Assembly (NCBI GenBank): GCA_002311855.1
Contig: DCAB01000012.1
Location: 42,523 to 106,522 of the forward strand
Length of the DNA stretch: 64,000 bases
Direction: 5' to 3'
Origin: Candidatus Dadabacteria bacterium UBA1144
Lineage (GTDB): Bacteria > Desulfobacterota_D > UBA1144
Shown here: positions 1 through 64,000 of the stretch, piece after piece
How positions within the stretch are numbered: position 1 is the first letter of the stretch
Layout of the letters: each line of letters begins with the position of its first letter
Position numbers and translations under genes: made by a program
The notes under the pieces: model-generated
Database searches by the model: none
The model's input: only the letters and a program-made list of their open reading frames with translations
What the model was told of the DNA's origin: nothing

Positions 1-25
1 AATCCTGAGGCAGCAGAGATTTAGA

Positions 26-415
26 ATGTCCGAAAAATATTATGCCACGGGAAGAAGAAAAAATGCGATAGCTAAAGTATGGCTTTCAAAAGGTACTGGT
101 CAAATCAAGATTAACAAAAGAGATATAAAGGAATATTTTCCCCGCGAAGTGTGGATTAGTCATGCAACCGAGGCTCTTGGTCTAACCGATACAGTTAATG
201 AGTTTGATTTTCAAATATCCGTTTTGGGGGGTGGATTGACCGGTCAATCGGGAGCTATTAGATTAGGAATATCAAAAGCACTTGTCCTTTACAATAATGT
301 TTTACGTTCCAAACTAAAACCCAAAGGTCTTCTAACAAGAGATTCAAGAATGGTTGAAAGTAAAAAATATGGTTTGAAAAAAGCGAGAAGAGGTCAGCAA
401 TATTCAAAAAGATGA
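26..415 (+). CDS. rpsI: 30S ribosomal protein S9
   Basis: 129 aa; conserved S9 C-terminus ...GLLTRDSRMVESKKYGLKKARRGQQYSKR; typical length. Confidence 0.95.
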   Translation: MSEKYYATGRRKNAIAKVWLSKGTGQIKINKRDIKEYFPREVWISHATEALGLTDTVNEFDFQISVLGGGLTGQSGAIRLGISKALVLYNNVLRSKLKPKGLLTRDSRMVESKKYGLKKARRGQQYSKR

Positions 416-425
416 GAATCGTTTA

Positions 426-1727
426 ATGAAAAAAAAATTTAAAATTGCCAATCCTAAAGGTAAACTTGGAGTTTTAATTCCTGGTATTGGAGGCGCGGTT
501 AGTACAACCTTTATAGCTGGAGTTGAAGCTTTTAAAAAAAATCTTGGCAAACCATTCGGTTCATTATCTCAAATGGGCACTATAAGATTGGAAAAGAGGA
601 CTAGCAAGAAGTCTCCTTTGATCAAAGATTTGATGCCTTTAGCCGACATCGAAGATTTAGAATTCTTTGGATGGGACGTCTATCCCGAAAATTGTTACAA
701 AGCGGCTCTTAAAGCCGGTGTTCTTGAGGAATCATTAATTGAAAGATTAAGAGATGAATTGGAATCTATAACTCCTGAAAAAGCTGTATTTAATAAAAGG
801 TATGCCACAAATTTAAAAGGTAAAAACATAAAAAAAGAAAAAAATTATTTTAAGCTTGCCCAAGAATTAATAAAAGATATAAAGAATTTTAAGAATAAGA
901 AGAATATCGATAGATTGGTCATGATATGGTGTGGAAGCACAGAGATTTTCATGACACAAACTAAGGTTCATAAAAATATCAAATCATTTGAACAAGGACT
1001 TAAAAGTAATGACAAGAATATATCCCCTAGTATGATTTATGCATATGCCGCAATAAAATGTGGGGCTGCATATGCTAATGGTGCTCCGAATTTATCGGTA
1101 GATATTCCTGCATTGACAGAATTAAGTCTTCGAAATAATATTCCTATCGCAGGAAAAGATTTTAAAACTGGGCAGACACTTATGAAAACAATTCTCGCTC
1201 CAGGGATTAAAAGTAGACTTCTCGGATTAAATGGGTGGTTCTCAACAAATATACTTGGTAATAGAGATGGAGAAGTTTTAGATAATCCAAAAAACTTTAA
1301 AACTAAAGAAGAAAGCAAGCTAAATGCCTTGCAACATATCTTCCAACCTGAACTTCATCCAGATCTCTATGGGGACTTTTATCATAAAGTTCGCATAAAT
1401 TACTACCCTCCTAGAGGAGACCAAAAAGAATCTTGGGACAATATAGACATATTTGGCTGGCTCGGCTACACAATGCAAATAAAAGTTAATTTTTTATGTA
1501 GGGACAGTATCTTGGCAGCACCTATCGTTTTAGATCTAATCATTTTTATGGATCTTGCTCAAAGAGCTGGGATGAAAGGGATTCAGGAGTGGATGTCTTT
1601 TTATTTTAAGAGCCCAATGCATGACGAAACAGTTTACCCGGAACATGACATATTCATCCAATCCATCAAACTAAAAAACACACTAAGGTTTCTTGCTGGT
1701 GAAAAGACCATCGATCATTTGGATTAG
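426..1727 (+). CDS. myo-inositol-1-phosphate (inositol-3-phosphate) synthase
   Basis: 433 aa; N-terminal NAD-binding G-rich segment LIPGIGGAVSTTF; MIPS-like core NGAPN...STNILGNRDG (compare SxNxLGNxDG); bacterial/archaeal MIPS length. Confidence 0.75.
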   Translation: MKKKFKIANPKGKLGVLIPGIGGAVSTTFIAGVEAFKKNLGKPFGSLSQMGTIRLEKRTSKKSPLIKDLMPLADIEDLEFFGWDVYPENCYKAALKAGVLEESLIERLRDELESITPEKAVFNKRYATNLKGKNIKKEKNYFKLAQELIKDIKNFKNKKNIDRLVMIWCGSTEIFMTQTKVHKNIKSFEQGLKSNDKNISPSMIYAYAAIKCGAAYANGAPNLSVDIPALTELSLRNNIPIAGKDFKTGQTLMKTILAPGIKSRLLGLNGWFSTNILGNRDGEVLDNPKNFKTKEESKLNALQHIFQPELHPDLYGDFYHKVRINYYPPRGDQKESWDNIDIFGWLGYTMQIKVNFLCRDSILAAPIVLDLIIFMDLAQRAGMKGIQEWMSFYFKSPMHDETVYPEHDIFIQSIKLKNTLRFLAGEKTIDHLD

Positions 1728-1744
1728 ATTATTATTACGAGTAA

Positions 1745-2011
1745 TCATGCAATAAGATTTCCGGACTCTAAAGTAAGAGTGACTTGATCTGACTTAACAC
1801 TTATAGCACCTGTACCATTGTTGAACTTCTTCTCAGTTCCGTCTTTAGATTTAATTTTGAAATCTCCTGCAGTTATATCAGAGGAAAACAATGTATGTCC
1901 TGGTAAAATACCAAATTCTCCAGATGAATTAGTAGCAGACAAGTATTCCACCGTTCCATCAAATAAAATTTCTTCAGGTGTATATATTTTCAGATTAAAA
2001 AAATCACTCAT
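1745..2011 (-). CDS. atpC: F0F1 ATP synthase subunit epsilon
   Basis: 88 aa, immediately downstream of atpD on the same strand; epsilon-like beta-sandwich pattern ...GEFGILPGH... Confidence 0.85.
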   Translation of the reverse strand: MSDFFNLKIYTPEEILFDGTVEYLSATNSSGEFGILPGHTLFSSDITAGDFKIKSKDGTEKKFNNGTGAISVKSDQVTLTLESGNLIA

Positions 2012-2013
2012 AG

Positions 2014-3429
<1,416 letters not shown>

Positions 3430-3440
3430 TTATTTCTCCT

Positions 3441-4289
3441 TTATTTCATAGCCTCAGAACCATTCACGATATCCATCAATTCTTTCGTGATGTCTGCCTG
3501 TCTTGTTTTGTTAAATAACATCGTAGTCTCTTTTATTATATCGTCAGCATTCCTTGTTGCATTATCCATTGCAGCCGTTCTTGCGGCATGTTCACTTGTG
3601 ATAGCTTCCAAAAGTAAGCTTGATATTGTAAGCTCGAAAAACTTAGGGACGACAATCTCGATAAATGAATTTATATCTGGTTCAATTAAAATATTCAAAT
3701 CCTTTTTAGCATCTTCGTGATCTTCCAATTCAATTGGTAAGACTTTAGTTATTGTTGGCAATTGAGATATAGAGCTCACAAATTTATTATAAGCAACATA
3801 TATTTGATCAAAGTCTCCATTTAAGAAATATGGTAAAATTTTATTGGAAATATTCTCTGATAAAATTTTGTAATTTTTTTCATCTAAGGAGAAAGTTTGA
3901 TCTCCAAAGCTATTTTCTTTGAAATAATCTTGACCTTTTTTACCTATAAAAAACTTTTCTATAATTTTTTCTGAAAACTCATATCTATCTATCAATCTAA
4001 ATAAGTTTGAATTATATGATCCACATAAGCCTCTATCGGAGGATATAATAACTAAAAGAGATTTTTTATTTCCTTCTAAATCATTAAAAAACCTACTTGG
4101 GGAATCTTTAGTGGATTTCGACACAAATGATATAATTTCTTTGTATGACATAAAATAGGATCTAAATGAGTTGAGCATAACCTGAGTTTTTGCGTACTTA
4201 ACTGTGGCAATCATTTTCATAGCCTGCATAATTCTTTTAGTGCTCTTAACACTAGCAATTTTTGTTCTTATATCTTTCAAACTAGGCAT
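3441..4289 (-). CDS. atpG: F0F1 ATP synthase subunit gamma
   Basis: 282 aa; gamma N-terminus MPSLKDIRTKIASVKSTKRIMQAMKMIATVK and conserved C-terminus ...ITKELMDIVNGSEA. Confidence 0.92.
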   Translation of the reverse strand: MPSLKDIRTKIASVKSTKRIMQAMKMIATVKYAKTQVMLNSFRSYFMSYKEIISFVSKSTKDSPSRFFNDLEGNKKSLLVIISSDRGLCGSYNSNLFRLIDRYEFSEKIIEKFFIGKKGQDYFKENSFGDQTFSLDEKNYKILSENISNKILPYFLNGDFDQIYVAYNKFVSSISQLPTITKVLPIELEDHEDAKKDLNILIEPDINSFIEIVVPKFFELTISSLLLEAITSEHAARTAAMDNATRNADDIIKETTMLFNKTRQADITKELMDIVNGSEAMK

Positions 4290-4290
4290 T

Positions 4291-5796
4291 TTAAGAAGAA
4301 TATGTTCCTTTAAATTTTTCTAAACTTGTTTTCAAAGATGCGGCAATTTCGTCAGAATATTCCGACTTAAGCTCTTCTAAAACATCTTGATGATTAGTAT
4401 CAAAATAGTCATAAAGTTTCTGTTCAAAGTCGTTTATTTTCGAGACTTCAACGTCGTCTGCGAAACCATTAGTTACAGCAAATGTAAGCAGGGCTTGTTT
4501 CTCTACCGGCAATGGAACATACTGTCCTTGCTTTAGAGCTTCAACTAATCTTGACCCTCGTTCTAATTGAGATTTGGTTATATCATCAAGATCAGATGCA
4601 AACTGAGAAAAAGCTTCAACTTCTCTGTACTGAGCAAGGTCAAGCCTTAAAGTTCCAGCAATTTTTTTCATACTTTTAACTTGCGCAGCACCACCAACCC
4701 GTGAGACTGAAAGTCCGACATTGATAGCTGGTCTGACACCGGAATAGAACAAATCTGTTTCAAGATAAATCTGTCCATCCGTAATTGAGATTACATTAGT
4801 TGGGATATAGGCTGAAACATCACCTGCTTGAGTTTCAATTATAGGTAGGGCGGTTAATGAGCCTCCTCCTTCTTTGTCATTCATTTTGGCGGCTCTTTCA
4901 AGGAGTCTTGAATGAAGATAGAAGACATCTCCTGGATAGGCTTCTCTACCAGGAGGTCGCCTCAAAAGTAATGATATTTGCCTATATGCATAAGCATGTT
5001 TGGTTAAATCATCATAAATTATTAACGCATGTCTTCCGCTATCTCTAAAAAATTCACCTATAGCGCACCCTGTAAAAGGAGCAAGAAATTGGTATGGAGC
5101 AGGGTCACTAGCATTTGCAGCTACCACAGTAGTATATTCAAATGCTCCGTATTCTTTCAATTTGTCTACAACTCGAGCTACTGTGGATTGCTTTTGACCG
5201 ATTGCAACGTAGATACAATAAACTCCCTTTCCTTTTTGATTAATTATAGTATCAACCGCAATCGCGGTCTTTCCGGTTTGTCTATCACCTAATATTAATT
5301 CCCTTTGGCCTCGTCCTATGGGTATCATGGAATCAATTGCTTTTATACCAGTCTGTAATGGTTCATGAACAGATTTCCTAGCTATTACTCCAGGAGCTTT
5401 AACCTCAACAGTTCTAAAATCTTTAGTTTGGATATCTCCTTTTCCATCTATCGATTTCCCAAGACCATCTACGACTCTTCCAAGAAGTACATCTCCTACT
5501 CCTACTTTTGCGACTTCTCCTGTTCTTTTTACTCTGTTTCCTTCCGAAACTGTATCCTCAGCTCCAAAAATCGCTATACCAACGCTGTCTTCTTCGAGGT
5601 TTAATACCAATCCTAAAACTCCACCTTCAAAGGTGACCAGTTCGCCTGCCATGGCTTTATCTAGACCATAAACTTTAGCAATTCCATCACCAACCGAAGT
5701 AACAGTTCCAATCTCAGAAGATTTAAAGTCTGTTTCGAAGCCTTGGATTTTCTGTTTTAATTGTTCAGTTACATCTTGTAAATTAATTTCGGACAT
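4291..5796 (-). CDS. atpA: F0F1 ATP synthase subunit alpha
   Basis: 501 aa; P-loop [11 protein letters not shown]; conserved alpha-subunit sequence. Confidence 0.97.
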
Positions 5797-6350
5797 TAAA
5801 GTTCTCCTTCAAGATTTAAATTTTTTAATTCGTTAATTTTTCCGTTTAATGAACCATCAAAAAATTTATCTTCCACCTGTAAAATTAATCCACCAATAAT
5901 ATTAGAATCTTCTTTAAAGGTGATTTCAAGATTTTCACCCCAAATATTTTCCAGATTTTCTCTAACAAGTTGTAATTTTTCAATTTGTGCGGTGTTGACG
6001 GTAGTAACTTCAATCTTGATTTTTCCTAATATCATTCTTAATTTTTTTAAGAAAAATTCTCTGGAATCGACAAATGTTTTCAAAAGATTAAATTCAATTA
6101 GTGCTTCTAGAAAATTTCTAGTGTGTTTGCAATCTGAAACAATTTCTGAAATTATATCAATTTTTAAGGACGATGGATAGATATCGTTAATTAAGCATGA
6201 CTTAATACTTCTGTCTGAGTTAAATGTATCAATGAAGTTAGACAAACCTGCGTATAGTCTTTCAAGCTCATGTTTCGAAAGTGTTCCTATTGTGAGAGCA
6301 TGGAACAAATCATTAATTGTTGCTGATGACATTTTGCTTAACCTCCTCAA
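5796..6350 (-). CDS. atpH: F0F1 ATP synthase subunit delta (OSCP)
   Basis: 184 aa between atpF and atpA; start may be the internal Met (MSSATIND..., about 6332). Confidence 0.75.
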
Positions 6351-6828
6351 AAAATGAAGATATTAACATTGTATCTTTTGTTTCATCGATGTCGCTCATA
6401 AGTTCGTACCGAGTGAACTCAATGGATTTGTTTAATACTTCAATGTGAATATCGTTTGTTAATTTGATTGATTCCAATTTAATAATATCAGTCGTATCAT
6501 TTTTTATTTTATCGATCATAAGATGAGCATTCTCTATAATTTTAGAGATTTTTTTATTAGTAACAGAATCAATTGAATTTCTTAGTTCAGTTAGTTCGGA
6601 TTCGATAAGATCTATTTTTTGCGAATTCTCGTCATATGTTTTTTGAGCATCGTCAATAATTTCAGTAGCTTTATCAATCTCATTTTTGATTTTTAAACTT
6701 CTTGAAGAAAAGAATTCAGATATTGGCTTTTTGAGTAAATAATACAAAACTCCAAAAAATAAAATTAAATTAAGCAAATGATAAAATGCAAATTTAATTT
6801 GTCCAACAATATCTAATTCGTTTGCCAT
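6313..6828 (-). CDS. atpF: F0F1 ATP synthase subunit b
   Basis: 171 aa; single N-terminal TM helix followed by a long charged coiled-coil; operon position. Confidence 0.7.
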   Translation of the reverse strand: MANELDIVGQIKFAFYHLLNLILFFGVLYYLLKKPISEFFSSRSLKIKNEIDKATEIIDDAQKTYDENSQKIDLIESELTELRNSIDSVTNKKISKIIENAHLMIDKIKNDTTDIIKLESIKLTNDIHIEVLNKSIEFTRYELMSDIDETKDTMLISSFFEEVKQNVISNN

Positions 6829-6829
6829 A

Positions 6830-7345
6830 TTAATTAACTTTGTTTTTTATGATGTTTGATAATTCTCTTATCTGCAATGAGATTTCATCATCGCTTACCT
6901 TGATTTCGTCTATACTCATATTTTTTACTGAGCTTATTAGCTCATAATTCAAATTCTTTCTCGCTTGATCAATAGCACTAATCGATTGGTCCTTAGCTTC
7001 TTTAATTATTTTATCAGCTTGTTTTTTTGCTTCATTTATTTTTTCATTTGAAGATTTTTCTATTTCTAATCTGAACTCTGACAATCTTTTTTTGTATTCT
7101 AATGCTAAATCTAGGGATTGCTCCCTCATGCTTTTTGCTCTTTCAATTCTGACGGAGGTTTCGATATCTCTATCTTCTTTAAGATTAAGTAAAGGTTGAA
7201 ACATAAACTTATTAAGAAATAAAATTATGAAAATAAAAATTGAAAGTTCAATAAAAAAAGTACCGTCGACCATCAGAACATTGGACGTATCAGCAGAAAA
7301 AGCTTTAGAACTGAACAACAATAAAAAAACAGGAAATAGTCTCAT
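6830..7345 (-). CDS. F0F1 ATP synthase subunit b' (second b-type stator subunit)
   Basis: 171 aa; N-terminal TM helix plus charged coiled-coil; paralogue lying directly upstream of atpF. Confidence 0.65.
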   Translation of the reverse strand: MRLFPVFLLLFSSKAFSADTSNVLMVDGTFFIELSIFIFIILFLNKFMFQPLLNLKEDRDIETSVRIERAKSMREQSLDLALEYKKRLSEFRLEIEKSSNEKINEAKKQADKIIKEAKDQSISAIDQARKNLNYELISSVKNMSIDEIKVSDDEISLQIRELSNIIKNKVN

Positions 7346-7348
7346 TAA

Positions 7349-8587
7349 TTAGTCCCTAAAAAACCGGTAAAGAAGAGGTGGTGCAACAAAAGTTGTAAGC
7401 ATAACCATAACCAATAGTGCCGAATACTCGCCTTTTTGAAGAACACCAGAAACAAGCCCCATTGATGCAAATATCAGCCCAACCTCACCTCTGGGTATCA
7501 TCCCAATTCCAATCACCAACTTGTTAGCTTTTAAAGAAAAAGCTCCCAAGCCACTAGCCAATTTACCGATTACCGCAATTACAAATAAAACTAAAGCTAA
7601 GAGTATAACAGCAATGTTTTCCTTTATAAAGGGATTAAAGACAGAGAGATCAACTGCAGACCCTACCATTATAAAGAAAATAGGAATAAACACATCAGCA
7701 ACCGGCTTTAATCTCTCCTCTATTAAGGTTTTTTGATGTGTCTTAGCTAACAATAACCCCGCAGCAAAGGCACCTATAATTGGTGCCAATCCAGCGAGAT
7801 GTCCCAAATAAGCAAATACAAACGTATAAGCAAGCGCTCCAAGAAGCAAACTACCTCTCGCTTTTAGATTATGAACAAACAGAAAAAGTCTTGATGTGAA
7901 TAAATTGCCAATCACAATTGCCAAAAACAAGAATCCCACAGCTTTTACTGTTATTATTCCGATATCAAAAATTTCAAAAGAGCTTGATCCTTCAGAAGCT
8001 GTTGTTGCTATAACCCCGCTGATGACAGCAAGAATAATAAGTCCTATCACATCATCAATTACAGCAGCACTAAGAATAACCCTTGCTTCGATTGTTTTAA
8101 GTTTATTTAATTCTGATAAAACTCTTGCAGTAATACCCACGCTAGTAGCCGTCAGAGTAGCACCAATTGTCAATGCAACCAAAAATAACCTGGATTCCGA
8201 AGTAAAACTGAGAAAATTGAGGTCAGCTAACAAGAAAACGCAATAAAATCCTAGAAGAAATGGTAAAACAACGCCAATAACAGCAACGATTAAGGACGAA
8301 GGGCCAACATTTAGTAATTCATTGAGGTCAGTTTCTAAACCAATCTCAAAAAGTAGAATTGCCACACCCACTTCCGCTAAAAGATGAAAGACATCGTATC
8401 CCATTGCTCCATAAAGAGGGATAAGGCCTAGGGCTCCTAAAAGAACACCGGCAATTAATTCCCCTAGAACTTCTGGTTGTTTGAATCTTATAAATAATGA
8501 GCCAATTTTCTTTCCAGCAATAAAAATAATTGCTAAGGTTAGAAAAAAGCTTCCAACTGAATAAGTATTCGGGTCTTCTATAGACAT
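7349..8587 (-). CDS. cation:proton antiporter (CPA2/Kef-like Na+(K+)/H+ exchanger family)
   Basis: 412 aa polytopic membrane protein; Gly-rich TM helices typical of the sodium/hydrogen exchanger family. Confidence 0.75.
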   Translation of the reverse strand: MSIEDPNTYSVGSFFLTLAIIFIAGKKIGSLFIRFKQPEVLGELIAGVLLGALGLIPLYGAMGYDVFHLLAEVGVAILLFEIGLETDLNELLNVGPSSLIVAVIGVVLPFLLGFYCVFLLADLNFLSFTSESRLFLVALTIGATLTATSVGITARVLSELNKLKTIEARVILSAAVIDDVIGLIILAVISGVIATTASEGSSSFEIFDIGIITVKAVGFLFLAIVIGNLFTSRLFLFVHNLKARGSLLLGALAYTFVFAYLGHLAGLAPIIGAFAAGLLLAKTHQKTLIEERLKPVADVFIPIFFIMVGSAVDLSVFNPFIKENIAVILLALVLFVIAVIGKLASGLGAFSLKANKLVIGIGMIPRGEVGLIFASMGLVSGVLQKGEYSALLVMVMLTTFVAPPLLYRFFRD

Positions 8588-8711
8588 GTACAGAACCTAA
8601 AACGACTAAATTTTCTCATGAAACAAACCTATAGTCAAACTTAATATTTACTATTTTTTGTGCTTAAAATAATTTAAAGTTTACTAAGTAAAAGACTTTA
8701 AAGAGATACAA

Positions 8712-10457
8712 ATGCCAACCAGAAATATACGTCTTGCCATATATAATTTGTGGACCAACCAATATACATACTTCATATTGATTGGTTTTATAGTTGGAAT
8801 TTGTGCGGGTTTCTCGAATCTAATTTTCCATTTCTTGTACAACACAATTTCTTCATCATTGATTGTCCCGCTTGCAGAGAAAAATATAGTTATTTTTGGA
8901 ACAATCATCGGTGGAGTAATTTTATTCTTTGTACAACATATTTCAAAAAGAGATGATATCCTAGGATATAAATTTCATAGATTCATCCATAACGTTTCAC
9001 AAGGCAGTGGACTAATAAGCATCAAAGAGACAATAGTTAAGAGTTTTTCTCAGGTTATATCCTTAGGTTTTGGTGGTTCAGTTGGACAAGAAGGTCCGAT
9101 GGCTCAATTAGGCGGATCGATTGGAAGCATTTTAGGACAGAGAATAAGAATAAAAAAAACTGATTTAAAAATATTTATTGCGTGCGGTATTGCAGGTGCA
9201 ATAGCAGCCACATTCAATGCTCCAATTACTGGAGTTCTTTTTGTTGAAGAAGTTACACTACTTAGAAACATAAAAATCAGAAGCTTCTTGCCTGTCGTCA
9301 TTTCTGCTGCAACTGCTACAGTAGTCGCAGGATTCTATAGTTCCGAGGATAATATTTTTTATAATGTTGATTTTCTCTTATTTAGTTACAATGAGTTATT
9401 CATATACGCCTTAATGGGAGTTGCAATAGGTCTGAGTTCATCCTTTTTTACGAAGTTACATTTTTCAATTGAGAAAAAATTTGAAAATACATTTACTGAC
9501 CAGAAGATAAGGCCCTTAGTCGGAGGAATACTTCTAGGTTTGATTGCTTTTATACCTTTTGGAATTGGACTAGATGTTTTAGGAAATGGCCACGAAACGA
9601 TAAGAAAAGCTTTTTCTCATGAATATGGTTTATGGATTGTCCTTGCGATACTTCTTGTAAAACCTATCGCAACATCTATAACTCTAAGTAGCGGGTGGCC
9701 TGGTGGTATATTCGCACCAGCAATCTTCTTAGGTGCCCTATGTGGATATTTGTTTGGGTTTGGAGTAGAAACTATTTTTTATTCTGATTTTGTTAATCCA
9801 GGAGATCTATCGATCTCCTATGCAATTGTAGGAATGGGAACATTTCTTGCCGCAATGACTCAAGCACCTTTAACATCCATTTTTTTTATTTTTGAATTAA
9901 CAGAAACTTATCAATCTGTTTTACCAATAATGGTAAGTTCCGTAATTGGAACATCCATTTACAAATTAATAATAGGAAGATCTTTTGAAGCATGTTATCT
10001 GAAAAACGAGAATATCGAGTTAGCTCAGAATGAAGAGTCTCATATACTTAGCAATATGAAAGTCAGTGAAATTATGAGAAGAGACGTGGTTACCATACCG
10101 GAGAAAATGCCTCTTGGTAAATTTATTGAATTTCTCCCAACCACTCAGCTAACAACTTTCCCATTGATTGACGAGGACGATAATTTATCGGGAATAATAT
10201 CTGTTCAAGATTATAGAGGGTGGGTTCTTGATGAAGAATTAAGAGATGTAGTAATCATGAAAGATTTAGCTTCCACGAATGTGAACACCGTTACTCCAGA
10301 GGAGTCAATGTTGGAAGTCCTTAGGCATTGGGACAAAGGAGATATTTTACCAGTTGTTTCTAGACCTGGATCAAAGAAAATTATAGGATTTTTATCAAGA
10401 AGGGATGCATTAATAGCTTACAATAAAGCACTTAATGAAGAATCCTCAGAAAATTAA
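8712..10457 (+). CDS. ClC-family chloride channel/transporter with C-terminal CBS pair
   Basis: 581 aa; ClC selectivity motifs GGSVGQEGP and GGIFAP; two C-terminal CBS domains. Confidence 0.85.
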   Translation: MPTRNIRLAIYNLWTNQYTYFILIGFIVGICAGFSNLIFHFLYNTISSSLIVPLAEKNIVIFGTIIGGVILFFVQHISKRDDILGYKFHRFIHNVSQGSGLISIKETIVKSFSQVISLGFGGSVGQEGPMAQLGGSIGSILGQRIRIKKTDLKIFIACGIAGAIAATFNAPITGVLFVEEVTLLRNIKIRSFLPVVISAATATVVAGFYSSEDNIFYNVDFLLFSYNELFIYALMGVAIGLSSSFFTKLHFSIEKKFENTFTDQKIRPLVGGILLGLIAFIPFGIGLDVLGNGHETIRKAFSHEYGLWIVLAILLVKPIATSITLSSGWPGGIFAPAIFLGALCGYLFGFGVETIFYSDFVNPGDLSISYAIVGMGTFLAAMTQAPLTSIFFIFELTETYQSVLPIMVSSVIGTSIYKLIIGRSFEACYLKNENIELAQNEESHILSNMKVSEIMRRDVVTIPEKMPLGKFIEFLPTTQLTTFPLIDEDDNLSGIISVQDYRGWVLDEELRDVVIMKDLASTNVNTVTPEESMLEVLRHWDKGDILPVVSRPGSKKIIGFLSRRDALIAYNKALNEESSEN

Positions 10458-11662
10458 TTTTTTTTCAATAAATAATTTATTTCAAAACCTGTTGCTAGTG
10501 AACCAATTTTTGAAATAATTTCTAAAGCAGGGTTGATAAAACTCGCACAATCATTATGAGTCTCGTTAAGACATAAGCATTGAAAATACATACCCCTTGT
10601 ATTTAAATTTTCAACAGAGCTTTTAAGATTGTTTACGCGATAAAAACCCCCAGCCAGTTCACAATTAATTAAATAATAAACAGGTTCTTTGTTTGAATAA
10701 ATAGTTTCTATTCCCTCTTGAATAATAATGTCCCTTAATAAATTACCACCTTTTGAAACTTTCATTCTTTTTCTCCCATCTCTATTCAAATTTATTATTT
10801 CTTCACCCTGATTAAGCTGCATGACAGACATTCCATAAGTTCCAGTATTACTTTTAATGAATAAAAAAGGATTTTCGACTTTGTAGTGACTTGATAACTC
10901 ATAAAGCATTTCATTCGATAAATTAGCGAGTCTTTTTCTATCCTCAACTGTTTCGAAATTTATGTCTTCAACTAATTTGGTTTTTAAAGAAAAACAAGAG
11001 GAGTCCATCTTAATTAATTCAGCAAATTCGCTAATTAATTTATTATAAAATTCGAAATGTATATTTTTCTTCCTCGAATGCCACCCTACTTCTGCAGGGG
11101 GAACGACTAACTGTTCTAGTCCAGTTAGAATTGGGGGTGACGAGTCTGAAAAGTCATTGTTAATTAAGACGAGATCTGGATCAAAACCAGAAAGGAATAC
11201 TCTATTCTTTTCCCTCAATATATTTTCTGCAAAAACCTTAGTTTTTGATGATGATTCAAATTCAAATTTTACAACCGATTTGTTATCCGAAATTAGCCCC
11301 ACTCTAGTTTCGAGATTTGCTTTCTCTAAAATATTTAAAATAGCAAGTACATTATCCCAGTAAAAAGGATTCCTGGTATGGAGCTCTGGAACAATTAACA
11401 CTTTTTTAATTTTTGATCCATAAGTTAGCTTTATATGGTTTTTGGTCAACATGGCAGCTCTAATTAAGAAAGTTTCACATAGATTATTAAATCCTGCTGG
11501 GAAGATGTTCGTATCAACTGCCGCAATTTTATTCTTAGAAACTCTTAGATCAACAGATGTATAAAAAGGTACTTTTATTTTTAATCTCTTTTGCTGGATC
11601 CAAGAATTTATTTTCTCTTGATTATCAAGCATAATTTTATTGGCCTGTTCTAAAAATTCCAT
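10454..11662 (-). CDS. conserved hypothetical; possible GshA-type glutamate--cysteine ligase-like protein
   Basis: 402 aa. Motif VDTNIFPAGFNN reminds me of the PF08886-type glutamate-cysteine ligase family, but this is from memory only and is not verified. Its stop overlaps the ClC stop by 4 nt (convergent). Confidence 0.45.
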   Translation of the reverse strand: MEFLEQANKIMLDNQEKINSWIQQKRLKIKVPFYTSVDLRVSKNKIAAVDTNIFPAGFNNLCETFLIRAAMLTKNHIKLTYGSKIKKVLIVPELHTRNPFYWDNVLAILNILEKANLETRVGLISDNKSVVKFEFESSSKTKVFAENILREKNRVFLSGFDPDLVLINNDFSDSSPPILTGLEQLVVPPAEVGWHSRKKNIHFEFYNKLISEFAELIKMDSSCFSLKTKLVEDINFETVEDRKRLANLSNEMLYELSSHYKVENPFLFIKSNTGTYGMSVMQLNQGEEIINLNRDGRKRMKVSKGGNLLRDIIIQEGIETIYSNKEPVYYLINCELAGGFYRVNNLKSSVENLNTRGMYFQCLCLNETHNDCASFINPALEIISKIGSLATGFEINYLLKKN

Positions 11663-11738
11663 TTTTTTATTTAATCATAAGATATTGTTATTATGTCAAC
11701 AATCACTATTTTATTACCAGATACTAACTGAAAAGCAA

Positions 11739-12617
11739 CTACTGAGAAAACTTTTCAATTGCTTCTACGATTTTCATGAAGTCAGTCCCGGATACAATGT
11801 AACCATTGATTACAAAAGTTGGTGTTGAATTAATACCAAGAAGTCTGCTTTCAGCCAAATCGGAATCCACAATAGAGACGTATTTTTTGTCACTATATGA
11901 GCGGAGACATTTGTCGTATGGGAATTCTACGCTTGATTCAGTAAAGATTCTCATAATATCTTCTTTAAAAGATTCTTCTTTAATTCCACTTTGGGAGTTA
12001 AAAATTAAATCATGTGCCAACCAAAATTGTTCATTCCCAAATGTACTATGAATGCAGGCCGTATAATAAGCAGCATCATCAGCCCATCTGTGAAAAGTCA
12101 GAGGTAAATGCTTATAGTAGAATGTAATTTTTTCACCGTATCTTTTCTTGAGCTCTGGAATAATCTCGATGGCTCCAAATTTACACGCAGGACATTGAAA
12201 ATCTGAGTATTCAACTATTTCGATTTGTTTGGAATCTTTTGGTCCACGGCTGGGTGCATTTGATAGATTTATATTTTTCATTATTTCTTCATTTCTTGAT
12301 GGCCGAGAAAAATCATATATGTTCGGATTAAGAATGATATAGGTACCATCGTTTGAGATTAAAAAAGACAGTTGTTGTGTCTTATCCAGTTTCTTGAAAA
12401 GTATTGCGCCTTCTTTGAGCCCTTGAATGGGTGAATCCCTAAGAGCGGTAATTGATACCAATGCATCGTCAGGTATGGCATCGCTAAAACCTTTCTTAAA
12501 TTTTTTTAAGACCTCTTCTTTTGATATATTTGATGAACTCGGGATAGAATTATTTATATAATCACAGCCAATTAGAAAAAAGATTAGAAAAAAACTAAAG
12601 CTTAAGAATTTTCTCAT
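11739..12617 (-). CDS. DsbA-like thiol:disulfide oxidoreductase lipoprotein
   Basis: 292 aa; signal peptide plus lipobox LIGC; thioredoxin-fold CxxC in FQCPACKF. Confidence 0.7.
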   Translation of the reverse strand: MRKFLSFSFFLIFFLIGCDYINNSIPSSSNISKEEVLKKFKKGFSDAIPDDALVSITALRDSPIQGLKEGAILFKKLDKTQQLSFLISNDGTYIILNPNIYDFSRPSRNEEIMKNINLSNAPSRGPKDSKQIEIVEYSDFQCPACKFGAIEIIPELKKRYGEKITFYYKHLPLTFHRWADDAAYYTACIHSTFGNEQFWLAHDLIFNSQSGIKEESFKEDIMRIFTESSVEFPYDKCLRSYSDKKYVSIVDSDLAESRLLGINSTPTFVINGYIVSGTDFMKIVEAIEKFSQ

Positions 12618-13912
12618 TTGGATTTGATAACCCTTTTTAATATAAATTCAGCGTTATTGAATAAATTTTTGAAGCTAAAACATTTTTCAATTTCTTTTTT
12701 AGTTAAATATTTAGTAATTTTAGAATCGTTTAACAATAAATCTTTAAAATCTCTCTTACGCTCCCATGCAACAAGAGCATTATCCTGAACCATTTTGTAA
12801 GACTTCTCTCTGCTCAAACCCTTTTCTATCAATTTTACTAGTACGTTTTGAGAAAAAATCACACCGTTTGATTTCCATATATTTGACAACATGTTTTCTT
12901 CGTAAATATTTAAATTTTTTAACATATAATTTAGTCTGTATAGCATAAAATGAGTTAGTATTGAGGAATCAGGACAAATTACTCTTTCTACTGAGGAGTG
13001 ACTAATGTCTCGCTCATGCCATAGTGGGATATTTTCGAATGCAGCGACAGTATTAGCTCTAACAATTCTTGAAAGACCGGTTAAATTCTCTGATAAAATC
13101 GGATTTCTTTTATGAGGCATCGCAGATGAGCCTTTTTGATTTTTTAAAAAAGGTTCTTCTACTTCCAGAACTTCAGTTCTTTGCATATGTCTAATCTGTA
13201 CGGCGATTCTTTCTATAGCCGATGCAATAAAAGATAGTGAAGAAAAATAGTCAGCATGGAAGTCTCTATTGATGATTTGACTGCTTATATTTGCAGGTTT
13301 TAATTTTAAAATGAAGCATGCTTTAGTCTCAATCTTAGGTGAAACATTCGAGTAGGTTCCAACGGCACCAGAAATTTTACCAACACTACAGAGCTTGATA
13401 GATGCTTCAAGCCTTTTCTTCGCTCTTTTTATTTCATCAAGCCAATTTCCTATTACAAGTCCAAAAGTAGTAACTTCTGCGTGTACACCATGGGATCTCC
13501 CTATTATTGGTGTTTTAATATATTTTTTGGACATTTTTATTAAAGTTTTTATTAGTTTATCAATCTCTAATTGTATAAGATTTCCTGATTCCACAATTAA
13601 TAGTGAGAGTGAAGTATCCAAAATATCGGATGAAGTTAAACCCAAATGGATAAATCTTGAATCCTTACCTATTGATTCAGCTAGGTTTGTAGTAAATGCT
13701 ACAACATCATGCTTTACTACTTTTTCTATCGATTCAATTCTTTTTACAGAAAATTTTGCTTTTCTTTTGATATTTTTTACTGAAACTTTAGGAATAAAAC
13801 CATAAAATGACCAAGCTTCACAAACGGCAATCTCTACGTCAAGCCACTTTTGGTATCTATTTTGTTCTGACCAAACAAACTCCATTTGATCCAAACTATA
13901 TCTTTTAATCAT
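12614..13912 (-). CDS. purB: adenylosuccinate lyase
   Basis: 432 aa; fumarate-lyase signature GSSAMPHKRNP; PurB-like N-terminus. Confidence 0.92.
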   Translation of the reverse strand: MIKRYSLDQMEFVWSEQNRYQKWLDVEIAVCEAWSFYGFIPKVSVKNIKRKAKFSVKRIESIEKVVKHDVVAFTTNLAESIGKDSRFIHLGLTSSDILDTSLSLLIVESGNLIQLEIDKLIKTLIKMSKKYIKTPIIGRSHGVHAEVTTFGLVIGNWLDEIKRAKKRLEASIKLCSVGKISGAVGTYSNVSPKIETKACFILKLKPANISSQIINRDFHADYFSSLSFIASAIERIAVQIRHMQRTEVLEVEEPFLKNQKGSSAMPHKRNPILSENLTGLSRIVRANTVAAFENIPLWHERDISHSSVERVICPDSSILTHFMLYRLNYMLKNLNIYEENMLSNIWKSNGVIFSQNVLVKLIEKGLSREKSYKMVQDNALVAWERKRDFKDLLLNDSKITKYLTKKEIEKCFSFKNLFNNAEFILKRVIKSK

Positions 13913-13996
13913 AGAATTCCTTAGAGGATATTAACATAACATTGTTATAAACTCTTTCCCAAACTTGTTAATTAGACTTGATTCATTATAATTTTT

Positions 13997-15019
13997 ATGA
14001 TGAATCCGTTAAAAACGATTTTTTCGATAATTAGTGCAATTGCCTGTTTTTGGATCACATTTACTGGGCTAAAACCTGGAGGAGACCTATTGCTTCCATA
14101 CTCAGTTGGCATAGGTCTGTTTTGCGGTATCATAACATTTGCTTTAGTTTATTATTCCGAGAAAGTATTCACCAATTTAAGTGCCAAAGCACTTGTTGGT
14201 GCAACAGTTGGTATAGCTGCTGCTTTATTGCTATTTCTAACTTTTAACTACTTCTCACAGATAGTAGGATTAAGCACCAAGTATCCTCCTTTTACATATC
14301 CGATAGTTTTCTTATCTACCATATGTCTTGGAATCGCAGTTGGTTTAAAAAAAGGTAGTAATCCAGACCCTGCTAAAAAGGCAAATGATGAGTATTTTCA
14401 CGCTAAAATTCTTGATACAAGTGCAATAATTGATGGAAGAATCTCCGATATTTCTGAAGTTGGTTTTGTTGAGGGTTCAATTGTAGTGCCACAATTCGTT
14501 ATCAGAGAATTGCAATGGATTGCAGATTCAAATGATAATTTAAAGAAGGTGCGAGGGAGAAGGGGGCTCGAAATATTAAAAAAAATGCAGGATCAAAAGA
14601 ATGTGCAAGTCAAAATCCTTGATAGAGATTTTACCAATATAAAAGAAGTTGATCTAAAATTAGTAAGACTTGCCAAGGAACTAAGAGCTCATCTTGTTAC
14701 AAACGACTTCAATTTAACTAAAGTAGCCAATCTCCAAAATGTCAAAGTTCTCAATGTCAATCAACTAGCAAATTCTTTGAGACCCGTCGTCCTTCCTGGT
14801 GAACATATGAGGATTAAAGTTATAAAAGAAGGCAAAGATGAAAAGCAAGGAGTAGGATATCTCGAGGATGGAACAATGGTAGTAATAGATAATGCAAGAA
14901 AGCACATTAATGCAGATATAAACATTATAATAACCAGCGTAATACAAACCCCTACTGGTCGTATGATATTCTCCAAGTTGGGAGATATCCGAGATAGAGA
15001 CAGCGCCATATCTAATTAG
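13997..15019 (+). CDS. PIN/TRAM domain membrane protein (YacL-like)
   Basis: 340 aa; about 4 N-terminal TM helices, then a PIN domain and a C-terminal TRAM-like domain; lies upstream of ispD-ispF as yacL does in Bacillus. Confidence 0.75.
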   Translation: MMNPLKTIFSIISAIACFWITFTGLKPGGDLLLPYSVGIGLFCGIITFALVYYSEKVFTNLSAKALVGATVGIAAALLLFLTFNYFSQIVGLSTKYPPFTYPIVFLSTICLGIAVGLKKGSNPDPAKKANDEYFHAKILDTSAIIDGRISDISEVGFVEGSIVVPQFVIRELQWIADSNDNLKKVRGRRGLEILKKMQDQKNVQVKILDRDFTNIKEVDLKLVRLAKELRAHLVTNDFNLTKVANLQNVKVLNVNQLANSLRPVVLPGEHMRIKVIKEGKDEKQGVGYLEDGTMVVIDNARKHINADINIIITSVIQTPTGRMIFSKLGDIRDRDSAISN

Positions 15020-15021
15020 GA

Positions 15022-15717
15022 ATGTCTCAAAAAAACTTATCTTTTATAATAACATCAGGTGGAAAAGGATTAAGATTTGGCAAAACAAGAAAGGGTAAAC
15101 AGTTCGAACTAGTAAATGGAGTACCAATTTTTATTTATCCGCTAAAGGCAATATCGAAAATAAAAAATCAAACGGAAATAATCCTAACAATTGATAAATC
15201 AATAAGAACTGCATATATTGAAAAATTATTAAAGAAATATTCTTTAGATAAAAATGTCATGGTTTGCTATGGTGGTCCAACTAGAGCAAGGAGTGTTTTT
15301 AATGGTTTTAAAAAAATAAAAAGACAAAATGGATATGTGGTCATTCATGACTCCGTTAGGCCTTATTTTGATTTAAAAAAAATGAATCAAATGATTAAAT
15401 CGATTAATAATTATTCCGGAATAATTTTGGCATCTAAAATTCAAGATACAGTTAAAAAAATAAAAAATAACAATTTAGTCAAAAATACAATCGGTAGAGA
15501 CAATTTGTGGATTTCTGAGACTCCACAAATTTTTAGGTATAGCATATTAAAAAAGTGTTATGAGATGGATTTGAAATTTTTTAGATACACGGATGAATCA
15601 GAGCTTCTTGAGAATAATGGTTTTAGAGTTAGAATCTTTGAGAACAATCAATACAACAATAAAATAACAACAAAGAAAGATTTGGAGATCTATAAATTAT
15701 TATTTAAGAATGTATAG
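15022..15717 (+). CDS. ispD: 2-C-methyl-D-erythritol 4-phosphate cytidylyltransferase
   Basis: 231 aa; N-terminal IITSGGKGLRFG nucleotide-binding motif; start overlaps the ispF start region. Confidence 0.9.
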   Translation: MSQKNLSFIITSGGKGLRFGKTRKGKQFELVNGVPIFIYPLKAISKIKNQTEIILTIDKSIRTAYIEKLLKKYSLDKNVMVCYGGPTRARSVFNGFKKIKRQNGYVVIHDSVRPYFDLKKMNQMIKSINNYSGIILASKIQDTVKKIKNNNLVKNTIGRDNLWISETPQIFRYSILKKCYEMDLKFFRYTDESELLENNGFRVRIFENNQYNNKITTKKDLEIYKLLFKNV

Positions 15718-16201
15718 AATAGGCTTAGGTTACGATATTCATAGATTAGTTAAAAATAGAAAGCTCTTTATAGGGGGAATACCTATTCCTTCAAGTTTTG
15801 GTTTAGATGGTCATTCTGATGCTGACCTATTAATTCATAGCATATGTGATTCCATACTTGGAGCACTGGCAAAAGGAGATATTGGAACACATTTCAGCAA
15901 TAAAAATCCAAAATATAAAAACAAAAGAAGCAATTATTTCTTAGTCGAAGTACTAAAAATTATGAGGAAAGAAGGATATAGGATCATCAATATAGATTCA
16001 ACCCTAATTTGCGAGAAACCAAAGTTGAATAGATATAAAAATAAAATAACAAAATCTCTTGAGAAAAAATTAAAGACTCCTAAAGAATATATATCTGTTA
16101 AGGCAACTACTTCCGAAGGTCTGGGACCAATTGGTATGAGCATGGCCATTGCATGCAAAACGGTCGTTTTGATTAAAAAGCAAGCCGGATGCAATACATA
16201 G
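15710..16201 (+). CDS. ispF: 2-C-methyl-D-erythritol 2,4-cyclodiphosphate synthase
   Basis: 163 aa; IGLGYDIHRL...GHSDADLLIHSICDSILGA is diagnostic of IspF. Confidence 0.93.
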   Translation: MYRIGLGYDIHRLVKNRKLFIGGIPIPSSFGLDGHSDADLLIHSICDSILGALAKGDIGTHFSNKNPKYKNKRSNYFLVEVLKIMRKEGYRIINIDSTLICEKPKLNRYKNKITKSLEKKLKTPKEYISVKATTSEGLGPIGMSMAIACKTVVLIKKQAGCNT

Positions 16202-17088
16202 CTTCTAATAAAGGATTTTTGGGGATAAAAAATCCCAGCATTAAAGATACTAGAGTAATAATAGTCCCTTATGGACTAGAAAATACTGTGAGCTACGGCA
16301 AGGGTACCAGCAATGGGCCAAAGGAGATAATCAGAGCATCTCACCAAGTTGAGCTTTACGATGAGGAACTCGGCTACGAACCTCACAACGAAATAGGAAT
16401 AAGAACAATGAAGCCAAAGAAAATGCCAAAAAATAATCCTGCGGCCTTAAAGCTTCTAGAGCAAACAGTTGACGAAATTTGGAAACTGGGCAAATTCCCT
16501 TTCGTCTTGGGAGGAGAACATACAATTACATCTGGATCAATTAGACCGTTTGTTAATAATCTTGAGAAATTAACTATTGTTCACTTTGATGCACATGCTG
16601 ATTTAAGAAATAGCTACGAAGGAAGAAAGCTTTCTCACGCATGCGCTATCAGGAGGTGTCTCGATTACAAAAATGTCGATATAGTTTCTATTGGCATAAG
16701 AAATATATCACGTGAAGAATTCGGGTTTGCAAAAGAGAATGGGAAAAGAGTTAAAATCTTCTGGGCAAAAGATAAAATTAGTTCTCGGCTAAAAGAAATT
16801 GTAAAACAGATAAAAGGTAAAAATGTGTACATAAGTTTCGACCTTGATGTTTTTGACCCTAGTTTGATGGCAGCTACTGGAACTCCAGAGCCTGGAGGAT
16901 TATTTTGGAACGAGACTATAGACATAATAAAAGCCGTAATACGAAACTCGGAGGTTTTTGGAGTTGATATTAATGAACTCGCACCAATAAAAGGCTTTCA
17001 TTCATATAATTTTCTTGCAGCAAAATTGTGTTATAAAATAATTTCATACAGGTTTCATCGCTTTCCTTTGAGGGAACGAGTAAGATAG
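16189..17088 (+). CDS. arginase/agmatinase-family ureohydrolase (SpeB-like)
   Basis: 299 aa; metal-binding motifs GGEHT, DAHADL, SFDLDVFDP. Confidence 0.8.
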   Translation: MQYIASNKGFLGIKNPSIKDTRVIIVPYGLENTVSYGKGTSNGPKEIIRASHQVELYDEELGYEPHNEIGIRTMKPKKMPKNNPAALKLLEQTVDEIWKLGKFPFVLGGEHTITSGSIRPFVNNLEKLTIVHFDAHADLRNSYEGRKLSHACAIRRCLDYKNVDIVSIGIRNISREEFGFAKENGKRVKIFWAKDKISSRLKEIVKQIKGKNVYISFDLDVFDPSLMAATGTPEPGGLFWNETIDIIKAVIRNSEVFGVDINELAPIKGFHSYNFLAAKLCYKIISYRFHRFPLRERVR

Positions 17089-17190
17089 GCAGAGGAACCA
17101 AAGCCATGAATAACTTTGTATGCTGAGAAAAGAAAAGAAGATAGTGTATATTTATATCTGTTATAAATTAATTTTGGAAGGGGGAACATA

Positions 17191-17793
17191 ATGGCACATT
17201 CATTACCTGAATTAGGCTATGCGTATGATGCGTTAGAGCCACATATCGATGCTAAGACGATGGAAATACATCATTCGAAGCATCATCAAACTTATATTAC
17301 CAATTTAAACGCGGCTCTGGAAAAATACCCTGAGCTTTTTGAAAAAAGTGTTGAAGATTTATTAATAAATTTAGAGGACATCCCTGAATCTATTAGGGTA
17401 GCCGTAAGAAATGGTGGTGGTGGCCATTCTAACCATTCTCTTTTTTGGAAAATAATATCTCCAAACAACTCTAAGAATCCTGAAGAAAAACTTGCCAATG
17501 CCATTGATTCAGACTTTGGTAGCTTCGAAAATTTCCAAAAAGATTTTACAGAAAAAGCAACCAAACAGTTTGGTAGTGGCTGGGGATGGCTTTCTCAAGA
17601 CAAGAGTGGAAAGCTTGTTTGTATTTCAACACCTAATCAGGATAGTCCACTATCTTCTGGGCTAACACCATTGTTAGGAATAGATGTTTGGGAACATGCA
17701 TATTATCTAACATATCAGAACAGAAGGCCCGATTATATAAAAGCTTTCTGGGAGATTATTAACTGGCAAGCTGTTGAAAATAATTTGAAATAA
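17191..17793 (+). CDS. Fe/Mn superoxide dismutase
   Basis: 200 aa; conserved His ligands (HHSKHH, ...DVWEHAYY); the sequence does not decide Fe versus Mn. Confidence 0.93.
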
Positions 17794-17797
17794 AAAA

Positions 17798-19477
17798 ATG
17801 AAGAATAAAAAATTTTCAGCTGTCGTAACGGAAGGCCTAGATAAAGCTCCGAATAGGGCGATGCTTAGAGCTGTAGGTTTCAAGAATCCGGACTTTGATA
17901 AACCAATGATTGGTGTCGCTTCAACTTGGGCAATGGTTACTCCATGCAATATGCATATCAATAAATTGGCCGATTTTGCTGCCAAAGGTGTTAATACAAG
18001 TGGAGGTAAATCAGTTATATTTAATACAATTACTGTTTCAGATGGTATATCGATGGGTACCCCTGGTATGAAATATTCACTTATATCAAGAGAGGTAATT
18101 GCAGATTCAATCGAAACAGTTACGGGAGCCGAGGGATTTGATGGCATCGTTGCCATCGGAGGATGTGACAAAAACATGCCTGGCTGTCTCATGGCAATGG
18201 CAAGACTTAATAGACCTTCTATTTTTATCTATGGTGGATCCATAATGCCAGGAACTTACAATAAAAAACCTGTTGATATAGTATCAGTATTTGAAGCTGT
18301 GGGAGAATATTCAAATAAATCAATCTCAAAATCTGAACTAATAAAAATTGAAAAATGTGCAATTCCTGGACCTGGATCTTGTGGGGGCATGTATACAGCA
18401 AATACAATGGCTTCTGCAATAGAAGCACTAGGCATGAGTCTACCCGGAAGTTCTACTCAAATTGCTATTTCAAAAAACAAAGAACTCGATTGTATCGAAT
18501 CGGGCAAAGCTCTTTTAAACTTGATTAAAAAAGATATCAAACCAAGAGATATTATGACAAAAAAGGCTTTTGAAAATGCAATTACTGTAACTATTGCATT
18601 AGGTGGATCTACAAATGCTGTTCTTCATCTTTTAGCAATGGCAAGTGCTGCGGGAGTTAATCTAAAAATAGATGATTTCACAAAAATTGGGAAAAAAGTT
18701 CCGGTATTAGCCGATTTAAAACCAAGTGGAACTTATATGATGGCAAAATTTTGTGAAATAGGAGGATTACCCCCTCTGCTAAAAAGGCTTTTAAATGCGG
18801 GATTAATCCATGGAGAATGTTTAACAGTAACTGGAAAATCAATTAAAGAAAATTTAAGTGGGGTAAAAGATAATTTAGGAGCAGATGTTATAAAAAAAGT
18901 TAAGAGTCCAATTAAAAAAAATAGTCATATTGTTATATTAAAGGGGAATATTTCCCCTGAAGGATCCGTTGCAAAAATTTCTGGAAAAGAAGGTTATTCT
19001 TTTCACGGAAAAGCAATCGTTTTTGATTCTGAAGAACAATGTATGGATGCCATTCTGAAGAAAAAAATCAAAAAAGGAAATGTCATCGTAATTAGGTATG
19101 AAGGACCTAAGGGTGGTCCTGGAATGAGAGAGATGCTGGCTCCAACATCCGCTATCACAGGCCAAGGCTTAGGTTCCGATGTCGCATTAATTACTGATGG
19201 GAGATTTTCTGGTGGTACCCACGGATTTGTTGTGGGTCATATAACCCCTGAAGCTTTTGATGGTGGTCTTATTGCATTGATTCAAAATGGGGATACCATA
19301 AGAATTAATTCTTCCAAAAGAACTATTCAACTCGAAGTCTCAAATAAAGAAATCAACTTAAGAAGAAAAAAATGGAAACAGCCTTCGCAAAAACATCTTA
19401 ATGGAGCAATGTATAAATATTCTCTGCTAGTTAGCTCCGCTTCCGATGGAGCGATAACTGATGGTCAAGTTAGATAA
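17798..19477 (+). CDS. ilvD: dihydroxy-acid dehydratase
   Basis: 559 aa; conserved IlvD/EDD sequence including the CDKNMPG cysteine motif. Confidence 0.95.
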
Positions 19478-19482
19478 ATAAT

Positions 19483-20688
19483 ATGAGTAGCCTTAAAAAT
19501 AAAAACATATTAGTAGGAGTTACCGGAAGTATTTCCATATATAAATCTTGTGAGCTCATAAGAATGTTAATCAAGGAGGAAGCTAATGTTAATGTTGTAA
19601 TGACTTCAAACGCAGAAAAATTTGTAAGCAGTATGACGTTTCAATCTCTCTCAGGAAAAAAAGTTTTTACAAACATGTATGATACTGATGAGTCAAGCAT
19701 TACTCACATAAATCTTGCTGATAGCTCCGATTTAATTATAATTTGTCCAGCAACTGCAAATTTTATTTCTAAATATGCGAACGGAATAGCAGATGATTTA
19801 CTTCTCAATATTTTGATTGCAACAAAATCAAATGTCACAATTTGCCCTGCAATGAATGTAAATATGTTTAACAACCCCCTGATTCAAGAAAATATTAAGA
19901 AACTGTCTAAATTAGGAGTTGATTTTATAGAGCCTGATTCTGGTGATTTGGCATGTGGTTGGGAAGGCAAAGGAAGGCTGGCGAGTTTGGACAGAATATC
20001 GATGTCAATAAAAAAAAAAGTTTCAAGTAACGACCTTAAAGAAGAAAAAGTTTTAATCACTTGTGGGGCAACGAGGGAATATCTAGACCCTATAAGATTT
20101 ATATCAAATCCCTCATCGGGAAAAATGGGACTTTGTTTAGCTAATGAATTTTTCTATAGAGGTGCCGATATAAAAATAATATCTGGGTATGTCGAAGAGA
20201 GTTTCGATTTCTTTCCAAATTATCTCAAGTGTGAGTCTTCCAACGATATGGCTAAACATATTATCAAAGATTTAAAAAATTATAGTGTAATTATAAAATC
20301 TGCTGCTGTTGGTGATTACAAATTCAAGAAAGTTTTAAAGAATAAAATGAAGAAAGAAGATCAGGAAATTAGTTTTGACATGGAACCTACGATAGATATT
20401 TTGCACCAAATAGGGGCAAAGAAAAATAAAAATCAAATTTTAATCGGCTTTTGTGCGGAAACCGACAATATAATCAATAATGCAAAGATGAAAATCAAAA
20501 AAAAGAATTTAGATTTTATTGTTGCAAATGACATATCAAAGAAAGGTGCTGGTTTTGGAAGCGACAAGAGCTTTTCTTTTCTAATATCTAGAAACGGAAA
20601 CACAGAAGAACTAGGTTTAATTCCCAAAGAAACCCTGTCAAAAGAAATAGCCAACAAGGTAAGCGAATTTAGACAGGACCTATCCTAG
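19483..20688 (+). CDS. coaBC: bifunctional phosphopantothenoylcysteine decarboxylase / phosphopantothenate-cysteine ligase
   Basis: 401 aa; N-terminal flavoprotein domain (ILVGVTGSIS...) and C-terminal CoaB domain. Confidence 0.9.
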   Translation: MSSLKNKNILVGVTGSISIYKSCELIRMLIKEEANVNVVMTSNAEKFVSSMTFQSLSGKKVFTNMYDTDESSITHINLADSSDLIIICPATANFISKYANGIADDLLLNILIATKSNVTICPAMNVNMFNNPLIQENIKKLSKLGVDFIEPDSGDLACGWEGKGRLASLDRISMSIKKKVSSNDLKEEKVLITCGATREYLDPIRFISNPSSGKMGLCLANEFFYRGADIKIISGYVEESFDFFPNYLKCESSNDMAKHIIKDLKNYSVIIKSAAVGDYKFKKVLKNKMKKEDQEISFDMEPTIDILHQIGAKKNKNQILIGFCAETDNIINNAKMKIKKKNLDFIVANDISKKGAGFGSDKSFSFLISRNGNTEELGLIPKETLSKEIANKVSEFRQDLS

Positions 20689-20736
20689 ATAATAGAAAAT
20701 GTACCCGTTTCAATCCTTTCTACCGGACTAAAACTA

Positions 20737-21084
20737 CTAAGTAGTAGACGAGCTACCAAACGAGCTACCAAACGAGCCACCATCTGAGGGTGCAACTGGT
20801 GCTACTAGAACCGCATCTTTACAAGATTTCGAAACTCTAAATTTAACAACTTTTTTCGCGGGAATTTGGATAGTTGCACCGGTTTGAGGATTTCTTCCTT
20901 GTCTAGCCTTTCGATCAACAAGTACTAACTTCCCTAGTCCTGGAAGAGTGAAGCTCCCATTGGCTTTAGCTTCATCACAAGCAAGGCTTGCAAAAGTATC
21001 CAGAAAACGACTTGCCTCAACTTTCGATATTTCCAATCTTCCAGCTAACGCTGCTGTTATCTGTGATTTTGTAAGTGCTCCCAT
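20737..21084 (-). CDS. HU/IHF-family nucleoid protein with atypical Ser/Gly-rich C-terminal tail
   Basis: 115 aa; HU arm signature ...RKARQGRNPQTGATIQIPAKKVVKF; about 25 extra C-terminal residues ...SDGGSFGSSFGSSSTT encoded by a tandem 12-nt repeat; locally higher GC. Confidence 0.8.
   Translation of the reverse strand: MGALTKSQITAALAGRLEISKVEASRFLDTFASLACDEAKANGSFTLPGLGKLVLVDRKARQGRNPQTGATIQIPAKKVVKFRVSKSCKDAVLVAPVAPSDGGSFGSSFGSSSTT
20749..20782. repeat. tandem 12-nt repeat (CGAGCTACCAAA, about 2.8 copies) inside the 3' end of the HU gene
   Basis: read directly: cgagctaccaaa cgagctaccaaa cgagccacca; it encodes the (SSFG)n tail on the minus strand. Confidence 0.8.
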
Positions 21085-21218
21085 ATTATTAGCCTCCTGA
21101 TAATACTATTTGCCTTATTCCCTTATAATAGTTTTTTAATAGTAAAAATGCAAGGTTTATCTAATAAAATTTATGCATTTTATTAAATCAGTTTTTCAAC
21201 GAAAGGGAAATTTTTAAC

Positions 21219-21749
21219 CTATAATAACTCACTGATTTTAAATATTGGCCTATATTCCAAACCTTCTTTAAGAAATCTTTCAATAGCTCCCATCTCTCTG
21301 TCGACTATAGATAATATTAATTTTATTGAACATCCCCGATTTTTGAGCTCCTTAACTGTTTTCGTAATCGAACTACCAGTTGAAACCACATCCTCAACAA
21401 TGGCAATAGAACTATTTGATATATCAGGACCTTCTATTCTCTTTTGTGTTCCATGTTCTTTCTCGTTTGATCTCATTATAAAAGCTTTAAAAACAAATTT
21501 ATCCATATAAGCCCTATATAAAATCGCCCCTACAATAGGATCTGCGCCTATTGAGGGGCCACCCACTATATCTAAATTAGCCTCAGTTATTTGTTTATAG
21601 AAAATATCGGCAACGTAGCCCAGCGAATTAGATGAAAGGGTGTTGATTCTAGCATCTATGTAATAATTACTTGTCTCGCCAGACGATAGGACAAAATCTC
21701 CCTTTAGTATAGAATCTTTTTTTAGAGAATTAAGTAATAAATCTTTCAT
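21219..21749 (-). CDS. pyrE: orotate phosphoribosyltransferase
   Basis: 176 aa; PRPP-binding motif IVEDVVSTGSS. Confidence 0.9.
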   Translation of the reverse strand: MKDLLLNSLKKDSILKGDFVLSSGETSNYYIDARINTLSSNSLGYVADIFYKQITEANLDIVGGPSIGADPIVGAILYRAYMDKFVFKAFIMRSNEKEHGTQKRIEGPDISNSSIAIVEDVVSTGSSITKTVKELKNRGCSIKLILSIVDREMGAIERFLKEGLEYRPIFKISELL

Positions 21750-21795
21750 GAAATCTTAATTATAAGTCATAGTTATTTTGAGTTAAAATAATCAT

Positions 21796-23109
21796 ATGTC
21801 AAAATTTCCACCGGGCGTCGACAGGGCTATAAATTATTCTTTTTTTGATGCTTTATATGAAAGGAGATCCAGGCGTTTCCCAATTGGTGGTAAGATTGAG
21901 GAAGGCCCATTGCAATATAAGTCTAATCATCCACCAACGTCATTAAGTGAGATTGAAGAAGCAATACTGGTTTGGAATGGCCTTGGGATTAAAAGCATAA
22001 ATCTTTCCGATTTTCCTCCGAACAAAGGGTTGGATTTAGAAGTAAAATTTACGAGCAAGACCATACCATCTTTAGGTGATATTCACCGGACCGAATTATT
22101 CTATACAAATGATTCTGGATTATATTTGGTAAAGCAACACGATAAATCACCATCTGATCTTAAAGGTATTGAAGCCCTAAATAAAGAAGAAAAGATTACA
22201 AAAATATTAGAACTTTTCGAAGAATCCAAAATAAAAATACATGATGGTAGAGCAAATCTTCCTACTACACCTCCTGGGCTTGCAATACATAACACCTGGA
22301 GTGTAAATATGCCCGGAACTACTCTAATGATTCCTGTGACGGATTTGTCAGCTGGCTTAATTAATATTTTATTTTTCTACATGCGAGAAGGGCATAGATT
22401 TAATTTTGTTGACGAGTTAAACAAAATGAAGCCTGCCGGGACTAAAAAATGGGTTGAAAATGGGTATATCGACGAAAAAAAAGTTGTTCCTTTAATTGAA
22501 GCTGAAGTTAGATTTGCTAACGGCTACATAGCAGAACAGCCTCTTTTTTGTCAGAATGTTGCACTAACTCAACAAATCCTAGGATTAGGAGGTTGGATGT
22601 TCAGTGGCTTTCAAAGCAGATATATCCTTGGAGCAGATGACCAGTTCAAAGGCCTGGGTTTTACATGTGTGGAAGCTAAAGATCAAGGAAGTGATTGGGG
22701 TGCAGCAGTATCAAAAGCACCAGTTGGCCTAGATGGTCATTTTGAGGCTTTTTGTCCCCCCTACTACAAAAATATGAACGAAGCGGTTGATGCATTCAAT
22801 GATATGAAGTGGAGCAACTGGGAAGAGAAGTTTATGCCTTACAAGGATCCCTCAGGAGTACTAAATGCTACTCCTAGGCCAAGTAAAGAAGAAATTCAAA
22901 TAGTTAAAGATATTTGCAATTATCTGTATGACACATATGGAAGATTCCCTGCATTTTCAGATGCAATGTATTGCAGAATGATGGTCCAATCACACCATCT
23001 AGATCTTGATTTCTACGATAAGTTTTATCCAGAAGGCGCTTATACAGACAATCATAAAAATCACTTTGAATTATGGCATCCTGGTATTATCAATCCGTTC
23101 AATAAGTGA
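21796..23109 (+). CDS. long nitroreductase-superfamily protein (SagB/ThcOx-like dehydrogenase fold), function unknown
   Basis: 437 aa; N-terminal RRSRRF (nitroreductase RxSxRxF); PSLGDIHRTELFY (compare SagB PSAGGxYPxExY); LGLGGWMFSGF (compare NfsA LGLGGVYIGG); locally elevated GC. Confidence 0.5.
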   Translation: MSKFPPGVDRAINYSFFDALYERRSRRFPIGGKIEEGPLQYKSNHPPTSLSEIEEAILVWNGLGIKSINLSDFPPNKGLDLEVKFTSKTIPSLGDIHRTELFYTNDSGLYLVKQHDKSPSDLKGIEALNKEEKITKILELFEESKIKIHDGRANLPTTPPGLAIHNTWSVNMPGTTLMIPVTDLSAGLINILFFYMREGHRFNFVDELNKMKPAGTKKWVENGYIDEKKVVPLIEAEVRFANGYIAEQPLFCQNVALTQQILGLGGWMFSGFQSRYILGADDQFKGLGFTCVEAKDQGSDWGAAVSKAPVGLDGHFEAFCPPYYKNMNEAVDAFNDMKWSNWEEKFMPYKDPSGVLNATPRPSKEEIQIVKDICNYLYDTYGRFPAFSDAMYCRMMVQSHHLDLDFYDKFYPEGAYTDNHKNHFELWHPGIINPFNK

Positions 23110-23696
23110 CTAGTAAATATATTGGAACTATAATTAATTTTACGATGTATGAACAACAGCCAGGATTAATGGAGCAAATTATTGTTGGGTATTCTGTGTT
23201 CTTTTTGGCAGTTATGATTGTCGCCCCGATTCTTACATATTTCTGTGTTGGAGAAAGAGCATATTCTGATTTACAGCCAAACCAAAGATATGCACCAGCC
23301 TGGAAACGTGTTGTAGCCTATATAATAGATATTGGAATTCTCTGGGTATTACAGAAAGCTATAGTATTTTTAATAGGCCTTCTCCTTCTTTTTTTTGGTA
23401 CATTTGGAATCGCAGCTTCCGTGCTTTTGGTTATCGGGAGCTTGTTTTTGTATTGGCTTTATTTTGTTTTATTCCATACTTCAAATCAACAAGCAACACT
23501 AGGGATGAAAGTAATGAAAATTAGAATTTATGATAATCAACATCAAAGATTAAATTTCTGGAGAGCAACCGGACGATTTTATTCTGCTCCTTTGTCAACA
23601 ACAATCTTATTCATAGGGGATATAATGGTAATCTTCACTAAGAGAAAACAAGGACTGCACGATTTAATAGCCAAGACAATTCACTTGGAAGACTAG
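23106..23696 (+). CDS. RDD-family membrane protein
   Basis: 196 aa; 3-4 TM helices; conserved R..D..D pattern (WKRVVAYIIDIGI ... KRKQGLHDLIAKT); start overlaps the upstream stop by 4 nt. Confidence 0.65.
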   Translation: MTSKYIGTIINFTMYEQQPGLMEQIIVGYSVFFLAVMIVAPILTYFCVGERAYSDLQPNQRYAPAWKRVVAYIIDIGILWVLQKAIVFLIGLLLLFFGTFGIAASVLLVIGSLFLYWLYFVLFHTSNQQATLGMKVMKIRIYDNQHQRLNFWRATGRFYSAPLSTTILFIGDIMVIFTKRKQGLHDLIAKTIHLED

Positions 23697-23697
23697 G

Positions 23698-24693
23698 CTA
23701 ATCCCAATCTAGAGAGCCAGCGGTTTGATATTCCGTAACCCTCGTTTCGAAGAAGTTCTTTTCTTTGGACAAATCAACAGATTGAGACATCCATGGAAAC
23801 GGATTCTCACTTCCGTAATGTTTACCAAGATTTATCCTTTCAAGTCTTCTATCTGCAATATATTCAACGTACTCGCAGAATTGTTCTGGGTTGATACCAA
23901 GAAGGCCATTCGGACAAGCATCATATGCATACTCTTTCTCAAAGTCTACTGCTTTGATTATCAGATTTGTAATATCGGACTTGAAATCTTCTGTCCAGAC
24001 AGTAGGATTCTCTTCTTTTATTGTGTTAATTAAATCACAACCAAATGCAAGATGAATACTTTCGTCTCTCATAATGTATTCAAACTGCTCACCAATACCA
24101 ATCATTTTATTCTGCCTTTTTAGTGCTAACATCATTGCGAATCCGGCATAGAAAAACACGCCTTCCATTATTACGTAATACCCCACTACGTCGTGCAAGA
24201 ATTTTTTTATATCTTCAGTCGAATTAATTGCAAAATTTGGATCCATAATTGACTTAGTGAGGTCAACTACAAAATCATCTTTTTGTTTAATAGAAGGTAT
24301 CGTTTCATACATATTGTATATATAGTCTGGGTCTAAGCCTAAGGTGTCACAACAATAAATAAATGTGTCTGTATGTACGGCCTCTTCATATGCTTGTCTA
24401 AGAAGGTATTGTCTTGCTTCAGGATTAGTCACATGCTTATAAACTGTCAACACTATATTGTTCGCAGTAAGAGATTCCGCGGTAGAGAAAAAACCTAAAT
24501 TCCAGAGAATCATTCTCCTTTCAACTTCTGATAAAACATTGTTGGATTTCCATTGTTCGACATCTTTCTGCATTGAAATTTCTTCCGGAGTCCAGTTATT
24601 CGCAACTCCATCTTTATAATGGTCCCTGGCCCACATATACGTCATTGGCAGTATTTTGTTTGGATCAGTTGAATTATTACTTAGAATTGACAT
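23698..24693 (-). CDS. nrdB: ribonucleotide reductase class I beta subunit (R2)
   Basis: Di-iron/tyrosyl-radical R2 sequence. Start set at Met 24693 (MSILSNN...), which has the RBS AAAGGAGA 8 nt upstream. The ORF-track start at 24729 would overlap nrdA. Confidence 0.92.
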   Translation of the reverse strand: MSILSNNSTDPNKILPMTYMWARDHYKDGVANNWTPEEISMQKDVEQWKSNNVLSEVERRMILWNLGFFSTAESLTANNIVLTVYKHVTNPEARQYLLRQAYEEAVHTDTFIYCCDTLGLDPDYIYNMYETIPSIKQKDDFVVDLTKSIMDPNFAINSTEDIKKFLHDVVGYYVIMEGVFFYAGFAMMLALKRQNKMIGIGEQFEYIMRDESIHLAFGCDLINTIKEENPTVWTEDFKSDITNLIIKAVDFEKEYAYDACPNGLLGINPEQFCEYVEYIADRRLERINLGKHYGSENPFPWMSQSVDLSKEKNFFETRVTEYQTAGSLDWD

Positions 24694-24712
24694 GCTATTT
24701 CTCCTTTGACTA

Positions 24713-27532
24713 TTACTGACAAGCCTCACAGTCAGGGTCTGTTATTATACTACAGCTGCTCGTAACTTCGGTTGCAGGCCTATCATCACCAGCCTTTTCA
24801 TTTTGTAAAAACCCTTCATCGTTATCCACCTCTAGTTTCTTATGTTCTCTTTTTTGTGTATAACCAAATTGGCCTGCATCAAGAGTAGATTTTTCAATTT
24901 GACTGGCCGCTAAAGTCCTTAAGTAATAGGTAGTTTTTAAGCCCAGTTTCCATGCGGTTATATAAATTTCACTTAAGAGTTTACCGGATCCCCCTTGCAT
25001 AAAGATGTTAGTAGATTGACTTTGGTCAATCCATTTGCCCCTTACTGCACTATGTTTCAACAACATAAAAGGATCAATTGAAAAAGCCTCTTTGTATTTG
25101 TTCTTCAGTTGTTCAGGAATTTCATCAATTTTGTCTAGATTGCCATCTAAATATTTAATTTTATCAAGCATATCTTTGGACCAAAGATTTAGTTTTTTCA
25201 AATCGCTAACTAAGTATGAATTAACAACAGTAAATTCTCCACTGATATTTGATTTTACATATATATTTTTATAAATAGGTTCTATACAAGGAAAGCATCC
25301 CGCTATATTGGATATCGTAGCGGTTGGCGCAATAGCCATAGTATTCGAATTTCTCATACCATATTTTTTTACTTTGGCTCTTACTTCTTCCCATTTTAAA
25401 GATGTAATCTTATTAATTTCTATATTTGCCTTTCTTTCTTTTTCCAATAAAGAAAGAGTATCAAGAGGAAATATGCCTCTGTCCCATTTGGAACCATTAA
25501 ATGATTCGTATGATCCTCGTTCCTTAGCAAGTTCAGAGGATGTGAGAATGGCATTGTAAGATATAAATTCAAGCAGTTGATCAGAGAAATTAAGAGCTTT
25601 AGGTGATTCAAAAGGTAAATTAAGTTTGAAAAACACATCTTGAAGGCCCATAATTCCCAGTCCTATTGGTCTATGCTTGAGATTCGAATTTCTAGCTTCA
25701 ATAGTTGGATAGAAATTCAAATCAATTACATTATCCAACATTCTTATCGCTGTTTTAACGGTTTTCTGTAGCAATTCACGATCTAATTTCCCATCTAGAG
25801 TGATATGTTTCTCGAGATTTATCGAACCTAGATTGCATACGGCAGTCTCTTCAGGCGATGTATTTAAAGTTATTTCAGTACAAAGATTTGAACTATGGAC
25901 AACGCCAACATGATCTTGAGGAGATCTTATATTGCAAGGATCTTTGAATGTAATCCATGGATGTCCAGTTTCAAATATTCTTGTAAGCATTTTTTTCCAA
26001 AGATCAGGGGCCTGAATTTTTTTGAATTTTTTAATCTTTCCGGATTCAATTTGGTTTTCATAATTAGTGTAAACCTCTTCGAATTTGCTTCCATATGACT
26101 CATGGAGATTTGGGACTTCTTCAGGGGAAAAAAGGGTCCATTCTTTTTCTTCGACAACCCTCTTCATAAACAAATCCGGAATCCAATTAGCAGTATTCAT
26201 ATCGTGAGTTCTTCTTCTATCATCACCGGTATTTCGTCTTAAATCTAAGAAATCCTCAATATCAAGATGCCAAGTTTCTAGATATGCACATGTTGCGCCT
26301 CTTCTCTTACCGCTTCTATTTATTGCAACCGTAACATCATTTGCAATTTTTAAGAAAGGTATTACACCTTGGCTATCCACATTTGTACTATTAATTCTTG
26401 ATCCTGTTGCTCTAATATTGGTCCAATCATTGCCTAGACCACCAGACCACTTTGAAAGTTGAGCATTATCCCCCACACATTTAAAAATGTGGGATAAATC
26501 ATCACTTATTGTAGTCAAATAACACGAACTAAGTTGTGGATGAGGTGTGCCTGAATGAAAAAGTGTTGGGGTCGAGGAAACAAATTTCATAGACGAAAGT
26601 GTATTGTAAAATTCTAGCGCCCTTGCCTCTTTGTCCTTTTCATTCATCGCCATACCCATAGCGATTCTCATCCAGAATGCCTGTGGGAGTTCGAATCTTC
26701 TCTCATTGTCTTTGAGGAAATATCTTTCATACAAGGTTTGAATACCAATAAACTGAAAAAGGTCGTCTTTTTCCAAGCTAAGTGAATTACTCAATTTTTC
26801 TAAATCAAACTCCAGGAGTCTCTTATCTAAGTAATTGTTTTCAGTTCCAAATTTTATACCATCTATAAAAGTCCTCCTATATTCCGCATCAATTGTATCT
26901 TCGTTAACAGAAACTTCCATTGCTTCCTTGTACAACCTTTGGAGAAAGAGTTTTGCCGACAACTTACTGTAGTCTGGGTCTCTTTCGATAAAGGCTGTTG
27001 CTGAGAGAATAAGAGCTCTCTCTATATCGGAAGTTGATGCTCCATCAAAAATATTTCTTGTTAATTCCTTAATGATAAGATCAGGCGAAGTAGTGGTAGA
27101 ATATCCTTCACAAGCTTTAGATATCGTCTGCCTAATTTTTTGTGGGTTAAAAAGAACTGTGCGCCCATCTTTTTTTCTAATCTTAAGTTTTCCTAGTTCT
27201 GCTTTTTGTGCAACCTTTTCTCTCTGTTGTTCTCTTTCTTTAGATCTTTCTGCTCTATAAATTATGTATCTACGAGCGACTGCAAACATATCCGCTCTTA
27301 TTAAATGTTTTTCAACAATATCTTGTATGTTCTCCACGTTTGGATAAAATTCCGTAAATCTTATCAGAATCTCTTCTTCTATTTCACTAGTTAGTTCAGA
27401 AACCTGAATATCACTATACTCTTCATCTCCAGCCTTGATAGCTGCACCAATAGCATTGAAAATTCTTGTATAATCAAATCCTACTACTTCACCCGATCTT
27501 TTAACAACTAATACCTTCTCAATCTGATCCAT
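24713..27532 (-). CDS. nrdA: ribonucleotide reductase class I alpha subunit with two N-terminal ATP-cone domains
   Basis: 939 aa; two ATP cones (VVKRSGEVVGFDYTRI... and IRKKDGRTVLFNPQKI...); catalytic core; C-terminal CxxC redox pair ...DPDCEACQ. Confidence 0.95.
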   Translation of the reverse strand: MDQIEKVLVVKRSGEVVGFDYTRIFNAIGAAIKAGDEEYSDIQVSELTSEIEEEILIRFTEFYPNVENIQDIVEKHLIRADMFAVARRYIIYRAERSKEREQQREKVAQKAELGKLKIRKKDGRTVLFNPQKIRQTISKACEGYSTTTSPDLIIKELTRNIFDGASTSDIERALILSATAFIERDPDYSKLSAKLFLQRLYKEAMEVSVNEDTIDAEYRRTFIDGIKFGTENNYLDKRLLEFDLEKLSNSLSLEKDDLFQFIGIQTLYERYFLKDNERRFELPQAFWMRIAMGMAMNEKDKEARALEFYNTLSSMKFVSSTPTLFHSGTPHPQLSSCYLTTISDDLSHIFKCVGDNAQLSKWSGGLGNDWTNIRATGSRINSTNVDSQGVIPFLKIANDVTVAINRSGKRRGATCAYLETWHLDIEDFLDLRRNTGDDRRRTHDMNTANWIPDLFMKRVVEEKEWTLFSPEEVPNLHESYGSKFEEVYTNYENQIESGKIKKFKKIQAPDLWKKMLTRIFETGHPWITFKDPCNIRSPQDHVGVVHSSNLCTEITLNTSPEETAVCNLGSINLEKHITLDGKLDRELLQKTVKTAIRMLDNVIDLNFYPTIEARNSNLKHRPIGLGIMGLQDVFFKLNLPFESPKALNFSDQLLEFISYNAILTSSELAKERGSYESFNGSKWDRGIFPLDTLSLLEKERKANIEINKITSLKWEEVRAKVKKYGMRNSNTMAIAPTATISNIAGCFPCIEPIYKNIYVKSNISGEFTVVNSYLVSDLKKLNLWSKDMLDKIKYLDGNLDKIDEIPEQLKNKYKEAFSIDPFMLLKHSAVRGKWIDQSQSTNIFMQGGSGKLLSEIYITAWKLGLKTTYYLRTLAASQIEKSTLDAGQFGYTQKREHKKLEVDNDEGFLQNEKAGDDRPATEVTSSCSIITDPDCEACQ

Positions 27533-27565
27533 AAGATTATCTCAAAACCTTCCCTCGCTCCTTTT

Positions 27566-27640
27566 AAAAAACTTCAGAGGCAAGGAAAGGCCTTAACGGG
27601 GTGCAAAAGGGGATATTTTCGACCTCTCCTTGCCCCAAGG
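27566..27640 (-). promoter_or_regulatory. GC-rich structured element in the nrdA 5' leader (candidate attenuator or riboswitch-like)
   Basis: minus-strand RNA: long-range helix GGCAAGGAgAGG / CCUuUCCUUGCC enclosing 32 nt, competing with hairpin CCUUG-GGG-CAAGG; U6 tract follows; sits between the NrdR boxes and the nrdA SD (GGGAAGG). Confidence 0.3.
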
Positions 27641-27678
27641 TATAACCACTTTCCACTAGTACATCTAAAGGACAATTT

Positions 27679-27694
27679 AACAACATATTGTGAT
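27679..27694. promoter_or_regulatory. NrdR-box candidate (box 2, degenerate)
   Basis: aACAACATATTGTGat is an imperfect palindrome; its centre lies about 31-32 bp from box 1, which is the canonical tandem NrdR-box spacing. Confidence 0.25.
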
Positions 27695-27709
27695 TACGTA
27701 CTCATTAAA

Positions 27710-27725
27710 CCACTATATATAGTAG
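27710..27725. promoter_or_regulatory. NrdR-box candidate (box 1)
   Basis: cCACTATATATAGTag matches the NrdR palindrome acaCwAtATaTwGtgt at 14/16; upstream of nrdAB; also -10-like. Confidence 0.5.
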
Positions 27726-27938
27726 GAGTCAAGTAAAATTTTGGGAAATATAAAATAAATAAAATGCTAATAATATAAGATAATTAGACTAATTGATCAG
27801 AGTTTTTGCTTGAAAAACTAATGGGATATCGAAAGCTTTAAGGCGCAATTATCTAAAGTCAATGCCAAATATCAATTATAGACAGGCTGATTAATGAATT
27901 GTTTTAAATAGGCAATTTTTTAATATAATATAGTTTAT

Positions 27939-29015
27939 ATGTCTTTGTTAGATAATCAGCTTTTCAATCTAATGATATTTGGAAATCCTGCCTGGAAATG
28001 GGGACTTGCGCTTTTAATGACTTTTATCTTCTTCGTAGTTGCAGGTTTTTGTAAGCGTTTTGCTGAAAAAAATCTATATGCATTAGCAAAAAAAACGAAA
28101 ACTAATGTTGATGATTATCTATTTGAAATACTCTCAACAATATCTCCCATTTTTGTATTAGGTGTTTCTCTATACACGGCAACTAAAATAATTTATTTGG
28201 ATCAAAATGTTGATGAAATTGTTGGTCAAATTTTTATATTGGTTCTTTTTTGGCAACTGACTAAATGGGCAGTGCTAATAGCAAACACGATATTTACCAG
28301 ATACAAGGATATAAAAGCCAAGCACCGTGACATGCATGGGGTAACCGCAATTAATGGCCTTAATGCCATTGTTAAGTTTACAATTTGGTTTATTTTCTTA
28401 ATGCTAGCATTAGATAATTTGGGTGTCGATATCACAGCACTTGTTGCCGGGCTAGGTATTGGAGGTCTTGCCATTGCATTAGCAGCTCAGAGCATACTTG
28501 GTGATCTTTTCGCATCTCTTACAATAATGATTGATAAACCGATAGCGCTTGGAGATTATATCGTGGTTGGTGATTTCTCGGGCAGCGTTAAATCCATTGG
28601 CATAAAAAGCACAAAAATTGAGAGCGTAACTGGTGAAGAGATTATCATTTCGAACTCAGATTTACTTAACAGCAGATTAAGAAACTACCAAAAAACTAGA
28701 ATGCAGAAACGAAGGACTACAATTGGATTAGGTGTTGTCTATGAAACAAGTTATGAAAAACTTAATAGAATTCAAAGTATATTAGAAGAGATAGTGAACG
28801 CATCTAAAAGTACAGAATTTGTTAGAGCGAGTTTTATTGAGTTCGCCGATTTTTCGTTAAATTTCGAACTTGTTTATGATGTTCTCAGTCCTGACTATCC
28901 TCAATACATTGAAATAAATCATCAGGTTCGGTTAAAAATCTTTGAAACCTTTAGCAAAGAAGATCTTCAATTCGCTTTCCCAACTAGAACCATACACATA
29001 GTTAAAGATACTTAA
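27939..29015 (+). CDS. mechanosensitive ion channel, MscS family
   Basis: 358 aa; N-terminal TM helices plus conserved MscS beta-domain ...DKPIALGDYIVVGDFSGSVKSIGIKSTKIESVTGEEIIISNS. Confidence 0.85.
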   Translation: MSLLDNQLFNLMIFGNPAWKWGLALLMTFIFFVVAGFCKRFAEKNLYALAKKTKTNVDDYLFEILSTISPIFVLGVSLYTATKIIYLDQNVDEIVGQIFILVLFWQLTKWAVLIANTIFTRYKDIKAKHRDMHGVTAINGLNAIVKFTIWFIFLMLALDNLGVDITALVAGLGIGGLAIALAAQSILGDLFASLTIMIDKPIALGDYIVVGDFSGSVKSIGIKSTKIESVTGEEIIISNSDLLNSRLRNYQKTRMQKRRTTIGLGVVYETSYEKLNRIQSILEEIVNASKSTEFVRASFIEFADFSLNFELVYDVLSPDYPQYIEINHQVRLKIFETFSKEDLQFAFPTRTIHIVKDT

Positions 29016-29229
29016 TGTTCATAGAAAATGATTTTTTTAAAATAGTATTACTTATATTCATTAAACAATAAAAATGGAAAGATTGAATCATTTTGGAATT
29101 TTTTCACCGTATCTTCACCTCCAATTGGGACAAAAAATACGATAAGATTCAATAAATATTAAATTAAATTAGAAATTCTTTGTGGGATTAATTTTAAGGA
29201 TATCCAAAAAATTATAATTTGTTTTAAAA

Positions 29230-30636
29230 GTGTATATATCTTATATTCTCCAGGTGATTAAGAAAATTTGGAATGGAAGATTTAAGAATGTTAGTAATAG
29301 CAAAGTAGAAAAGTTTTCTTCTTCCTTGGATATTGATAAAAGTCTTTATTCTTTTGACATTCGAGGATCAATTGCGCATGTAGAGATGCTTTCTAAGCAG
29401 AAAATCATTTCAATATCTGACAAACAAAAAATTACTAAAGCTCTTAATCAAGCAAAAAAAGAAATAGAAAAGGGAACATTTAATTTTGCTACAGAACTTG
29501 AAGATATTCACATGAATATCGAACATGCAATAACAAAAAAAATCGGCAATTTCGGTAAAAAGATTCATACTGCGAGAAGCAGAAACGACCAAGTGGTAAC
29601 CGATGTAAAACTTTATATAAAGGAAATTGCAGGTAACCTTAGGAAAAATCTTGTAGCCCTTCAAAAAAATATTATTAAGAACTCCGAAAAAAATCTCGAA
29701 TTAATAATTCCTTTTTATACTCATTTGCAAAGTGCTCAGCCTATTCTCCTTTCTCATTATTTATTGGCCTTCTTCGAAATGTTCTTAAGAGATATCAATA
29801 GAATTGATGGTGCGATGTACAGACTAGATGAAAATCCTTTGGGATCGTGTGCTGGAGCTGGGACCTCTTTTAATATCGACAGATTTAGTACGACAAAAAA
29901 ACTTAATTTTAGAATCCCTACAAGAAATAGTCTTGACTCGGTAAGCGATAGGGATTTTATAGTCGATTCAATATATTGTTGCTCAATGATTATGATGCAT
30001 CTTTCGAGATTTTGTGAAGATTTAATAATCTGGAATAGTTCAGAATTTGGCTTTATTAAGATAGCCGATGGGTACACAACGGGATCGAGTATTATGCCTC
30101 AAAAAAAGAATCCCGATATATTGGAATTAATCAGAGGGAAATGTGGAACAGTATACGGAAATTTAATAAATATTCTAACAAACCTCAAAGGTCTACCTCT
30201 GAGCTACAATAGGGACCTACAAGAAGATAAATTCCCACTTTTTTCATCTTTAAAGATAGCCAATGAATGTGTCGATATATTTAAAGATCTTTTAGATTCA
30301 ATAAAATTTGACAACGTGTCAATTCAAAGAAGTTTGAATCTAGGTTTTCTTACAGCTACCGACTTAGGGGATTATTTAACCAGAAAAGGGCTTGCTTTTA
30401 GAGACGCTCACCATATCACTGGGAAAATAATTGCATATTGCGAAAAAAACAATAGAAATCTCGATGAGATCAAAATCGAAGAATTTAAAAAATTCTCGAA
30501 ATTGATAAATAAGGACGTGTACAAATTTATTTCAATTGATAGTTCGGTATCCTCAAGAAATTCCTACGGTGGTACTTCCAGAACAAATGTCAAGAAAATG
30601 ATTACAGAATACAAAAAAATCCTTTCCAAATTGTAA
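29230..30636 (+). CDS. argH: argininosuccinate lyase
   Basis: 468 aa; KIWNGRF N-terminus; fumarate-lyase family signature region; GTG start (alternative GTG at about 29254). Confidence 0.9.
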   Translation: MYISYILQVIKKIWNGRFKNVSNSKVEKFSSSLDIDKSLYSFDIRGSIAHVEMLSKQKIISISDKQKITKALNQAKKEIEKGTFNFATELEDIHMNIEHAITKKIGNFGKKIHTARSRNDQVVTDVKLYIKEIAGNLRKNLVALQKNIIKNSEKNLELIIPFYTHLQSAQPILLSHYLLAFFEMFLRDINRIDGAMYRLDENPLGSCAGAGTSFNIDRFSTTKKLNFRIPTRNSLDSVSDRDFIVDSIYCCSMIMMHLSRFCEDLIIWNSSEFGFIKIADGYTTGSSIMPQKKNPDILELIRGKCGTVYGNLINILTNLKGLPLSYNRDLQEDKFPLFSSLKIANECVDIFKDLLDSIKFDNVSIQRSLNLGFLTATDLGDYLTRKGLAFRDAHHITGKIIAYCEKNNRNLDEIKIEEFKKFSKLINKDVYKFISIDSSVSSRNSYGGTSRTNVKKMITEYKKILSKL

Positions 30637-30706
30637 ATATCAAATTTTCTCAATTGATTATTGAATTTAAAATTCCATAATAGTAAAACTTATTTTGTAT
30701 TTGTTT

Positions 30707-30780
30707 GGCCCCTTCGTCTAGTTGGTTAAGGACGTTGCCCTCTCAAGGCAGAAACACGGGTTCAAATCCCGTAGGGGCTA
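30707..30780 (+). tRNA. tRNA-Glu (anticodon CUC)
   Basis: cloverleaf folded by hand: acceptor GGCCCCU/AGGGGCU, D-arm GUCU...GGAC, anticodon stem UUGCC/GGCAG with loop CUCUCAA, T-arm ACGGG-UUCAAAU-CCCGU; close to bacterial tRNA-Glu; no encoded CCA. Confidence 0.8.
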
Positions 30781-30829
30781 TTTGATTCTACTAACTTGAG
30801 CTTAAATATTTGTTGTTTAAAATAACTCC

Positions 30830-31189
30830 ATGAGCAAGATTGAAACTTTTCCTAACAAAGTAAAAAATAGGAATTACAATATAAATATAACCTGTCCCGA
30901 GTTTACATCCATATGTCCTAAAACGGGACAGCCGGATTTCGCTATAATTAAAATCTCATATATTCCAGATAAACTATGCATCGAATTAAAATCATTTAAG
31001 CTCTATATGTTTTCTTATAGAAATATCGGCGAATTCCACGAACATGTAACAAACAAAATTTTAGATGATTTTGTTAAAGCCTGCAACCCTAAATATGCCT
31101 CAATCACGGGAGATTTTAATGTTAGAGGAGGTATTAAGACAGTTGTTGAAGCCGAATATAAAAAAAAGAATAAATCAAGAAAATTTTAG
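30830..31189 (+). CDS. queF: NADPH-dependent 7-cyano-7-deazaguanine reductase (type I QueF)
   Basis: 119 aa; catalytic Cys context FTSICPKTGQPDFA; QueF motif E-L-K-S-F-K-L-Y. Confidence 0.88.
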   Translation: MSKIETFPNKVKNRNYNINITCPEFTSICPKTGQPDFAIIKISYIPDKLCIELKSFKLYMFSYRNIGEFHEHVTNKILDDFVKACNPKYASITGDFNVRGGIKTVVEAEYKKKNKSRKF

Positions 31190-31967
31190 TAGTCTTGTCG
31201 CTTTATTAATCATCTTTGCTCTTGTCCTTTTTTCATTATTCCCTGAATTTTTCTCACCATATTCCCCCTTTAAATCAGATTTTGAGAATATTCTTCAATC
31301 ACCTTCAGAAAAGCATCTCTTTGGAACTGATGAACTTGGTCGGGATATTTTAAGCAGGATAATATATGGAACTAGAATATCTATATCAATTGCTTTTTTT
31401 ACCTCAGTTATCTCCTTGATATTCGGAACACTATATGGATCCATATCAGGAATGAAAGGTGGTATTTTTGACGAAATATTAATGAAAATAGTAGATGTTT
31501 TTTATTCGATTCCTGATCTTCTTTTGATTTCTATCTTTGTTCTAATTTTTGGCAAAGGGATAATAGGAATAACAGTTGCTTTATCCTTGTTGAGCTGGAT
31601 GAGAGTGGCAAGAATTTCTAGAGGAACGGTATTAGAACTCAAAAATAGACCTTTTGTCCTAAGCGCAAAAGTCATGGGCTTCAGCGATTTGAGAATTATA
31701 TTTAAAGAACTTCTTCCTAATATGTTATCTCCTTTAATTGTAACCTTTACATTTACAATTCCTTCAGTAATTCTTGCTGAATCAACTCTAAGTTTCTTAG
31801 GTCTCGGCATATCTCCCCCGGATGTAAGTTGGGGTCTAATGGCAAACAATGGCTGGCAAGGAATTAGAAGCTACCCTCATTTGATAATTTTTCCTTGTTT
31901 AGCAATTTTTGTATCGACAATTACATTTCTAAAGATTGGAGATTATCTTAAGCTAAAAGTTAAGTAA
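31119..31967 (+). CDS. ABC transporter permease, DppC/OppC (peptide/nickel) type; start uncertain
   Basis: Intact DppC-like fold including the EAA-like region. There is no ATG/GTG/TTG in frame after the queF stop at 31189. In-frame Met codons exist only inside queF at 31065, 31095 and 31119; 31119 would overlap queF by 71 nt. No adjacent ATPase or second permease. Confidence 0.6.
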   Translation: MLEEVLRQLLKPNIKKRINQENFSSLVALLIIFALVLFSLFPEFFSPYSPFKSDFENILQSPSEKHLFGTDELGRDILSRIIYGTRISISIAFFTSVISLIFGTLYGSISGMKGGIFDEILMKIVDVFYSIPDLLLISIFVLIFGKGIIGITVALSLLSWMRVARISRGTVLELKNRPFVLSAKVMGFSDLRIIFKELLPNMLSPLIVTFTFTIPSVILAESTLSFLGLGISPPDVSWGLMANNGWQGIRSYPHLIIFPCLAIFVSTITFLKIGDYLKLKVK

Positions 31968-33946
31968 TGAGATTTGTATTTTTTTTCTTCTTCGTTTTAA
32001 CAATATGTTTTCTAACGGTAAGTTCAATATCGACAACGAATTGTAAATTAGAAAAAGAAAATCACTTATATTTATCCTATTGTTATGAAAGGAATGGAGA
32101 TTTTGACCTCTCCATCGATAGTCTGGCCAAATTAAATAAAGACAACTTCGATAATGTCGCTGATTTTATTGCCTATAGGAAAATCAAGCTATTATCATCT
32201 TACCAAATTAAATCTAATCAAATACAAGGTGAAATAAATAAATTTAAATTAATTCATAAGAAATCTGTTTTGCTACCAAAAATAGAAATTATTGAAGCGG
32301 AGAGGTTGTTAGCAAAGAAATCATATCAATTTCTTGATAATCATTTGAGAGGTATAGATAAAAAATATAATTTAGAAAATAGCAACAGACTTTATTTTGA
32401 TTTTATCAAAGCAAGAAATTTGGAAAAGCTTAATAATCTTGGCCAATCACTAGAGATATTTAAAAAAATATGGATTAACTATCCCAGATTTAAAACCCAA
32501 TTCGTATCAAAAAAGGTAGATGCTCTTTCTAAGAAATCTAATAAAAAAATTAGTTCTAATGATTTAGAACTGAGGCTAAATTCTCTTTTTAAGAACGGGG
32601 TGTACAAACAATTCATGAAAGAATCAAAGAACGTAAAAGATCCCGGTATAAAAATTATGGTAGCTTTGATAAAAATTAAAAGTCAAAAAAGAAATGAGGG
32701 AAGAGGCATCCTTAAAGATATTTCAGAGGGTGGTTTTAATTCTACAGGTTCGAGTTCCAGAGATTTTGAAATAATTGCTGAATCTTTATATCAATTATCT
32801 ATTGATGATCTAAAAACTTCCGATAATAATTCTAAAATTGCCAGAAATCTAAAATCAATTCTTGAAAAATATCCAAATTATAGCAAAAACGATAACGTAG
32901 CATATCTTTCCGCTAGATTATTTACTTTAGATGAGAATTATTTAGAGTCAAAAGAAGTTTACAATTGGCTAATCAAAACAAAATCAAAAGATTATTTAAA
33001 TGATTCTCTCTGGGGGTTGGGTTGGTCTGAATATATGCTTAAAAATTACGAAAATGCTCTAAATCATTTTTCTTCACTTGAACATTCAAACAAACCTTAT
33101 TATCAATCGAAAGGACTTTACTGGAAAGGAAGGTCCTTAGAAAAGTTAGGCCATCCAAAAAAAGCGATGGATAGCTATATGAAAATACTAGAAAACCACA
33201 AAATTGGTTACTATTCGTACTTGGCATCAATTAAAATTAGCCCAAAATTACGACCAGGGGCAAACAAGGTTAAAAGAGCTCGTTCTGAAAAAAAACATAA
33301 TTTAAAACAAGAAATGAGATTGCTTTTTCTCTCAAAAGATTTAAAAGAATCAAAACAAGAAGTAGAAAGCTATATCGAAAATAGAATTAATTCAACAAAC
33401 TACAAAGATTATTTTAGAGCTCTCGAGTCAGCACAGGAATTTAATATGTTGATTAAATTATCTTATAAGTACCCATCAGAAGATTATTACAAATACCCAA
33501 AGGGATTTACAGATAATATAAAAATCCATTCAAAGAATTATAATCTTGATGCAAATCTTTTATTAGCACTAATCCGTGAAGAAAGCTTATTTGATCCACA
33601 TGCTGTATCCCGTGTTGGCGCAAAGGGCTTAATGCAACTTATGGATTATACTGGAGAGAAAATAAAGAGAGATCTAAATTTAGATAGTAATTCAAATTTT
33701 TTTGACCCTGAATTAAATATCCAAATCGGTACTTATTATCTTGCAAGTCTCATAAAAGAGTTTGACAATAATATTTTTCTTGCCCTTGCAGCTTATAACG
33801 GTGGTCCAAAAAATGTAAAAAAATGGTTAATTCGTTTTGATAACCTTGAAGACGATGAATTTGTCGAGAGTATACCTTTCAAGGAAACACATGGATATGT
33901 CAAGAGAGTTTTAAGAAGCTACTTTTATTACGCGCTCGATTCGTAA
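31967..33946 (+). CDS. soluble lytic murein transglycosylase (Slt family)
   Basis: 659 aa; signal peptide; long superhelical N-terminal domain; C-terminal SLT domain ...LIREESLFDPHAVSRVGAKGLMQLM...AYNGGP. Confidence 0.8.
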   Translation: MRFVFFFFFVLTICFLTVSSISTTNCKLEKENHLYLSYCYERNGDFDLSIDSLAKLNKDNFDNVADFIAYRKIKLLSSYQIKSNQIQGEINKFKLIHKKSVLLPKIEIIEAERLLAKKSYQFLDNHLRGIDKKYNLENSNRLYFDFIKARNLEKLNNLGQSLEIFKKIWINYPRFKTQFVSKKVDALSKKSNKKISSNDLELRLNSLFKNGVYKQFMKESKNVKDPGIKIMVALIKIKSQKRNEGRGILKDISEGGFNSTGSSSRDFEIIAESLYQLSIDDLKTSDNNSKIARNLKSILEKYPNYSKNDNVAYLSARLFTLDENYLESKEVYNWLIKTKSKDYLNDSLWGLGWSEYMLKNYENALNHFSSLEHSNKPYYQSKGLYWKGRSLEKLGHPKKAMDSYMKILENHKIGYYSYLASIKISPKLRPGANKVKRARSEKKHNLKQEMRLLFLSKDLKESKQEVESYIENRINSTNYKDYFRALESAQEFNMLIKLSYKYPSEDYYKYPKGFTDNIKIHSKNYNLDANLLLALIREESLFDPHAVSRVGAKGLMQLMDYTGEKIKRDLNLDSNSNFFDPELNIQIGTYYLASLIKEFDNNIFLALAAYNGGPKNVKKWLIRFDNLEDDEFVESIPFKETHGYVKRVLRSYFYYALDS

Positions 33947-33954
33947 ATACTAAA

Positions 33955-34563
33955 TCAAATCTTGCAAAAATTTTTTAATATATTCAATCCTAAATCACTA
34001 CTTTTTTCTGGGTGGAATTGTGTAGCATATACATTCTCAAAACTGATAGAGGAGCCGAATTCATCACCATAGGAAGATGTTGTGTCTATTATATCTAAAT
34101 CTAGATTAAGTTTATAAGAATGAACAAAGTAAACCCAAGATCCATCTTCAATGTCTTTGAATAATTTAGATTTTCTTCTTATCTTGATTTGATTCCATCC
34201 CATATGAGGTACTTTTAATTTGTTTTTACTGAAATTCATTCGACTTATATGCCCCTGAAAAATTGATAGACCTTCAACGCCAGGACTTTCTTCGCTACTT
34301 TCAAAAAGAATTTGTAATCCCAAACAAATTCCTAGGAACGGTTTGCCGTTTTTGATCGATTTTTTTATTGCTTCTGCCAATCCTTTGTCATGAAGATTTT
34401 GTACGCAATCTCCAAAAGCTCCGACTCCAGGAAAAATTAGCGAGCTGGCATTATCAATGTCCTTAATAGAATCAGTAATTCTTGATTCAAAACCTAGCAA
34501 TGAGAGGGCTTTTTTTACAGATTTCAAATTTCCGTGACCATAGTCAATTATCGCTATCATCAA
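33955..34563 (-). CDS. hisH: imidazole glycerol phosphate synthase, glutamine amidotransferase subunit
   Basis: 202 aa; MIAIIDYGHGNLKSV N-terminus; catalytic Cys in GICLGLQ. Confidence 0.92.
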   Translation of the reverse strand: MMIAIIDYGHGNLKSVKKALSLLGFESRITDSIKDIDNASSLIFPGVGAFGDCVQNLHDKGLAEAIKKSIKNGKPFLGICLGLQILFESSEESPGVEGLSIFQGHISRMNFSKNKLKVPHMGWNQIKIRRKSKLFKDIEDGSWVYFVHSYKLNLDLDIIDTTSSYGDEFGSSISFENVYATQFHPEKSSDLGLNILKNFCKI

Positions 34564-35147
34564 AGATTGCCTTTTGTTGATGGAATTGAATCAGATCTTG
34601 AGTCAATTGAAGTTGCATAATCAAGAGATTTTGCGACAGATTTAAATATCGATTCAATAATGTGATGACTATTTGCACCATATTCCAGTTCAATATGTAT
34701 ATTGGCTTTTATATTATTGGTAAATGATTGAAAAAATTCTTTTGTTAATTCAACATCGAATTCTCCAACCTTTGGAGTCGGAAGTTGAACATTGAAAATC
34801 AAAAAAGGCCTACCACTTAAATCTACATGAGAAGACGATAGAGTTTCATCAAAAGTAACAAAACTTGACCCATATCTTTTAATAGATTTCTTTTCTCCTA
34901 AAGCTTTGTCGAATGCTTGCCCCAAGGCAATGCCAACATCTTCAACAGTATGGTGAAAATCTATTTCGGTATCGCCAATCGCTTTAATTTTTAAATCAAA
35001 ATATCCGTGTTTCGATAATTGCTCAAGCATGTGATCAAAAAAAGGTATACCAGTATCGATATCATACTTTCCAGTACCATCAACATTCAAATGTATTGCC
35101 ACATCAACCTCGGTTGTTTTTCTTTTTACACTAGCAGATCTACTCAT
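34560..35147 (-). CDS. hisB: imidazoleglycerol-phosphate dehydratase
   Basis: 195 aa; conserved IGPD motifs (RKTTEVDV..., ...HHIIESIFKSVAKSL). Confidence 0.92.
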   Translation of the reverse strand: MSRSASVKRKTTEVDVAIHLNVDGTGKYDIDTGIPFFDHMLEQLSKHGYFDLKIKAIGDTEIDFHHTVEDVGIALGQAFDKALGEKKSIKRYGSSFVTFDETLSSSHVDLSGRPFLIFNVQLPTPKVGEFDVELTKEFFQSFTNNIKANIHIELEYGANSHHIIESIFKSVAKSLDYATSIDSRSDSIPSTKGNL

Positions 35148-35189
35148 GGTTTGATGTTAAACGAAAAAATATTAATATTCAATTTGAAG

Positions 35190-36167
35190 TCAAAGATCAT
35201 GTTCGTCCTCTATTTCACCTAGTATTTCTTCCAATATATCTTCAACAGTAACGATTCCCAATGCATCTTCTGGAGTTCCTACGACTGCAAGACTTAATCT
35301 GGATTCTTTAAGCTCGTCTAGCAACTTAGAAACTAAATGATCTTTTTTTACAAAAAAACAATCGGCTAGAAAGTTAGCTATGGGCTCATCTCCTTTTTTA
35401 TCTAGAAGATAGAACGAATGGATAATTCCTTTGATTTTATTCTTGCTACCATCATATATTGGTAATCTTGAAAATCCTGTTTGTTTAATTAATTTTTTGG
35501 CATCATTCACGTTTTTATTCAAATCAATTGAGGTCACGCCATGAATTGGGATCATTATATCTTTAACCGTAATTTTATCGAATAAGAATATTTTGTTTAA
35601 TATTGTATCCCTGAATTGTTGAGAAGAGTCTTCTAAAGCCGATCCCGTTTCCAGTACATGGATGAGCTCTTCTCTTGTAATCAACTTGCTTTTTGTTCCA
35701 ATCATCTTAACAATTAATCCGGTCAAAAATCTAACAAGAAAAAGAAATGGTTTAAACAAATAACTAAAAATCAATGAAAAGTATATTGTCTTGAGTACGA
35801 AAGAATTACTTTGCTTCTGAAAGATGGATTTGGGTACTACTTGTCCAAATATTACGATGAGAGGCGTCAAGATAACAACAGAGAGCAAATGAGGGTCGTA
35901 CTGAGGATATGTGTTCTGTATAAATGAAGAGACAAGTACAGTATTAATAACAATACACAAATTTTCTCCAACAAGACTCGTTGACACATATTCTTCTATC
36001 TTGTTGATCGAATTCATTACCAATTTCGCTGATGGCAGACCTTGATCAGCCTTAGATCTTATTTTACCTTTATCACAAGATAAAAGAGATATTTCTGCGC
36101 CAGCAAACATAGCCTGAAAAATCAACAATATCAAAGTTATAATAGGTAATGTAAAAAGATTAATCAT
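35190..36167 (-). CDS. DUF21-CBS (CNNM/HlyC-type) membrane protein, short form
   Basis: 325 aa; N-terminal DUF21 TM domain plus CBS pair; ends EDEHDL without a CorC_HlyC domain. Confidence 0.7.
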   Translation of the reverse strand: MINLFTLPIITLILLIFQAMFAGAEISLLSCDKGKIRSKADQGLPSAKLVMNSINKIEEYVSTSLVGENLCIVINTVLVSSFIQNTYPQYDPHLLSVVILTPLIVIFGQVVPKSIFQKQSNSFVLKTIYFSLIFSYLFKPFLFLVRFLTGLIVKMIGTKSKLITREELIHVLETGSALEDSSQQFRDTILNKIFLFDKITVKDIMIPIHGVTSIDLNKNVNDAKKLIKQTGFSRLPIYDGSKNKIKGIIHSFYLLDKKGDEPIANFLADCFFVKKDHLVSKLLDELKESRLSLAVVGTPEDALGIVTVEDILEEILGEIEDEHDL

Positions 36168-37473
36168 TAATTATTCTCTCCGCAGAAATTCTTGTGATTC
36201 TATTGTCTTTTATCTCCTCAACAGTTAGTTTTAGATTGCCATTTAAAATAAATTCTCCTTTTTTTGGCAGTCTACCGAGTTGATTAAAAACAAATCCTCC
36301 CATAGTTTCTATTCCTAAATCTTCAGATATAAAGGATCTATTAATCTCATTTGATATTTGATTAACCCCCGCGTATCTTAACACCCCAAACAGACAAGCT
36401 TCATTGAACTCACCAATTCTAGTTCCACCATCTAAATACAAAACACCATTTTTAAAAATCATCGGAGCTTCACTTACATCTTTTTCGTCTTCAATCTCTC
36501 CGAATATCTCCTCTATTATGTCTTCAAGTGTAACGATCCCCTCAAGTCTTCCATATTCATCAATAACTATAGCCATATGTCGTTTCATAACTTGCAGTTC
36601 TCTCAATAATTCAAGAGCATTTTTTTTATCAGGAACAAAATAAGGTTCTCGCAAAATCGAATAAATTTCTGAAGATTCATGCGTTAATAAATCTTTTGAA
36701 TGAAGAATGCCAACTATATTGTCCGAATCACCATCATAAACTGGGATCCTAGAAAATCCTTTATTTTTTATTTTGATTAATGCTTCTTGATTTGTAATCG
36801 TGCTTGGCAGAAGAAACAAATCTGGCTCTGGAATTAGAATTTTAACTAGATTAATCTTTTCTAGTTTCAAAAGATTGTCTATTATCTTGCTCTCACTTTT
36901 TTTAACAGATCCCTCATCTTCACCGATATCAATCAAACTAGGGATATTTTTAACCGAGTCATGGTGCGAGGGTGTTGATGGACTTGAAGTTGGACTAAAA
37001 AGTTTAATTAGAAATCTAGACAATCCATCAAAGAAAAGGGTTAAAGGGAACATTACTTTATTTAAAAAATAAACCGGCGGGGCAACAATAATTGAAATCT
37101 TTCTGGAAAATTTTACGCCGATAGTTTTAGGAATAATTTCACAAAATATTAAGATTATTATTGATGCAACAAATATAGTTACTATTGAAATTAATTCATC
37201 AGATATTGTTCCAATAAATAAATTATTTAATTTGGATGAAAGTAAGCTTATTATAGTTACATTTAAAATTTCGTCTGCCAACAATATCGTCGCTATAATT
37301 GACGCTGGATTCTTAACAAATCCTTCCAGGATATTCCCGATCGAGGATTTCTTCTTAATCAAATCTATTTGATATCTTTGTAGAGAAAAAATAGAACTTT
37401 CCGTAATTGAGAAAAAAGCGGACAAGAGGATAAGACCAAATATTAAAATTATAAAAAAATAATATTCGCTCAT
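36160..37473 (-). CDS. DUF21-CBS-CorC_HlyC (hemolysin/CorC family) membrane protein
   Basis: 437 aa; DUF21 TM domain, CBS pair, C-terminal transporter-associated domain; overlaps the downstream paralogue by 8 nt. Confidence 0.75.
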   Translation of the reverse strand: MSEYYFFIILIFGLILLSAFFSITESSIFSLQRYQIDLIKKKSSIGNILEGFVKNPASIIATILLADEILNVTIISLLSSKLNNLFIGTISDELISIVTIFVASIIILIFCEIIPKTIGVKFSRKISIIVAPPVYFLNKVMFPLTLFFDGLSRFLIKLFSPTSSPSTPSHHDSVKNIPSLIDIGEDEGSVKKSESKIIDNLLKLEKINLVKILIPEPDLFLLPSTITNQEALIKIKNKGFSRIPVYDGDSDNIVGILHSKDLLTHESSEIYSILREPYFVPDKKNALELLRELQVMKRHMAIVIDEYGRLEGIVTLEDIIEEIFGEIEDEKDVSEAPMIFKNGVLYLDGGTRIGEFNEACLFGVLRYAGVNQISNEINRSFISEDLGIETMGGFVFNQLGRLPKKGEFILNGNLKLTVEEIKDNRITRISAERIIND

Positions 37474-38457
37474 TTAAAACTTATGAATAAAACCATCTGG
37501 TTTTAAAATTTTATTTTTACCTCCCATCTCTAGAATAATTTTACTTCCATTAACGACCTCGCCAATTCTAAAAATTCTAAATTTTCTAATTTTTGCCAAC
37601 CTTTCAAATTTTTGATAAAACTTTCTATTCACAGTAAACATTAATTCGTAATCATCTCCCCCATGCAAAACATATTGTTCGACATGTTTTTCATATGGCT
37701 TCTTTATTGCTATTTTTGATTTAGGTATATTTTCCCAAATCACTTTTGCTCCTAATTTATTCTTATTTAGATTAATAAGTCTACTAAGATCTATTGAAAG
37801 ACCATCTGTTATATCTATCATAGAAGACACATAGTCGAGTTGTCCCAAAAATTCTCCCAGTTTTATTTTTGGGTTAGGATTTTTGTATTTTGCGACTAAT
37901 TTTCTTTCTTCGATATTTTGCAAATTATTTCTTTTTTTATTTAAAATATGTAGTCCAAGGGAAGCATCACCAATATTACCAGAAACATATATAAAATCAC
38001 CGTTAGTACATTTTCCTCTTTCTTTATACTTATTCTTTTTTAGTTCCCCTATAACAGTTACATCAATAATTAAAGAGTCTGATCTTGATATATTCCCCCC
38101 GATTAAAGAAATCTTGAATTTCTTTGAAGTTTTTTTAAATCCACTAAAGAGTCTAGTAACAAATTTCTTAGTTATGCCTCGTGGCAGAAAAAGAGAATTC
38201 AGAAAGAACATTGGTATCGCACCCATTGCTGATATATCACTAACAGCCACCGCAAGAGAGCGTGAAGAAATTTCCTCAGGTGTAAATTTTTTTCTAGTAA
38301 AATGTATGTTCTCAACAAGCGAATCACAGGAAACAACAATTTGATTATCTTTTATCTTGCAAATAGCTGAATCATCACCTATTTCAGTAGAAAATCTTTT
38401 AGATTTAAGCGGGAATCTCTTTTTTATCATTGATTCGATGTAAATTTCATCAAGCAT
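37474..38457 (-). CDS. thiL: thiamine-monophosphate kinase
   Basis: 327 aa; AIR-synthase-related fold with IGDDSAI...D.LVENIHF N-terminal motif. Confidence 0.8.
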   Translation of the reverse strand: MLDEIYIESMIKKRFPLKSKRFSTEIGDDSAICKIKDNQIVVSCDSLVENIHFTRKKFTPEEISSRSLAVAVSDISAMGAIPMFFLNSLFLPRGITKKFVTRLFSGFKKTSKKFKISLIGGNISRSDSLIIDVTVIGELKKNKYKERGKCTNGDFIYVSGNIGDASLGLHILNKKRNNLQNIEERKLVAKYKNPNPKIKLGEFLGQLDYVSSMIDITDGLSIDLSRLINLNKNKLGAKVIWENIPKSKIAIKKPYEKHVEQYVLHGGDDYELMFTVNRKFYQKFERLAKIRKFRIFRIGEVVNGSKIILEMGGKNKILKPDGFIHKF

Positions 38458-38477
38458 TTTTAAGATGTTGTAAAGTA

Positions 38478-39662
38478 TTATACAATATACGGGCCTAAAA
38501 CATTAAACAAATTATCAATCAGTTCTTTTCTTGAGTTATACCCCATGATTCCGATTCTCCATATTTTTCCCTTTGTGTGGCCCAATCCACCTCCAATTTC
38601 AATATTATGCTTTGATAATAAATTTTTTCTAAAACTAGAATCATCTATTCCCTGAGGAATGAAAATTGATTTCAGCATCGGGAGTGAGCCGTATTTTGTT
38701 TTATCAACAAAAGGCATAATTCCCATCTCTTGTAATTTTAAATCGAAATAGTCTCCATTTTCTTTATGTCTAGTAAATCTATTTTGAAGACCCTCTTCAT
38801 GACAAATTTTCAATCCTTCATGTAAAGCAAATAACATATTGACCGGTGCCGTATGATGATATATTCTCTCAGATCCCCAATAGTTCATTAACATATTAAG
38901 ATCTAAGTACCATGACGGAATCTTTGTGTTTCTACGTTTAATTTTCTTTAATGCCTTATCACTAAAAGTTATCGGAGAAAGTCCAGGGGGGACGCTCAAA
39001 CATTTTTGAGTTCCAGAATAACATACATCTATTCCCCAATCATCTGTCTGAATTTCAACACCGGAGAGAGAAGTGACCGTGTCAACAATAAAAATAATAT
39101 CCGTATTTTTCAGATATTCTCCAATATAATTTAAATCTTGAAGAATTCCCGTGGAAGTTTCCGCATGTACAATTGATACAGCTTTTAGATTACTTATAGA
39201 TTTAATTTTCTTTATGACATCTTCTTGATTAAAGGATTTTCCCCAATCAACATTCATTTCAATTATGTCAGCACCATATCTTGAAGCAACATCAGACATT
39301 CTTTCACCAAAGACACCGTTTTTAAGAACTAGAATTCTATCATTTTCTTCTAATATATTTGCCATAGACATTTCCATACCTGAACTACCTGTTCCTGAAA
39401 TCGCAAATGTAGTACTATTCTCAGTTTGAAAAATTTTTCTTAATAATTCCGAAATATTATCAAGTATGATAAAAAAATCCGGATCTAAGTGACTCATAGG
39501 TTCTCTAGAAAGTGCCATCTTGACTCTTTCGTCTATATTCGTTGGCCCAGGGCCTAAAAGAATTTTATCAACCGGTTTGGTTCGAGACGAATCATCTATT
39601 GTATCTTTTGGGCTCATTAAAGAATTATAATTAATTTTTTCAACTCTTGGTATATTAATCAA
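38478..39662 (-). CDS. class V aminotransferase (serine--glyoxylate / alanine--glyoxylate aminotransferase family)
   Basis: 394 aa; LLGPGPTN N-terminal motif; PLP-lysine region SGTQKCLSVPPGLSPITFSDKA. Confidence 0.8.
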   Translation of the reverse strand: MINIPRVEKINYNSLMSPKDTIDDSSRTKPVDKILLGPGPTNIDERVKMALSREPMSHLDPDFFIILDNISELLRKIFQTENSTTFAISGTGSSGMEMSMANILEENDRILVLKNGVFGERMSDVASRYGADIIEMNVDWGKSFNQEDVIKKIKSISNLKAVSIVHAETSTGILQDLNYIGEYLKNTDIIFIVDTVTSLSGVEIQTDDWGIDVCYSGTQKCLSVPPGLSPITFSDKALKKIKRRNTKIPSWYLDLNMLMNYWGSERIYHHTAPVNMLFALHEGLKICHEEGLQNRFTRHKENGDYFDLKLQEMGIMPFVDKTKYGSLPMLKSIFIPQGIDDSSFRKNLLSKHNIEIGGGLGHTKGKIWRIGIMGYNSRKELIDNLFNVLGPYIV

Positions 39663-40443
39663 CTAAAAAATTTAACACTTCTTCGTTCACAAGAGTTTTA
39701 TTTTCTTTCCAAAATCCATGCCCACCAGGGAACCCTATAACTTGGCACCACTTTACAAATTTGGCCATTTCGATAGATTTCTTTGGTGCAACTATTAAAT
39801 CATTTTTTCCATAAATTATGAGAGTTTTGGATTTTATTTTTTTTAAGTACTTAATATTATCTAACGATTCAATTGCATTGCACTGATTCAGATAACCATC
39901 TATATAGCTTTTGTTATTTTCGACTTTATTTTTTTTATAATCAGAGAAATTGCTTTCAACATATTCTCTTGAATATCCTAAAAGCAAAGCATTAAACCAA
40001 ATTTCTTTCAAACCAACATTTGATGCTATTTTTTTAGAAACGGATATTAGTTCTTTTCCGATTTTGTCTCTTGAGGCACATGTACATGCAAGAACCAATT
40101 TGTTAACTCTCTTAGGATATTTTGAGGCAAAAACTTGAGCTATCATTCCACCCATCGATTTCCCAACAACATGTGCAGATGGCAAATCCAATTTGCTCAT
40201 TATTTCATAACAATTTTCGGCAAAAATTTCCATTGAATAATTAATTTGAGGTTTAGCGCTTTTACCGGATCCCAAATTATCAAAGGTCAATATAGAAAAA
40301 TGGTTTTTATAATATTCAACTTGATCTTCCCAGCTTGATATCGTACTCCCGAGTCCACCGATGAAAAAAACATAAGGTTTGTTACTTTTTCTTTTTATTG
40401 AATAATTTATCTTTCCAAGTTTGGTTTTTAAATATGGAATCAC
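39655..40443 (-). CDS. alpha/beta-fold hydrolase
   Basis: 262 aa; nucleophile elbow GKSMGG; HGG-like oxyanion region FFIGGLGST. Confidence 0.7.
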   Translation of the reverse strand: MIPYLKTKLGKINYSIKRKSNKPYVFFIGGLGSTISSWEDQVEYYKNHFSILTFDNLGSGKSAKPQINYSMEIFAENCYEIMSKLDLPSAHVVGKSMGGMIAQVFASKYPKRVNKLVLACTCASRDKIGKELISVSKKIASNVGLKEIWFNALLLGYSREYVESNFSDYKKNKVENNKSYIDGYLNQCNAIESLDNIKYLKKIKSKTLIIYGKNDLIVAPKKSIEMAKFVKWCQVIGFPGGHGFWKENKTLVNEEVLNFLVD

Positions 40444-40850
40444 AGACTCCTCAGATAACTATCAATAATTAGACAGGCCGAAAGCATATCTTGATAATTT
40501 CTTCTTTTTTTTCTAGAAATGTTCATCTTTATCAATATTTCATCAGCCTCTTTTGAAGTAAAATTTTCATTCCAATACTTAATTTTTGTATTGGTCTTTA
40601 ATTTAAGTTCATTATAAAAATTTTCAATGTGATTCTGTATTTTTAATTTGCCATCATCCTTAAATGGAAGACCTATCAAGATAAGCTTAGGTTTCCTCTC
40701 ATCTATAATACCAATTAGTTCTTCAATATGACTTCTATCGTTTTTGTTAATTATAAGTTTTATTGGGTGGCTAGAAATTTCTAAATCATCTGTGCCAGCT
40801 ACTCCAATTCTTTTTAATCCAAAATCAATGGCTAAGATACTCATTGTCAA
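40440..40850 (-). CDS. ruvX: Holliday-junction resolvase-like RuvX/YqgF
   Basis: 136 aa; ILAIDFGLKRIGVA N-terminus typical of YqgF. Confidence 0.85.
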   Translation of the reverse strand: MTMSILAIDFGLKRIGVAGTDDLEISSHPIKLIINKNDRSHIEELIGIIDERKPKLILIGLPFKDDGKLKIQNHIENFYNELKLKTNTKIKYWNENFTSKEADEILIKMNISRKKRRNYQDMLSACLIIDSYLRSL

Positions 40851-41033
40851 CTATATTTATATTATATAATAATGTTTAATTATTTATATTTTTGTCATAT
40901 TGATATCTGATTCGGTACAATATATTTAATCTCTATTATCTAAGAGATTATTCCTATTTAATACATAAGAAATTTCTAATAAAATTATCTAACTCTCAGT
41001 TTATGATAAAATAACTTAAGATTTATTTTTAAA

Positions 41034-42398
41034 ATGAGTGTTGTTACAAGATTTGCCCCTAGCCCAACTGGTTCACTTCATTTAGGAGCAGTAAGGACGG
41101 CTATATTTAATTTTCTTTATGCAAGACAAAATTCAGGAAAAATAATATTGAGAATTGAGGACACCGATCAAGAACGGTCTACTTCCGATTCTCTGAATGA
41201 AATAATATCATCCCTAGAGTGGTTAGGCATCAATTGGGACGAAGGTCCGTATCTGCAATCAGAAAGACTGGATATCTACAGAGAACATGCAGAAATTCTG
41301 GTGGATAAAGATTTGGCATATAAATGTTTTATGACAACTGAAGAAATCAATCAGCTGAAAGAAAGAGCCTTAAGAGAAAATAAGATTTATAAATATCCAG
41401 GAACATGGAGAAATCGGAGTGACCATCCAAAGAATGCTGAATTCGTTATACGATTTAAAACTCCCAAATCTAAACAGATCAAATTTGTTGATTCATTAAG
41501 AGGACAGATCAATATAGATTCAAGCAATATAGAGGATTTTATTGTTCTAAAAAGCAATGGTTTTCCGACATATAACTTTGCCTCTGTTGTAGATGACGCA
41601 GAAATGAATGTTACCAACATCATAAGAGGGGAAGATCATCTTTCAAATACCCCTAAACAGATTCTTATATTTGAAGCAATTAACAAGAAAATACCCATAT
41701 TTACGCATGTATCAATGATGCTTGGTAAAGACAAAACGAAATTAAGTAAAAGGCATGGCGCCGAATCGATAAACAATTTTAAAAAATCAGGATATTTATC
41801 AATTTCAATGATAAATTATCTGGCTAGGCTTGGTTGGTCGCATGGAAATCAAGAAATCTTCAGTCTAAAAGAAATGATTAGTTTATTTTCTCTTAGCAAT
41901 CTAAGTAAATCACCTGCTATATTTGATACAGAAAAACTAAGTTGGGTAAATACGTCGCACATTAAGATATCTGATAATAATTATTTGAAAAAATTATTAG
42001 AACTCAAATTTTATGAAGAAATTGATGTTAATTTGGCAATTCAATGTGCAAAGGAGAAATCAAAAGATTTAAATTTATTAAAAGAATCTCTTAAATTTTG
42101 TGAGAACGAATACGCAGATATCAACGATAAATTAAAATCTGAAATCTACAAGGATAATGGAATTGATTTGGTTAAAAAATTTTCTCGTGAATTGAAATCT
42201 CTAGAGAAATTCACCAAGGAAAGTATTAAAAATCTGTTTGATAATTTTTTGGAAAAAAATAATATAAAATTGAAAAACATAGCTTCACCATTAAGAATTA
42301 TTCTAACAGGGAGCAAAGTCTCTCCAGGAATATATGAAGTTATACAAATTCTGGGGAAGAATTTAACATTAAAAAGAATTAAATATTTTCTTTCATGA
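41034..42398 (+). CDS. gltX: glutamyl-tRNA synthetase
   Basis: 454 aa; HIGH-region PSPTGSLHLGAVRTA; KMSKS-region KLSKRHG. Confidence 0.93.
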   Translation: MSVVTRFAPSPTGSLHLGAVRTAIFNFLYARQNSGKIILRIEDTDQERSTSDSLNEIISSLEWLGINWDEGPYLQSERLDIYREHAEILVDKDLAYKCFMTTEEINQLKERALRENKIYKYPGTWRNRSDHPKNAEFVIRFKTPKSKQIKFVDSLRGQINIDSSNIEDFIVLKSNGFPTYNFASVVDDAEMNVTNIIRGEDHLSNTPKQILIFEAINKKIPIFTHVSMMLGKDKTKLSKRHGAESINNFKKSGYLSISMINYLARLGWSHGNQEIFSLKEMISLFSLSNLSKSPAIFDTEKLSWVNTSHIKISDNNYLKKLLELKFYEEIDVNLAIQCAKEKSKDLNLLKESLKFCENEYADINDKLKSEIYKDNGIDLVKKFSRELKSLEKFTKESIKNLFDNFLEKNNIKLKNIASPLRIILTGSKVSPGIYEVIQILGKNLTLKRIKYFLS

Positions 42399-43009
42399 AA
42401 AAAAAAATAAGAATGGTATCAATTGGAATTTCGGGTATGATGGGAAGCGGAAAATCTGAAGCACTTAAATTTTTTAGAAACCGAAAAATACCCTCGGTTG
42501 ATCTTGATTTAGAATCAAAAAAACTTATAAAAAAGGACACACTTTGTTACAAAAAAATAATAAGAAAATTTGGTTATGCAATATTAAATAAAAATTTAAC
42601 TATAAATAGAAAAAAACTAAGAGAAATAATTTTCAACAGTGAACAAAAAAGAATGGAGCTTAATAATATAGTTCACCCCGAATTAATTAAAAGAGTCAAA
42701 GCAATCTCTAAAGCCAATTTAATCAAAGGAAAAACAATGGTTGTTTTTGAAGGAGCCCTGATTTCAAAGAAGACGAAGATGGGTTCTCGTTTGGATAAAA
42801 TCATTTTTATCGATTCTCCAAAAAAACTTTTAATCAAAAGAATTGTGAAACGATATAGCATAGACGAAAAATCTGCAATAAAATTATTAAATACCCAGAA
42901 AAATATTAAAAAAAATCGTAATAGTGCCGATTTTATTATTAATAACGATAAAACGCTAAACAAACTCAATAAACAATTACATCTGATACTGGATAAATTG
43001 TCTCATTAG
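42395..43009 (+). CDS. coaE: dephospho-CoA kinase
   Basis: 204 aa; P-loop GISGMMGSGKS; IVHP motif; overlaps the gltX stop by 4 nt. Confidence 0.85.
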   Translation: MKKKIRMVSIGISGMMGSGKSEALKFFRNRKIPSVDLDLESKKLIKKDTLCYKKIIRKFGYAILNKNLTINRKKLREIIFNSEQKRMELNNIVHPELIKRVKAISKANLIKGKTMVVFEGALISKKTKMGSRLDKIIFIDSPKKLLIKRIVKRYSIDEKSAIKLLNTQKNIKKNRNSADFIINNDKTLNKLNKQLHLILDKLSH

Positions 43010-43050
43010 AATATAATTTTATAGTTAATATTAAGAAGTATTCTTAAAAA

Positions 43051-43097
43051 GATTATTTATTTTTGGATTACTTAAAGAATTATTTATTTTTGGATTA
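43051..43097. repeat. two 20-nt direct repeats (gATTATTTATTTTTGGATTA), period 27 bp, upstream of the carboxylase operon
   Basis: read directly: 43051-43070 and 43078-43097 are identical at 19/20; end 19 nt before the pccB ATG; a perfect palindrome TTAAGAAgtaTTCTTAA lies at 43031-43047. Confidence 0.8.
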
Positions 43098-43115
43098 TTA
43101 TTTCGTGAGGTTCTT

Positions 43116-44678
43116 ATGGATCAGGACAAGACCATGGAACAAAAAATTGAGTTCCTAGAACAAAAGATTAAAAAAGCTGAGGAAGGTGGTGGTGCTGAAA
43201 GAATCGAAAAGCAGCACGGAAGGGGAAAGCTAACCGCAAGAGAAAGAATACATGCTCTCTTAGACAATGGGTCATTTGTAGAACAAGGAAAATTTGTTGA
43301 ACACCAAAACCATAATTTTGGGATGGAAAAAACAAAAATTATGGGAGACGGTGTGGTAACTGGTTACGGAAAAATAGAGGGGAGACAAGTGTTCGTCTAC
43401 TCCCAAGACTTCACAGTATTTGGAGGTGCTTTGGGACTAGGACATGCAAGGAAGATAACAAAAATAATGGACATGGCAATGCAGGTTGGGTCTCCCGTGA
43501 TAGGTTTATGTGATTCGGGTGGTGCAAGGATCCAAGAAGGTATACGTGGTCTAGCCGGTTACGCAGAAATATTTTTAAGAAATGTGCAAGCTTCTGGTGT
43601 AATTCCACAATTATCAGCGATTATGGGACCATGTGCTGGAGGTGCTGTATATTCTCCCGCTATGACCGACTTTATTGCAATGGTCAAAAATACTAGCTAC
43701 ATGTTTATTACGGGTCCTGATGTAGTAAAAACTGTTACTCACGAGGAAGTAACATCCGAAGAACTTGGGGGGGCTATAGTGCACAGCACACAAAGTGGCG
43801 TAGCTCAATTCGCTGCTGAAAATGACGAAGACTGCTTAAATCTTTTGAGAGAACTCTTTAGTTTTTTACCACTAAATAATATGGAGGATCCTCCAGAAAT
43901 TAAATGCGATGATCCGGCTGATAGAAAAGTTGATAAATTAAGAGATATTGTTGAGGTAAATCCCAATAAGCCTTACGATATGAAAGAAGTAATTAAACCC
44001 ACCGTTGACAACGAATATTTTTTTGAGGTAGCCGAGAATTATGCACAAAATATCGTGGTAGGTTTCGCTAGAATGAATGGCAAAACCGTTGGTATCGTCG
44101 GAAATCAACCCAATGTTTTAGCTGGAGTTCTTGATATTCGGTCTTCAATTAAAGGTGCACGATTTGTCAGATTCTGCGATTGTTTCAACATTCCACTCTT
44201 AACATTTGTCGATGTTCCTGGATTCTTACCTGGAGTTAATCAGGAACTCAATGGAATAATTCTTCATGGAGCCAAGCTTTTATATGCGTATTGCGAAGCA
44301 ACGGTACCACGGGTAACGGTTATAACCAGAAAGGCCTATGGAGGTGCATATGATGTTATGTCCGCCAAGCATATCAGGGGCGATATAAATCTTGCTTTTC
44401 CTACAGCAGAAATTGCTGTTATGGGACCAGATGGTGCAGTTAATATTGTTAACAGAAGAGAGATACAAAATGCTAAGGATCCAATCGCAGAAAAAGAAAG
44501 ATTAGTTGAAGAATATAAAAATCTTTTCGCAAATCCTTATCGAGCAGCCAATCTGGGATTCATCGATGACGTTATCAAGCCTGAAGAAACGAGAAGTAAA
44601 GTAATCAGTGCTTTTGAAATGCTTGAAGGAAAAAGACAAAACAATCCACCAAAAAAACACGGGCTAATTCCTTTATAA
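43116..44678 (+). CDS. pccB: acyl-CoA carboxylase carboxyltransferase subunit (propionyl-CoA carboxylase beta / methylmalonyl-CoA carboxyltransferase family)
   Basis: 520 aa; conserved CT-domain sequence (…[22 protein letters not shown]…, …AYGGAYDVM…). Confidence 0.9.
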
Positions 44679-44697
44679 ATATATTTGGAGATTCTTT

Positions 44698-46194
44698 ATG
44701 TATAAAAAAGTTCTAATAGCTAACCGTGGAGAAATCGCAGTAAGAATAGTAAGGGCATGTAAGGAACTTGGAATTAGAACTGTCGCCGTTTTTTCTGATG
44801 CTGATAGGAATTCATTACACGTTAATCTCTCTGATGAATCCTTCAACATTGGAAAATCTTTGCCTAGCGAAAGCTACTTGGTTAGTGCCAAAATTATTGA
44901 AGTTGCTAAAAAATCTAAATGTGATGCTATTCATCCGGGATATGGATTTTTATCTGAGAATGCAGATTTTGCAAAAACATGCATGAAAAACAAAATAGAT
45001 TTTATCGGCCCCAGCCCAGAATCAATAAGGCTAATGGGAGATAAAATTACATCTAGAGAAATCGCAAAAGCTGCGAGGGTTCCTTTGGTCCCAGGTACGG
45101 ATGGCGAAGTAAATGACAATGAAGCTTTGGATGTAGCCAAAAAGATTGGTTTTCCACTAATGATTAAAGCTACAGCTGGGGGTGGTGGTAAGGGAATGAG
45201 ATTAGTTCAGAAAGAAGAGGATTTTGAAAGCTCATTAAGAATGGCTAAGAGCGAAGCACAATCTGCCTTTAATAATGATGTGGTATTTATTGAAAAATTT
45301 ATAGAAAAACCAAGACATATTGAAATTCAGGTTCTTGGGGACAAGAAAGGAAATGTCGTACATTTATTCGAAAGAGAATGTTCAATCCAAAGAAGACATC
45401 AGAAGGTTGTGGAAGAAGCACCATCACCTGGCGTCAGTGAAAAAACAAGACAAAAAATGGGCAAGATAGCAGTAAGGCTTGCAAAAAAAGTATCTTATTA
45501 CGGAGCAGGAACTGTCGAATTCATCATGGATCAGAAAGAAAACTTTTATTTTCTTGAAATGAATACAAGAGTTCAAGTCGAGCACCCGATTACGGAAATG
45601 ATAACAGGGATCGATATAGTAAAAGAAATGATAAAGATATCTTGCGGTAATAAATTAAGTTTTAAGCAAGCCGACATCTCAAGAAAAGGACATGCAATTG
45701 AATGCAGAGTTTGTGCTGAAGATCCCGCTAATAATTTTCTGCCAACCCCCGGAATTATTACTTATGTCAAATCACCCCAAGGTCCGGGAGTAAGAGAGGA
45801 CTCATCCCTTTTTAATGGCTATGAAGTAACAACTTTTTATGATCCAATGTTATCTAAAATTATTGTTTGGAGCCATGATAGACACGATGCAATTAGGAGA
45901 ATGAGCAGAGCATTGTCTGAATATATCGTTCTTGGAGTTAAAACAAACATCGGCTTCTTGATCAGGTTGATGGACAATAAGGATTTTATTTCTGGGAAAT
46001 TAGACACGGGCTTCATTGAAGAGCACAAAAAATTACTGGAAATTCCAAGAGAGAGCAAGAATTTGGCTTTAGTTGGTTCAGCAATCGTATTACATACATT
46101 TAATGGCTTTGAGAATAGAGGAAGGAATTCAAAATTGAAGCCTTGGAAATATACAGCAAGGCGCTCTAGCCTATCGAATAATTCTTTATCTTAG
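44698..46194 (+). CDS. biotin carboxylase subunit of acyl-CoA carboxylase
   Basis: 498 aa; ATP-grasp BC sequence (MYKKVLIANRGEIAVRIVRAC..., ...EMNTRVQVEHPITE...); no fused BCCP domain. Confidence 0.9.
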   Translation: MYKKVLIANRGEIAVRIVRACKELGIRTVAVFSDADRNSLHVNLSDESFNIGKSLPSESYLVSAKIIEVAKKSKCDAIHPGYGFLSENADFAKTCMKNKIDFIGPSPESIRLMGDKITSREIAKAARVPLVPGTDGEVNDNEALDVAKKIGFPLMIKATAGGGGKGMRLVQKEEDFESSLRMAKSEAQSAFNNDVVFIEKFIEKPRHIEIQVLGDKKGNVVHLFERECSIQRRHQKVVEEAPSPGVSEKTRQKMGKIAVRLAKKVSYYGAGTVEFIMDQKENFYFLEMNTRVQVEHPITEMITGIDIVKEMIKISCGNKLSFKQADISRKGHAIECRVCAEDPANNFLPTPGIITYVKSPQGPGVREDSSLFNGYEVTTFYDPMLSKIIVWSHDRHDAIRRMSRALSEYIVLGVKTNIGFLIRLMDNKDFISGKLDTGFIEEHKKLLEIPRESKNLALVGSAIVLHTFNGFENRGRNSKLKPWKYTARRSSLSNNSLS

Positions 46195-46196
46195 AA

Positions 46197-46706
46197 ATGA
46201 AATATGATTTAAAAATTGATAACAAGCTAATATCATTTACTCTGGAGGAAAAGAATGAAAATTACCACATTGTCCTTGATCAAAAAAACTACAAGGCCGA
46301 TTTAATTAGAGTAGATTCTAATCTTTATTCTCTCATAGTTGACGGATCAACTTTTAACATTGCAATTTCTAAAAAAGGAAGAGAAATACAGGTTTATCAC
46401 AAAGGAGACTTCTTTACATTTGAGATACCTTCGCAGAGGGAACGAGGTTCTTTTGAAAATTCATCCGGGATAGATAAAATTAATGCCCCGATGCCTGGTA
46501 GAGTCGTAAAAATTCTAAAAAACATTGGCGATATCGTTACTGAAGGGGAGGGACTAATCGTTGTAGAAGCAATGAAAATGGAAAGTGAGCTTAAGACGAG
46601 CATAGCAGGCAAAGTAACGGAGATAAAAATAAAAGATGGAGATACAGTTGAGCTTGGTGAGCACTTGATCACTATCGAATCTGTTGAGAGCAAAGAAGAG
46701 CCTTAA
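46197..46706 (+). CDS. biotin carboxyl carrier protein (biotinyl domain)
   Basis: 169 aa; biotinylation motif EAMKME near the C-terminus. Confidence 0.85.
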   Translation: MKYDLKIDNKLISFTLEEKNENYHIVLDQKNYKADLIRVDSNLYSLIVDGSTFNIAISKKGREIQVYHKGDFFTFEIPSQRERGSFENSSGIDKINAPMPGRVVKILKNIGDIVTEGEGLIVVEAMKMESELKTSIAGKVTEIKIKDGDTVELGEHLITIESVESKEEP

Positions 46707-46709
46707 GTT

Positions 46710-48266
46710 TTGAAAATTAAGAAAGCTTTTTTATTTTTATTCTTATTTTGTATTTTATTTAATTTATCTTATTCCGAAGATCTACCAACAATAAGAATTA
46801 ACATTAGCAATGAACCACCGACTTTAGATTGGAACCTAGCGACCGATAGTACATCTTTTCAAATAATAAATAATATAATGGGTGGGCTCACAAGAATTAA
46901 CAATGAGAATAAAATTGAAGCAAATTTGGCCAAATCATGGGAAATAGATCAATCAGGAAAAAAGATTACTATAAAGATAAAAAAAGTCTATTGGAACGAT
47001 GGAGAAGAATTAATAGCCCAACATTTTGTAGATTCTTGGGAAAGATTACTTAATCCAGAAACTGCTGCAGACTATGCGTACTTCTTGTATGATATTAAAA
47101 ATGCAAAAGAGTATAATTTAGGAAAAATTTCTGACTTTAATTTGGTTGGAGTAAAAGCTTTAGATTCTAAAACTCTTGAAATCATTTTGACTGGAAGAAA
47201 ATCTTATTTTGTAAGTCTACTAAGTTTCATGTCCACTTTTCCAATCCGAAAAGACGTAATAAAAAAATATAATGAAAAATGGATTGAGGCTGAAAACATA
47301 GTAACGCTTGGGAATTACTCTCTAGCCAGATGGGAGAATCATAATTTTATTTTGCTAGAACCACGCAATATATCCAAACCGAAAATTATGCTCATCATGA
47401 ATAACAATCCGACATCAACTTTGGCCATGTTTGAAAATGGAAAATTGGATATTGTTGATGGTAGCGGTATTCCCCTTTTAGAAATACCTTATTTAAAAAA
47501 AGCAGGCGTTCTAAAAACGATGCCAAGTTTTAGAAATAATTACATAGGATTCAATGTCAATAAACCTCCTTTTGATGACAAAATGACCAGAATGATTTTC
47601 GCACGCGTAATAAATAAGCGAATTTTTACACAGATTCTTCATACGGTAAGGCCTACAAATTTTTGGCCACCAAATACTATTCCTCCAATATATAGAGATA
47701 ATCATTATCTTTGGTATGAGGATTCCATTCAAATAGGGAATATGTACCTTGACTCGATTGGATATGAGAATAGAAAAACATTCCCAAATGTTAAACTTCT
47801 TTATCCCGAATCTGGAAACAATAGGATTATTGCTGAAATACTTCAAAATATTTGGTATGAAACCCTTGGAATCATGGTAGAAATAGAAGGATTAGAGTGG
47901 AAAATATATTTAAGCAGTCTTGATAATGATAGACCACATATGTTCAGAGGTAGCTGGATTGCAGACTATCCTCATGCTCACAATTTCATGAATTTATTTA
48001 CTTGTAACAGCGGAAACAATGAGACAGGATGGTGCAACGAAGAATACGATAAGTTAATCAAGTTTGCATCAGAAAATTACAATACAGAAGAAAGCCAAAA
48101 TCTCTATGAACAAGCCGACGAGATTCTTTTTATGGAGCATCCGATTATTCCGCTTTTTTACTCAGATCAGATTTACCTTCAAAGCGAAAGAATAGATAAT
48201 GCAGGATTTACAAGTATGGGAATAATAGATTTTAATAAAATAATTCTAAAAGAGTCTAAGAATTAA
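46710..48266 (+). CDS. ABC transporter substrate-binding protein, family 5 (peptide/nickel, OppA/DppA-like)
   Basis: 518 aa; TTG start; signal peptide; SBP-family-5 pattern; no cognate permease or ATPase adjacent. Confidence 0.78.
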   Translation: MKIKKAFLFLFLFCILFNLSYSEDLPTIRINISNEPPTLDWNLATDSTSFQIINNIMGGLTRINNENKIEANLAKSWEIDQSGKKITIKIKKVYWNDGEELIAQHFVDSWERLLNPETAADYAYFLYDIKNAKEYNLGKISDFNLVGVKALDSKTLEIILTGRKSYFVSLLSFMSTFPIRKDVIKKYNEKWIEAENIVTLGNYSLARWENHNFILLEPRNISKPKIMLIMNNNPTSTLAMFENGKLDIVDGSGIPLLEIPYLKKAGVLKTMPSFRNNYIGFNVNKPPFDDKMTRMIFARVINKRIFTQILHTVRPTNFWPPNTIPPIYRDNHYLWYEDSIQIGNMYLDSIGYENRKTFPNVKLLYPESGNNRIIAEILQNIWYETLGIMVEIEGLEWKIYLSSLDNDRPHMFRGSWIADYPHAHNFMNLFTCNSGNNETGWCNEEYDKLIKFASENYNTEESQNLYEQADEILFMEHPIIPLFYSDQIYLQSERIDNAGFTSMGIIDFNKIILKESKN

Positions 48267-49308
48267 AATAAGGGATTATTTCTTTTGCGTATGTTTCCAT
48301 AGCTTTATCAGCATCGGGGCTAAAATAGTGGAATAAAACAAAATGCTTAACGCCCTTGTCTACGTATCTCTCTATTTTTTTAATACAATCATTCTTTGAT
48401 CCAGTAATAGTAAAATCAATTACGGCTTCCCTAGGAAAATATTGTCCCATATCCCTAAATTTTTGTTTTCTATCCTCATCGGTGGGAGTAATGTTAAAAT
48501 AATTTAAACCTTTGTATTCATCAGGAATATCGATATCGTATCCAGCTTTTTTCAACTGGTCTTGCATAATGCACACATACCTGAAAGGCTCAAGTGTTTT
48601 ATAGGCATCGTCTTCATTTTTACCTAATGATGTAAACACCCACAAGGTCGAGTCAACATCATCAATTGTGCGCCCAGCATCAACCGCAGAAGATTCAATT
48701 TTGTCTAACGATTCTTTGTACAAATCAGGTGTTAAATCTATTGGCATCCATCCATTTCCAATCCTACCGGTAAGATCTAAACCCTTATCCGTGTGAGTAG
48801 CAAAATAGAAAGGAACGCTTTCTTTGTCTTCGTAGAGATTGAGCAACAAAGAGGCTTTTTCCATATTAAAGAACTCGCCTTTATAGTTCACCGTTTCTTT
48901 GGTGGACCAAAGTAGTTTCATCACATCAATAGATTCGGTCATTCTTTGAAAAGGTTTATCCCAAGGAATACCATATGCATCTAGGTTCATAGATTCACCG
49001 ACTCCTAGTGCAAGTGCAACTCTCCCCTTAGAAAGATGGTCGACAGTGGCAAGTCGCTGAGCAAGAACTGCCGGGTGGTTTCGATGAGGATCAGAGGTTG
49101 CTCCTATGGTAATATTTTTTGTTTTTACGGCAATGGCTGCAGCGATTGTCCATGCTTCAAATGCTGGATGCGGTGATATAAATGACAAATGATCAGGAAG
49201 CCACAAACTATCGAATCCCAACTTGTCAGCCTTAACAGAAAAGTCAACTAATCCGTCTGCATCTGCACCAGGCATTGGAGGAACCAACCCAAATTTAATT
49301 TTGCTCAT
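48256..49308 (-). CDS. LLM-class (luciferase-like) flavin-dependent oxidoreductase
   Basis: 350 aa; TIM-barrel LLM pattern ...GFDSLWLPDH...; overlaps the convergent SBP stop by 11 nt. Confidence 0.78.
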   Translation of the reverse strand: MSKIKFGLVPPMPGADADGLVDFSVKADKLGFDSLWLPDHLSFISPHPAFEAWTIAAAIAVKTKNITIGATSDPHRNHPAVLAQRLATVDHLSKGRVALALGVGESMNLDAYGIPWDKPFQRMTESIDVMKLLWSTKETVNYKGEFFNMEKASLLLNLYEDKESVPFYFATHTDKGLDLTGRIGNGWMPIDLTPDLYKESLDKIESSAVDAGRTIDDVDSTLWVFTSLGKNEDDAYKTLEPFRYVCIMQDQLKKAGYDIDIPDEYKGLNYFNITPTDEDRKQKFRDMGQYFPREAVIDFTITGSKNDCIKKIERYVDKGVKHFVLFHYFSPDADKAMETYAKEIIPYFNS

Positions 49309-49359
49309 ATCTTGTAACTACCCATCCTCAGTATTCTTATTGTATCAAAATAGCCTAAT

Positions 49360-50490
49360 TTATTCTAGAAAGCTTTTTAGAACTTCTTCCGCATCAGATT
49401 TTGCTAATTTTTCTAAAGCTTTTTTCTCTATCTGCCTAATTCTTTCCCTAGTTAAGTCAAATTTTTTTCCAATTTCATCAAGAGTATAGGTACTTTGCAG
49501 ATCAATTCCAAATCTCATTTTGATAATTTCTTCTTCTCGAGGCGTAAGAGCTTTTAATGCGCCTCTTATATGGTTAGTTAAAGAGCTTTCAGCAACTATA
49601 GTATCAGGGACAGGTGAGCCTTCATCTGGAATAAAATCAAGCAAGGTAGCTTTTTCTCCATCAAAGACGGGAGTATCTAATTGCACAACTTCATTTGTTG
49701 ATTCTAGTATTCTCTTAACACCATCTAGTGAAATTCCGACTTTTTCCGCGATTTCTAGAGGAGTTGGCTTCCTCCCAAGATCTTTCTGTAACGCATTACT
49801 TGCTTTAAAGACCTTACTGGCTTGTTCTAAAACATAAACGGGGACCCTAATAGTTCTTGTTTGATCTAAAAGTGCTCGTGAAATAGCTTGATGAATCCAC
49901 CAAGAAGCATAAGTAGAAAATTTAAATCCTTTGGTATGGTCAAATCTTTCTACGGCTCTCATCAAACCCACATTTCCTTCCTGGATTAAATCCTGCAAAG
50001 CTAGACCTCTACCTATATATCTTTTTGCAATACTAACAACGAGTCTTAAATTTGCTTTAACAAATCTTTCCTTTAACGTATTAGCCAAATTAGTATAAGC
50101 ACTGATGTATGCTTCTATTTCGGCAATTCTTTTTCTGCGGCCACCTTTTAATGCTAATAATTTTCTCTGTTGAGTTGGAGTAATTTTTGAAGATCGAACT
50201 CGGTCAAGTAGCTCCTGAAGATTCGCCGCATGTAATTCAGACTTCTTGATTTTTGAAGAAACTTCAACTTCTTGCTTTGACTTCAATAAAGGCTCTAAAG
50301 ACATATCTTTGAAATACACATACAACAATCTATATTGCTCATCTGGAACCCAATCTTTTTTCTTATTTTGTGCTTTAATATTTTTTCTGAGAGTCGCTTT
50401 TTGATATTCTTCTAGTAGGGTTTTATCGTCTATATCACTGGCTGTAGGTTCTAAATCAGAACTATAGTTTTCATTCTCATCCGCACTCAT
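49360..50490 (-). CDS. rpoD: RNA polymerase sigma-70 factor (primary-like, short form)
   Basis: 376 aa; region 2 ...[41 protein letters not shown]; region 4 ...[28 protein letters not shown]. Confidence 0.9.
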
Positions 50491-50568
50491 AATATGATAT
50501 CCTGTAAGCTTTAACGTATTTCAAGCGAACCAATTATACTACTTTTAGATAGATAAGTGAAGTGAAAG

Positions 50569-50639
50569 CTGGCCCGGAAGGGATCGAACCTCCATTGCTT
50601 GGACCAAAACCAAGAGTCCTGCCTTTAGACGACGGGCCA
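50569..50639 (-). tRNA. tRNA-Gln (anticodon UUG)
   Basis: 71-nt cloverleaf folded by hand on the minus strand: U1-A72 acceptor pair as in bacterial tRNA-Gln, anticodon stem CUUGG/CCAAG with loop UUUUGGU, T-arm GGAGG-UUCGAUC-CCUUC. Confidence 0.78.
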
Positions 50640-50671
50640 ATTCGTAGATGATACAGAAAAATAAAACAAAT

Positions 50672-51544
50672 TCAATCAATCAAAAAACGCCATCCTTCAA
50701 TTGAATTTACTGTAAAAGCTTTTATATTCATGGATGATTCAAGGTACTTTTCCGCTTCTTCAGTATCAAATCCATCTTCTAATACGCTAAATATAGTCGA
50801 CCCACTTCCAGATATAGAATAATTGTTAAGTTCTAACTCGTCCAAAATCTTAAAAATCTCTTTATATTCTTTGTGCCTTTCGATTAAAAGAGGAAGAAAA
50901 TCATTTCTTAAATACACCGTTTTTTTATCAAAAGAAATCTTTTTCGTTTCTATACTTTTGTTGTAGTTTTTGATCTTAAGTTTTTCCTGATCCCATAAAC
51001 TATAAAGACTTTTAGTTGATGATCCAAATCCGGGAAATATAAGAAGATATTTTGTTTTTGCAGGATTTTCTATAATCTCAACAATTTCTCCTTTGCCAGA
51101 AATTCTAGCCGTTTTTGAATAGAGAAAAAAAGGTACGTCGGATCCTAGTTCCTTTCCGATTGATAATAATCCTTTAAAATCATCTATGCCAAAGATTTTT
51201 GATAGTCCTAAAAGTGTAGCCGCAGCATTACTGCTACCACCTCCCATCCCTGATTCAAGAGGAATCTTTTTCTTGACAGTTATTTTTATTGCCTGACTAA
51301 TTTGGAAATATTCATAAAAGGATTTTGCCGCTTTAATAATCAAATTATCGTCATAGGATATCGTCTTGTCAGGAAAATCTAAATCTATTAGCTTAGAACT
51401 ATTCGTATTCTCGATTAATAGAGTATCTTGTAACCCAATTGGTTGAATCAATGAACTGATATCGTGATAACCATCAGCTCTTTTGCCTTTGATAATCAAA
51501 TCTAGATTTATTTTTCCAGAGGACAGGATTTCGATTTTGCTCAT
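50672..51544 (-). CDS. ispE: 4-diphosphocytidyl-2-C-methyl-D-erythritol kinase
   Basis: 290 aa; GHMP-kinase motif PLESGMGGGSSNAAA; INLDLIIKGKRADGYH N-terminus. Confidence 0.9.
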   Translation of the reverse strand: MSKIEILSSGKINLDLIIKGKRADGYHDISSLIQPIGLQDTLLIENTNSSKLIDLDFPDKTISYDDNLIIKAAKSFYEYFQISQAIKITVKKKIPLESGMGGGSSNAAATLLGLSKIFGIDDFKGLLSIGKELGSDVPFFLYSKTARISGKGEIVEIIENPAKTKYLLIFPGFGSSTKSLYSLWDQEKLKIKNYNKSIETKKISFDKKTVYLRNDFLPLLIERHKEYKEIFKILDELELNNYSISGSGSTIFSVLEDGFDTEEAEKYLESSMNIKAFTVNSIEGWRFLID

Positions 51545-51551
51545 TTTTAAT

Positions 51552-51848
51552 TTAGCTGGCGCAATCTACCGTCATATATTTAGATTCTTTTATTAATTTT
51601 GGAGAGGGTTTTTTATGTTTCTTCTGGTACGCTATTTCTTCATCATCAACGAGATTATTCACACCTCTAATGTAACATTCGCAAAAAGCATTATATCCAC
51701 TTTTAGTCATTCTGCTTGATTTGAACATTGTTTTGTCATTTTGACATTGTTTAATACCATAATTTATTTGATTCTCACTTGGCATACTGAATAAAACAGC
51801 CGTAAATAACAAGCTCGGGAACAGAATCACAAAAAAAATCCCATACAA
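51552..51848 (-). CDS. small hypothetical secreted/membrane-anchored Cys-containing protein
   Basis: 98 aa; N-terminal hydrophobic signal/anchor; 4 Cys (CQ..., FCECY, VDCAS); no recognised family. Confidence 0.4.
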   Translation of the reverse strand: MYGIFFVILFPSLLFTAVLFSMPSENQINYGIKQCQNDKTMFKSSRMTKSGYNAFCECYIRGVNNLVDDEEIAYQKKHKKPSPKLIKESKYMTVDCAS

Positions 51849-51917
51849 TCATTGTATCAAAAATTCAGGCTAGTTATTTAAGTATTTTATTAAACTAGTT
51901 GCCTGAATCGAAAATAC

Positions 51918-51945
51918 GGAGATACCCTGTTCTAGTGGTCTCTCC
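51918..51945. repeat. GC-rich inverted repeat (GGAGAtACC-N10-GGtCTCTCC) in the divergent intergenic region upstream of hemL
   Basis: read directly; 9-bp arms with 1 mismatch; stands out in an AT-rich spacer. Confidence 0.4.
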
Positions 51946-52048
51946 TTGGATTATAATTGTTAATTTTATATATATTAAAAAATAATTAAAGAAAAGATAG
52001 CGTTTTGTGACACTTGACAACTTATTAATTATCATTTTTGTTTAACAT

Positions 52049-53347
52049 GTGGGTCATTCAACCAGTAAGTCCGAAGTTCTTTTCGAATTAGCATGCAAAG
52101 TAATACCCGGGGGTGTTAACAGCCCTGTAAGATCATTCAAAGCTGTGGGGGGTAAGCCAGTATATATAAAAAAGGCAATTGGGCCCTATATGTTTGATGA
52201 AGATCAGAATAAATACATCGACTACATTGCCTCTTTTGGTCCATTAATTTTTGGCCATTCAAATCAAAAAATAATTGATAGTGCATTCGCCGCCATGAAA
52301 GATGGCACTACATTTGGAGCATGTCATAAAAATGAAGTAAAACTCGCTCAATTAATTTCTCAGACAATCCCATCAATGGAAATGTTAAGGTTAACTAACT
52401 CTGGTACTGAAGCCACTATGAGTTGTATTAGACTTGCAAGAGGCTTTACAAAAAGAGATAAGATAATCAAGTTCGAAGGCTGCTATCATGGTCATGCCGA
52501 TTATCTCCTCGTAAAGGCAGGTTCTGGTTTGTCAACATTCGGATCCCCATCATCACCTGGCGTACCAGATGAGTTTGTGAAAAATACACTTGTGGCAAGA
52601 TTTAACGATATTGACAGCGTAGAAGAAATATTTAAGAAAAATGCAAATTCAGTAGCAGCAATAATTTTAGAACCGGTTCCAGCCAATATGGGTTTGGTCT
52701 TACCAGATGAGAAGTTTTTAAACAAGTTAATAGATCTAGCTCATTCAAATAAAACATTAGTCATTTTCGATGAAGTTGTTTCTGGCTATAGATTGTCTTT
52801 AGGTGGTGCTCAGAAAGTTTTTAATGTTAGACCTGATATGACTTGCATAGGAAAAATAATTGGAGGAGGTTTTCCGGTTGGAGCATTTGGGGGCAAGAAA
52901 GAAATAATGTCAATGTTATCGCCAACAGGTCCTGTATATCAAGCTGGAACATTATCTGGCAATCCTGTTGCTGTTGCGGGTGGAATAAGAACGATTGAAC
53001 TATTAATAGAATCAAATCCTAAGATTTATATAGATTTAGAAAAAAAAGCAAGATATATAAAGGAGGGTTTTGAGAGTGAAAAAATTAATTTTATCAACAT
53101 AAATCAATTTGGCTCTATGTTAACGTTTTTTTTCACCAAGAAAAAATCTATACGAAATTATTCTGACGTTTTATCCTGTGACACAAATTTATATGGGAAA
53201 TTTTTTAGTTCGTTGTTATCTAGCGGGGTAATGCTTCCTCCCTCTCAATTCGAAACAATGTTTGTTTCAACAGCACATTCATATGAAGATTTAGATTATA
53301 CTATTGCTAAGAGTATAGAGTCTGCCAAAAAGATAGGAAGTGAATAA
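52049..53347 (+). CDS. hemL: glutamate-1-semialdehyde 2,1-aminomutase
   Basis: 432 aa; LFELACKVIPGGVNSPVRSFKAVGG N-terminus; PLP-lysine region. Confidence 0.95.
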   Translation: MGHSTSKSEVLFELACKVIPGGVNSPVRSFKAVGGKPVYIKKAIGPYMFDEDQNKYIDYIASFGPLIFGHSNQKIIDSAFAAMKDGTTFGACHKNEVKLAQLISQTIPSMEMLRLTNSGTEATMSCIRLARGFTKRDKIIKFEGCYHGHADYLLVKAGSGLSTFGSPSSPGVPDEFVKNTLVARFNDIDSVEEIFKKNANSVAAIILEPVPANMGLVLPDEKFLNKLIDLAHSNKTLVIFDEVVSGYRLSLGGAQKVFNVRPDMTCIGKIIGGGFPVGAFGGKKEIMSMLSPTGPVYQAGTLSGNPVAVAGGIRTIELLIESNPKIYIDLEKKARYIKEGFESEKINFININQFGSMLTFFFTKKKSIRNYSDVLSCDTNLYGKFFSSLLSSGVMLPPSQFETMFVSTAHSYEDLDYTIAKSIESAKKIGSE

Positions 53348-53548
53348 TTGGCAAAAAATACTAGCTGGCTTAGATTTATCATTATTAGCACCGAACTTGC
53401 ATTTTGCATACTAGCTGGAATATTTATTGGTAACGAGGTGGATAAATACTTTAATACGGCCCCATTATTTACAATAATTGGTCTAATTGTAGGATCAATC
53501 TCTGGTTTCAGTTTAATGATTAAAATAGTAAAAAGCAAAGACAACTAA
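53348..53548 (+). CDS. AtpZ-like small membrane protein (F0F1-ATPase-associated)
   Basis: 66 aa, 2 TM helices; TTG start abuts the hemL stop; lies directly upstream of atpI-atpB-atpE. Confidence 0.45.
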   Translation: MAKNTSWLRFIIISTELAFCILAGIFIGNEVDKYFNTAPLFTIIGLIVGSISGFSLMIKIVKSKDN

Positions 53549-53896
53549 ATGTTTACAAAATCGAACAAAATACTTTCGGCATTAGCAATGTTCCTCTCAT
53601 TGGTATCCATCACCATATATAAAATTTACGATATTTATTTTTTCCAAGGTTTTCTCTATGGAATTATTCTCTCTTTTATTAATATCTTATCCATACAATT
53701 TATCTCTAACTTTTTTGTAAAAAATAACAAATCTAAAATTTTTACCTTTTTTTCTGTTCTATTAAAGATATTGATATTAATTGGAATAATCATATGTTTA
53801 ATTAAGTTTTTGTCAGTAGATCTAATTGGATTTTTGACTGGTTTTAGTGTAGTTTTAATTGTGTTTATTCTACTAATTCAAGGTAAAACTTTATGA
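53549..53896 (+). CDS. atpI: ATP synthase protein I-like membrane protein
   Basis: 115 aa, about 4 TM helices; position immediately upstream of atpB. Confidence 0.5.
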   Translation: MFTKSNKILSALAMFLSLVSITIYKIYDIYFFQGFLYGIILSFINILSIQFISNFFVKNNKSKIFTFFSVLLKILILIGIIICLIKFLSVDLIGFLTGFSVVLIVFILLIQGKTL

Positions 53897-54591
53897 CCGC
53901 GTTAGAACATGCTCAGTGGACCGAGCTGCTAGGTATTAATAAATTTGATCACATTGTTGGTTCAATAATAGTTGTGACTTTTTTGTTAATTGTATGTTTT
54001 CAAATCAAAAGACAACATTCTCAGTCCGACCCTCTTGTTCCACCATCAAAATTGTCACTCACCACTTTCTTCGAGTTTCTTACTTTGGATTTTCTTTTAA
54101 ATCTATTAGTTAATATATTTGGAACAGAAAAACAGGCTAGAAGATTCTTTCCATTACTCGCTGGTTCTTTCTTTTTTATATTGTTCTCAAACTTACTGGG
54201 AATTTTTCCTGGTTTTTATCCTGCTACACAAAACTTGAATTCAACTCTTGCTTGCTCATCAGTTATTTTCGTAGCATATAATTATCTGGGATTTAAAGAA
54301 CATGGAATAGGCTATTTAAAGAAATTTATGGGTCCGGTCATATACATGGCTCCATTAATGATTATCATAGAACTTGTAAGTCATTTGGTTAGACCCGCCT
54401 CACTATCATTGAGGCTCTTCTGGAATATGTTTGGTGATCATTTAGTCTTACAAATTTTTTCAAATCTAACACCATTTATAATTCCCGCAATTTTTATTGG
54501 CTTGGGAGTTTTTGTATCTTTTCTTCAAGCTTTCATCTTTACACTTTTATCAAGCATTTATATATCACTTGCAATAAGTCATGATCATTAA
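53893..54591 (+). CDS. atpB: F0F1 ATP synthase subunit a
   Basis: 232 aa; conserved essential Arg in ...SLSLRLFWNMFGDHLVL... Confidence 0.9.
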   Translation: MTALEHAQWTELLGINKFDHIVGSIIVVTFLLIVCFQIKRQHSQSDPLVPPSKLSLTTFFEFLTLDFLLNLLVNIFGTEKQARRFFPLLAGSFFFILFSNLLGIFPGFYPATQNLNSTLACSSVIFVAYNYLGFKEHGIGYLKKFMGPVIYMAPLMIIIELVSHLVRPASLSLRLFWNMFGDHLVLQIFSNLTPFIIPAIFIGLGVFVSFLQAFIFTLLSSIYISLAISHDH

Positions 54592-54607
54592 AACAAGGAG
54601 GAATAAA

Positions 54608-54922
54608 ATGAAAAAATTTTCGGTTTTTACATTTTCTGTTTCGGTCTTAGTTCTACTTCTAACACCTGAGCTTTATGCTTCTGATCTTGGTGGAGAAGCC
54701 GTATCAGGTCTTGCTCTAGGTAGCGGAATTGGTATTGGAATTGCCGCTGCAGGAGGCGGGATAGGAATGGGACGAATGGTCGCTTCAGGACTTGATGCCG
54801 TTGGAAGAAATCCGGGGGCATCTGGTCAAATTTTAACATATATGATTATTGGTTTAGCTCTAATCGAATCTTTGGTTATTTATGCTCTAGCGATTACATT
54901 CTTATTGTTAAATAAAATATAA
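54608..54922 (+). CDS. atpE: F0F1 ATP synthase subunit c with N-terminal signal-peptide-like extension
   Basis: Start set at ATG 54608, which has the RBS AAGGAGG 7 nt upstream. The track ORF start at 54581 lies inside the atpB tail. Gly-rich helix 1 GIGIAAAGGGIGMG, RNP loop, helix 2 ALIESLVIY with the ion-binding Glu. About 30 extra N-terminal residues MKKFSVFTFSVSVLVLLLTPELYASD. Confidence 0.85.
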   Translation: MKKFSVFTFSVSVLVLLLTPELYASDLGGEAVSGLALGSGIGIGIAAAGGGIGMGRMVASGLDAVGRNPGASGQILTYMIIGLALIESLVIYALAITFLLLNKI

Positions 54923-54962
54923 GAAGCACTTTATAGGAAGGTGAATATCAACTCTCACCTTC

Positions 54963-55955
54963 CTATTCATCATATGCGTCTGTGTAGAGGCACAGTTTTC
55001 CACGAGATTCCCTGTTTTTAATTTCCATCAAAGCTTCCTTGAATTTTCTTATAGGAAATAGCTTAGGCTTGGCGATTTTTATAAGGTTATTGCTATATAG
55101 ATTATTTATTTTTTTCATACAATTGAGACTGAAATTGAGGTTGTTTTTTGCAAATGGGCCCCAAAAAATTCCAATTATCGAGCAGCCTTTGAGCAAAATT
55201 TTATTTAAAGACAAACTCGGAATTACACCCGAGGCAAATCCTACAACTAAAAGTTTTCCTTCCCACTTAATAAAGCTTAAGGAGTCACTAGTAGAATTCC
55301 CCCCAACGGTATCATAAACAATATCGAACTTAGCAAAAGAATGGTTGCGTAAAGATTCTTTAAGATTATCATTCTCGTTTAAAACCAAATTGTCTGCGCC
55401 ATATTTTTTACATAATGATAGTTTTTCCTTGGTAGAAGCTACCGCAGTAACATTGCATCCATAGGCTTTTGAAATCTCTATAGCCGACAAACCAACTCCC
55501 CCTGCTGCACCTAGGATTAATATATTTTGGCCGGAATTAATACGAGCCCTTTCAACGAGTGCATGAAAGGAGGTTCCGTAATTTACGGTCATTGTAGCTG
55601 CCAAATCAAACGACATTTCTTTCGATTTTTTCTCCACAAATTTGCAATTAACTTTTACGTACTCTGAAAAACCTCCCCAGGATGTCAGGGCTACAACTTC
55701 ATCTCCAATCTTTAAATCTTTTATTTTTTTTCCTACCTCCATCACCACCCCCGATACCTCCACGCCAGGAACAAATGGAATTGTCGGATTATCTTGATAT
55801 TTTCCCTCCACGACTAAAATATCTGCGAAGCTTATACCGCAACAATGGACGGATATAATGATTTCCTCATCATCAATTTTAGGAAAATCAAATTGTTCAA
55901 AATTTAAGTTGTCTAGAGATCCGAATTTACTTAGCTGAACTGCATAATTTTTCAT
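54963..55955 (-). CDS. MDR-superfamily zinc-type alcohol dehydrogenase / NADPH:quinone oxidoreductase
   Basis: 330 aa; GroES-like N-terminal domain; Rossmann motif LILGAAGGVGLSAIEI. Confidence 0.8.
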   Translation of the reverse strand: MKNYAVQLSKFGSLDNLNFEQFDFPKIDDEEIIISVHCCGISFADILVVEGKYQDNPTIPFVPGVEVSGVVMEVGKKIKDLKIGDEVVALTSWGGFSEYVKVNCKFVEKKSKEMSFDLAATMTVNYGTSFHALVERARINSGQNILILGAAGGVGLSAIEISKAYGCNVTAVASTKEKLSLCKKYGADNLVLNENDNLKESLRNHSFAKFDIVYDTVGGNSTSDSLSFIKWEGKLLVVGFASGVIPSLSLNKILLKGCSIIGIFWGPFAKNNLNFSLNCMKKINNLYSNNLIKIAKPKLFPIRKFKEALMEIKNRESRGKLCLYTDAYDE

Positions 55956-57301
55956 TTTCTTGATAAAATTGTTTTGGCCAATTTAATTCCTTTCTCTTTA
56001 GAGTTGATATTTCCTTCAAGCTGTTCGTCGAATATCTCTGAAAGAATATTCTTAAATTTTGGCCCAGGATTTAATCCCAATGATATTAAATCATCTCCTG
56101 TTATCAATGGCTTGGGTTTAATTGGTTCATTTTTTAATTCATCCATTTTTTGTAACGTATATTTATATAAGGACAAATCTCCATGGCTTCCTAAACAGTC
56201 AGCCTTGTGTAATGCTAGATGGTCTTCGAAATTTTCAATTGATATAAATTTCTTAAAAGTACTTTTTTTCATTTTGTCTACATTTCCAAACTTCATATGC
56301 TCTTTAACCAAAGACGTTATATTGGTGGTCCGTTTCTTAGAGAACTTGAGTCTATTGCAAATTTCTTTAGTAAGCCTAGCTCCAACATATTCGTGTCTGT
56401 TAAATCTGATCCTATCAGTTTTAGTATACGTAGATGGCTTTCCTATATCATGAAATAATGCTCCATAAGCGACCTCCAGATTAGTTCTCTTCGGATCCTC
56501 CAGCATGTCCAGAACCAGGCATGTATGAAAAAATACGTCGCCTTCAGGATGAAATTCTGGTGGTTGTTCCACATTTTTTAGAGATTCAATTTCAGGAATC
56601 AAGTGCTTAAATAGTCCAAACTCGCTTAGAGTAGTTATTCCCTGTCCAGGATTTTTACCAGTGATTATTTTTGCAATTTCGTCTCTAATTCTTTCTGTAC
56701 TAACACGTAAAATGTTTGAAGCGACCTTATGTAATGCTTTTTTAGTTTTATCTTCAATTTTAAAATTCAATTTATTTGAAAATCTAATCGCTCGCAAAAT
56801 TCTCAAATAGTCTTCGGAGAATCTTTCTTCAGGAATTCCGATTGTTCGAATTTTTTTATTTTTAATATCTTTCATTCCTTGACAATAATCGAAAATCTCT
56901 CCTGTATCAGGATCTAGCATGAGACCATTGATAGTAAAATCTCTTCTTCTTATATCCTCCCGTTGATTTTTTGTATAAGTTATCTCTTCAGGATGCCTAC
57001 CATCAACATATTTCATATCTTTCCTAAATGTAGCAACTTCTAACGAGCAATTGTCAACTATGACTAGCATTACACCAAAACTTTGCCCTACAGGTTTTGT
57101 GTGCTTAAAAATTTTTTGAATCTCATCTGGTGTTGCACATGTCGAGATATCGAATTCTTCAGGAGATTCCCCTAAACAAAGATCTCTAACAGCTCCGCCG
57201 ACTATAAAAGCACTGTGGTTGTTCTTTTTTAACTTATTAACAATCTTTTTAGCAGCTTGGAATTTTTCGTTATTTTTGATTGAATCAGTTAATTGAATCA
57301 T
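55952..57301 (-). CDS. CCA-adding tRNA nucleotidyltransferase / poly(A) polymerase family protein with HD domain
   Basis: 449 aa; Pol-beta NT motif FIVGGAVRDLCLG...DFDI; C-terminal HD region ...FHDIGK... Confidence 0.8.
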   Translation of the reverse strand: MIQLTDSIKNNEKFQAAKKIVNKLKKNNHSAFIVGGAVRDLCLGESPEEFDISTCATPDEIQKIFKHTKPVGQSFGVMLVIVDNCSLEVATFRKDMKYVDGRHPEEITYTKNQREDIRRRDFTINGLMLDPDTGEIFDYCQGMKDIKNKKIRTIGIPEERFSEDYLRILRAIRFSNKLNFKIEDKTKKALHKVASNILRVSTERIRDEIAKIITGKNPGQGITTLSEFGLFKHLIPEIESLKNVEQPPEFHPEGDVFFHTCLVLDMLEDPKRTNLEVAYGALFHDIGKPSTYTKTDRIRFNRHEYVGARLTKEICNRLKFSKKRTTNITSLVKEHMKFGNVDKMKKSTFKKFISIENFEDHLALHKADCLGSHGDLSLYKYTLQKMDELKNEPIKPKPLITGDDLISLGLNPGPKFKNILSEIFDEQLEGNINSKEKGIKLAKTILSRK

Positions 57302-57367
57302 TTTGTCATATTGTTTCTAATAAACACTAATGTATATTATAGACAAAATCTAATTTAAATAAATCAC

Positions 57368-58315
57368 ATGATAAGTATTCAAGAAGTAAAGAAATCTTTT
57401 CAAAATAATGGGTCAAAATTAATATATCAATTTTTAGATGGATTGAACTGGAAACAGCTAACCTATAAAGATATCAACTCAAATATCGACTATGTACTTT
57501 CTTATCTCATTGCTAATAAAATAACAAACAAGAGAGTTCTAAGTTTATCAATGAATTGCCTAGATTCATTTATTCTTGAATCTTCTCTTTCATCTTTAGG
57601 TTGCGATATAAGTTTCTTTGACGAGAGACTAAGTCAGACTTTGGATATCAAAAGGAGTTTTGATATCATCATCATTGACGATATAGAAAAACTATCGAGC
57701 AATCCTATGGTTAAAAGATTACTTGATGAAGAAAACGAAATAATATCAATCAAACATTTTAAAAATATTACAGATTATAAGCAAAAAGTTAAATCAATAA
57801 AAAATATACACAAGATGGGTTTATTATCAAAAAGGAGGCTCGATGATAATCCAGAAGATTATTTGAAGAATATTAGAAAAAAAAATTTTGTGGAATTTAT
57901 AAATCACGAAAATTGTATTGAAGTTAACATCGAGGATTTCTTTGCAATCATTGGTGAATACGAAAACATTTTTGATAGTATCAATGAAAAAGAGTTTTCT
58001 TCCTCTTTGTATTTAAAACCAGATTTATTTTCGAAATCTATTAATCATCTATTTCTTTTATCATCCAACAAATTTACCAATAACAATTCTTTAATCTCGT
58101 TTCTTAATAATGCAAATGAAATCATGCCAAAGAACTTAGTAATCGATTCTGAAAGCATCGACAACTTAGTAAAAATTAGCAAGGACAGCGGCGTCAAATT
58201 AATAGACTTATTGGGATCTAGGGTAAAAAGGATAATTACATATAATTATGCCAATGGTAACAATATCGGAATAATTAAAAGCAATGGAATAGAAATTTTT
58301 AATTCGCCTCTATAA
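57368..58315 (+). CDS. hypothetical protein (ORFan-like)
   Basis: 315 aa, Asn/Ile/Lys-rich. Only faint resemblance at the N-terminus (LTYKDINSNIDYVLSYLIAN) to the start of adenylate-forming enzymes, but the core AMP-binding motifs are absent. Confidence 0.45.
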   Translation: MISIQEVKKSFQNNGSKLIYQFLDGLNWKQLTYKDINSNIDYVLSYLIANKITNKRVLSLSMNCLDSFILESSLSSLGCDISFFDERLSQTLDIKRSFDIIIIDDIEKLSSNPMVKRLLDEENEIISIKHFKNITDYKQKVKSIKNIHKMGLLSKRRLDDNPEDYLKNIRKKNFVEFINHENCIEVNIEDFFAIIGEYENIFDSINEKEFSSSLYLKPDLFSKSINHLFLLSSNKFTNNNSLISFLNNANEIMPKNLVIDSESIDNLVKISKDSGVKLIDLLGSRVKRIITYNYANGNNIGIIKSNGIEIFNSPL

Positions 58316-58984
58316 TTAGATTTTTGCAATCTGTTTTGCCATCGGGAAAATACTACTTATTACATTTGCTATAGCAACGGCTATATCCATGTGCTCTTTT
58401 TGCGTTCCATGACCACTTCTAAGTTCAATATAATGAACCCAGCTTCTCAATGTTCCATTCATATACATTCTGCTAACGGTATTACCTTCTGGCAATACGG
58501 ATCTAGCTTGTTCTTTAGCGATACCATTCTCAATAGCCCAACTATAGGTCTCTTTCGCAATTTCAATCAATTTTAATTGTCTTTCGTTCCACTCTTTTAT
58601 TAGAGATGCATCATCGGTTTCAATAGAATTTTGTCTATTTTCCTTATCTTGGAGTCTAGCTTGTCTTGTCACAAATGATAAATTTGTAGTTGGATCGGCA
58701 TATCTTTGACTGAATTCCTGAAAACTAAACGATCTATGCCTAAGAATTTGTCTTGCGATATCTCTTGTTGTTTCAATTTCAATACATGCGCTTACCATTT
58801 CTAAGGGTGACCAATGCTTATTGGTAATTAGATAAGTAATTAATCTCTCACTTGTTTCAGTGTTAATCTGGTTTGATGGATTAGAAACTCTTGCACAGAA
58901 AGCAATCAATTCCTGGACATTGGAGATTCCTTCATCTTGAAATTCGTCGGTTGGTTTCGAGTAACTTACTAATCTTATCTTCAT
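58316..58984 (-). CDS. thyX: flavin-dependent thymidylate synthase
   Basis: 222 aa; ThyX signature RHRSFSFQEFSQRY (RHRx7-8S). Confidence 0.9.
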   Translation of the reverse strand: MKIRLVSYSKPTDEFQDEGISNVQELIAFCARVSNPSNQINTETSERLITYLITNKHWSPLEMVSACIEIETTRDIARQILRHRSFSFQEFSQRYADPTTNLSFVTRQARLQDKENRQNSIETDDASLIKEWNERQLKLIEIAKETYSWAIENGIAKEQARSVLPEGNTVSRMYMNGTLRSWVHYIELRSGHGTQKEHMDIAVAIANVISSIFPMAKQIAKI

Positions 58985-58987
58985 TTT

Positions 58988-59746
58988 CTAAATAATTTTG
59001 TTGTTTAGAGATTCTAGCATTATATCTAAAAAATTATCTAAAGAATAATTAATAAAATTTAGATTCATCATATTAGAATCCATATTCTCGTATTTCTCGC
59101 CTGATTGATCAACAATATATATTTCTTTGTTTCTTTTGCGAACTATTTCAATAAAAGAGTACGTCATAGGGGAGATTTGATCAGCCACCAATATAGTCAA
59201 ATTGTCACACTTATTTAGTAGCATCCAAGAATCTCTCAAGTCCCATTGGGCAATATCTTGCCCCTTGAAAGGCATACTTGGTTTTAATATATTACTTCTG
59301 CACGAAATACACGTAATATCATCTTGGTTTTTAACAACTGACTCCATGCTTTTGTCCATTCCACAAGTTGAACAATACACCCAGTTAATATTACCCTCTA
59401 GGTCAATAACATTTTGTGAATTATTTAATGTTAGTATTCCGTCTATATTGAGATTAATTATTCCAACTACATTTGGAGATTTCTTAATTTCCAAAATCCT
59501 CTGATACCTACTAGAAACTGTAAATGGATATTCATCTTTCAGAATATGAATAATGTTATCAAAATATTCATTTCTAATTTTTTCATTAGTTCTAAAATCC
59601 TTGATTGAGGGTCGTTTTTCATAACTAAATAGCACTTCGAATTTACCTTCTTCGTAAAAATTCTTCTCTATAATGAGAGCAATTTGATTGAATTGAGAGA
59701 AGTCTTCAATTAGAATATTTTTGTCCATTTGTTCTAATATTATCAT
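58988..59746 (-). CDS. SIR2-like domain protein, apparently catalytically degenerate
   Basis: 252 aa; sirtuin-like core NIDGI...VIDLEGN...CSTCG...CISC (Zn ribbon), but both catalytic-region His are replaced (QNIDxLHE becomes LNIDGILT; HG becomes EG) and the N-terminal GAGIS motif is absent. Confidence 0.45.
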   Translation of the reverse strand: MIILEQMDKNILIEDFSQFNQIALIIEKNFYEEGKFEVLFSYEKRPSIKDFRTNEKIRNEYFDNIIHILKDEYPFTVSSRYQRILEIKKSPNVVGIINLNIDGILTLNNSQNVIDLEGNINWVYCSTCGMDKSMESVVKNQDDITCISCRSNILKPSMPFKGQDIAQWDLRDSWMLLNKCDNLTILVADQISPMTYSFIEIVRKRNKEIYIVDQSGEKYENMDSNMMNLNFINYSLDNFLDIMLESLNNKII

Positions 59747-60056
59747 GAGTGTAGATATTATAAAATTTGAACTTCTAAATAAGAATGTATTATCAATCTT
59801 GTGGAGTGATTCTCATCTAAGCTACATTTTAACAAAAGATTTAAGAAATTCATGCCCTTGTGCTACTTGTAGGACAGCGAAAAAGGGGTTTAAAAAATCC
59901 TTGCCTATTCTCCCATCCGAGAGCTACAATATCATTAATTCAGAAAGAGTAGGGAAATATGCCCTCCAATTCAAATGGGAGGATGGTCATCGGACCGGAA
60001 TCTTTTCTTATGTATTACTTAAAAAATTGTGCACTTGCATCGAATGTCAAAATTAA
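59721..60056 (+). CDS. DUF971 (gamma-butyrobetaine hydroxylase-like N-terminal domain) family protein
   Basis: 111 aa; ILWSDSHLSYILTKDLRNSCPCATC matches my recollection of the DUF971 pattern W.DGH.S.Y....LR..CPCA.C; second Cys pair CTCIEC; true start may be Met 59745. Confidence 0.6.
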   Translation: MSICSNIIMSVDIIKFELLNKNVLSILWSDSHLSYILTKDLRNSCPCATCRTAKKGFKKSLPILPSESYNIINSERVGKYALQFKWEDGHRTGIFSYVLLKKLCTCIECQN

Positions 60057-60697
60057 ATTCCTCTAATATCGCCCCATATAATTTTATGTAACTGAGGGAG
60101 GACTCTGACTTTCAAGTTATCTTCTAAAATTAAATCCGCTAGAAAAGATATATTGGCACCATAAACCGGCTGAAAAATAATTTTCGCTCTAAAATTTTTA
60201 TCAGTAATTATTTTTCTTGCATATTCATAATCGTTTTTATCGCTAATTACAAATTTGATCTGATCTTTTTCTTGTAATGACTCAAGAATAGAAAAATTCG
60301 TTTTCTTTTCCATTTTAGATGCGGGACATTTACAATCCATACTGATTAAAACATTTAAATCATGGAATATATGACTAGGTTTTATGTGGCCTGCCGTTTC
60401 TAGTAATATTTTGAATTTTCTTTGGATTAAAGCATCAACTAAGACGATTAATGTATCCTGCTGGAGGAGAGGCTCTCCTCCAGTTATACAAATATTTTTA
60501 CAATTTAATGATTCAATTTTTTGAATTAAATCACCCACTTTTAAATCTTTATAATCTTCTCCCTCAACTGCGTACATTGAATCGCACCAAGTACATCTTA
60601 AATCACAACCGAAAAGCCTAAGGAAAATTGTTGGGACTCCTATCTGAATCCCCTCTCCTTGAATAGAGAAAAAAATTTCATTAACTCTTAATTTCAT
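60053..60697 (-). CDS. queE: 7-carboxy-7-deazaguanine synthase (radical SAM)
   Basis: 214 aa; IFFSIQGEG...RLFGCDLRCTWCDS cluster motif. Confidence 0.9.
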   Translation of the reverse strand: MKLRVNEIFFSIQGEGIQIGVPTIFLRLFGCDLRCTWCDSMYAVEGEDYKDLKVGDLIQKIESLNCKNICITGGEPLLQQDTLIVLVDALIQRKFKILLETAGHIKPSHIFHDLNVLISMDCKCPASKMEKKTNFSILESLQEKDQIKFVISDKNDYEYARKIITDKNFRAKIIFQPVYGANISFLADLILEDNLKVRVLPQLHKIIWGDIRGI

Positions 60698-61412
60698 AAT
60701 TTTTTGTTTTTGGTAGTTTCATCAATTTTTCAGATACAGCTCTTAGGACCAGTGGATCGGGAAGTTTTGCTTCTTCAAAGGCCTTTGATCTTAGAATATT
60801 TGCATGATCTTTAGAAGATGGGGGATATCTACCATCATAACTTGTGTGTGTATATGCAAGCGACGACCAACATGGCTCCCCTAAACTTTTTGCTAATTTT
60901 ACAATTTCAGATTTTCTTAAATTTATGACTGGTGTTAAAACGTCAATTTTTTTTTCCAAAGATAATGAAATTGTTTTTTCCACACTATCTATAAAATCTT
61001 GCCTACAATCTGGATAACCACCAAAATCTTCCTGGCAAACTCCTAGTATCACAGTTGAAATGCTTTTCGAATAAGCTTTGTTTGCCGCAATTGACAAGAA
61101 AAGCAGATTTCTTGCGGGTACGAATGTTTTTTGTATTCCAGTGGCAAAATCTTCGATGTTATCATGCAACTCCAGTCTTTCATTATGATTTGTTAGTGGA
61201 GATTTTCCATCAAATATACCTCCGATATCAATTACCTCATAATCTTTAACCCCAGCAAGTTGCACTATCTTGATAGCCGAATCAATTTCTATTTTGTGAA
61301 GTTGATTATAATTAAATGTTATGGCTGAACAAGAATAGCCCCGGCTCATAGCCCAAAAAAGACAGGTGGTAGAATCTTGCCCACCACTTAAAATAATTAA
61401 TGCTTTTTTCAT
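60681..61412 (-). CDS. queC: 7-cyano-7-deazaguanine synthase
   Basis: 243 aa; PP-loop ALIILSGGQDST. Confidence 0.9.
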   Translation of the reverse strand: MKKALIILSGGQDSTTCLFWAMSRGYSCSAITFNYNQLHKIEIDSAIKIVQLAGVKDYEVIDIGGIFDGKSPLTNHNERLELHDNIEDFATGIQKTFVPARNLLFLSIAANKAYSKSISTVILGVCQEDFGGYPDCRQDFIDSVEKTISLSLEKKIDVLTPVINLRKSEIVKLAKSLGEPCWSSLAYTHTSYDGRYPPSSKDHANILRSKAFEEAKLPDPLVLRAVSEKLMKLPKTKNYEIKS

Positions 61413-61436
61413 AGATTTCTCAATTATTATTATATA

Positions 61437-61877
61437 ATGGATAAGATTAGAAAAGTAGAAGTTTCTGATCTGGATACAATTTGCAATTTAGAACAAATAT
61501 TCTTCTTGGATTATTGGAGTAAAAACCAGATTTTAAATCAAATCTCGTGTGAAAAGAATATTAATTTTTGCATTGAAAGCGATTCCAAGATAGTTGCTTA
61601 CATATTTGCACGATATTACTTAGATTTTACTGAAATATTGAAAATCGGCGTTTCTAGAGGATTTAGAAAAGTCGGACTAGCATCAATTCTTATGAAAGAA
61701 ATAGAATTATTATGTTTAAATATGAAAATTAAAAAAATTTTATTAGAAGTAAGAGAAGCAAATATTGCTGCAGTAAGTCTTTATAAAAAATTGAATTATA
61801 AAATTGATGGGATAAGAAAGAATTACTACAAGAAATATAATGATGATGGAATTTTAATGAGTAAAAAATTAATTTGA
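61437..61877 (+). CDS. GNAT-family N-acetyltransferase (RimI-like)
   Basis: 146 aa; acetyl-CoA motif region ...VSRGFRKVGLASILM... Confidence 0.7.
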   Translation: MDKIRKVEVSDLDTICNLEQIFFLDYWSKNQILNQISCEKNINFCIESDSKIVAYIFARYYLDFTEILKIGVSRGFRKVGLASILMKEIELLCLNMKIKKILLEVREANIAAVSLYKKLNYKIDGIRKNYYKKYNDDGILMSKKLI

Positions 61878-63494
61878 CCCTTTGAATCTGCCATAAACTT
61901 CTACTAGCGAAGAAGTCATCTCGCCAATCGTACAATACTCACTAACCGCTTCAACAATATAAGGCATTATGTTCTTGTCTTGCCTAGCAGCATTCTCGAG
62001 ATTTTTAAGACAAATCTGAATATTTTTAGAGTTTCTTCTTTCTTTTAATTTATTTAATTTTTTTATCTGATTAGACTCTAAATTAGAATCAATTTCTTGA
62101 ATTGGAGGTACCTTTTCATTTGTTACTACAAAATCATTTACTCCCACAACTATTCTTTCTTTTTTTTCTAATTCAATTTGAAAATTAAAAGATGAATCTT
62201 CAATCTCTCCCTGAATATAATTTTCTTCAATGCATTTAATCATTCCACCTTTGCCTTTGATGATTTCTAAATATTCATATACTTTCTTTTCTATTTCATC
62301 CGTTAGGTGCTCAATCAAATAAGAACCAGCCAGGGGATCAATCGAATCGGCAACTTCTGACTCATATGCCAAGATTTGTTGTGTTCTTAGTGCTATTATC
62401 GCAGAATCTTCAGTAGGTAAGCCTAGTGCTTCATCAAAGGAGTTGGTATGCAAAGATTGAGTGCCTCCCAAAACAGCCGTCATAGCTTGCATTGCCGTTC
62501 TAACAATATTATTTAATGGTTGTTGAGCTGTAAGAGTTACCCCACCAGTTTGAGAATGGACTCTAAATTTACATGCATCATCATCTGTTATATTGAAATT
62601 GTTTTTTAATATATTTGACCATATTCTTCTTGCTGATCGATATTTTGAAATTTCTTCAAAAAAATTGTTGTGAACAGCAAAAAAGAAAGAAACTCTCTTA
62701 CAAATTTGTGTGATATCTAGATCTCTTGATTGAGCAATCTCAAGATACTCTATCGCATCCGCAATCATAAAAGCCAATTCTTGAACAGCTGTGGAACCAG
62801 CCTCCCTAATATGATAACCACTTACACTAATTGGATTCCACTTTGGAACATGATCTTTGCAATACCCCATAATATCAACGGTAATTTTTACAGAGGGTTT
62901 TGGTGGAAACACGTACGTCCCTCTCGCGATAAATTCTTTAAGCAAATCATTTTGAACAGTTCCGGTTATTTTATCCATGGGCACACCTTGTTTTTTAGCT
63001 GTAATTATATACATGGCTAATAACATTGAAGCCGTTGCATTGATAGTCATGGATGTCGAAACTTTATCCAAAGGAACCCCTTCAAGAAGTGTTTCCATAT
63101 CTTGTAATGAATCTATTGCGACTCCAACTTTGCCAACCTCACCTTTGCTAATTGCCGCATCTGAATCATATCCCATTTGTGTAGGTAAATCGAAAGCAAC
63201 GCTTAAACCTGTTTGACCTTCATCAAGCAAATATTTAAATCTTTTGTTGGTTTCCTCAGCCGATCCAAATCCTGCATATTGTCTCATGGTCCACAACCTA
63301 CCTCTATACATTGTTGGCTGGATACCTCTAGTAAAAGGAAATTCACCCGGGAGAGAATTTTTACTGTCTAGATTTTTCGAGTGGTTATTTTGAGTATAGA
63401 ATCTATCAATCTTAATACCCGAAGTCGTAGAAAAATTTTTTTTTCTTTCTTTTATTTTATTTTTATATTTTTTTTCCCAATCACTCTTATTCAC
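61869..63494 (-). CDS. methylmalonyl-CoA mutase, catalytic (N-terminal/large) subunit without a fused B12-binding domain
   Basis: 541 aa; ...RGIQPTMYRGRLWTMRQYAGFGSAEETNKRFKYLLDEGQTGLSVAFDLPTQMGYDSD...; ends before the B12-binding domain. Confidence 0.9.
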   Translation of the reverse strand: MNKSDWEKKYKNKIKERKKNFSTTSGIKIDRFYTQNNHSKNLDSKNSLPGEFPFTRGIQPTMYRGRLWTMRQYAGFGSAEETNKRFKYLLDEGQTGLSVAFDLPTQMGYDSDAAISKGEVGKVGVAIDSLQDMETLLEGVPLDKVSTSMTINATASMLLAMYIITAKKQGVPMDKITGTVQNDLLKEFIARGTYVFPPKPSVKITVDIMGYCKDHVPKWNPISVSGYHIREAGSTAVQELAFMIADAIEYLEIAQSRDLDITQICKRVSFFFAVHNNFFEEISKYRSARRIWSNILKNNFNITDDDACKFRVHSQTGGVTLTAQQPLNNIVRTAMQAMTAVLGGTQSLHTNSFDEALGLPTEDSAIIALRTQQILAYESEVADSIDPLAGSYLIEHLTDEIEKKVYEYLEIIKGKGGMIKCIEENYIQGEIEDSSFNFQIELEKKERIVVGVNDFVVTNEKVPPIQEIDSNLESNQIKKLNKLKERRNSKNIQICLKNLENAARQDKNIMPYIVEAVSEYCTIGEMTSSLVEVYGRFKGSN

Positions 63495-63496
63495 TA

Positions 63497-64000
63497 TTAA
63501 AACACCCTAGTCGAGTTCTGTTTTGCCAAATTAATCAGTGATTCTTTAAATTGGCTGTCCTTTAAAACTTCTATAGCTGATATTGCTTCTAAGGAATAAT
63601 TATTAGCTATTCTAATGGTTTCTTCAATTGCTTTAGTTCTACCTACGAAACTGTACAGAAAATCTAAATTCTTTTTATTGAATTTTTTTTGAACAAGAAT
63701 TTTTCTTGCTTGTTTAGATTCAATACGAGAGCCCTTATTCAGAGATATAAGAAGAGGCAATGTTACCTTGCCTTGTTTTATATCTCCCCCCGAATTTTTT
63801 CCCATTTTTTTTGAGTTGCTTACGATATCCAAGACATCATCAATTAATTGATAAGAAATTCCCATATTGTGTCCATAATTTTTTAATGATTGAACCACCG
63901 ATCTGCTTCCTTTGGCAAGCAAGGCTCCCATTTCAGATGAAGAAGCGATTAGAGAAGCGGTCTTGAGACCAATCATTTGAAAATATATTCTTTCATTAAA
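63497..64000 (-). CDS. polyprenyl diphosphate synthase, C-terminal portion (gene runs off the window end)
   Basis: second Asp-rich motif GISYQLIDDVLDI and KxxGxDxxxGKxTLP; the reading frame is open to position 64000. Confidence 0.75.
   Translation of the reverse strand, partial: FNERIYFQMIGLKTASLIASSSEMGALLAKGSRSVVQSLKNYGHNMGISYQLIDDVLDIVSNSKKMGKNSGGDIKQGKVTLPLLISLNKGSRIESKQARKILVQKKFNKKNLDFLYSFVGRTKAIEETIRIANNYSLEAISAIEVLKDSQFKESLINLAKQNSTRVF

Follow-up and report, generated by a model that had tools for sequence, protein, structure and literature searches.

The nitroreductase (FMN) superfamily has repeatedly been a source of unexpected chemistry, as exemplified by BluB, IYD, TyzC and the azoline oxidases. 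The azoline dehydrogenases SagB, McbC, BmdC and ThcOx (TIGR03605) are FMN-dependent oxidases of thiazole/oxazole peptide pathways. A further subgroup, the Acg/TyzC "FDO" proteins, consists of oxidases of this superfamily that are monomeric and about 340 aa long; among them, TyzC desaturates N-acyl-Tyr (PMC10404671). For the RDD family of membrane proteins, the only experimentally characterised member found in the literature is a protein of Halobacillus andaensis, reported to be a Na+(Li+,K+)/H+ antiporter (PMC5996927).

The locus described here lies within a 64-kb stretch of DNA, which was analysed as a whole and will be referred to as the window. A gene encoding a 437-aa protein (ORF1) is followed by a gene for a small protein of the RDD family (ORF2), and an initial annotation had interpreted both as a co-translated module of a long nitroreductase/SagB-like flavoenzyme and a membrane partner. 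Our analyses demonstrated that ORF1 belongs to a large and phylogenetically broad clade of ~440-aa nitroreductase-superfamily proteins that had escaped annotation and is covered by neither Pfam nor NCBIfam, and that the combination of ORF1 and RDD is a lineage-specific juxtaposition in one marine Dadabacteria population, not a conserved two-gene system. On balance we consider it fairly probable that ORF1 is a stand-alone FMN-dependent oxidoreductase of this clade with the RDD gene as an incidental, lineage-specific neighbour.

Gene Organization and the ORF1/ORF2 Junction

The 437-aa ORF and the ORF following it are both present as annotated, and so are the three motifs that had been singled out in ORF1 (Table 1). 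The gene order is sod, ilvD, coaBC, HU(−), pyrE(−), ORF1, RDD, nrdB(−), nrdA(−) and mscS, with 1 nt between the RDD stop and the convergent nrdB stop. The promoter of ORF1 presumably lies in the stretch that separates it from pyrE; scans for promoters and terminators yielded no excess of matches over shuffled sequence, and this also applies to the promoter-like matches in this stretch. The closest matches among genomes are MAGs of uncultured marine Dadabacteria/Thermodesulfobacteriota (e.g., TMED58 and UBA1144), at 80–86% protein identity.

Table 1: Features of the ORF1/ORF2 locus (positions refer to the window).
Feature	Position	Strand	Remarks
pyrE(−)/ORF1(+) divergent intergenic region	21750..21795		46 nt, AT-rich
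ORF1	21796..23109	+	437 aa, ATG start; protein with predicted nitroreductase-superfamily fold
RRSRRF (aa 23–28)	21862..21879	+	read directly from the sequence
PSLGDIHRTELFY (aa 91–103)	22066..22104	+	P-S...E-L-F/Y segment recalling SagB; continues into the first core strand
LGLGGWMFSGF (aa 262–272)	22579..22611	+	together with the upstream QN...L...Q helix, canonical nitroreductase helix-GLGG-strand motif
Family-specific C-terminal region (~aa 313 to 437)	22732..23106	+	CPPYY, YGRFP, HHLDLDFYD, WH
GTGA overlap	23106..23109	+	ORF1 TGA stop (23107–23109) over GTG (23106–23108), read directly from the sequence
ORF2	23106..23696	+	RDD-family (YckC-type) small membrane protein, as predicted
nrdB (ribonucleotide reductase beta subunit)	23698..24693	−	convergent; bounds the context of the pair

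The local GC content had been described as noticeably higher than that of the flanks; the rise proved marginal, with 0.377 for ORF1 (sliding-window peak of 0.41) compared to 0.32–0.37 for the neighbouring genes and 0.434 for the HU gene. A foreign origin of ORF1 on the grounds of GC was considered and rejected, since its GC3 (0.299) lies inside the range of the neighbours (0.23–0.34) and is typical of the region. GC and GC3 of the RDD gene likewise agree with the host genome, and no repeats marking a mobile element were found flanking this gene.

The assignment of ORF2 to the RDD family was confirmed by a match to PF06271 over profile positions 1–137 of 137 (E = 3e-24; 86.3 bits, cut-off 24.1). 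The family's conserved Arg (in WKR) and both Asp residues (in IID and LHD) are retained in ORF2, which has predicted transmembrane segments in two broad hydrophobic blocks at aa 20–51 and aa 69–126; these features clearly mark it as an ordinary YckC-type RDD membrane protein.

The junction between both ORFs reads AAGTGACT, with the codons ...AAT AAG TGA CTA..., and the overlap that had been reported as ATGA is in fact a GTGA on a GTG start. This GTG at 23106 is the first possible ORF2 start after the upstream stop, and no Shine-Dalgarno site was found ahead of it. In-frame ATG codons follow 39 and 63 nt past the GTG, at 23145 (Met14) and at 23169 (Met22, with AGGA before it); the resulting proteins would comprise 196 aa from the GTG, and 183 and 175 aa, respectively, from the ATGs. 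In the two nearest RDD homologs, the N terminus corresponds approximately to Met22. Judged by these features, either ATG appears equally or more plausible as the start than the GTG, and would leave a gap of 35 or 59 nt between ORF1 and ORF2. Clear Shine-Dalgarno sites, which in this genome occur only in highly expressed genes (sod, HU and nrdB), do not decide between the three candidate starts. Due to the uncertain GTG start, translational coupling of ORF1 and ORF2 is possible but unproven.

Fold and Conserved Motifs of ORF1

ORF1 itself gave no match at E ≤ 1 against Pfam and NCBIfam, including PF00881 and TIGR03605; a sequence search against the PDB likewise yielded no match, and the family profile reached an E value of about 2 at best against the PDB. 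An AlphaFold2 model based on a 40-sequence alignment (A1) was confident, with a pLDDT of 86 and a pTM of 0.88. Only residues 67–76 fell under pLDDT 50, and residues 67–98, adjoining the putative flavin-contact segment, were poorly modelled. Foldseek retrieved nitroreductase-superfamily proteins only from the PDB (best 3hoi, E = 9e-4), and the model predicts the alpha+beta fold of the nitroreductase (FMN) superfamily for ORF1, with R-x-S-x-R and helix-GLG-strand at homologous positions. About 170 of the 437 residues map to the known fold; the remaining residues outside the aligned core (about 260), including the His/Tyr-rich C-terminal region, matched no other PDB fold.

Links at the sequence level became apparent in relatives of ORF1. 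PF00881 was weakly matched by 3 of 40 close and 4 of 10 distant members (E = 0.002–0.02), with the best relative at 18.9 bits not reaching the gathering threshold of 23.5 bits. Similarly, five of the ten distant members weakly matched TIGR03605 (E = 0.002–0.04; 13–18 bits over ~30 residues), the cut-off of which (78.4 bits) was reached neither by ORF1 nor by any of the ten. Aligning the family profile with E. coli NfsA by hhalign gave a probability of 77% (E = 1.9e-5), and no significant alignment was obtained with NfsB. The QN...GLGG segment aligns with NfsA and 4dn2, and all sequence-level matches to known nitroreductases fall on the helix-GLGG-strand motif (~35 residues). The initial assignment as nitroreductase/SagB-like thus stood in part: a nitroreductase-superfamily fold resembling the SagB-like branch is supported by the structure model, by the weak PF00881/TIGR03605 matches in relatives and by the NfsA alignment, whereas ORF1 itself remains below the cut-offs of both models.

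The conserved residues are found both in this core and beyond it. RRSRRF occupies the place where nitroreductases carry their canonical N-terminal R-x-S-x-R motif for binding the FMN phosphate, and by analogy with what is generally known of NfsA/NfsB it may participate in FMN binding. In alignment A1, R23, S25, R26, R27 and F28 are invariant, and R24 and R27 are conserved at ≥90% down to 25% identity. Within PSLGDIHRTELFY, no variation was seen at H97, E100 and F102 and hardly any at P91 and T99; the AlphaFold2 model places a strand at residues 99–104. G263 of LGLGGWMFSGF is invariant family-wide. In the C-terminal region, the motifs are CPPYY (aa 320–324), YGRFP (aa 381–385), HHLDLDFYD (aa 400–408) and WH (aa 427-428). 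The signature that persists down to 25% identity consists of RRSRRF, EEA, GRT-PS, ND-G, R152, PGTT and D206 in the N-terminal part, followed by QN-L-QA-GLGG, LGF, CPP-Y, YGRFP, QAHHLD-FYD and WH.

One might regard ORF1 as a classical NAD(P)H-dependent nitro/quinone reductase (NfsA/NfsB-like) with acquired decorations. We consider this unlikely, as ORF1 is below the PF00881 threshold, NfsB is not significant in hhalign, the part outside the core bears strongly conserved family-specific motifs, and the nearest structures are SagB-like or uncharacterised proteins and not NfsA/NfsB. According to the model, the ORF1 clade is most likely structurally nearest to the SagB-like and structural-genomics branch.

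Size and Distribution of the ORF1 Family

A word-indexed search identified 496 relatives of ORF1, all named "hypothetical" and none with a Pfam domain. Identity to ORF1 amounts to 45–87% in the relatives from Dadabacteria/Thermodesulfobacteriota and from Desulfofundulus thermocisternus, and peptide patterns of this close clade (Dadabacteria/Thermodesulfobacteriota type) were matched in 547 species genomes. An exhaustive profile search yielded 1,870 representatives of 50%-identity clusters at E ≤ 1e-3 and 920 at E ≤ 1e-10, most of them full length (about 420–480 aa). A remote clade, 30% identical to ORF1, accounts for at least 1,639 clusters at 90% identity, all hypothetical, and occurs in Nitrospira, NC10, Actinomycetota, Rubrobacteraceae and Chloroflexota. 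The gene is retained even in the compact marine genome, and ORF1 seems to belong to the core genes of a lineage, unlike a biosynthetic gene of sporadic occurrence.

Conservation of the ORF1/RDD Pair

The arrangement of ORF1 and RDD was found intact in four assemblies, which represent a single population since their ORF1 sequences are 100% identical and the flanking genes are the same. An RDD HMM built from 73 homologs was run on all ORFs of ≥50 aa in 174 loci and detected exclusively the gene of the window and those of the same population (loci L089–L091). Among the 167 loci from other lineages, of which 86 are of the Dadabacteria type, 79 belong to the remote clade and 2 are others, this HMM detected no RDD gene near the family gene; flanking sequence of ≥600 nt was available downstream in 142 and upstream in 146 of them. 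Neither did RDD appear in three additional loci, and a tblastn search with the RDD protein gave no match in 88 loci. In seven relatives with 80–82% identity, the ORF1 stop is followed by a spacer of 26–142 nt and the convergent nrdB stop, compared to 588 nt from the ORF1 stop to the nrdB stop in the window. Since nrdB directly follows the ORF1 homologs in these relatives, the 588 nt carrying the RDD gene are extra in this lineage. In a relative with 86% identity, approximately 350 nt of non-coding DNA take the place of the RDD gene. The closest relatives of ORF2 are one protein of the same population at 98% identity and the next at 46%; no orthologs lie between these values, and no ortholog series tracking the Dadabacteria was found.

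The initial annotation had named in advance the co-occurrence of both genes in other genomes as one point on which the co-translated module of flavoenzyme and membrane partner would stand or fall. In the loci compared, ORF1 and RDD do not occur together outside this population, and the module did not survive the comparison of the 167 loci and of the relatives in which nrdB takes the adjacent place; we infer that the juxtaposition is incidental.

A narrower proposal is that of a lineage-specific module, in which the co-translated RDD protein would tether or partner the flavoenzyme at the membrane in the marine population. Both genes share a strand and are separated by no more than 59 nt, with a possible 4-nt GTGA overlap, the pair is intact in all four assemblies, and the frequent presence of another small hydrophobic-tailed protein adjoining family relatives makes a small membrane-associated partner not implausible. 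Marine Dadabacteria are reportedly genome-streamlined, and as genomes of this kind usually lose DNA that serves no purpose, a functional link confined to this lineage is conceivable. Nevertheless, we regard it as quite improbable: the pair is missing from 167 of 167 other-lineage loci, even from relatives with 80–86% identity, the start codon of RDD is uncertain, the gene has no ortholog series, and four assemblies of one population do not constitute independent evolutionary evidence.

Other Neighbours of the ORF1 Family

Clustering of the flanking ORFs revealed no neighbour family that the remote clade has in common with the Dadabacteria clade. In the latter, recurrent neighbours are def upstream, genes for an acyl-CoA synthetase, an FAD monooxygenase and a 2-hydroxyacid dehydrogenase downstream, and aroE, which look like inherited synteny. 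The neighbours in the remote clade are a mixed group of oxygenases and oxidoreductases, with TauD, nitronate monooxygenase, SRPBCC, P450, SnoaL, FAD_binding_4 and glyoxalase each present in 3–4 of 125 scanned.

As a separate observation, an unannotated protein of 75–82 aa recurs beside the family gene in non-marine relatives. Its consensus, MKVxSPAGDFEIxV...GQMGVWDSxIY..., is followed by a hydrophobic C-terminal stretch, and it has no Pfam match. The proteins are homologous to each other (pairwise E = 5e-9; HMM E = 1e-18 to 1e-22). In the Dadabacteria clade the gene was detected in 40 of 86 loci, always convergent and 26 nt to 2.5 kb downstream. In the Desulfofundulus-like branch it lies immediately downstream of the family gene and is co-directional, overlapping its stop in L001 and separated from it by 17 nt in L177 and 28 nt in L178 and L179. 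It is followed there by genes for an SDR (L177, L178), a CC_Se_fam protein (L001, L177, L178) and a metallo-beta-lactamase (L001, L178). The 75–82-aa protein is absent from the loci of the marine subclade, from the whole window and from the remote clade.

The ORF1 family may thus have a genuine small partner, other than RDD, in some lineages. Extending this to the window, the family would represent an undescribed class of nitroreductase-fold flavoenzymes with a small membrane-associated partner. In non-marine Dadabacteria and Desulfofundulus-like bacteria this would be the 75–82-aa protein, which in the marine lineage would have been replaced by a newly acquired RDD protein via non-orthologous displacement. 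If true, the idea of a flavoenzyme plus small membrane partner would be right in spirit; we hold this extended version to be very unlikely.

Proposed Function and Significance

Returning to ORF1 as a stand-alone oxidoreductase, the protein would bind flavin, catalyse a redox reaction and be dimeric. RRSRRF would contact the FMN phosphate, P-S...H-T-E and the QN...GLGG helix-strand would line the flavin isoalloxazine ring, and the family-specific insert together with the His/Tyr-rich C-terminal region would form a substrate pocket or lid. By analogy with the superfamily, ORF1 is probably a homodimer carrying the flavin at the interface. Its substrate would probably be a small hydrophobic or aromatic metabolite and not a RiPP peptide. 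The RDD gene would have been gained recently, only in this marine Dadabacteria lineage, where it occupies the short stretch separating two convergent genes; the close packing would then reflect the compact genome, with co-transcription probably by read-through.

As the two-gene system fails, the locus offers nothing new on RDD proteins or on membrane-coupled flavoenzymes. Its value is the ORF1 enzyme family, which represents a sizeable unannotated enzyme space with a unique, strongly conserved His/Tyr-rich C-terminal region. As the family forms a new clade, is accompanied by a conserved small neighbour of its own and repeatedly lies near oxygenase genes, it is a reasonable target for enzyme discovery, and with Desulfofundulus thermocisternus a cultured host is available.

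Comparison with Known Systems

That ORF1 is an azoline dehydrogenase of the SagB/McbC type, with the other RiPP or NRPS pathway genes located elsewhere, is hardly credible. ORF1 fails the TIGR03605 model, and its C-terminal region with CPPYY, YGRFP and HHLDxDFYD is unique to it. The annotated absence of YcaO and precursor genes near ORF1 holds for all its neighbours from sod to mscS. A context of YcaO, cyclodehydratase, ThiF or precursor peptide was found at none of the loci examined; YcaO/cyclodehydratase/NRPS and precursor genes are absent from the genes of the window population, from the gene-called loci and from the top 25 Pfam families of 125 remote-clade neighbours, and the ten largest neighbour clusters belong to other families or have no Pfam match. 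As to the catalytic Lys-Tyr motif that adjoins the flavin in SagB-type dehydrogenases, a rough check of alignment A1 showed no obvious K-Y pair ahead of the QN helix.

With regard to ORF2, the full-length domain, the Arg, the two Asp and the hydrophobic blocks are shared with the RDD family (PF06271; YckC of B. subtilis), whereas an extra N-terminal hydrophobic helix is common only to the two nearest homologs. Antiport is known for a single distant RDD member and not for ORF2. Membership in the anti-phage defence system PD-T4-6 (PADLOC) was rejected: ORF2, with its 196 aa, matches only profile positions 334–469 of 476 (E = 2e-13), and as the N-terminal ~330 positions are unmatched, the match reflects a shared RDD-like C-terminus.

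The structural-genomics nitroreductases near ORF1 are BT_0217 (8cqs), Reut_A1228 (3hj9), BF3017 (3hoi) and Ava_2154 (3eo7), with 11–15% identity. The first three comprise 190–215 aa and Ava_2154 487 aa, and all four lack the insert and the C-terminal region of ORF1. They transfer no function to ORF1, because their own substrates lack assignment; for BT_0217, no natural function was found in the literature. From the Acg/TyzC FDO subgroup, with its monomeric duplicated fold of ~340 aa and frequent ThiF partner or fusion, ORF1 is distinct; what it has in common with these oxidases is that both are enlarged, atypical members of the superfamily, long annotated as hypothetical proteins.

Gene Neighbourhood of the ORF1 Family

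The ORF1-family gene has a recurrent neighbour encoding an unannotated family of 75-82-aa proteins with a hydrophobic C-terminal tail and the consensus MKVxSPAGDFEI...GQMGVWDS..., for which Pfam yielded no match. Among the Dadabacteria-clade loci, 40 out of 86 carry the gene for this small protein near the ORF1-family gene, in convergent orientation in every case. At three Desulfofundulus-like loci, it is co-directional with the ORF1-family gene and lies adjacent to it or overlaps it. The small protein was not detected in the marine subclade, in the entire window, or in the remote clade (members ~30% identical to ORF1).

The Desulfofundulus-like branch possesses a conserved gene set 3′ of the pair of enzyme and small protein. 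A CC_Se_fam (PF28096) protein gene was present at all three loci (L177, L178, and L001), an SDR gene at L177 and L178, a metallo-beta-lactamase-fold protein gene at L178 and L001, and an alpha/beta-hydrolase gene at L001. This conservation suggests that the enzyme, the small protein, and the downstream genes constitute a multi-gene operon.

A different setting was observed in the remote clade, where a gene for an MpaB/Lcp-type (rubber-oxygenase-like) oxygenase is located immediately 5′ of the ORF1-family gene at two loci, and where the 863-aa protein P0256 carries such an oxygenase as an N-terminal fusion to the ORF1-family domain. At a further locus (L094), the ORF1-family gene adjoins a patatin gene and a gene for a heme peroxidase of the animal type, and cytochrome P450 genes are found beside it at up to 6 of the 78 remote-clade loci. 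Taken together, these associations hint at a connection of the ORF1 family with heme oxygenases whose substrates are lipophilic.

Coordinates of features in the window and at retrieved ORF1-family loci (L)
Feature	Location	Strand	Remark
75-82-aa protein gene	L058:6361-6588	-	
75-82-aa protein gene	L079:7297-7548	-	
75-82-aa protein gene	L001:7254-7493	+	
75-82-aa protein gene	L177:1367-1612	+	
75-82-aa protein gene	L178:5307-5555	+	
Downstream gene set	L177:1618-2663		
Downstream gene set	L178:5561-7253		
Downstream gene set	L001:7518-9391		
MpaB/Lcp-type oxygenase gene	L095:757-2172	+	abuts ORF1-family gene start at 2172
MpaB/Lcp-type oxygenase gene	L097:4064-5467	+	
Cys-rich ORF	L007:6314-6559	+	overlaps ORF1-family gene stop
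HU-like protein gene	window 20737-21084	-	GC 0.434
Promoter-like match	window 23106-23134	+	overlaps ORF1 stop
ORF2	window 23106-23696	+	

Paralogs and Variants

Two ORF1-family paralogs (L005 and L027), which share 47% and 66% identity with the window protein, lie far apart on the 2.67 Mb contig OZ244991.1 of one Thermodesulfobacteriota genome, and thus the family has diversified within genomes. The remote-clade protein P0231 (477 aa) begins with a twin-arginine-like signal sequence (MKRRSFLALSAAG...), which suggests that some members are exported as folded, cofactor-loaded proteins.

In the sponge-associated relative Candidatus Mycalebacterium (L007), the neighbour is an 81-aa ORF with two CxxC motifs, related neither to the RDD protein nor to the 75-82-aa family. 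The window itself contains an HU-like DNA-binding protein gene with a GC content noticeably above that of neighbouring genes; at the C-terminus, its product carries a low-complexity tail rich in Ser and Gly (...APVAPSDGGSFGSSFGSSSTT).

ORF2 and the PD-T4-6 Defence Protein

The promoter-like match at the ORF1/ORF2 junction (GTGACT-17 nt-TATAAT) agrees at 10 of 12 positions, and such matches in this region are not more frequent than in shuffled sequence. If real, this promoter would start transcription just 5′ of ATG 23145, an alternative start of ORF2, resulting in a separate, near-leaderless RDD transcript.

ORF2 matches the PADLOC model of the anti-phage protein PD-T4-6 (E 2e-13) exclusively in the C-terminal part of the model (profile positions 334-469 of 476) and lacks the remainder of that protein. 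This profile match shows that the PD-T4-6 defence protein carries an RDD-like membrane domain.

Follow-up and report, generated by a model that had tools for sequence, protein, structure and literature searches.

Ribonucleotide reductase (RNR) sets the supply of DNA precursors, and its expression in bacteria is thought to be governed mainly by NrdR, with cobalamin or 2'-deoxyguanosine riboswitches taking part in a few groups. In the known NrdR mechanism, a dATP/ATP-loaded NrdR tetramer represses transcription initiation. The riboswitches known upstream of RNR genes are the cobalamin class and, in Mesoplasma, the 2'-deoxyguanosine class, both of them cis-acting structured leaders that sense a molecule relevant to RNR choice or demand. 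In switches that sequester the Shine-Dalgarno (SD) sequence, such as riboswitch expression platforms and bistable leaders, a purine strand, an anti-SD strand and the SD region pair in two mutually exclusive ways. Described tandem-box NrdR systems have two partially palindromic 16-bp boxes over the nrdAB promoter (PMC13584703, PMC9110341). The long nrdAB 5' UTR of Pseudomonas aeruginosa lowers the level and stability of nrdA mRNA as well as the protein, and no specific element, riboswitch or regulator has been assigned to it (PMC12528414).

The nrdAB locus studied here lies in a 64,000-nt stretch of DNA from a member of the Dadabacteria, the whole of which we refer to as the window; the host belongs to a streamlined, uncultured marine lineage in which non-coding DNA is very scarce. 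As in the tandem-box systems, two partially palindromic 16-bp boxes lie over the nrdAB promoter, and as in P. aeruginosa a long leader separates the NrdR-controlled promoter from nrdA. The leader would share with the cobalamin and 2'-deoxyguanosine riboswitches the character of a cis-acting structured RNA, and with the SD-sequestering switches a set of strands that may pair in two exclusive ways. Its architecture nevertheless differs from that of the two riboswitches, combining a long hairpin, whose loop is C-rich, with a candidate pseudoknot and having no B12 box. In contrast to the P. aeruginosa UTR it is shorter and has a defined conserved fold, with no sequence or model similarity found between the two, and unlike the SD-sequestering switches it shows strong SD sequestration in the window species only. 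The roughly 130 nt of folded and strongly conserved RNA that separate nrdA from the NrdR operator point to a further input acting after transcription, and the leader RNA probably provides a second, so far undescribed, tier of control over the synthesis of DNA precursors. The following features frame it.

27533-27938: intergenic gap between nrdA and a divergent MscS-like gene
24713-27532, minus strand: nrdA, class I RNR large subunit, 939 aa, identified by Pfam matches
27530-27532, minus strand: nrdA start codon
23698-24729, minus strand: nrdB, RNR small subunit (Pfam PF00268), the next gene after nrdA
27939-29015, plus strand: the divergent MscS-like gene

The nrdA product contains two ATP-cone matches, the RNR all-alpha domain and the barrel (Pfam), and its N-terminus aligns with those of orthologues as MDQIEKVLVVKRSG against MNQIEE.LVVKRSG. 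An earlier, sequence-only reading of this DNA had taken the gap upstream of nrdA for the only long intergenic one, which it is not, five other gaps in the window exceeding 200 nt; its description of the leader RNA as GC-rich is accurate, with GC reaching 0.53 at 27580-27639 against 0.33 window-wide. The promoter and operator elements occupy the following positions.

27727-27732, minus strand: -35 hexamer TTGACT of the putative nrdAB promoter, conserved in orthologous leaders
27704-27709, minus strand: -10 hexamer TTTAAT, invariant in a three-sequence alignment and present in every leader listed
27710-27725, minus strand: NrdR box 1, CTACTATATATAGTGG, filling the -35/-10 spacer and conserved across orthologous leaders
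27678-27693, minus strand: NrdR box 2, TCACAATATGTTGTTA, transcribed, 16 bp from box 1

The layout TTGACT-17-TTTAAT, which includes an extended -10 TGn at 27710-27712 (TGG directly before TTTAAT), is kept in orthologous leaders and reads as a sigma-70-type promoter of nrdAB, with transcription predicted from the position of the -10 hexamer to start near 27697. A promoter consensus scan missed it because the -10 hexamer has no A at position 2. In the minus-strand reading, each NrdR box carries all six of the highly conserved positions (C4, A6, A8, T9, T11 and G13) named in PMC13584703, and box 1 has three mismatches to the full 16-mer consensus. A box-1-like match alone is not rare, at least one being found in 77 of 100 shuffles of this AT-rich window; its significance derives from the position of box 1, the presence of a partner box and the conservation of both boxes in orthologous leaders, the relatives that have the leader being 74-81% identical in NrdA. 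The linker between the boxes (27694-27709), at 16 bp, falls in the canonical range of 15-16 bp and shows no change of length in alignments with orthologues; the centres of the boxes are 32 bp apart. The tandem boxes and their canonical spacing had been recognized earlier, box 1 exactly and box 2 one base off, at 27679-27694. We have little doubt that two canonical NrdR boxes, occupying the promoter spacer and the early transcribed region, form the nrdAB operator, at which a dATP/ATP-loaded NrdR tetramer would repress initiation. As an NrdR operator it resembles the known ones in every respect; what sets it apart is that box 2 is transcribed and shares its first four bases with an RNA stem, P0. 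A tblastn search of the 64-kb window with an E. coli NrdR query found no NrdR-like ORF.

The leader, ~165 nt from about 27697 to 27533, is conserved in 20 distinct marine Dadabacteria sequences, namely the window, two representative genomes, five nrdA loci picked by protein identity and 12 leaders from a metagenome pattern scan. The pattern behind those 12 fixed GGGGC, TTGCACCCCG and TGCCTCT, so that the invariance of these letters is partly imposed; the same letters are also invariant in the eight leaders recovered without the pattern. Three further NrdA look-ups added no new lineage. The elements of the fold, all read on the minus strand, are as follows.

27690-27697, minus strand: 5' strand of P0, GUAAUCAC, at the predicted mRNA 5' end, pairing with 27642-27649
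27642-27649, minus strand: 3' strand of P0, GUGGUUAU, pairing with 27690-27697
27664-27670, minus strand: 5' strand of P2, CUUUAGA, a candidate pseudoknot helix, pairing with 27572-27578
27621-27636, minus strand: strand A, purine-rich 5' strand of P1, GGGGCAAGGAGAGGUC, its first 9 nt nearly invariant
27597-27612, minus strand: loop B, CCCCUUUUGCACCCCG, apical loop of P1, consensus CCCYUUUUGCACCCCG
27577-27592, minus strand: strand C, pyrimidine-rich 3' strand of P1, GGCCUUUCCUUGCCUC, pairing with A and a candidate anti-Shine-Dalgarno strand
27572-27578, minus strand: 3' strand of P2, UCUGAAG, overlapping the last 2 nt of P1

Blocks A, B and C and both strands of P0 vary little or not at all across the 20 leaders. 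The P0 interior, the linker leading to the SD and the sequence upstream of the -35 have diverged too far for alignment. P0 has 8 bp, the first of them at predicted transcript positions +1 to +3; 98.8% of its cells are paired, and its changes are all to G-U except for two A-C cells at the outermost pair. P1 is a 60-nt hairpin in which the base (GGGGCAAGG/CCUUGCCUC) and the 16-nt loop are invariant and the distal stem covaries; in isolation it is the MFE structure in 20/20 leaders, at -19 to -28 kcal/mol. Taken together, P0 and P1 have 98.6% of cells paired, as against 43-57% with the partners slid; four pairs change on both sides, and none of 500 shuffles reaches the observed covariation score, a covariation that rests on few events among only about six or seven independent lineages. 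In leader L081, a G pairs with the C of a GUCA variant where relatives pair A-U, which reads as a compensating change. Single-sequence folding of the window leader gives a modest signal (z -1.8 to -2.5). It is very likely that the nrdAB leader contains a conserved, functional structured RNA.

Support for P2 varies by clade. In the window it comprises 7 bp including one U-G, with a duplex energy of -7.0 kcal/mol (p 0.1), and the duplexes have p 0.002-0.1 in 11 of the 18 leaders tested. All 64 cells of P2 are paired in clade 1, with UA, AU and GC all represented at the outer pair, a result equalled by 7/500 shuffles, and leaders L084 and L098 have 10 bp with a compensating U-A/A-U swap; alignment-wide support is not found in clade 2, and P2 is absent in L002/L123. 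The strands of P2 interleave with those of P0, which would give an H-type pseudoknot topology; P2 itself is well supported in clade 1 and the L084 subclade.

Loop B is invariant in the 20 distinct leaders but for one C/U position, part of it having been fixed by the scan pattern in 12, and occurs once in the window, where its complement is found nowhere but at the site itself. It is imperfectly complementary to strand A, and an A:B hairpin appears in 20/20 truncated transcripts. The A:B pairing energies are unexceptional (z -0.4 to -1.9), and since both partners are invariant this pairing is beyond the reach of covariation. Two other partners considered for loop B were discarded: pairing with its own ribosome-binding region gave no signal (p 0.11-0.86), and pairing with the P0 interior was noteworthy in clade 1 only (GUGCA...AAAGG, p 0.01-0.2) and absent elsewhere.

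The sequence-only reading had proposed a structured leader RNA here, and conservation in related nrdA leaders, with some covariation, bears this out. Of the outcomes that it had named as refuting, neither a lack of conservation in related leaders nor a clean Rfam hit was observed. Its long-range helix between 27623-27634 and 27579-27590, enclosing 32 bases, is as described and lies within P1. Two of the three competing helices it named are not conserved: the local hairpin CCUUG-GGG-CAAGG is specific to the window lineage, and of the CCUUGGGG/CCCCguuAAGG pairing the GGGG/CCCC part stands and the rest is confined to the window lineage, other clades reading CCAUGGGG, CCCUGGGG or AACCGGGG in place of the sequences involved. 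P0, P2, the invariant 16-nt loop and a helix that buries the ribosome-binding region in the window species had been overlooked. These four elements together point to control of translation or RNA fate rather than to intrinsic termination. The last of them involves one further segment.

27542-27562, minus strand: segment A', AGGAGCGAGGGAAGGUUUUGA, window-specific, purine-rich, with Shine-Dalgarno-like GGAG/GGGAAGG, pairing with strand C

The helix that A' forms with strand C and the adjoining GUUAA has 17+3 bp, an energy of -24.8 kcal/mol and a z of -5, and is confined to the window species. There it buries the ribosome-binding region and is exclusive with the A:C pairing of P1. The MFE of the full window leader, -46.9 kcal/mol, has C:A', and the P1 state lies at -44.7 kcal/mol, a gap of about 2 kcal/mol. 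When strand A is removed, C pairs with the SD in 12/15 orthologues, a pairing that is weak (-5 to -12 kcal/mol) and no better than in shuffles. In most orthologues P1 is the MFE of the full-length fold and leaves the SD unsequestered. Pairing with an SD is, besides, to be expected of any strand rich in C and U.

On these grounds we put at roughly 0.4 the probability that the leader is an undescribed cis-regulatory RNA switch acting on translation through strand C. The proposed switch would be built of P0, of P2 joining the P0 interior to bases just 3' of P1, and of hairpin P1, in which A (beginning GGGGCAAGG) is paired with C (ending CCUUGCCUC), with strand C as the anti-Shine-Dalgarno. As long as C stays bound to A in P1, ribosomes would find their binding region unpaired. 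Capture of A by loop B, or remodelling of P1 by a binder of the invariant loop and pseudoknot, might release C from A, and C could then pair with the ribosome-binding region. In the window species this alternative helix has 17+3 bp, and the two states are nearly isoenergetic. Candidate triggers are a small molecule, a protein, an RNA or co-transcriptional kinetics. A partner of the loop or of the fold would reveal a signal other than dATP/ATP that tunes DNA-precursor synthesis.

The leader falls into no catalogued family. Searches against Rfam 15, run at gathering thresholds over the whole window, at E up to 10 over 27400-28000 and at E up to 5 on three orthologous loci, returned nothing above chance level, the purine/2'-dG families included. 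For the cobalamin riboswitch (RF00174) there was no hit in any of these searches, and no B12 box is present. The best Rfam overlap with the leader, PYLIS_5 (in the window E 1.2 and 19.6 bits, where the gathering score is 60; E 0.44 in L111), was dismissed, its scores being at chance level. These covariance-model searches agree with the sequence-only reading, which had found no convincing match to the cobalamin riboswitch or to any other known class.

The leader is also narrowly distributed. Its motif is absent from the nrdA loci of the next relatives (NrdA 64-66% identical) and from 70 others, NrdR boxes being present at some of all these loci, and it is absent elsewhere in the window. A covariance model of the leader found exactly one copy per nrdA locus and nothing else in the 573 kb searched, all matches being confined to Dadabacteria leaders. 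Viral contigs gave no match to the three-block pattern; ten viral matches to the loop 16-mer were rejected as chance, all scoring at most 16.5 bits with the covariance model over the 95 kb around them. A leader peptide was rejected as well: a 40-aa ORF at 27564-27686 spans the motif, but stops and 1-nt indels break it in L001, L083 and others, and there is no conserved ORF among the orthologous leaders.

Several other explanations compete with a translational switch. The earlier proposal of a transcription attenuator concerned the following element.

27566-27571, minus strand: U6 run, present in the window; U5 in L096/L111 only; absent in other clades

In that account P1 and the downstream U-run would form an intrinsic terminator competing with alternative helices. 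The window U6 does lie 5-7 nt after P1, abutted by the P2 3' strand, and a sister lineage without nrdAB has U5 three nt after P1. The placement of the window U-run seven bases downstream of the long-range helix had been read correctly, but its conservation in orthologous leaders fails, other clades having no U-run and reading CUCUAAAAAAC, CUCUAAAGUG, CUCUAAACAC and similar. The hairpin loop (28 nt in the window, 19-28 nt overall) and the spacer of 5-7 nt before the U-run also argue against a terminator, and a terminator scan called 0 terminator-like sites. The attenuator is not supported because the U-run, the local hairpin and the CCUUGGGG/CCCCguuAAGG pairing are not conserved, and we regard it as highly improbable. 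In another account the conserved blocks could be protein-binding sites in the DNA, for example a CCCCTTT-N4-CCCCGTT repeat serving as a response-regulator operator, and loop B read as DNA is indeed a CCCCnTT direct repeat with an 11-bp period. The covariation of the flanking stem, which indicates that pairing and not sequence is maintained, the mutual complementarity of blocks A and C and a location about 90 bp downstream of the start make this reading scarcely credible.

The remaining alternatives accept a functional RNA. A constitutive stability or processing element with no switch, P0 protecting against 5'-end-dependent decay and P1 or the P2+P1 stack acting as a nuclease target or barrier that sets the half-life, is rather unlikely. 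It would fit the placement of P0 at the predicted +1 to +3, the stability of P1 as the MFE hairpin in most leaders and the reduction of transcript level and stability by the P. aeruginosa nrdAB 5' UTR (PMC12528414), but a protective hairpin needs no invariant 16-nt loop, no stem base that is sequence-invariant on both strands and no P2, and the near-isoenergetic alternative fold of the window is left unexplained. The leader could instead belong to a new class of metabolite riboswitch, whose ligand, connected with deoxynucleotide supply or with the RNR cofactor, would sit in a pocket built from loop B, the linker CC, the invariant GGGG and the P0/P2 pseudoknot. Invariant unpaired nucleotides beside covarying stems, the pseudoknot topology, the location in the 5' UTR of a metabolic operon, the lack of any matching family and the bistable, expression-platform-like window leader are all consistent with such a class. 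However, there is no conserved expression platform, the U-run and SD sequestration both being lineage-specific; most of the conserved residues belong to one long, regular hairpin or to the loop at its apex rather than to junctions or internal loops; and the distribution is very narrow, so that we consider the class unlikely. It is similarly doubtful that a riboswitch restricted to marine Dadabacteria senses a dNTP, deoxynucleoside or RNR-cofactor signal and gates nrdAB translation atop NrdR; if true, this would be a dNTP- or cofactor-sensing class without catalogued counterpart among the cobalamin and 2'-dG riboswitches of RNR genes. Finally, the leader may be a trans-acting or dual-function small RNA under NrdR control, its C-rich loop B serving as the seed that recognizes G-rich ribosome-binding sites in other mRNAs. 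We consider such a small RNA very unlikely: a search of the window gave neither a target nor a complementary site, and in all lineages but one the element is fused to nrdA without a terminator. What speaks for it is one lineage, represented by three assemblies (L096/L100/L111), that has the promoter, both NrdR boxes, P0, P1 and loop B intact, with a U-run after P1, and lacks nrdA, nrdB and the RDD gene. Substitutions between two of its strains avoid the conserved blocks, but the strains are 97% identical and the deletion may simply be recent. The retention of the element without nrdAB raises the possibility that it acts on its own.

The leader of nrdAB is genuine and conserved, a cis-regulatory RNA that had not been described, is layered on NrdR control and has a narrow distribution. 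The window has a GC content of 33%, and the features of the locus are as follows.

24713-27532, minus strand: nrdA (939 aa; ATP cone matched twice, RNR all-alpha domain, barrel)
After nrdA: nrdB
27533-27938: intergenic gap between nrdA and a divergent gene for an MscS-type channel
27710-27725, minus strand: NrdR box 1, CTACTATATATAGTGG
27732-27704, minus strand: promoter TTGACT...TGG TTTAAT, its 17-nt spacer filled by box 1
27664-27670 and 27572-27578, minus strand: CUUUAGA and UCUGAAG, the two strands of the crossing helix P2

The gap had been taken for the sole long one in the window but is in fact one among six exceeding 200 nt. A public NrdA identical to that of the window is attributed to a Candidatus Dadabacteria MAG. 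The nearest NrdA relatives (74-81% identity) carry the database labels Thermodesulfobacteriota or 'bacterium', and their sources include Tara Oceans. The longest nrdB ORF in the window begins with a GTG at 24729, so that its first 17 nt (24713-24729) are shared with the nrdA end; since nrdB of the relatives starts ~20 nt past the nrdA stop, the true start in the window probably lies further downstream than 24729.

The NrdR operator at nrdAB is canonical. Every sequence feature listed in the sequence-only reading was found in place, including box 1, except that box 2, although present, has its best register (TCACAATATGTTGTTA at 27678-27693) one base from that proposed, which leaves a linker of 16 bp between the boxes. 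Both boxes contain C4, A6, A8, T9, T11 and G13, the six positions listed as highly conserved in a recent mutational study, and the linker is within the usual 15-16 bp (PMC13584703). A single box-like match is frequent by chance in the AT-rich DNA of the window, and the argument for NrdR rests on position, pairing and conservation. The promoter TTGACT...TTTAAT is kept in orthologous leaders and was absent from a simple promoter scan because its -10 element lacks A2. Transcription would start near 27697, which would make the leader ~165 nt long. A further promoter-like site, TTGATA-16-GATAAT (27848-27875, minus strand; 10/12 matches), precedes the NrdR-box promoter by ~140 bp, in a region unconserved in relatives, and may be due to chance or be an extra start specific to the window.

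A scan of representative genomes for NrdA yielded a plainly homologous leader at two loci, L001 and L002 (76% and 81% NrdA identity), and none at 78 more distant nrdA loci. NrdA proteins looked up at 74-79% identity provided four further leader types. A metagenome scan with a three-block DNA pattern returned 36 loci; 22 are true instances, all in the NrdR-box promoter context, and the others are chance matches in GC-rich DNA. One chance match (L101:3700-4010, minus strand), negative with the covariance model and unrelated to the nrdA motif, lies beside tandem heptamer-like repeats (GGGGAGCAGGGGAGTAGGGG...) upstream of a gene whose translation, judged by eye, resembles HisF. In total, the collection comprises 20 different leaders, which represent some six or seven lineages. 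A covariance model trained on this collection hits each locus once and has no other match in 573 kb of collected sequence, elsewhere in the window or in the 95 kb that surround ten viral pattern matches. The earlier suggestion that the leader may fit no known RNA class agrees with Rfam 15, where it has no match. At 66% NrdA identity, tandem NrdR boxes precede short, unrelated leaders, so that the operator is common to these loci and the RNA motif is not. Three such loci (L087:1750-1900, L088:1780-1880 and L089:1800-1900) have clear tandem boxes (e.g. ACACAAGATGTTGTGT twice), and one of the three is flanked by an RtcB gene containing an intein.

The leader is conserved, non-coding and structured, and belongs to no catalogued family. 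Its 5'-terminal stem P0 pairs UAAUCAC, from the predicted 5' end, with GUGAUUA; of the eight pairs, five are constant, and apart from two A-C cells in the outermost pair the others change to G-U only. P1, an irregular hairpin of ~60 nt formed by strands A and C around the apical loop B, is the minimum free energy (MFE) structure of the isolated segment in 20/20 leaders. Its 9-bp base is sequence-invariant and its distal stem shows compensated changes, for example GGCGAAGAAGAG/CUCUUCUUUGCC in L002 and, in L081, a G paired with the C of GUCA. P0 and P1 are conserved with some covariation, a check that the sequence-only reading had proposed: 98.6% of P0 and P1 cells are paired, versus 43-57% in slid controls, four pairs are altered on both sides, and the covariation score was reached by 0/500 shuffles.

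P2, unseen in the earlier reading, pairs (N)UUUAGAG within P0 with CUCUAAA(N) immediately 3' of P1, and overlaps the final 2-3 pairs of P1. In the eight leaders of clade 1, 64/64 cells are paired, with the outer pair U-A, A-U or G-C and two further changes to wobble. P2 extends to 10 bp in the L084 subclade, where L084 and L098 differ by a U-A/A-U swap; it is absent in L002 and L123, and alignment-wide support was not found in clade 2. The strands of P0 and P2 interleave in the topology of an H-type pseudoknot, and the two helices may form simultaneously. Several clade-2 leaders (for example L084:1380-1405 and L001:2865-2890) contain two candidate 5' strands for P2, CUUUAGA (site I) and, closer to the P0 3' strand, UUUUAGA or UUUUUGGA (site II), which could have arisen by duplication or offer one more alternative pairing.

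Invariant or nearly so in the leaders are the promoter, both NrdR boxes, GUGAUUA, strand A (GGGGCAAGG), loop B with its flank (CCCYUUUUGCACCCCGUYA) and strand C (UUCCUUGCCUCU), followed in most by AAA. Since GGGGC, TTGCACCCCG and TGCCTCT were set in the metagenome pattern, the twelve leaders that came from it could not vary there; the same letters are likewise invariant in the eight leaders obtained without it. Between clades, no alignment is possible upstream of -35, over the 35-50 nt that P0 encloses or over the 15-45 nt separating P1 from the Shine-Dalgarno (SD) sequence, and retention of the blocks amid such sequence, at 74-81% NrdA identity, indicates purifying selection on the RNA blocks. 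A candidate leader peptide, a 40-aa ORF (27564-27686, minus strand) that spans the motif from an ATG inside NrdR box 2, was rejected: it is conserved in no other lineage, with stops and frame-breaking indels elsewhere.

The intrinsic-terminator attenuator first envisaged is not the conserved mechanism, because its U-run occurs only in the window and an nrdAB-less sister lineage, neither the local CCUUG-GGG-CAAGG hairpin nor the extended CCUUGGGG/CCCCguuAAGG pairing is conserved, and a terminator scan was negative. As to function, which we infer, we favour a switch that acts on the initiation of translation, with a probability of about 0.4. Strand C would serve as an anti-SD held by strand A in P1, to be freed once some trigger engages strand A or the loop. 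The full-leader MFE of the window (-46.9 kcal/mol) lacks P1, which when forced gives -44.7 kcal/mol; instead, strand C and GUUAA pair with A' (27542-27562), a purine-rich segment holding the SD-like GGAG and GGGAAGG, and GGGG pairs with CCCC of loop B. The C:A' helix alone has -24.8 kcal/mol (z -5). By eye, A' (minus strand) resembles strand A at 11/16 positions, in the window species only, and makes the ordinary SD region a 17+3 bp partner of strand C, which leaves ~15 nt between the AUG and the closest strong SD-like motif. Other lineages have a plain AAGGAG or GGAGG in place of A', and most of their full-length folds favour P1; with A withheld, C pairs with the SD in 12/15, but the pairing is weak and does not exceed that of shuffles. 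Strand A and loop B are imperfectly complementary (GGG-GCAAGG with CCUUUUGC-A-CCC), and an A:loop B hairpin of -8 to -12 kcal/mol forms in every truncated transcript folded. This candidate pairing would account for the invariant sequence of all three segments, A, B and C.

Rivals to the translational switch include an element that constitutively governs stability or processing, a role that the Pseudomonas nrdAB 5' UTR may have (PMC12528414), and a DNA-level operator. A true metabolite riboswitch is another; were the invariant loop and pseudoknot to bind a metabolite, the leader would be highly interesting, and as it stands it is moderately so. The leader could also be a dual-function small RNA. 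Three loci of one lineage (L096, L100 and L111) have the promoter, both boxes, P0, P1 and loop B intact (L100:2750-3000) without nrdA, nrdB or the adjacent RDD gene; a U5 run follows P1, and a convergent gene of 438 aa has its stop 50 nt after P1. The two orphan-leader strains differ by ~10 substitutions per 100 nt upstream of -35 and by four between -35 and the P1 end, with none in the conserved blocks. Given 97% identity between the strains, this amounts to no more than a hint that the leader RNA is kept on its own, and the orphan leader is either what a recent deletion has left behind or an NrdR-controlled RNA that stands alone.

What the first reader, a model, noticed from the sequence alone, without database searches (positions are those of the whole stretch)
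58316..60056. thyX flanked by a degenerate SIR2-like protein and a head-to-head DUF971 protein
The 252-aa protein keeps the sirtuin Zn ribbon (CSTC...CISC) and the NIDG / V-x-D-L-x-G core spacing. Both positions that carry the catalytic-region His in sirtuins are substituted (LHE becomes ILT; HG becomes EG), and the N-terminal GAGIS NAD-binding loop is missing. This points to a pseudo-enzyme or an NAD(P)-binding protein rather than a deacetylase or NADase.

Its 5' end abuts or overlaps (0-26 nt) the divergently oriented DUF971 gene (CPCATC plus CTCIEC zinc-binding pairs), leaving no room for separate promoters. Possible explanations are antisense overlap, a shared regulatory region, or mis-called starts. 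It lies immediately adjacent to thyX, which uses NADPH/FAD.
Basis: partly seen in the sequence, partly recalled or inferred. Interest (0 to 1): 0.5.

Follow-up and report, generated by a model that had tools for sequence, protein, structure and literature searches.

The report
Inactive-looking sirtuin relative beside thyX
A small marine bacterium (pelagic Dadabacteria) carries a sirtuin-like protein that has lost the residues sirtuins need for their chemistry, yet it is well conserved and lies next to the thymidylate synthase gene thyX in every relative examined, so it probably does a new, non-sirtuin job linked to DNA-precursor synthesis.

Summary
Window 58316-60056 encodes thyX (-), a sirtuin homologue (-) and a DUF971 gene (+).

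It is the extreme member of a clade seen here only in Dadabacteria-type genomes. In that clade GAG is G-x-E and the catalytic position drifts (Y/N/H/L/C/F/M/E). The gene is under purifying selection (dN/dS about 0.1).

It lies next to thyX in all 23 related loci examined. This holds where both flanks differ, and across the pelagic clade's switch to a different, phage-like thyX.

The head-to-head overlap with DUF971 is a start-calling artefact. The true starts are 59728 and 59745, leaving a 16-nt spacer, against 69-136 nt in non-pelagic relatives. DUF971 has been deleted in some pelagic lineages, so it is not an obligatory partner.

Best reading: a pseudo-sirtuin acting as a binding or accessory protein with ThyX. 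The link to ThyX is inferred from gene order, not shown. I rate it a new variant of a known kind, of moderate interest.

The parts
58988..59728 (-). Sirtuin-derived protein (SIR2L).
59660..59668 (-). Codons E21-K22-N23, which occupy the place of the sirtuin GAG NAD-pyrophosphate loop.
   Evidence: MAFFT and hhalign alignments. Non-pelagic relatives have G-x-E here in 114 of 120 sequences. Coordinates.
59390..59404 (-). DLEGN. E111 (E117 in 252-aa numbering) replaces the catalytic His of sirtuins.
   Evidence: phmmer alignment to Sir2Tm H116, MAFFT and hhalign. Glu is invariant in the pelagic clade. Elsewhere in the family the position is Y/N/H/L/C/F/M.
59300..59374 (-). Zinc ribbon CSTC-x17-CISC.
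   Evidence: The four Cys are invariant in 122 sequences. Coordinates.
59225..59287 (-). LKPSMPFKGQ....QWDLRDSW. This is the equivalent of the sirtuin LRP and FGE substrate-groove loop, followed by two family-specific invariant Trp.
   Evidence: K149, F154, Q157, W162 and W168 are invariant across alignment A3.
58316..58984 (-). thyX, flavin-dependent thymidylate synthase, single-domain, 222 aa. It starts 3 nt after the SIR2L stop codon.
   Evidence: TIGR02170 149.8 bits and Pfam Thy1 143.8 bits. RHRx7S motif. It is 61-64% identical to phage ThyX. It has no meaningful similarity to the tandem, roughly 490-aa ThyX of non-pelagic Dadabacteria.
59729..59744 (.). 16-nt AT-rich spacer between the divergent start codons of SIR2L and DUF971.
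   Evidence: The spacer is 13-16 nt in five distinct pelagic relatives and 69-136 nt in non-pelagic relatives.
59745..60056 (+). DUF971 / GBBH-like_N zinc-binding protein, 103 aa. It overlaps the queE stop by 4 nt in convergent orientation.
   Evidence: Pfam PF06155 69 bits. CPCATC and GHxTG are mostly conserved in orthologues (8-9 of 10), and the C-terminal CxCxxC in 7 of 10. The gene is absent from L010, L011 and L013.
60053..61412 (-). queE (60053-60697) and queC (60681-61412). They are co-directional with SIR2L-thyX and serve as context. They abut SIR2L directly where DUF971 is deleted.
   Evidence: Pfam and locus comparison.

Best explanation
The window comes from a marine pelagic Dadabacterium with a streamlined genome. 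SIR2L (58988-59728) and thyX (58316-58984) form a tight co-directional pair with a 3-nt gap.

SIR2L descends from a CobB-type sirtuin and keeps the Rossmann fold and the zinc ribbon. It belongs to a clade, seen here only in Dadabacteria-type genomes, that has given up sirtuin chemistry. The NAD-pyrophosphate loop GAG carries a Glu (G-x-E) or is erased (EKN here). The Arg of PDFR is lost. The catalytic His position is free to vary.

The protein is nevertheless under purifying selection. It keeps 13 invariant residues: the four zinc Cys, the LRP and FGE-loop equivalents (K149, F154, Q157) and new Trp residues (W116, W162, W168).

Most likely it is a non-catalytic binding module, a pseudo-sirtuin. 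It would use the former substrate cleft and zinc module to bind ThyX, or a ligand of the dTMP pathway, and so assist or regulate thymidylate synthesis.

Shown: homology and fold; loss of the NAD and catalytic motifs; purifying selection; adjacency to thyX in every locus examined.
Inferred: that the protein is non-catalytic, and that it acts on or with ThyX.

The DUF971 neighbour is a separate gene. Mutant-fitness data from other bacteria link DUF971 proteins to Fe-S cluster maintenance. Its apparent overlap with SIR2L comes from start calling combined with extreme spacer compression.
For: Fold and homology:
- Pfam SIR2 is above threshold. A profile of 44 canonical sirtuins hits only this ORF in the window, E 2e-26.
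- hhalign gives 100% probability, E 2.6e-60.

Loss of chemistry:
- E replaces H116, and EKN replaces GAG. Q98 is L, GSS is VAD and N214 is D.
- Across 120 non-pelagic relatives, GAG is G-x-E in 114. The catalytic position is Y in 41, N in 40, H in 19, L in 10, C in 5, F in 4 and M in 1.
- All NCBIfam deacylase models score below their cutoffs: 55 bits for the window protein and 162-194 bits for relatives, against cutoffs of 221-395.

Still functional:
- dN/dS is 0.10 for L010 against L011 at dS 0.53. That equals QueE (0.13); ThyX is 0.03.
- 13 columns are invariant across 122 sequences.

Link to thyX:
- The genes are adjacent in 14 of 14 pelagic loci with gaps of 0-7 nt.
- They are adjacent in 9 of 9 non-pelagic loci. 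In L018 and L020 both flanks differ. L022 and L023 were chosen through ThyX, not through SIR2L.
- The adjacency survived replacement of the tandem, roughly 490-aa thyX by an unrelated-looking 222-aa phage-like thyX.

Organism:
- L013 is MAG TMED58, which PMC8115339 lists as 'MarinePelagic2' Dadabacteria: 1.2 Mb and 96% coding.
Against: - No direct evidence of an interaction with ThyX exists. In non-pelagic genomes a larger block (thyX ... xseA, an AMP-binding-like gene, cca) is also conserved. Part of the adjacency could therefore be frozen synteny.
- In L015 thyX is inverted, and in L019 two small ORFs lie between the genes. Co-transcription is thus not universal.
- Asn100 and Asp102 of the nicotinamide pocket, and an invariant Glu at the catalytic position, are kept in the pelagic clade. 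A new catalytic activity cannot be excluded.
- The taxonomic limits of the clade were not fully explored.
Confidence: 0.5

Rival explanations
1. SIR2L is a re-purposed enzyme, as SirTM is. It would still use NAD+ or a related nucleotide with a different catalytic residue (Glu in pelagic forms). It might ADP-ribosylate the protein encoded beside it (ThyX) or hydrolyse a nucleotide.
For: - SirTM sets the precedent. Its Gln137 replaces the catalytic His, and the enzyme ADP-ribosylates the operon-encoded GcvH-L (PMC4518038).
- The pelagic clade keeps N100 and D102 of the nicotinamide pocket, and Glu is invariant at the His position.
Against: - SirTM keeps its NAD-binding residues and an absolutely conserved Gln.
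- Here the position varies among 8 residue types across the family, including among sequences of similar divergence.
- The GAG loop carries Glu or is erased, and the phosphate-binding Arg and Ser are lost.
- The Asn of QNID is kept in only 16 of 120 non-pelagic members.
- No macrodomain or other reversal enzyme lies nearby.
Confidence: 0.15
2. SIR2L is functional but unrelated to ThyX. The adjacency would be inherited gene order in a lineage with slow rearrangement. The protein would be a general zinc-ribbon and Rossmann binding or regulatory protein.
For: - Functionally unrelated genes (xseA, an AMP-binding-like gene, cca, queC, queE) also stay in the neighbourhood across Dadabacteria.
- thyX is inverted in L015 and separated by 1.2 kb in L019.
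Against: - SIR2L-thyX is the only pair that survives in every locus, including L018 and L020 where both flanks have changed.
- It also survives replacement of thyX by a different type at the same spot.
- In pelagic genomes the two genes are 0-7 nt apart.
Confidence: 0.27
3. SIR2L is a decaying relic: a sirtuin pseudogene in the making under relaxed selection in a streamlined genome.
For: - Progressive loss of motifs from non-pelagic to pelagic forms.
- P0009 has even lost NLNIDG.
- SIR2L is among the most diverged proteins between pelagic and non-pelagic loci, at 24-31% identity.
Against: - The ORF is intact in all 23 loci.
- dN/dS of about 0.1 equals that of QueE.
- Within-clade identity (45-68%) is similar to QueE and DUF971.
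- 13 residues are invariant across the whole family.
- A 1.2-Mb genome that is 96% coding would not keep dead weight (PMC8115339).
Confidence: 0.03
4. The head-to-head arrangement with DUF971 is a functional antisense or shared-promoter regulatory device that couples DUF971 to SIR2L-thyX.
For: - With only 16 nt between the start codons, each promoter must lie inside the other gene, so the 5' ends of the transcripts should overlap.
- Promoter-like hexamers exist at 59688-59716 (+) and 59816-59789 (-).
- The divergent pairing is also seen in L015, L016, L017, L021 and L023.
Against: - Promoter-like sites are no more frequent than in shuffled sequence.
- DUF971 is deleted in L010, L011 and L013 and absent from L018, L020 and L022, with SIR2L-thyX unchanged.
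- Other divergent pairs in the window are 24-66 nt apart.
Confidence: 0.1

Closest known systems
CobB-type / class U-III bacterial and archaeal sirtuins (Sir2Tm, Sir2Af1/Af2; Pfam PF02146; NCBIfam NF040867)
   Same: - Same fold: Rossmann domain plus a four-Cys zinc ribbon.
- Same length, about 245 aa.
- Conserved N-I-D, and the LRP and (F)xG motifs.
- Best sequence and structure matches.
   Different: - Catalytic His is Glu.
- The GAGIS, PDFR, GSS and Asn NAD contacts are lost.
- New invariant Trp residues.
- Scores lie far below the curated family cutoffs.
- The gene lies next to thyX in every locus examined.
SirTM (class M sirtuins; SpySirTM 5a3a)
   Same: - A sirtuin-fold protein without the catalytic His.
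- Encoded beside, and acting on, a specific operon partner (PMC4518038).
   Different: - SirTM keeps NAD binding and an invariant Gln-Arg pair, and sits in a macrodomain / GcvH-L / LplA2 operon.
- Here the position is variable, the NAD loop is destroyed, and the neighbours are thyX and sometimes DUF971.
Defence-system SIR2 domains (ThsA, DSR, SIR2-HerA, Avs5)
   Different: - No PADLOC hit.
- No effector or sensor partner genes.
- Those proteins keep catalytic Asn and His for NADase activity and lack the sirtuin zinc ribbon context.
Non-pelagic Dadabacteria SIR2-like proteins (for example P0016, P0172, P0212), annotated as 'SIR2 family NAD-dependent protein deacylase' or hypothetical
   Same: - Orthologous position: DUF971 divergent upstream, thyX downstream.
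- Shared derived motifs: W before the first CxxC, LKPxxxFxGQ, (H/Q)W(E/D)xR(E/D)xW, and the IxDFR insert.
   Different: - Only 20-28% identical to the window protein.
- They keep G-x-E, PDF, Q-x-x-D and GA(S/N).
- They are paired with a tandem two-domain ThyX rather than the small phage-like ThyX.

Membership tests
Sirtuin / SIR2 superfamily (homology and fold) | Significant sequence match to the SIR2 profile | tested here: met
   Pfam PF02146 39.8 bits against GA 24. hhalign against 22 canonical sirtuins gives 100% probability, E 2.6e-60.
Sirtuin / SIR2 superfamily (homology and fold) | Rossmann domain plus a small zinc-binding module with 2x CxxC | tested here: met
NAD+-dependent protein deacylase (functional sirtuin, CobB) | Catalytic His (Sir2Tm H116, motif HG) | tested here: not met
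   Glu in the window protein and in all pelagic homologues.
NAD+-dependent protein deacylase (functional sirtuin, CobB) | Gly-rich NAD-pyrophosphate loop GAG(I/V)S and the PDFR Arg | tested here: not met
   EKNFY replaces GAGIS, and PDFR is replaced by KFEVLF.
NAD+-dependent protein deacylase (functional sirtuin, CobB) | QNxD nicotinamide-pocket motif | tested here: inconclusive
   LNID: Asn and Asp are kept and Gln is lost. In non-pelagic relatives Asn is kept in only 16 of 120.
NAD+-dependent protein deacylase (functional sirtuin, CobB) | Score above the curated NCBIfam equivalog or subfamily cutoffs | tested here: not met
   Best score 54.9 bits against a cutoff of 221. Relatives score 162-194 bits against 243-320.
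NAD+-dependent protein deacylase (functional sirtuin, CobB) | NAD+-dependent deacylation activity | not testable with these tools
   Requires biochemistry.
SirTM (class M ADP-ribosylating sirtuins) | Invariant Gln at the His position with a partner Arg, and intact NAD-binding residues | tested here: not met
   Glu here, and Y/N/H/L/C/F/M in relatives. The NAD loop is lost. The definition is taken from PMC4518038.
SirTM (class M ADP-ribosylating sirtuins) | Operon with a macrodomain, GcvH-L and LplA2 | tested here: not met
   The neighbours are thyX, DUF971, queE and queC.
Anti-phage defence SIR2 (Thoeris ThsA, DSR, SIR2-HerA and others) | Match to defence-system SIR2 profiles and presence of partner genes | tested here: not met
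Other DHS-like NAD/FAD-binding folds (transhydrogenase dIII, TPP_enzyme_M, ETF-alpha C) | Closer structural or sequence match than to sirtuins | tested here: not met
ThyX, flavin-dependent thymidylate synthase (the neighbour) | Thy1 domain above cutoff and the RHRx7S signature | tested here: met
   TIGR02170 149.8 bits against 87.9. RHRSFSFQEFS at residues 82-92.
DUF971 / GBBH-like_N (the head-to-head neighbour) | PF06155 match with the CxCxxC + His zinc site | tested here: met
   69 bits against 22.8. CPCATC and GHRTG are conserved in 8-9 of 10 orthologues.

The most novel reading that the evidence does not exclude
The Dadabacteria SIR2L clade is a dedicated, non-enzymatic partner subunit of flavin-dependent thymidylate synthase. 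It would be a pseudo-sirtuin whose former acyl-lysine and NAD cleft now binds ThyX or one of its ligands, and which controls or assists dTMP synthesis. That would be the first accessory protein known for ThyX and the first sirtuin-derived pseudoenzyme with a defined metabolic partner. It would have been retained even when thyX itself was swapped for a phage-like version.
Probability: 0.3. Interest if true: 0.7.

Novelty: new variant of a known kind. Interest (0 to 1): 0.5.

Why it matters
Sirtuins are defined by NAD+-dependent chemistry that relies on one His. The only described class without it, SirTM, turned out to have a new activity aimed at its operon partner.

Here a whole clade, at least 165 protein clusters, has lost both that His and the NAD loop. 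It is nevertheless kept under purifying selection next to thyX in every locus examined. This includes 1.2-Mb streamlined genomes, where little useless DNA survives.

Three consequences follow.
- Some public records name these proteins 'NAD-dependent protein deacylase' or 'deacetylase', which is probably wrong.
- The clade offers a natural example of how an enzyme fold becomes a binding module.
- It points to a possible accessory factor for ThyX. No partner protein is known for ThyX, and its in-vivo reduction and regulation are poorly understood.

The finding also documents an in-situ replacement of thyX, and compression of a divergent promoter region from about 70-136 nt to 13-16 nt during genome streamlining.

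Tried and rejected
- Rescue of the catalytic His by re-gapping: rejected by three independent alignments.
- Defence-system SIR2: no PADLOC hit.
- Phage origin of SIR2L: no relatives in IMG/VR viral contigs.
- Structured RNA or riboswitch in the region: Rfam finds only two tRNAs, both elsewhere in the window.
- Promoter and terminator scans: no enrichment over shuffled sequence, so uninformative.
- First AF2 model, built from the 8-sequence alignment: too weak (pLDDT 67, active-site region below 50). It was replaced by a model from the 122-sequence alignment.
- The afdb50 fold library was unavailable.
- Deep HMM search hits P0013, P0017, P0030 and P0074, which are long proteins matched in many short stretches. 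Only P0013 was read: a compositional match to Cys-rich repeats of a surface protein. The other three were not inspected.
- The 530-aa hits such as P0021 are canonical sirtuins fused to membrane domains and are not relevant.
- Literature searches found no prior description: thyX + sirtuin; sirtuin + 'lack the catalytic histidine'; thyX + gene neighborhood; Dadabacteria + Sir2.
- A second sirtuin in the window: none.
- Mapping the invariant residues onto the 3-D model: not possible, because model coordinates are not exposed.
Full report
**What is there**

ORF listing and profile searches give the following genes.

On the minus strand:
- queC, 60681-61412.
- queE, 60053-60697.
- A SIR2-family ORF, 58988-59746.
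- thyX, 58316-58984. TIGR02170 scores 149.8 bits, and the RHRx7S signature is present.

On the plus strand:
- A DUF971 / GBBH-like_N gene, 59721 or 59745 to 60056.
- An unannotatable 315-aa ORF, 57368-58315.

The zinc ribbon CSTC...CISC and NIDG are present. VIDLEGN stands where sirtuins have VIELHGN. DGIL stands where they have DGLH. EKNFY stands where they have GAGIS.

**Start codons and the 'overlap'**

The 252-aa SIR2-like ORF and the TTG-started 111-aa DUF971 ORF are the longest possible readings. In relatives the six-codon N-terminal extension of the SIR2-like gene contains stop codons: L001 reads ATG ATA AAA TAA, and L010 and L011 read MIELG*. Most homologous proteins also start at the equivalent of M7.

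The conserved starts are therefore 59728 for SIR2L (246 aa) and the ATG at 59745 for DUF971 (103 aa). That leaves a 16-nt AT-rich spacer, and 13-16 nt in five distinct pelagic relatives. In non-pelagic relatives the same divergent pair is separated by 69-136 nt.

The window is about 94% coding by a crude gene call. Its other divergent spacers are 24, 46, 66 nt and larger.

Three lines identify the organism as a marine pelagic Dadabacterium.
- L013 is MAG TMED58, which Graham & Tully list as 'MarinePelagic2' Dadabacteria: about 1.2 Mb and 96% coding (PMC8115339).
- NCBI now places Candidatus Dadabacteria inside Thermodesulfobacteriota, which explains the MAG labels seen.
- The window's gene order matches L013 and the other pelagic loci.

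The spacing thus reflects genome streamlining. Both promoters must lie inside the opposite coding region. Consensus scans find candidates but no enrichment over shuffled sequence.

**It is a real sirtuin homologue**

- Pfam SIR2 scores 39.8 bits against a cutoff of 24.
- A profile of 44 canonical sirtuins hits only this ORF in the window, E 2e-26.
- hhalign of the family against canonical sirtuins gives 100% probability, E 2.6e-60.
- With a 122-sequence alignment, AlphaFold2 gives pLDDT 89.7.
- Foldseek's 50 best PDB hits are all sirtuins. The top hits have E about 1e-14, and TM-scores over the 50 are 0.62-0.76.
- PADLOC has no hit.

**It cannot be a canonical sirtuin**

Three independent alignments agree on the substitutions, using Sir2Tm numbering for the canonical residues.
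- Glu sits at catalytic His116.
- EKN replaces the GAG pyrophosphate loop.
- The PDFR segment is lost.
- Q98 is Leu.
- GSS is VAD.
- N214 is Asp.
- Only Asn99 and Asp101 remain.

All NCBIfam deacylase models score far below their cutoffs.

**It belongs to a wider clade, seen here only in Dadabacteria-type genomes**

The exhaustive HMM search found very few close relatives. The next hits were P0015 and P0016, in which the His is Phe or Tyr. Searching with those two returned at least 165 clusters. Where a source names them, they come from Candidatus Dadabacteria, 'Thermodesulfobacteriota' or 'Deltaproteobacteria' MAGs.

Across 120 of these sequences:
- GAG is G-x-E in 114.
- PDFR is PDF(S/T).
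- QNID is Q(T/A/S)(T/V)D.
- The catalytic position is Y in 41, N in 40, H in 19, L in 10, C in 5, F in 4 and M in 1.

A position that varies this freely is not catalytic. A Glu in the pyrophosphate loop is expected to repel NAD; that step is an inference from established sirtuin structures.

The clade shares derived features with the window protein.
- A Trp before the first CxxC.
- LKPxxxFxGQ, the equivalent of the LRP and FGE loop.
- (H/Q)W(E/D)xR(E/D)xW.
- An IxDFR insert.

Thirteen columns are invariant over 122 sequences.

**It is maintained by selection**

dN/dS is 0.10 for L010 against L011 at dS 0.53. QueE gives 0.13 and ThyX 0.03 on the same pair. Within the pelagic clade its identity (45-68%) matches that of QueE, DUF971 and the quinone oxidoreductase.

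**Linkage**

All 14 pelagic loci are collinear, with SIR2L 0-7 nt upstream of thyX. On its own that says little, because the whole neighbourhood is collinear.

The informative cases are the nine non-pelagic loci.
- SIR2L is immediately upstream of thyX, with gaps of 18-78 nt, in L016, L017, L018, L020, L021, L022 and L023.
- It is convergent with thyX in L015.
- It lies 1.2 kb from thyX in L019.
- In L018 and L020 both flanks are different.
- L022 and L023 were picked through ThyX rather than SIR2L, so they serve as a reverse test.

The ThyX proteins of those genomes are tandem two-domain proteins of about 490 aa. They have no meaningful pairwise similarity to the window's 222-aa ThyX. The window's ThyX is instead 61-64% identical to phage ThyX. 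thyX was therefore replaced in place, and SIR2L stayed beside it.

A caution applies. A larger block (thyX ... xseA, an AMP-binding-like gene, cca) is also fairly stable in this class, so part of the adjacency may be inherited order.

**DUF971**

It is divergently adjacent to SIR2L in L015, L016, L017, L021, L023 and most pelagic loci. It is absent from L018, L020 and L022, and lies 3 kb away in L019. It has been deleted in pelagic L010, L011 and L013. In L010 and L011 a CCATGATA remnant of its start codon and spacer survives. It is therefore not an obligatory partner. Mutant-fitness data link DUF971 proteins to Fe-S cluster maintenance (bioRxiv 10.1101/072470).

**Interpretation**

The best-supported reading, at about 0.5, is a pseudo-sirtuin. 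It would be a sirtuin-fold binding module that no longer uses NAD+ and works with ThyX or the dTMP pathway.

The rivals are:
- A SirTM-like re-purposed enzyme, 0.15. SirTM replaces the His with an invariant Gln and ADP-ribosylates its operon partner (PMC4518038). It keeps NAD binding, however, which this clade does not.
- A functional protein unrelated to ThyX whose position is historical, about 0.27.
- A decaying relic, about 0.03, which dN/dS effectively refutes.

**Novelty**

No paper in the searchable library connects thyX with a sirtuin-like partner or describes this clade. No NCBIfam model is specific to it. Some source records label members 'SIR2 family NAD-dependent protein deacylase' or 'NAD-dependent deacetylase', which is probably misleading. 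I rate it a new variant of a known kind, of moderate interest.

Noticed in passing
window 58316-58984; L015-L023: Pelagic Dadabacteria carry a single-domain 222-aa ThyX that is 61-64% identical to phage ThyX (Methylophilales phage Melnitz, Limnohabitans phage DC31). Non-pelagic Dadabacteria carry a tandem two-Thy1-domain ThyX of about 490 aa at the same position. BLASTP between the two gives only E 0.006. This looks like an in-situ xenologous replacement.
   Followed up: partly
L010 5975-6018; L011 4874-4917; L013 5996-6000: DUF971 has been deleted between queE and SIR2L in some pelagic lineages. L010 and L011 keep a 'CCATGATA...' remnant of its start codon and the spacer. In L013 queE and SIR2L nearly abut.
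   Followed up: yes
window 57368-58315 (+): This 315-aa ORF has no Pfam, NCBIfam or PADLOC hit. It is a very diverged homologue (21-27% identity, E down to 1e-18) of a roughly 330-aa AMP-binding-like (truncated ANL) gene. That gene sits next to cca, usually between xseA and cca, in non-pelagic Dadabacteria. It may be a second degenerate enzyme-derived protein in the same block.
   Followed up: partly
L016 7306-8007; L017 7272-7960; L021 6287-6996: In non-pelagic Dadabacteria, thyX is followed by a zinc-ribbon protein of about 60 aa, then a 165-aa pentapeptide-repeat protein, then xseA. All of these are absent from this part of the pelagic window.
   Followed up: no
window 61412-61437 and 61869-61877: Other signs of extreme compaction. 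queC and the RimI-like acetyltransferase gene diverge with only 24 nt between them. The acetyltransferase gene and the methylmalonyl-CoA mutase gene overlap convergently by 9 nt.
   Followed up: no
P0009 (metagenomic relative, 216 aa): A pelagic-type SIR2L relative in which even the NLNIDG nicotinamide-pocket motif is replaced by NQKQQQ. The zinc ribbon, LEGN and the QWDLRDSW motif are kept.
   Followed up: no
window 30707-30780 (+), 50569-50639 (-): These two tRNA genes are the only Rfam gathering-threshold hits in the 64-kb window.
   Followed up: no
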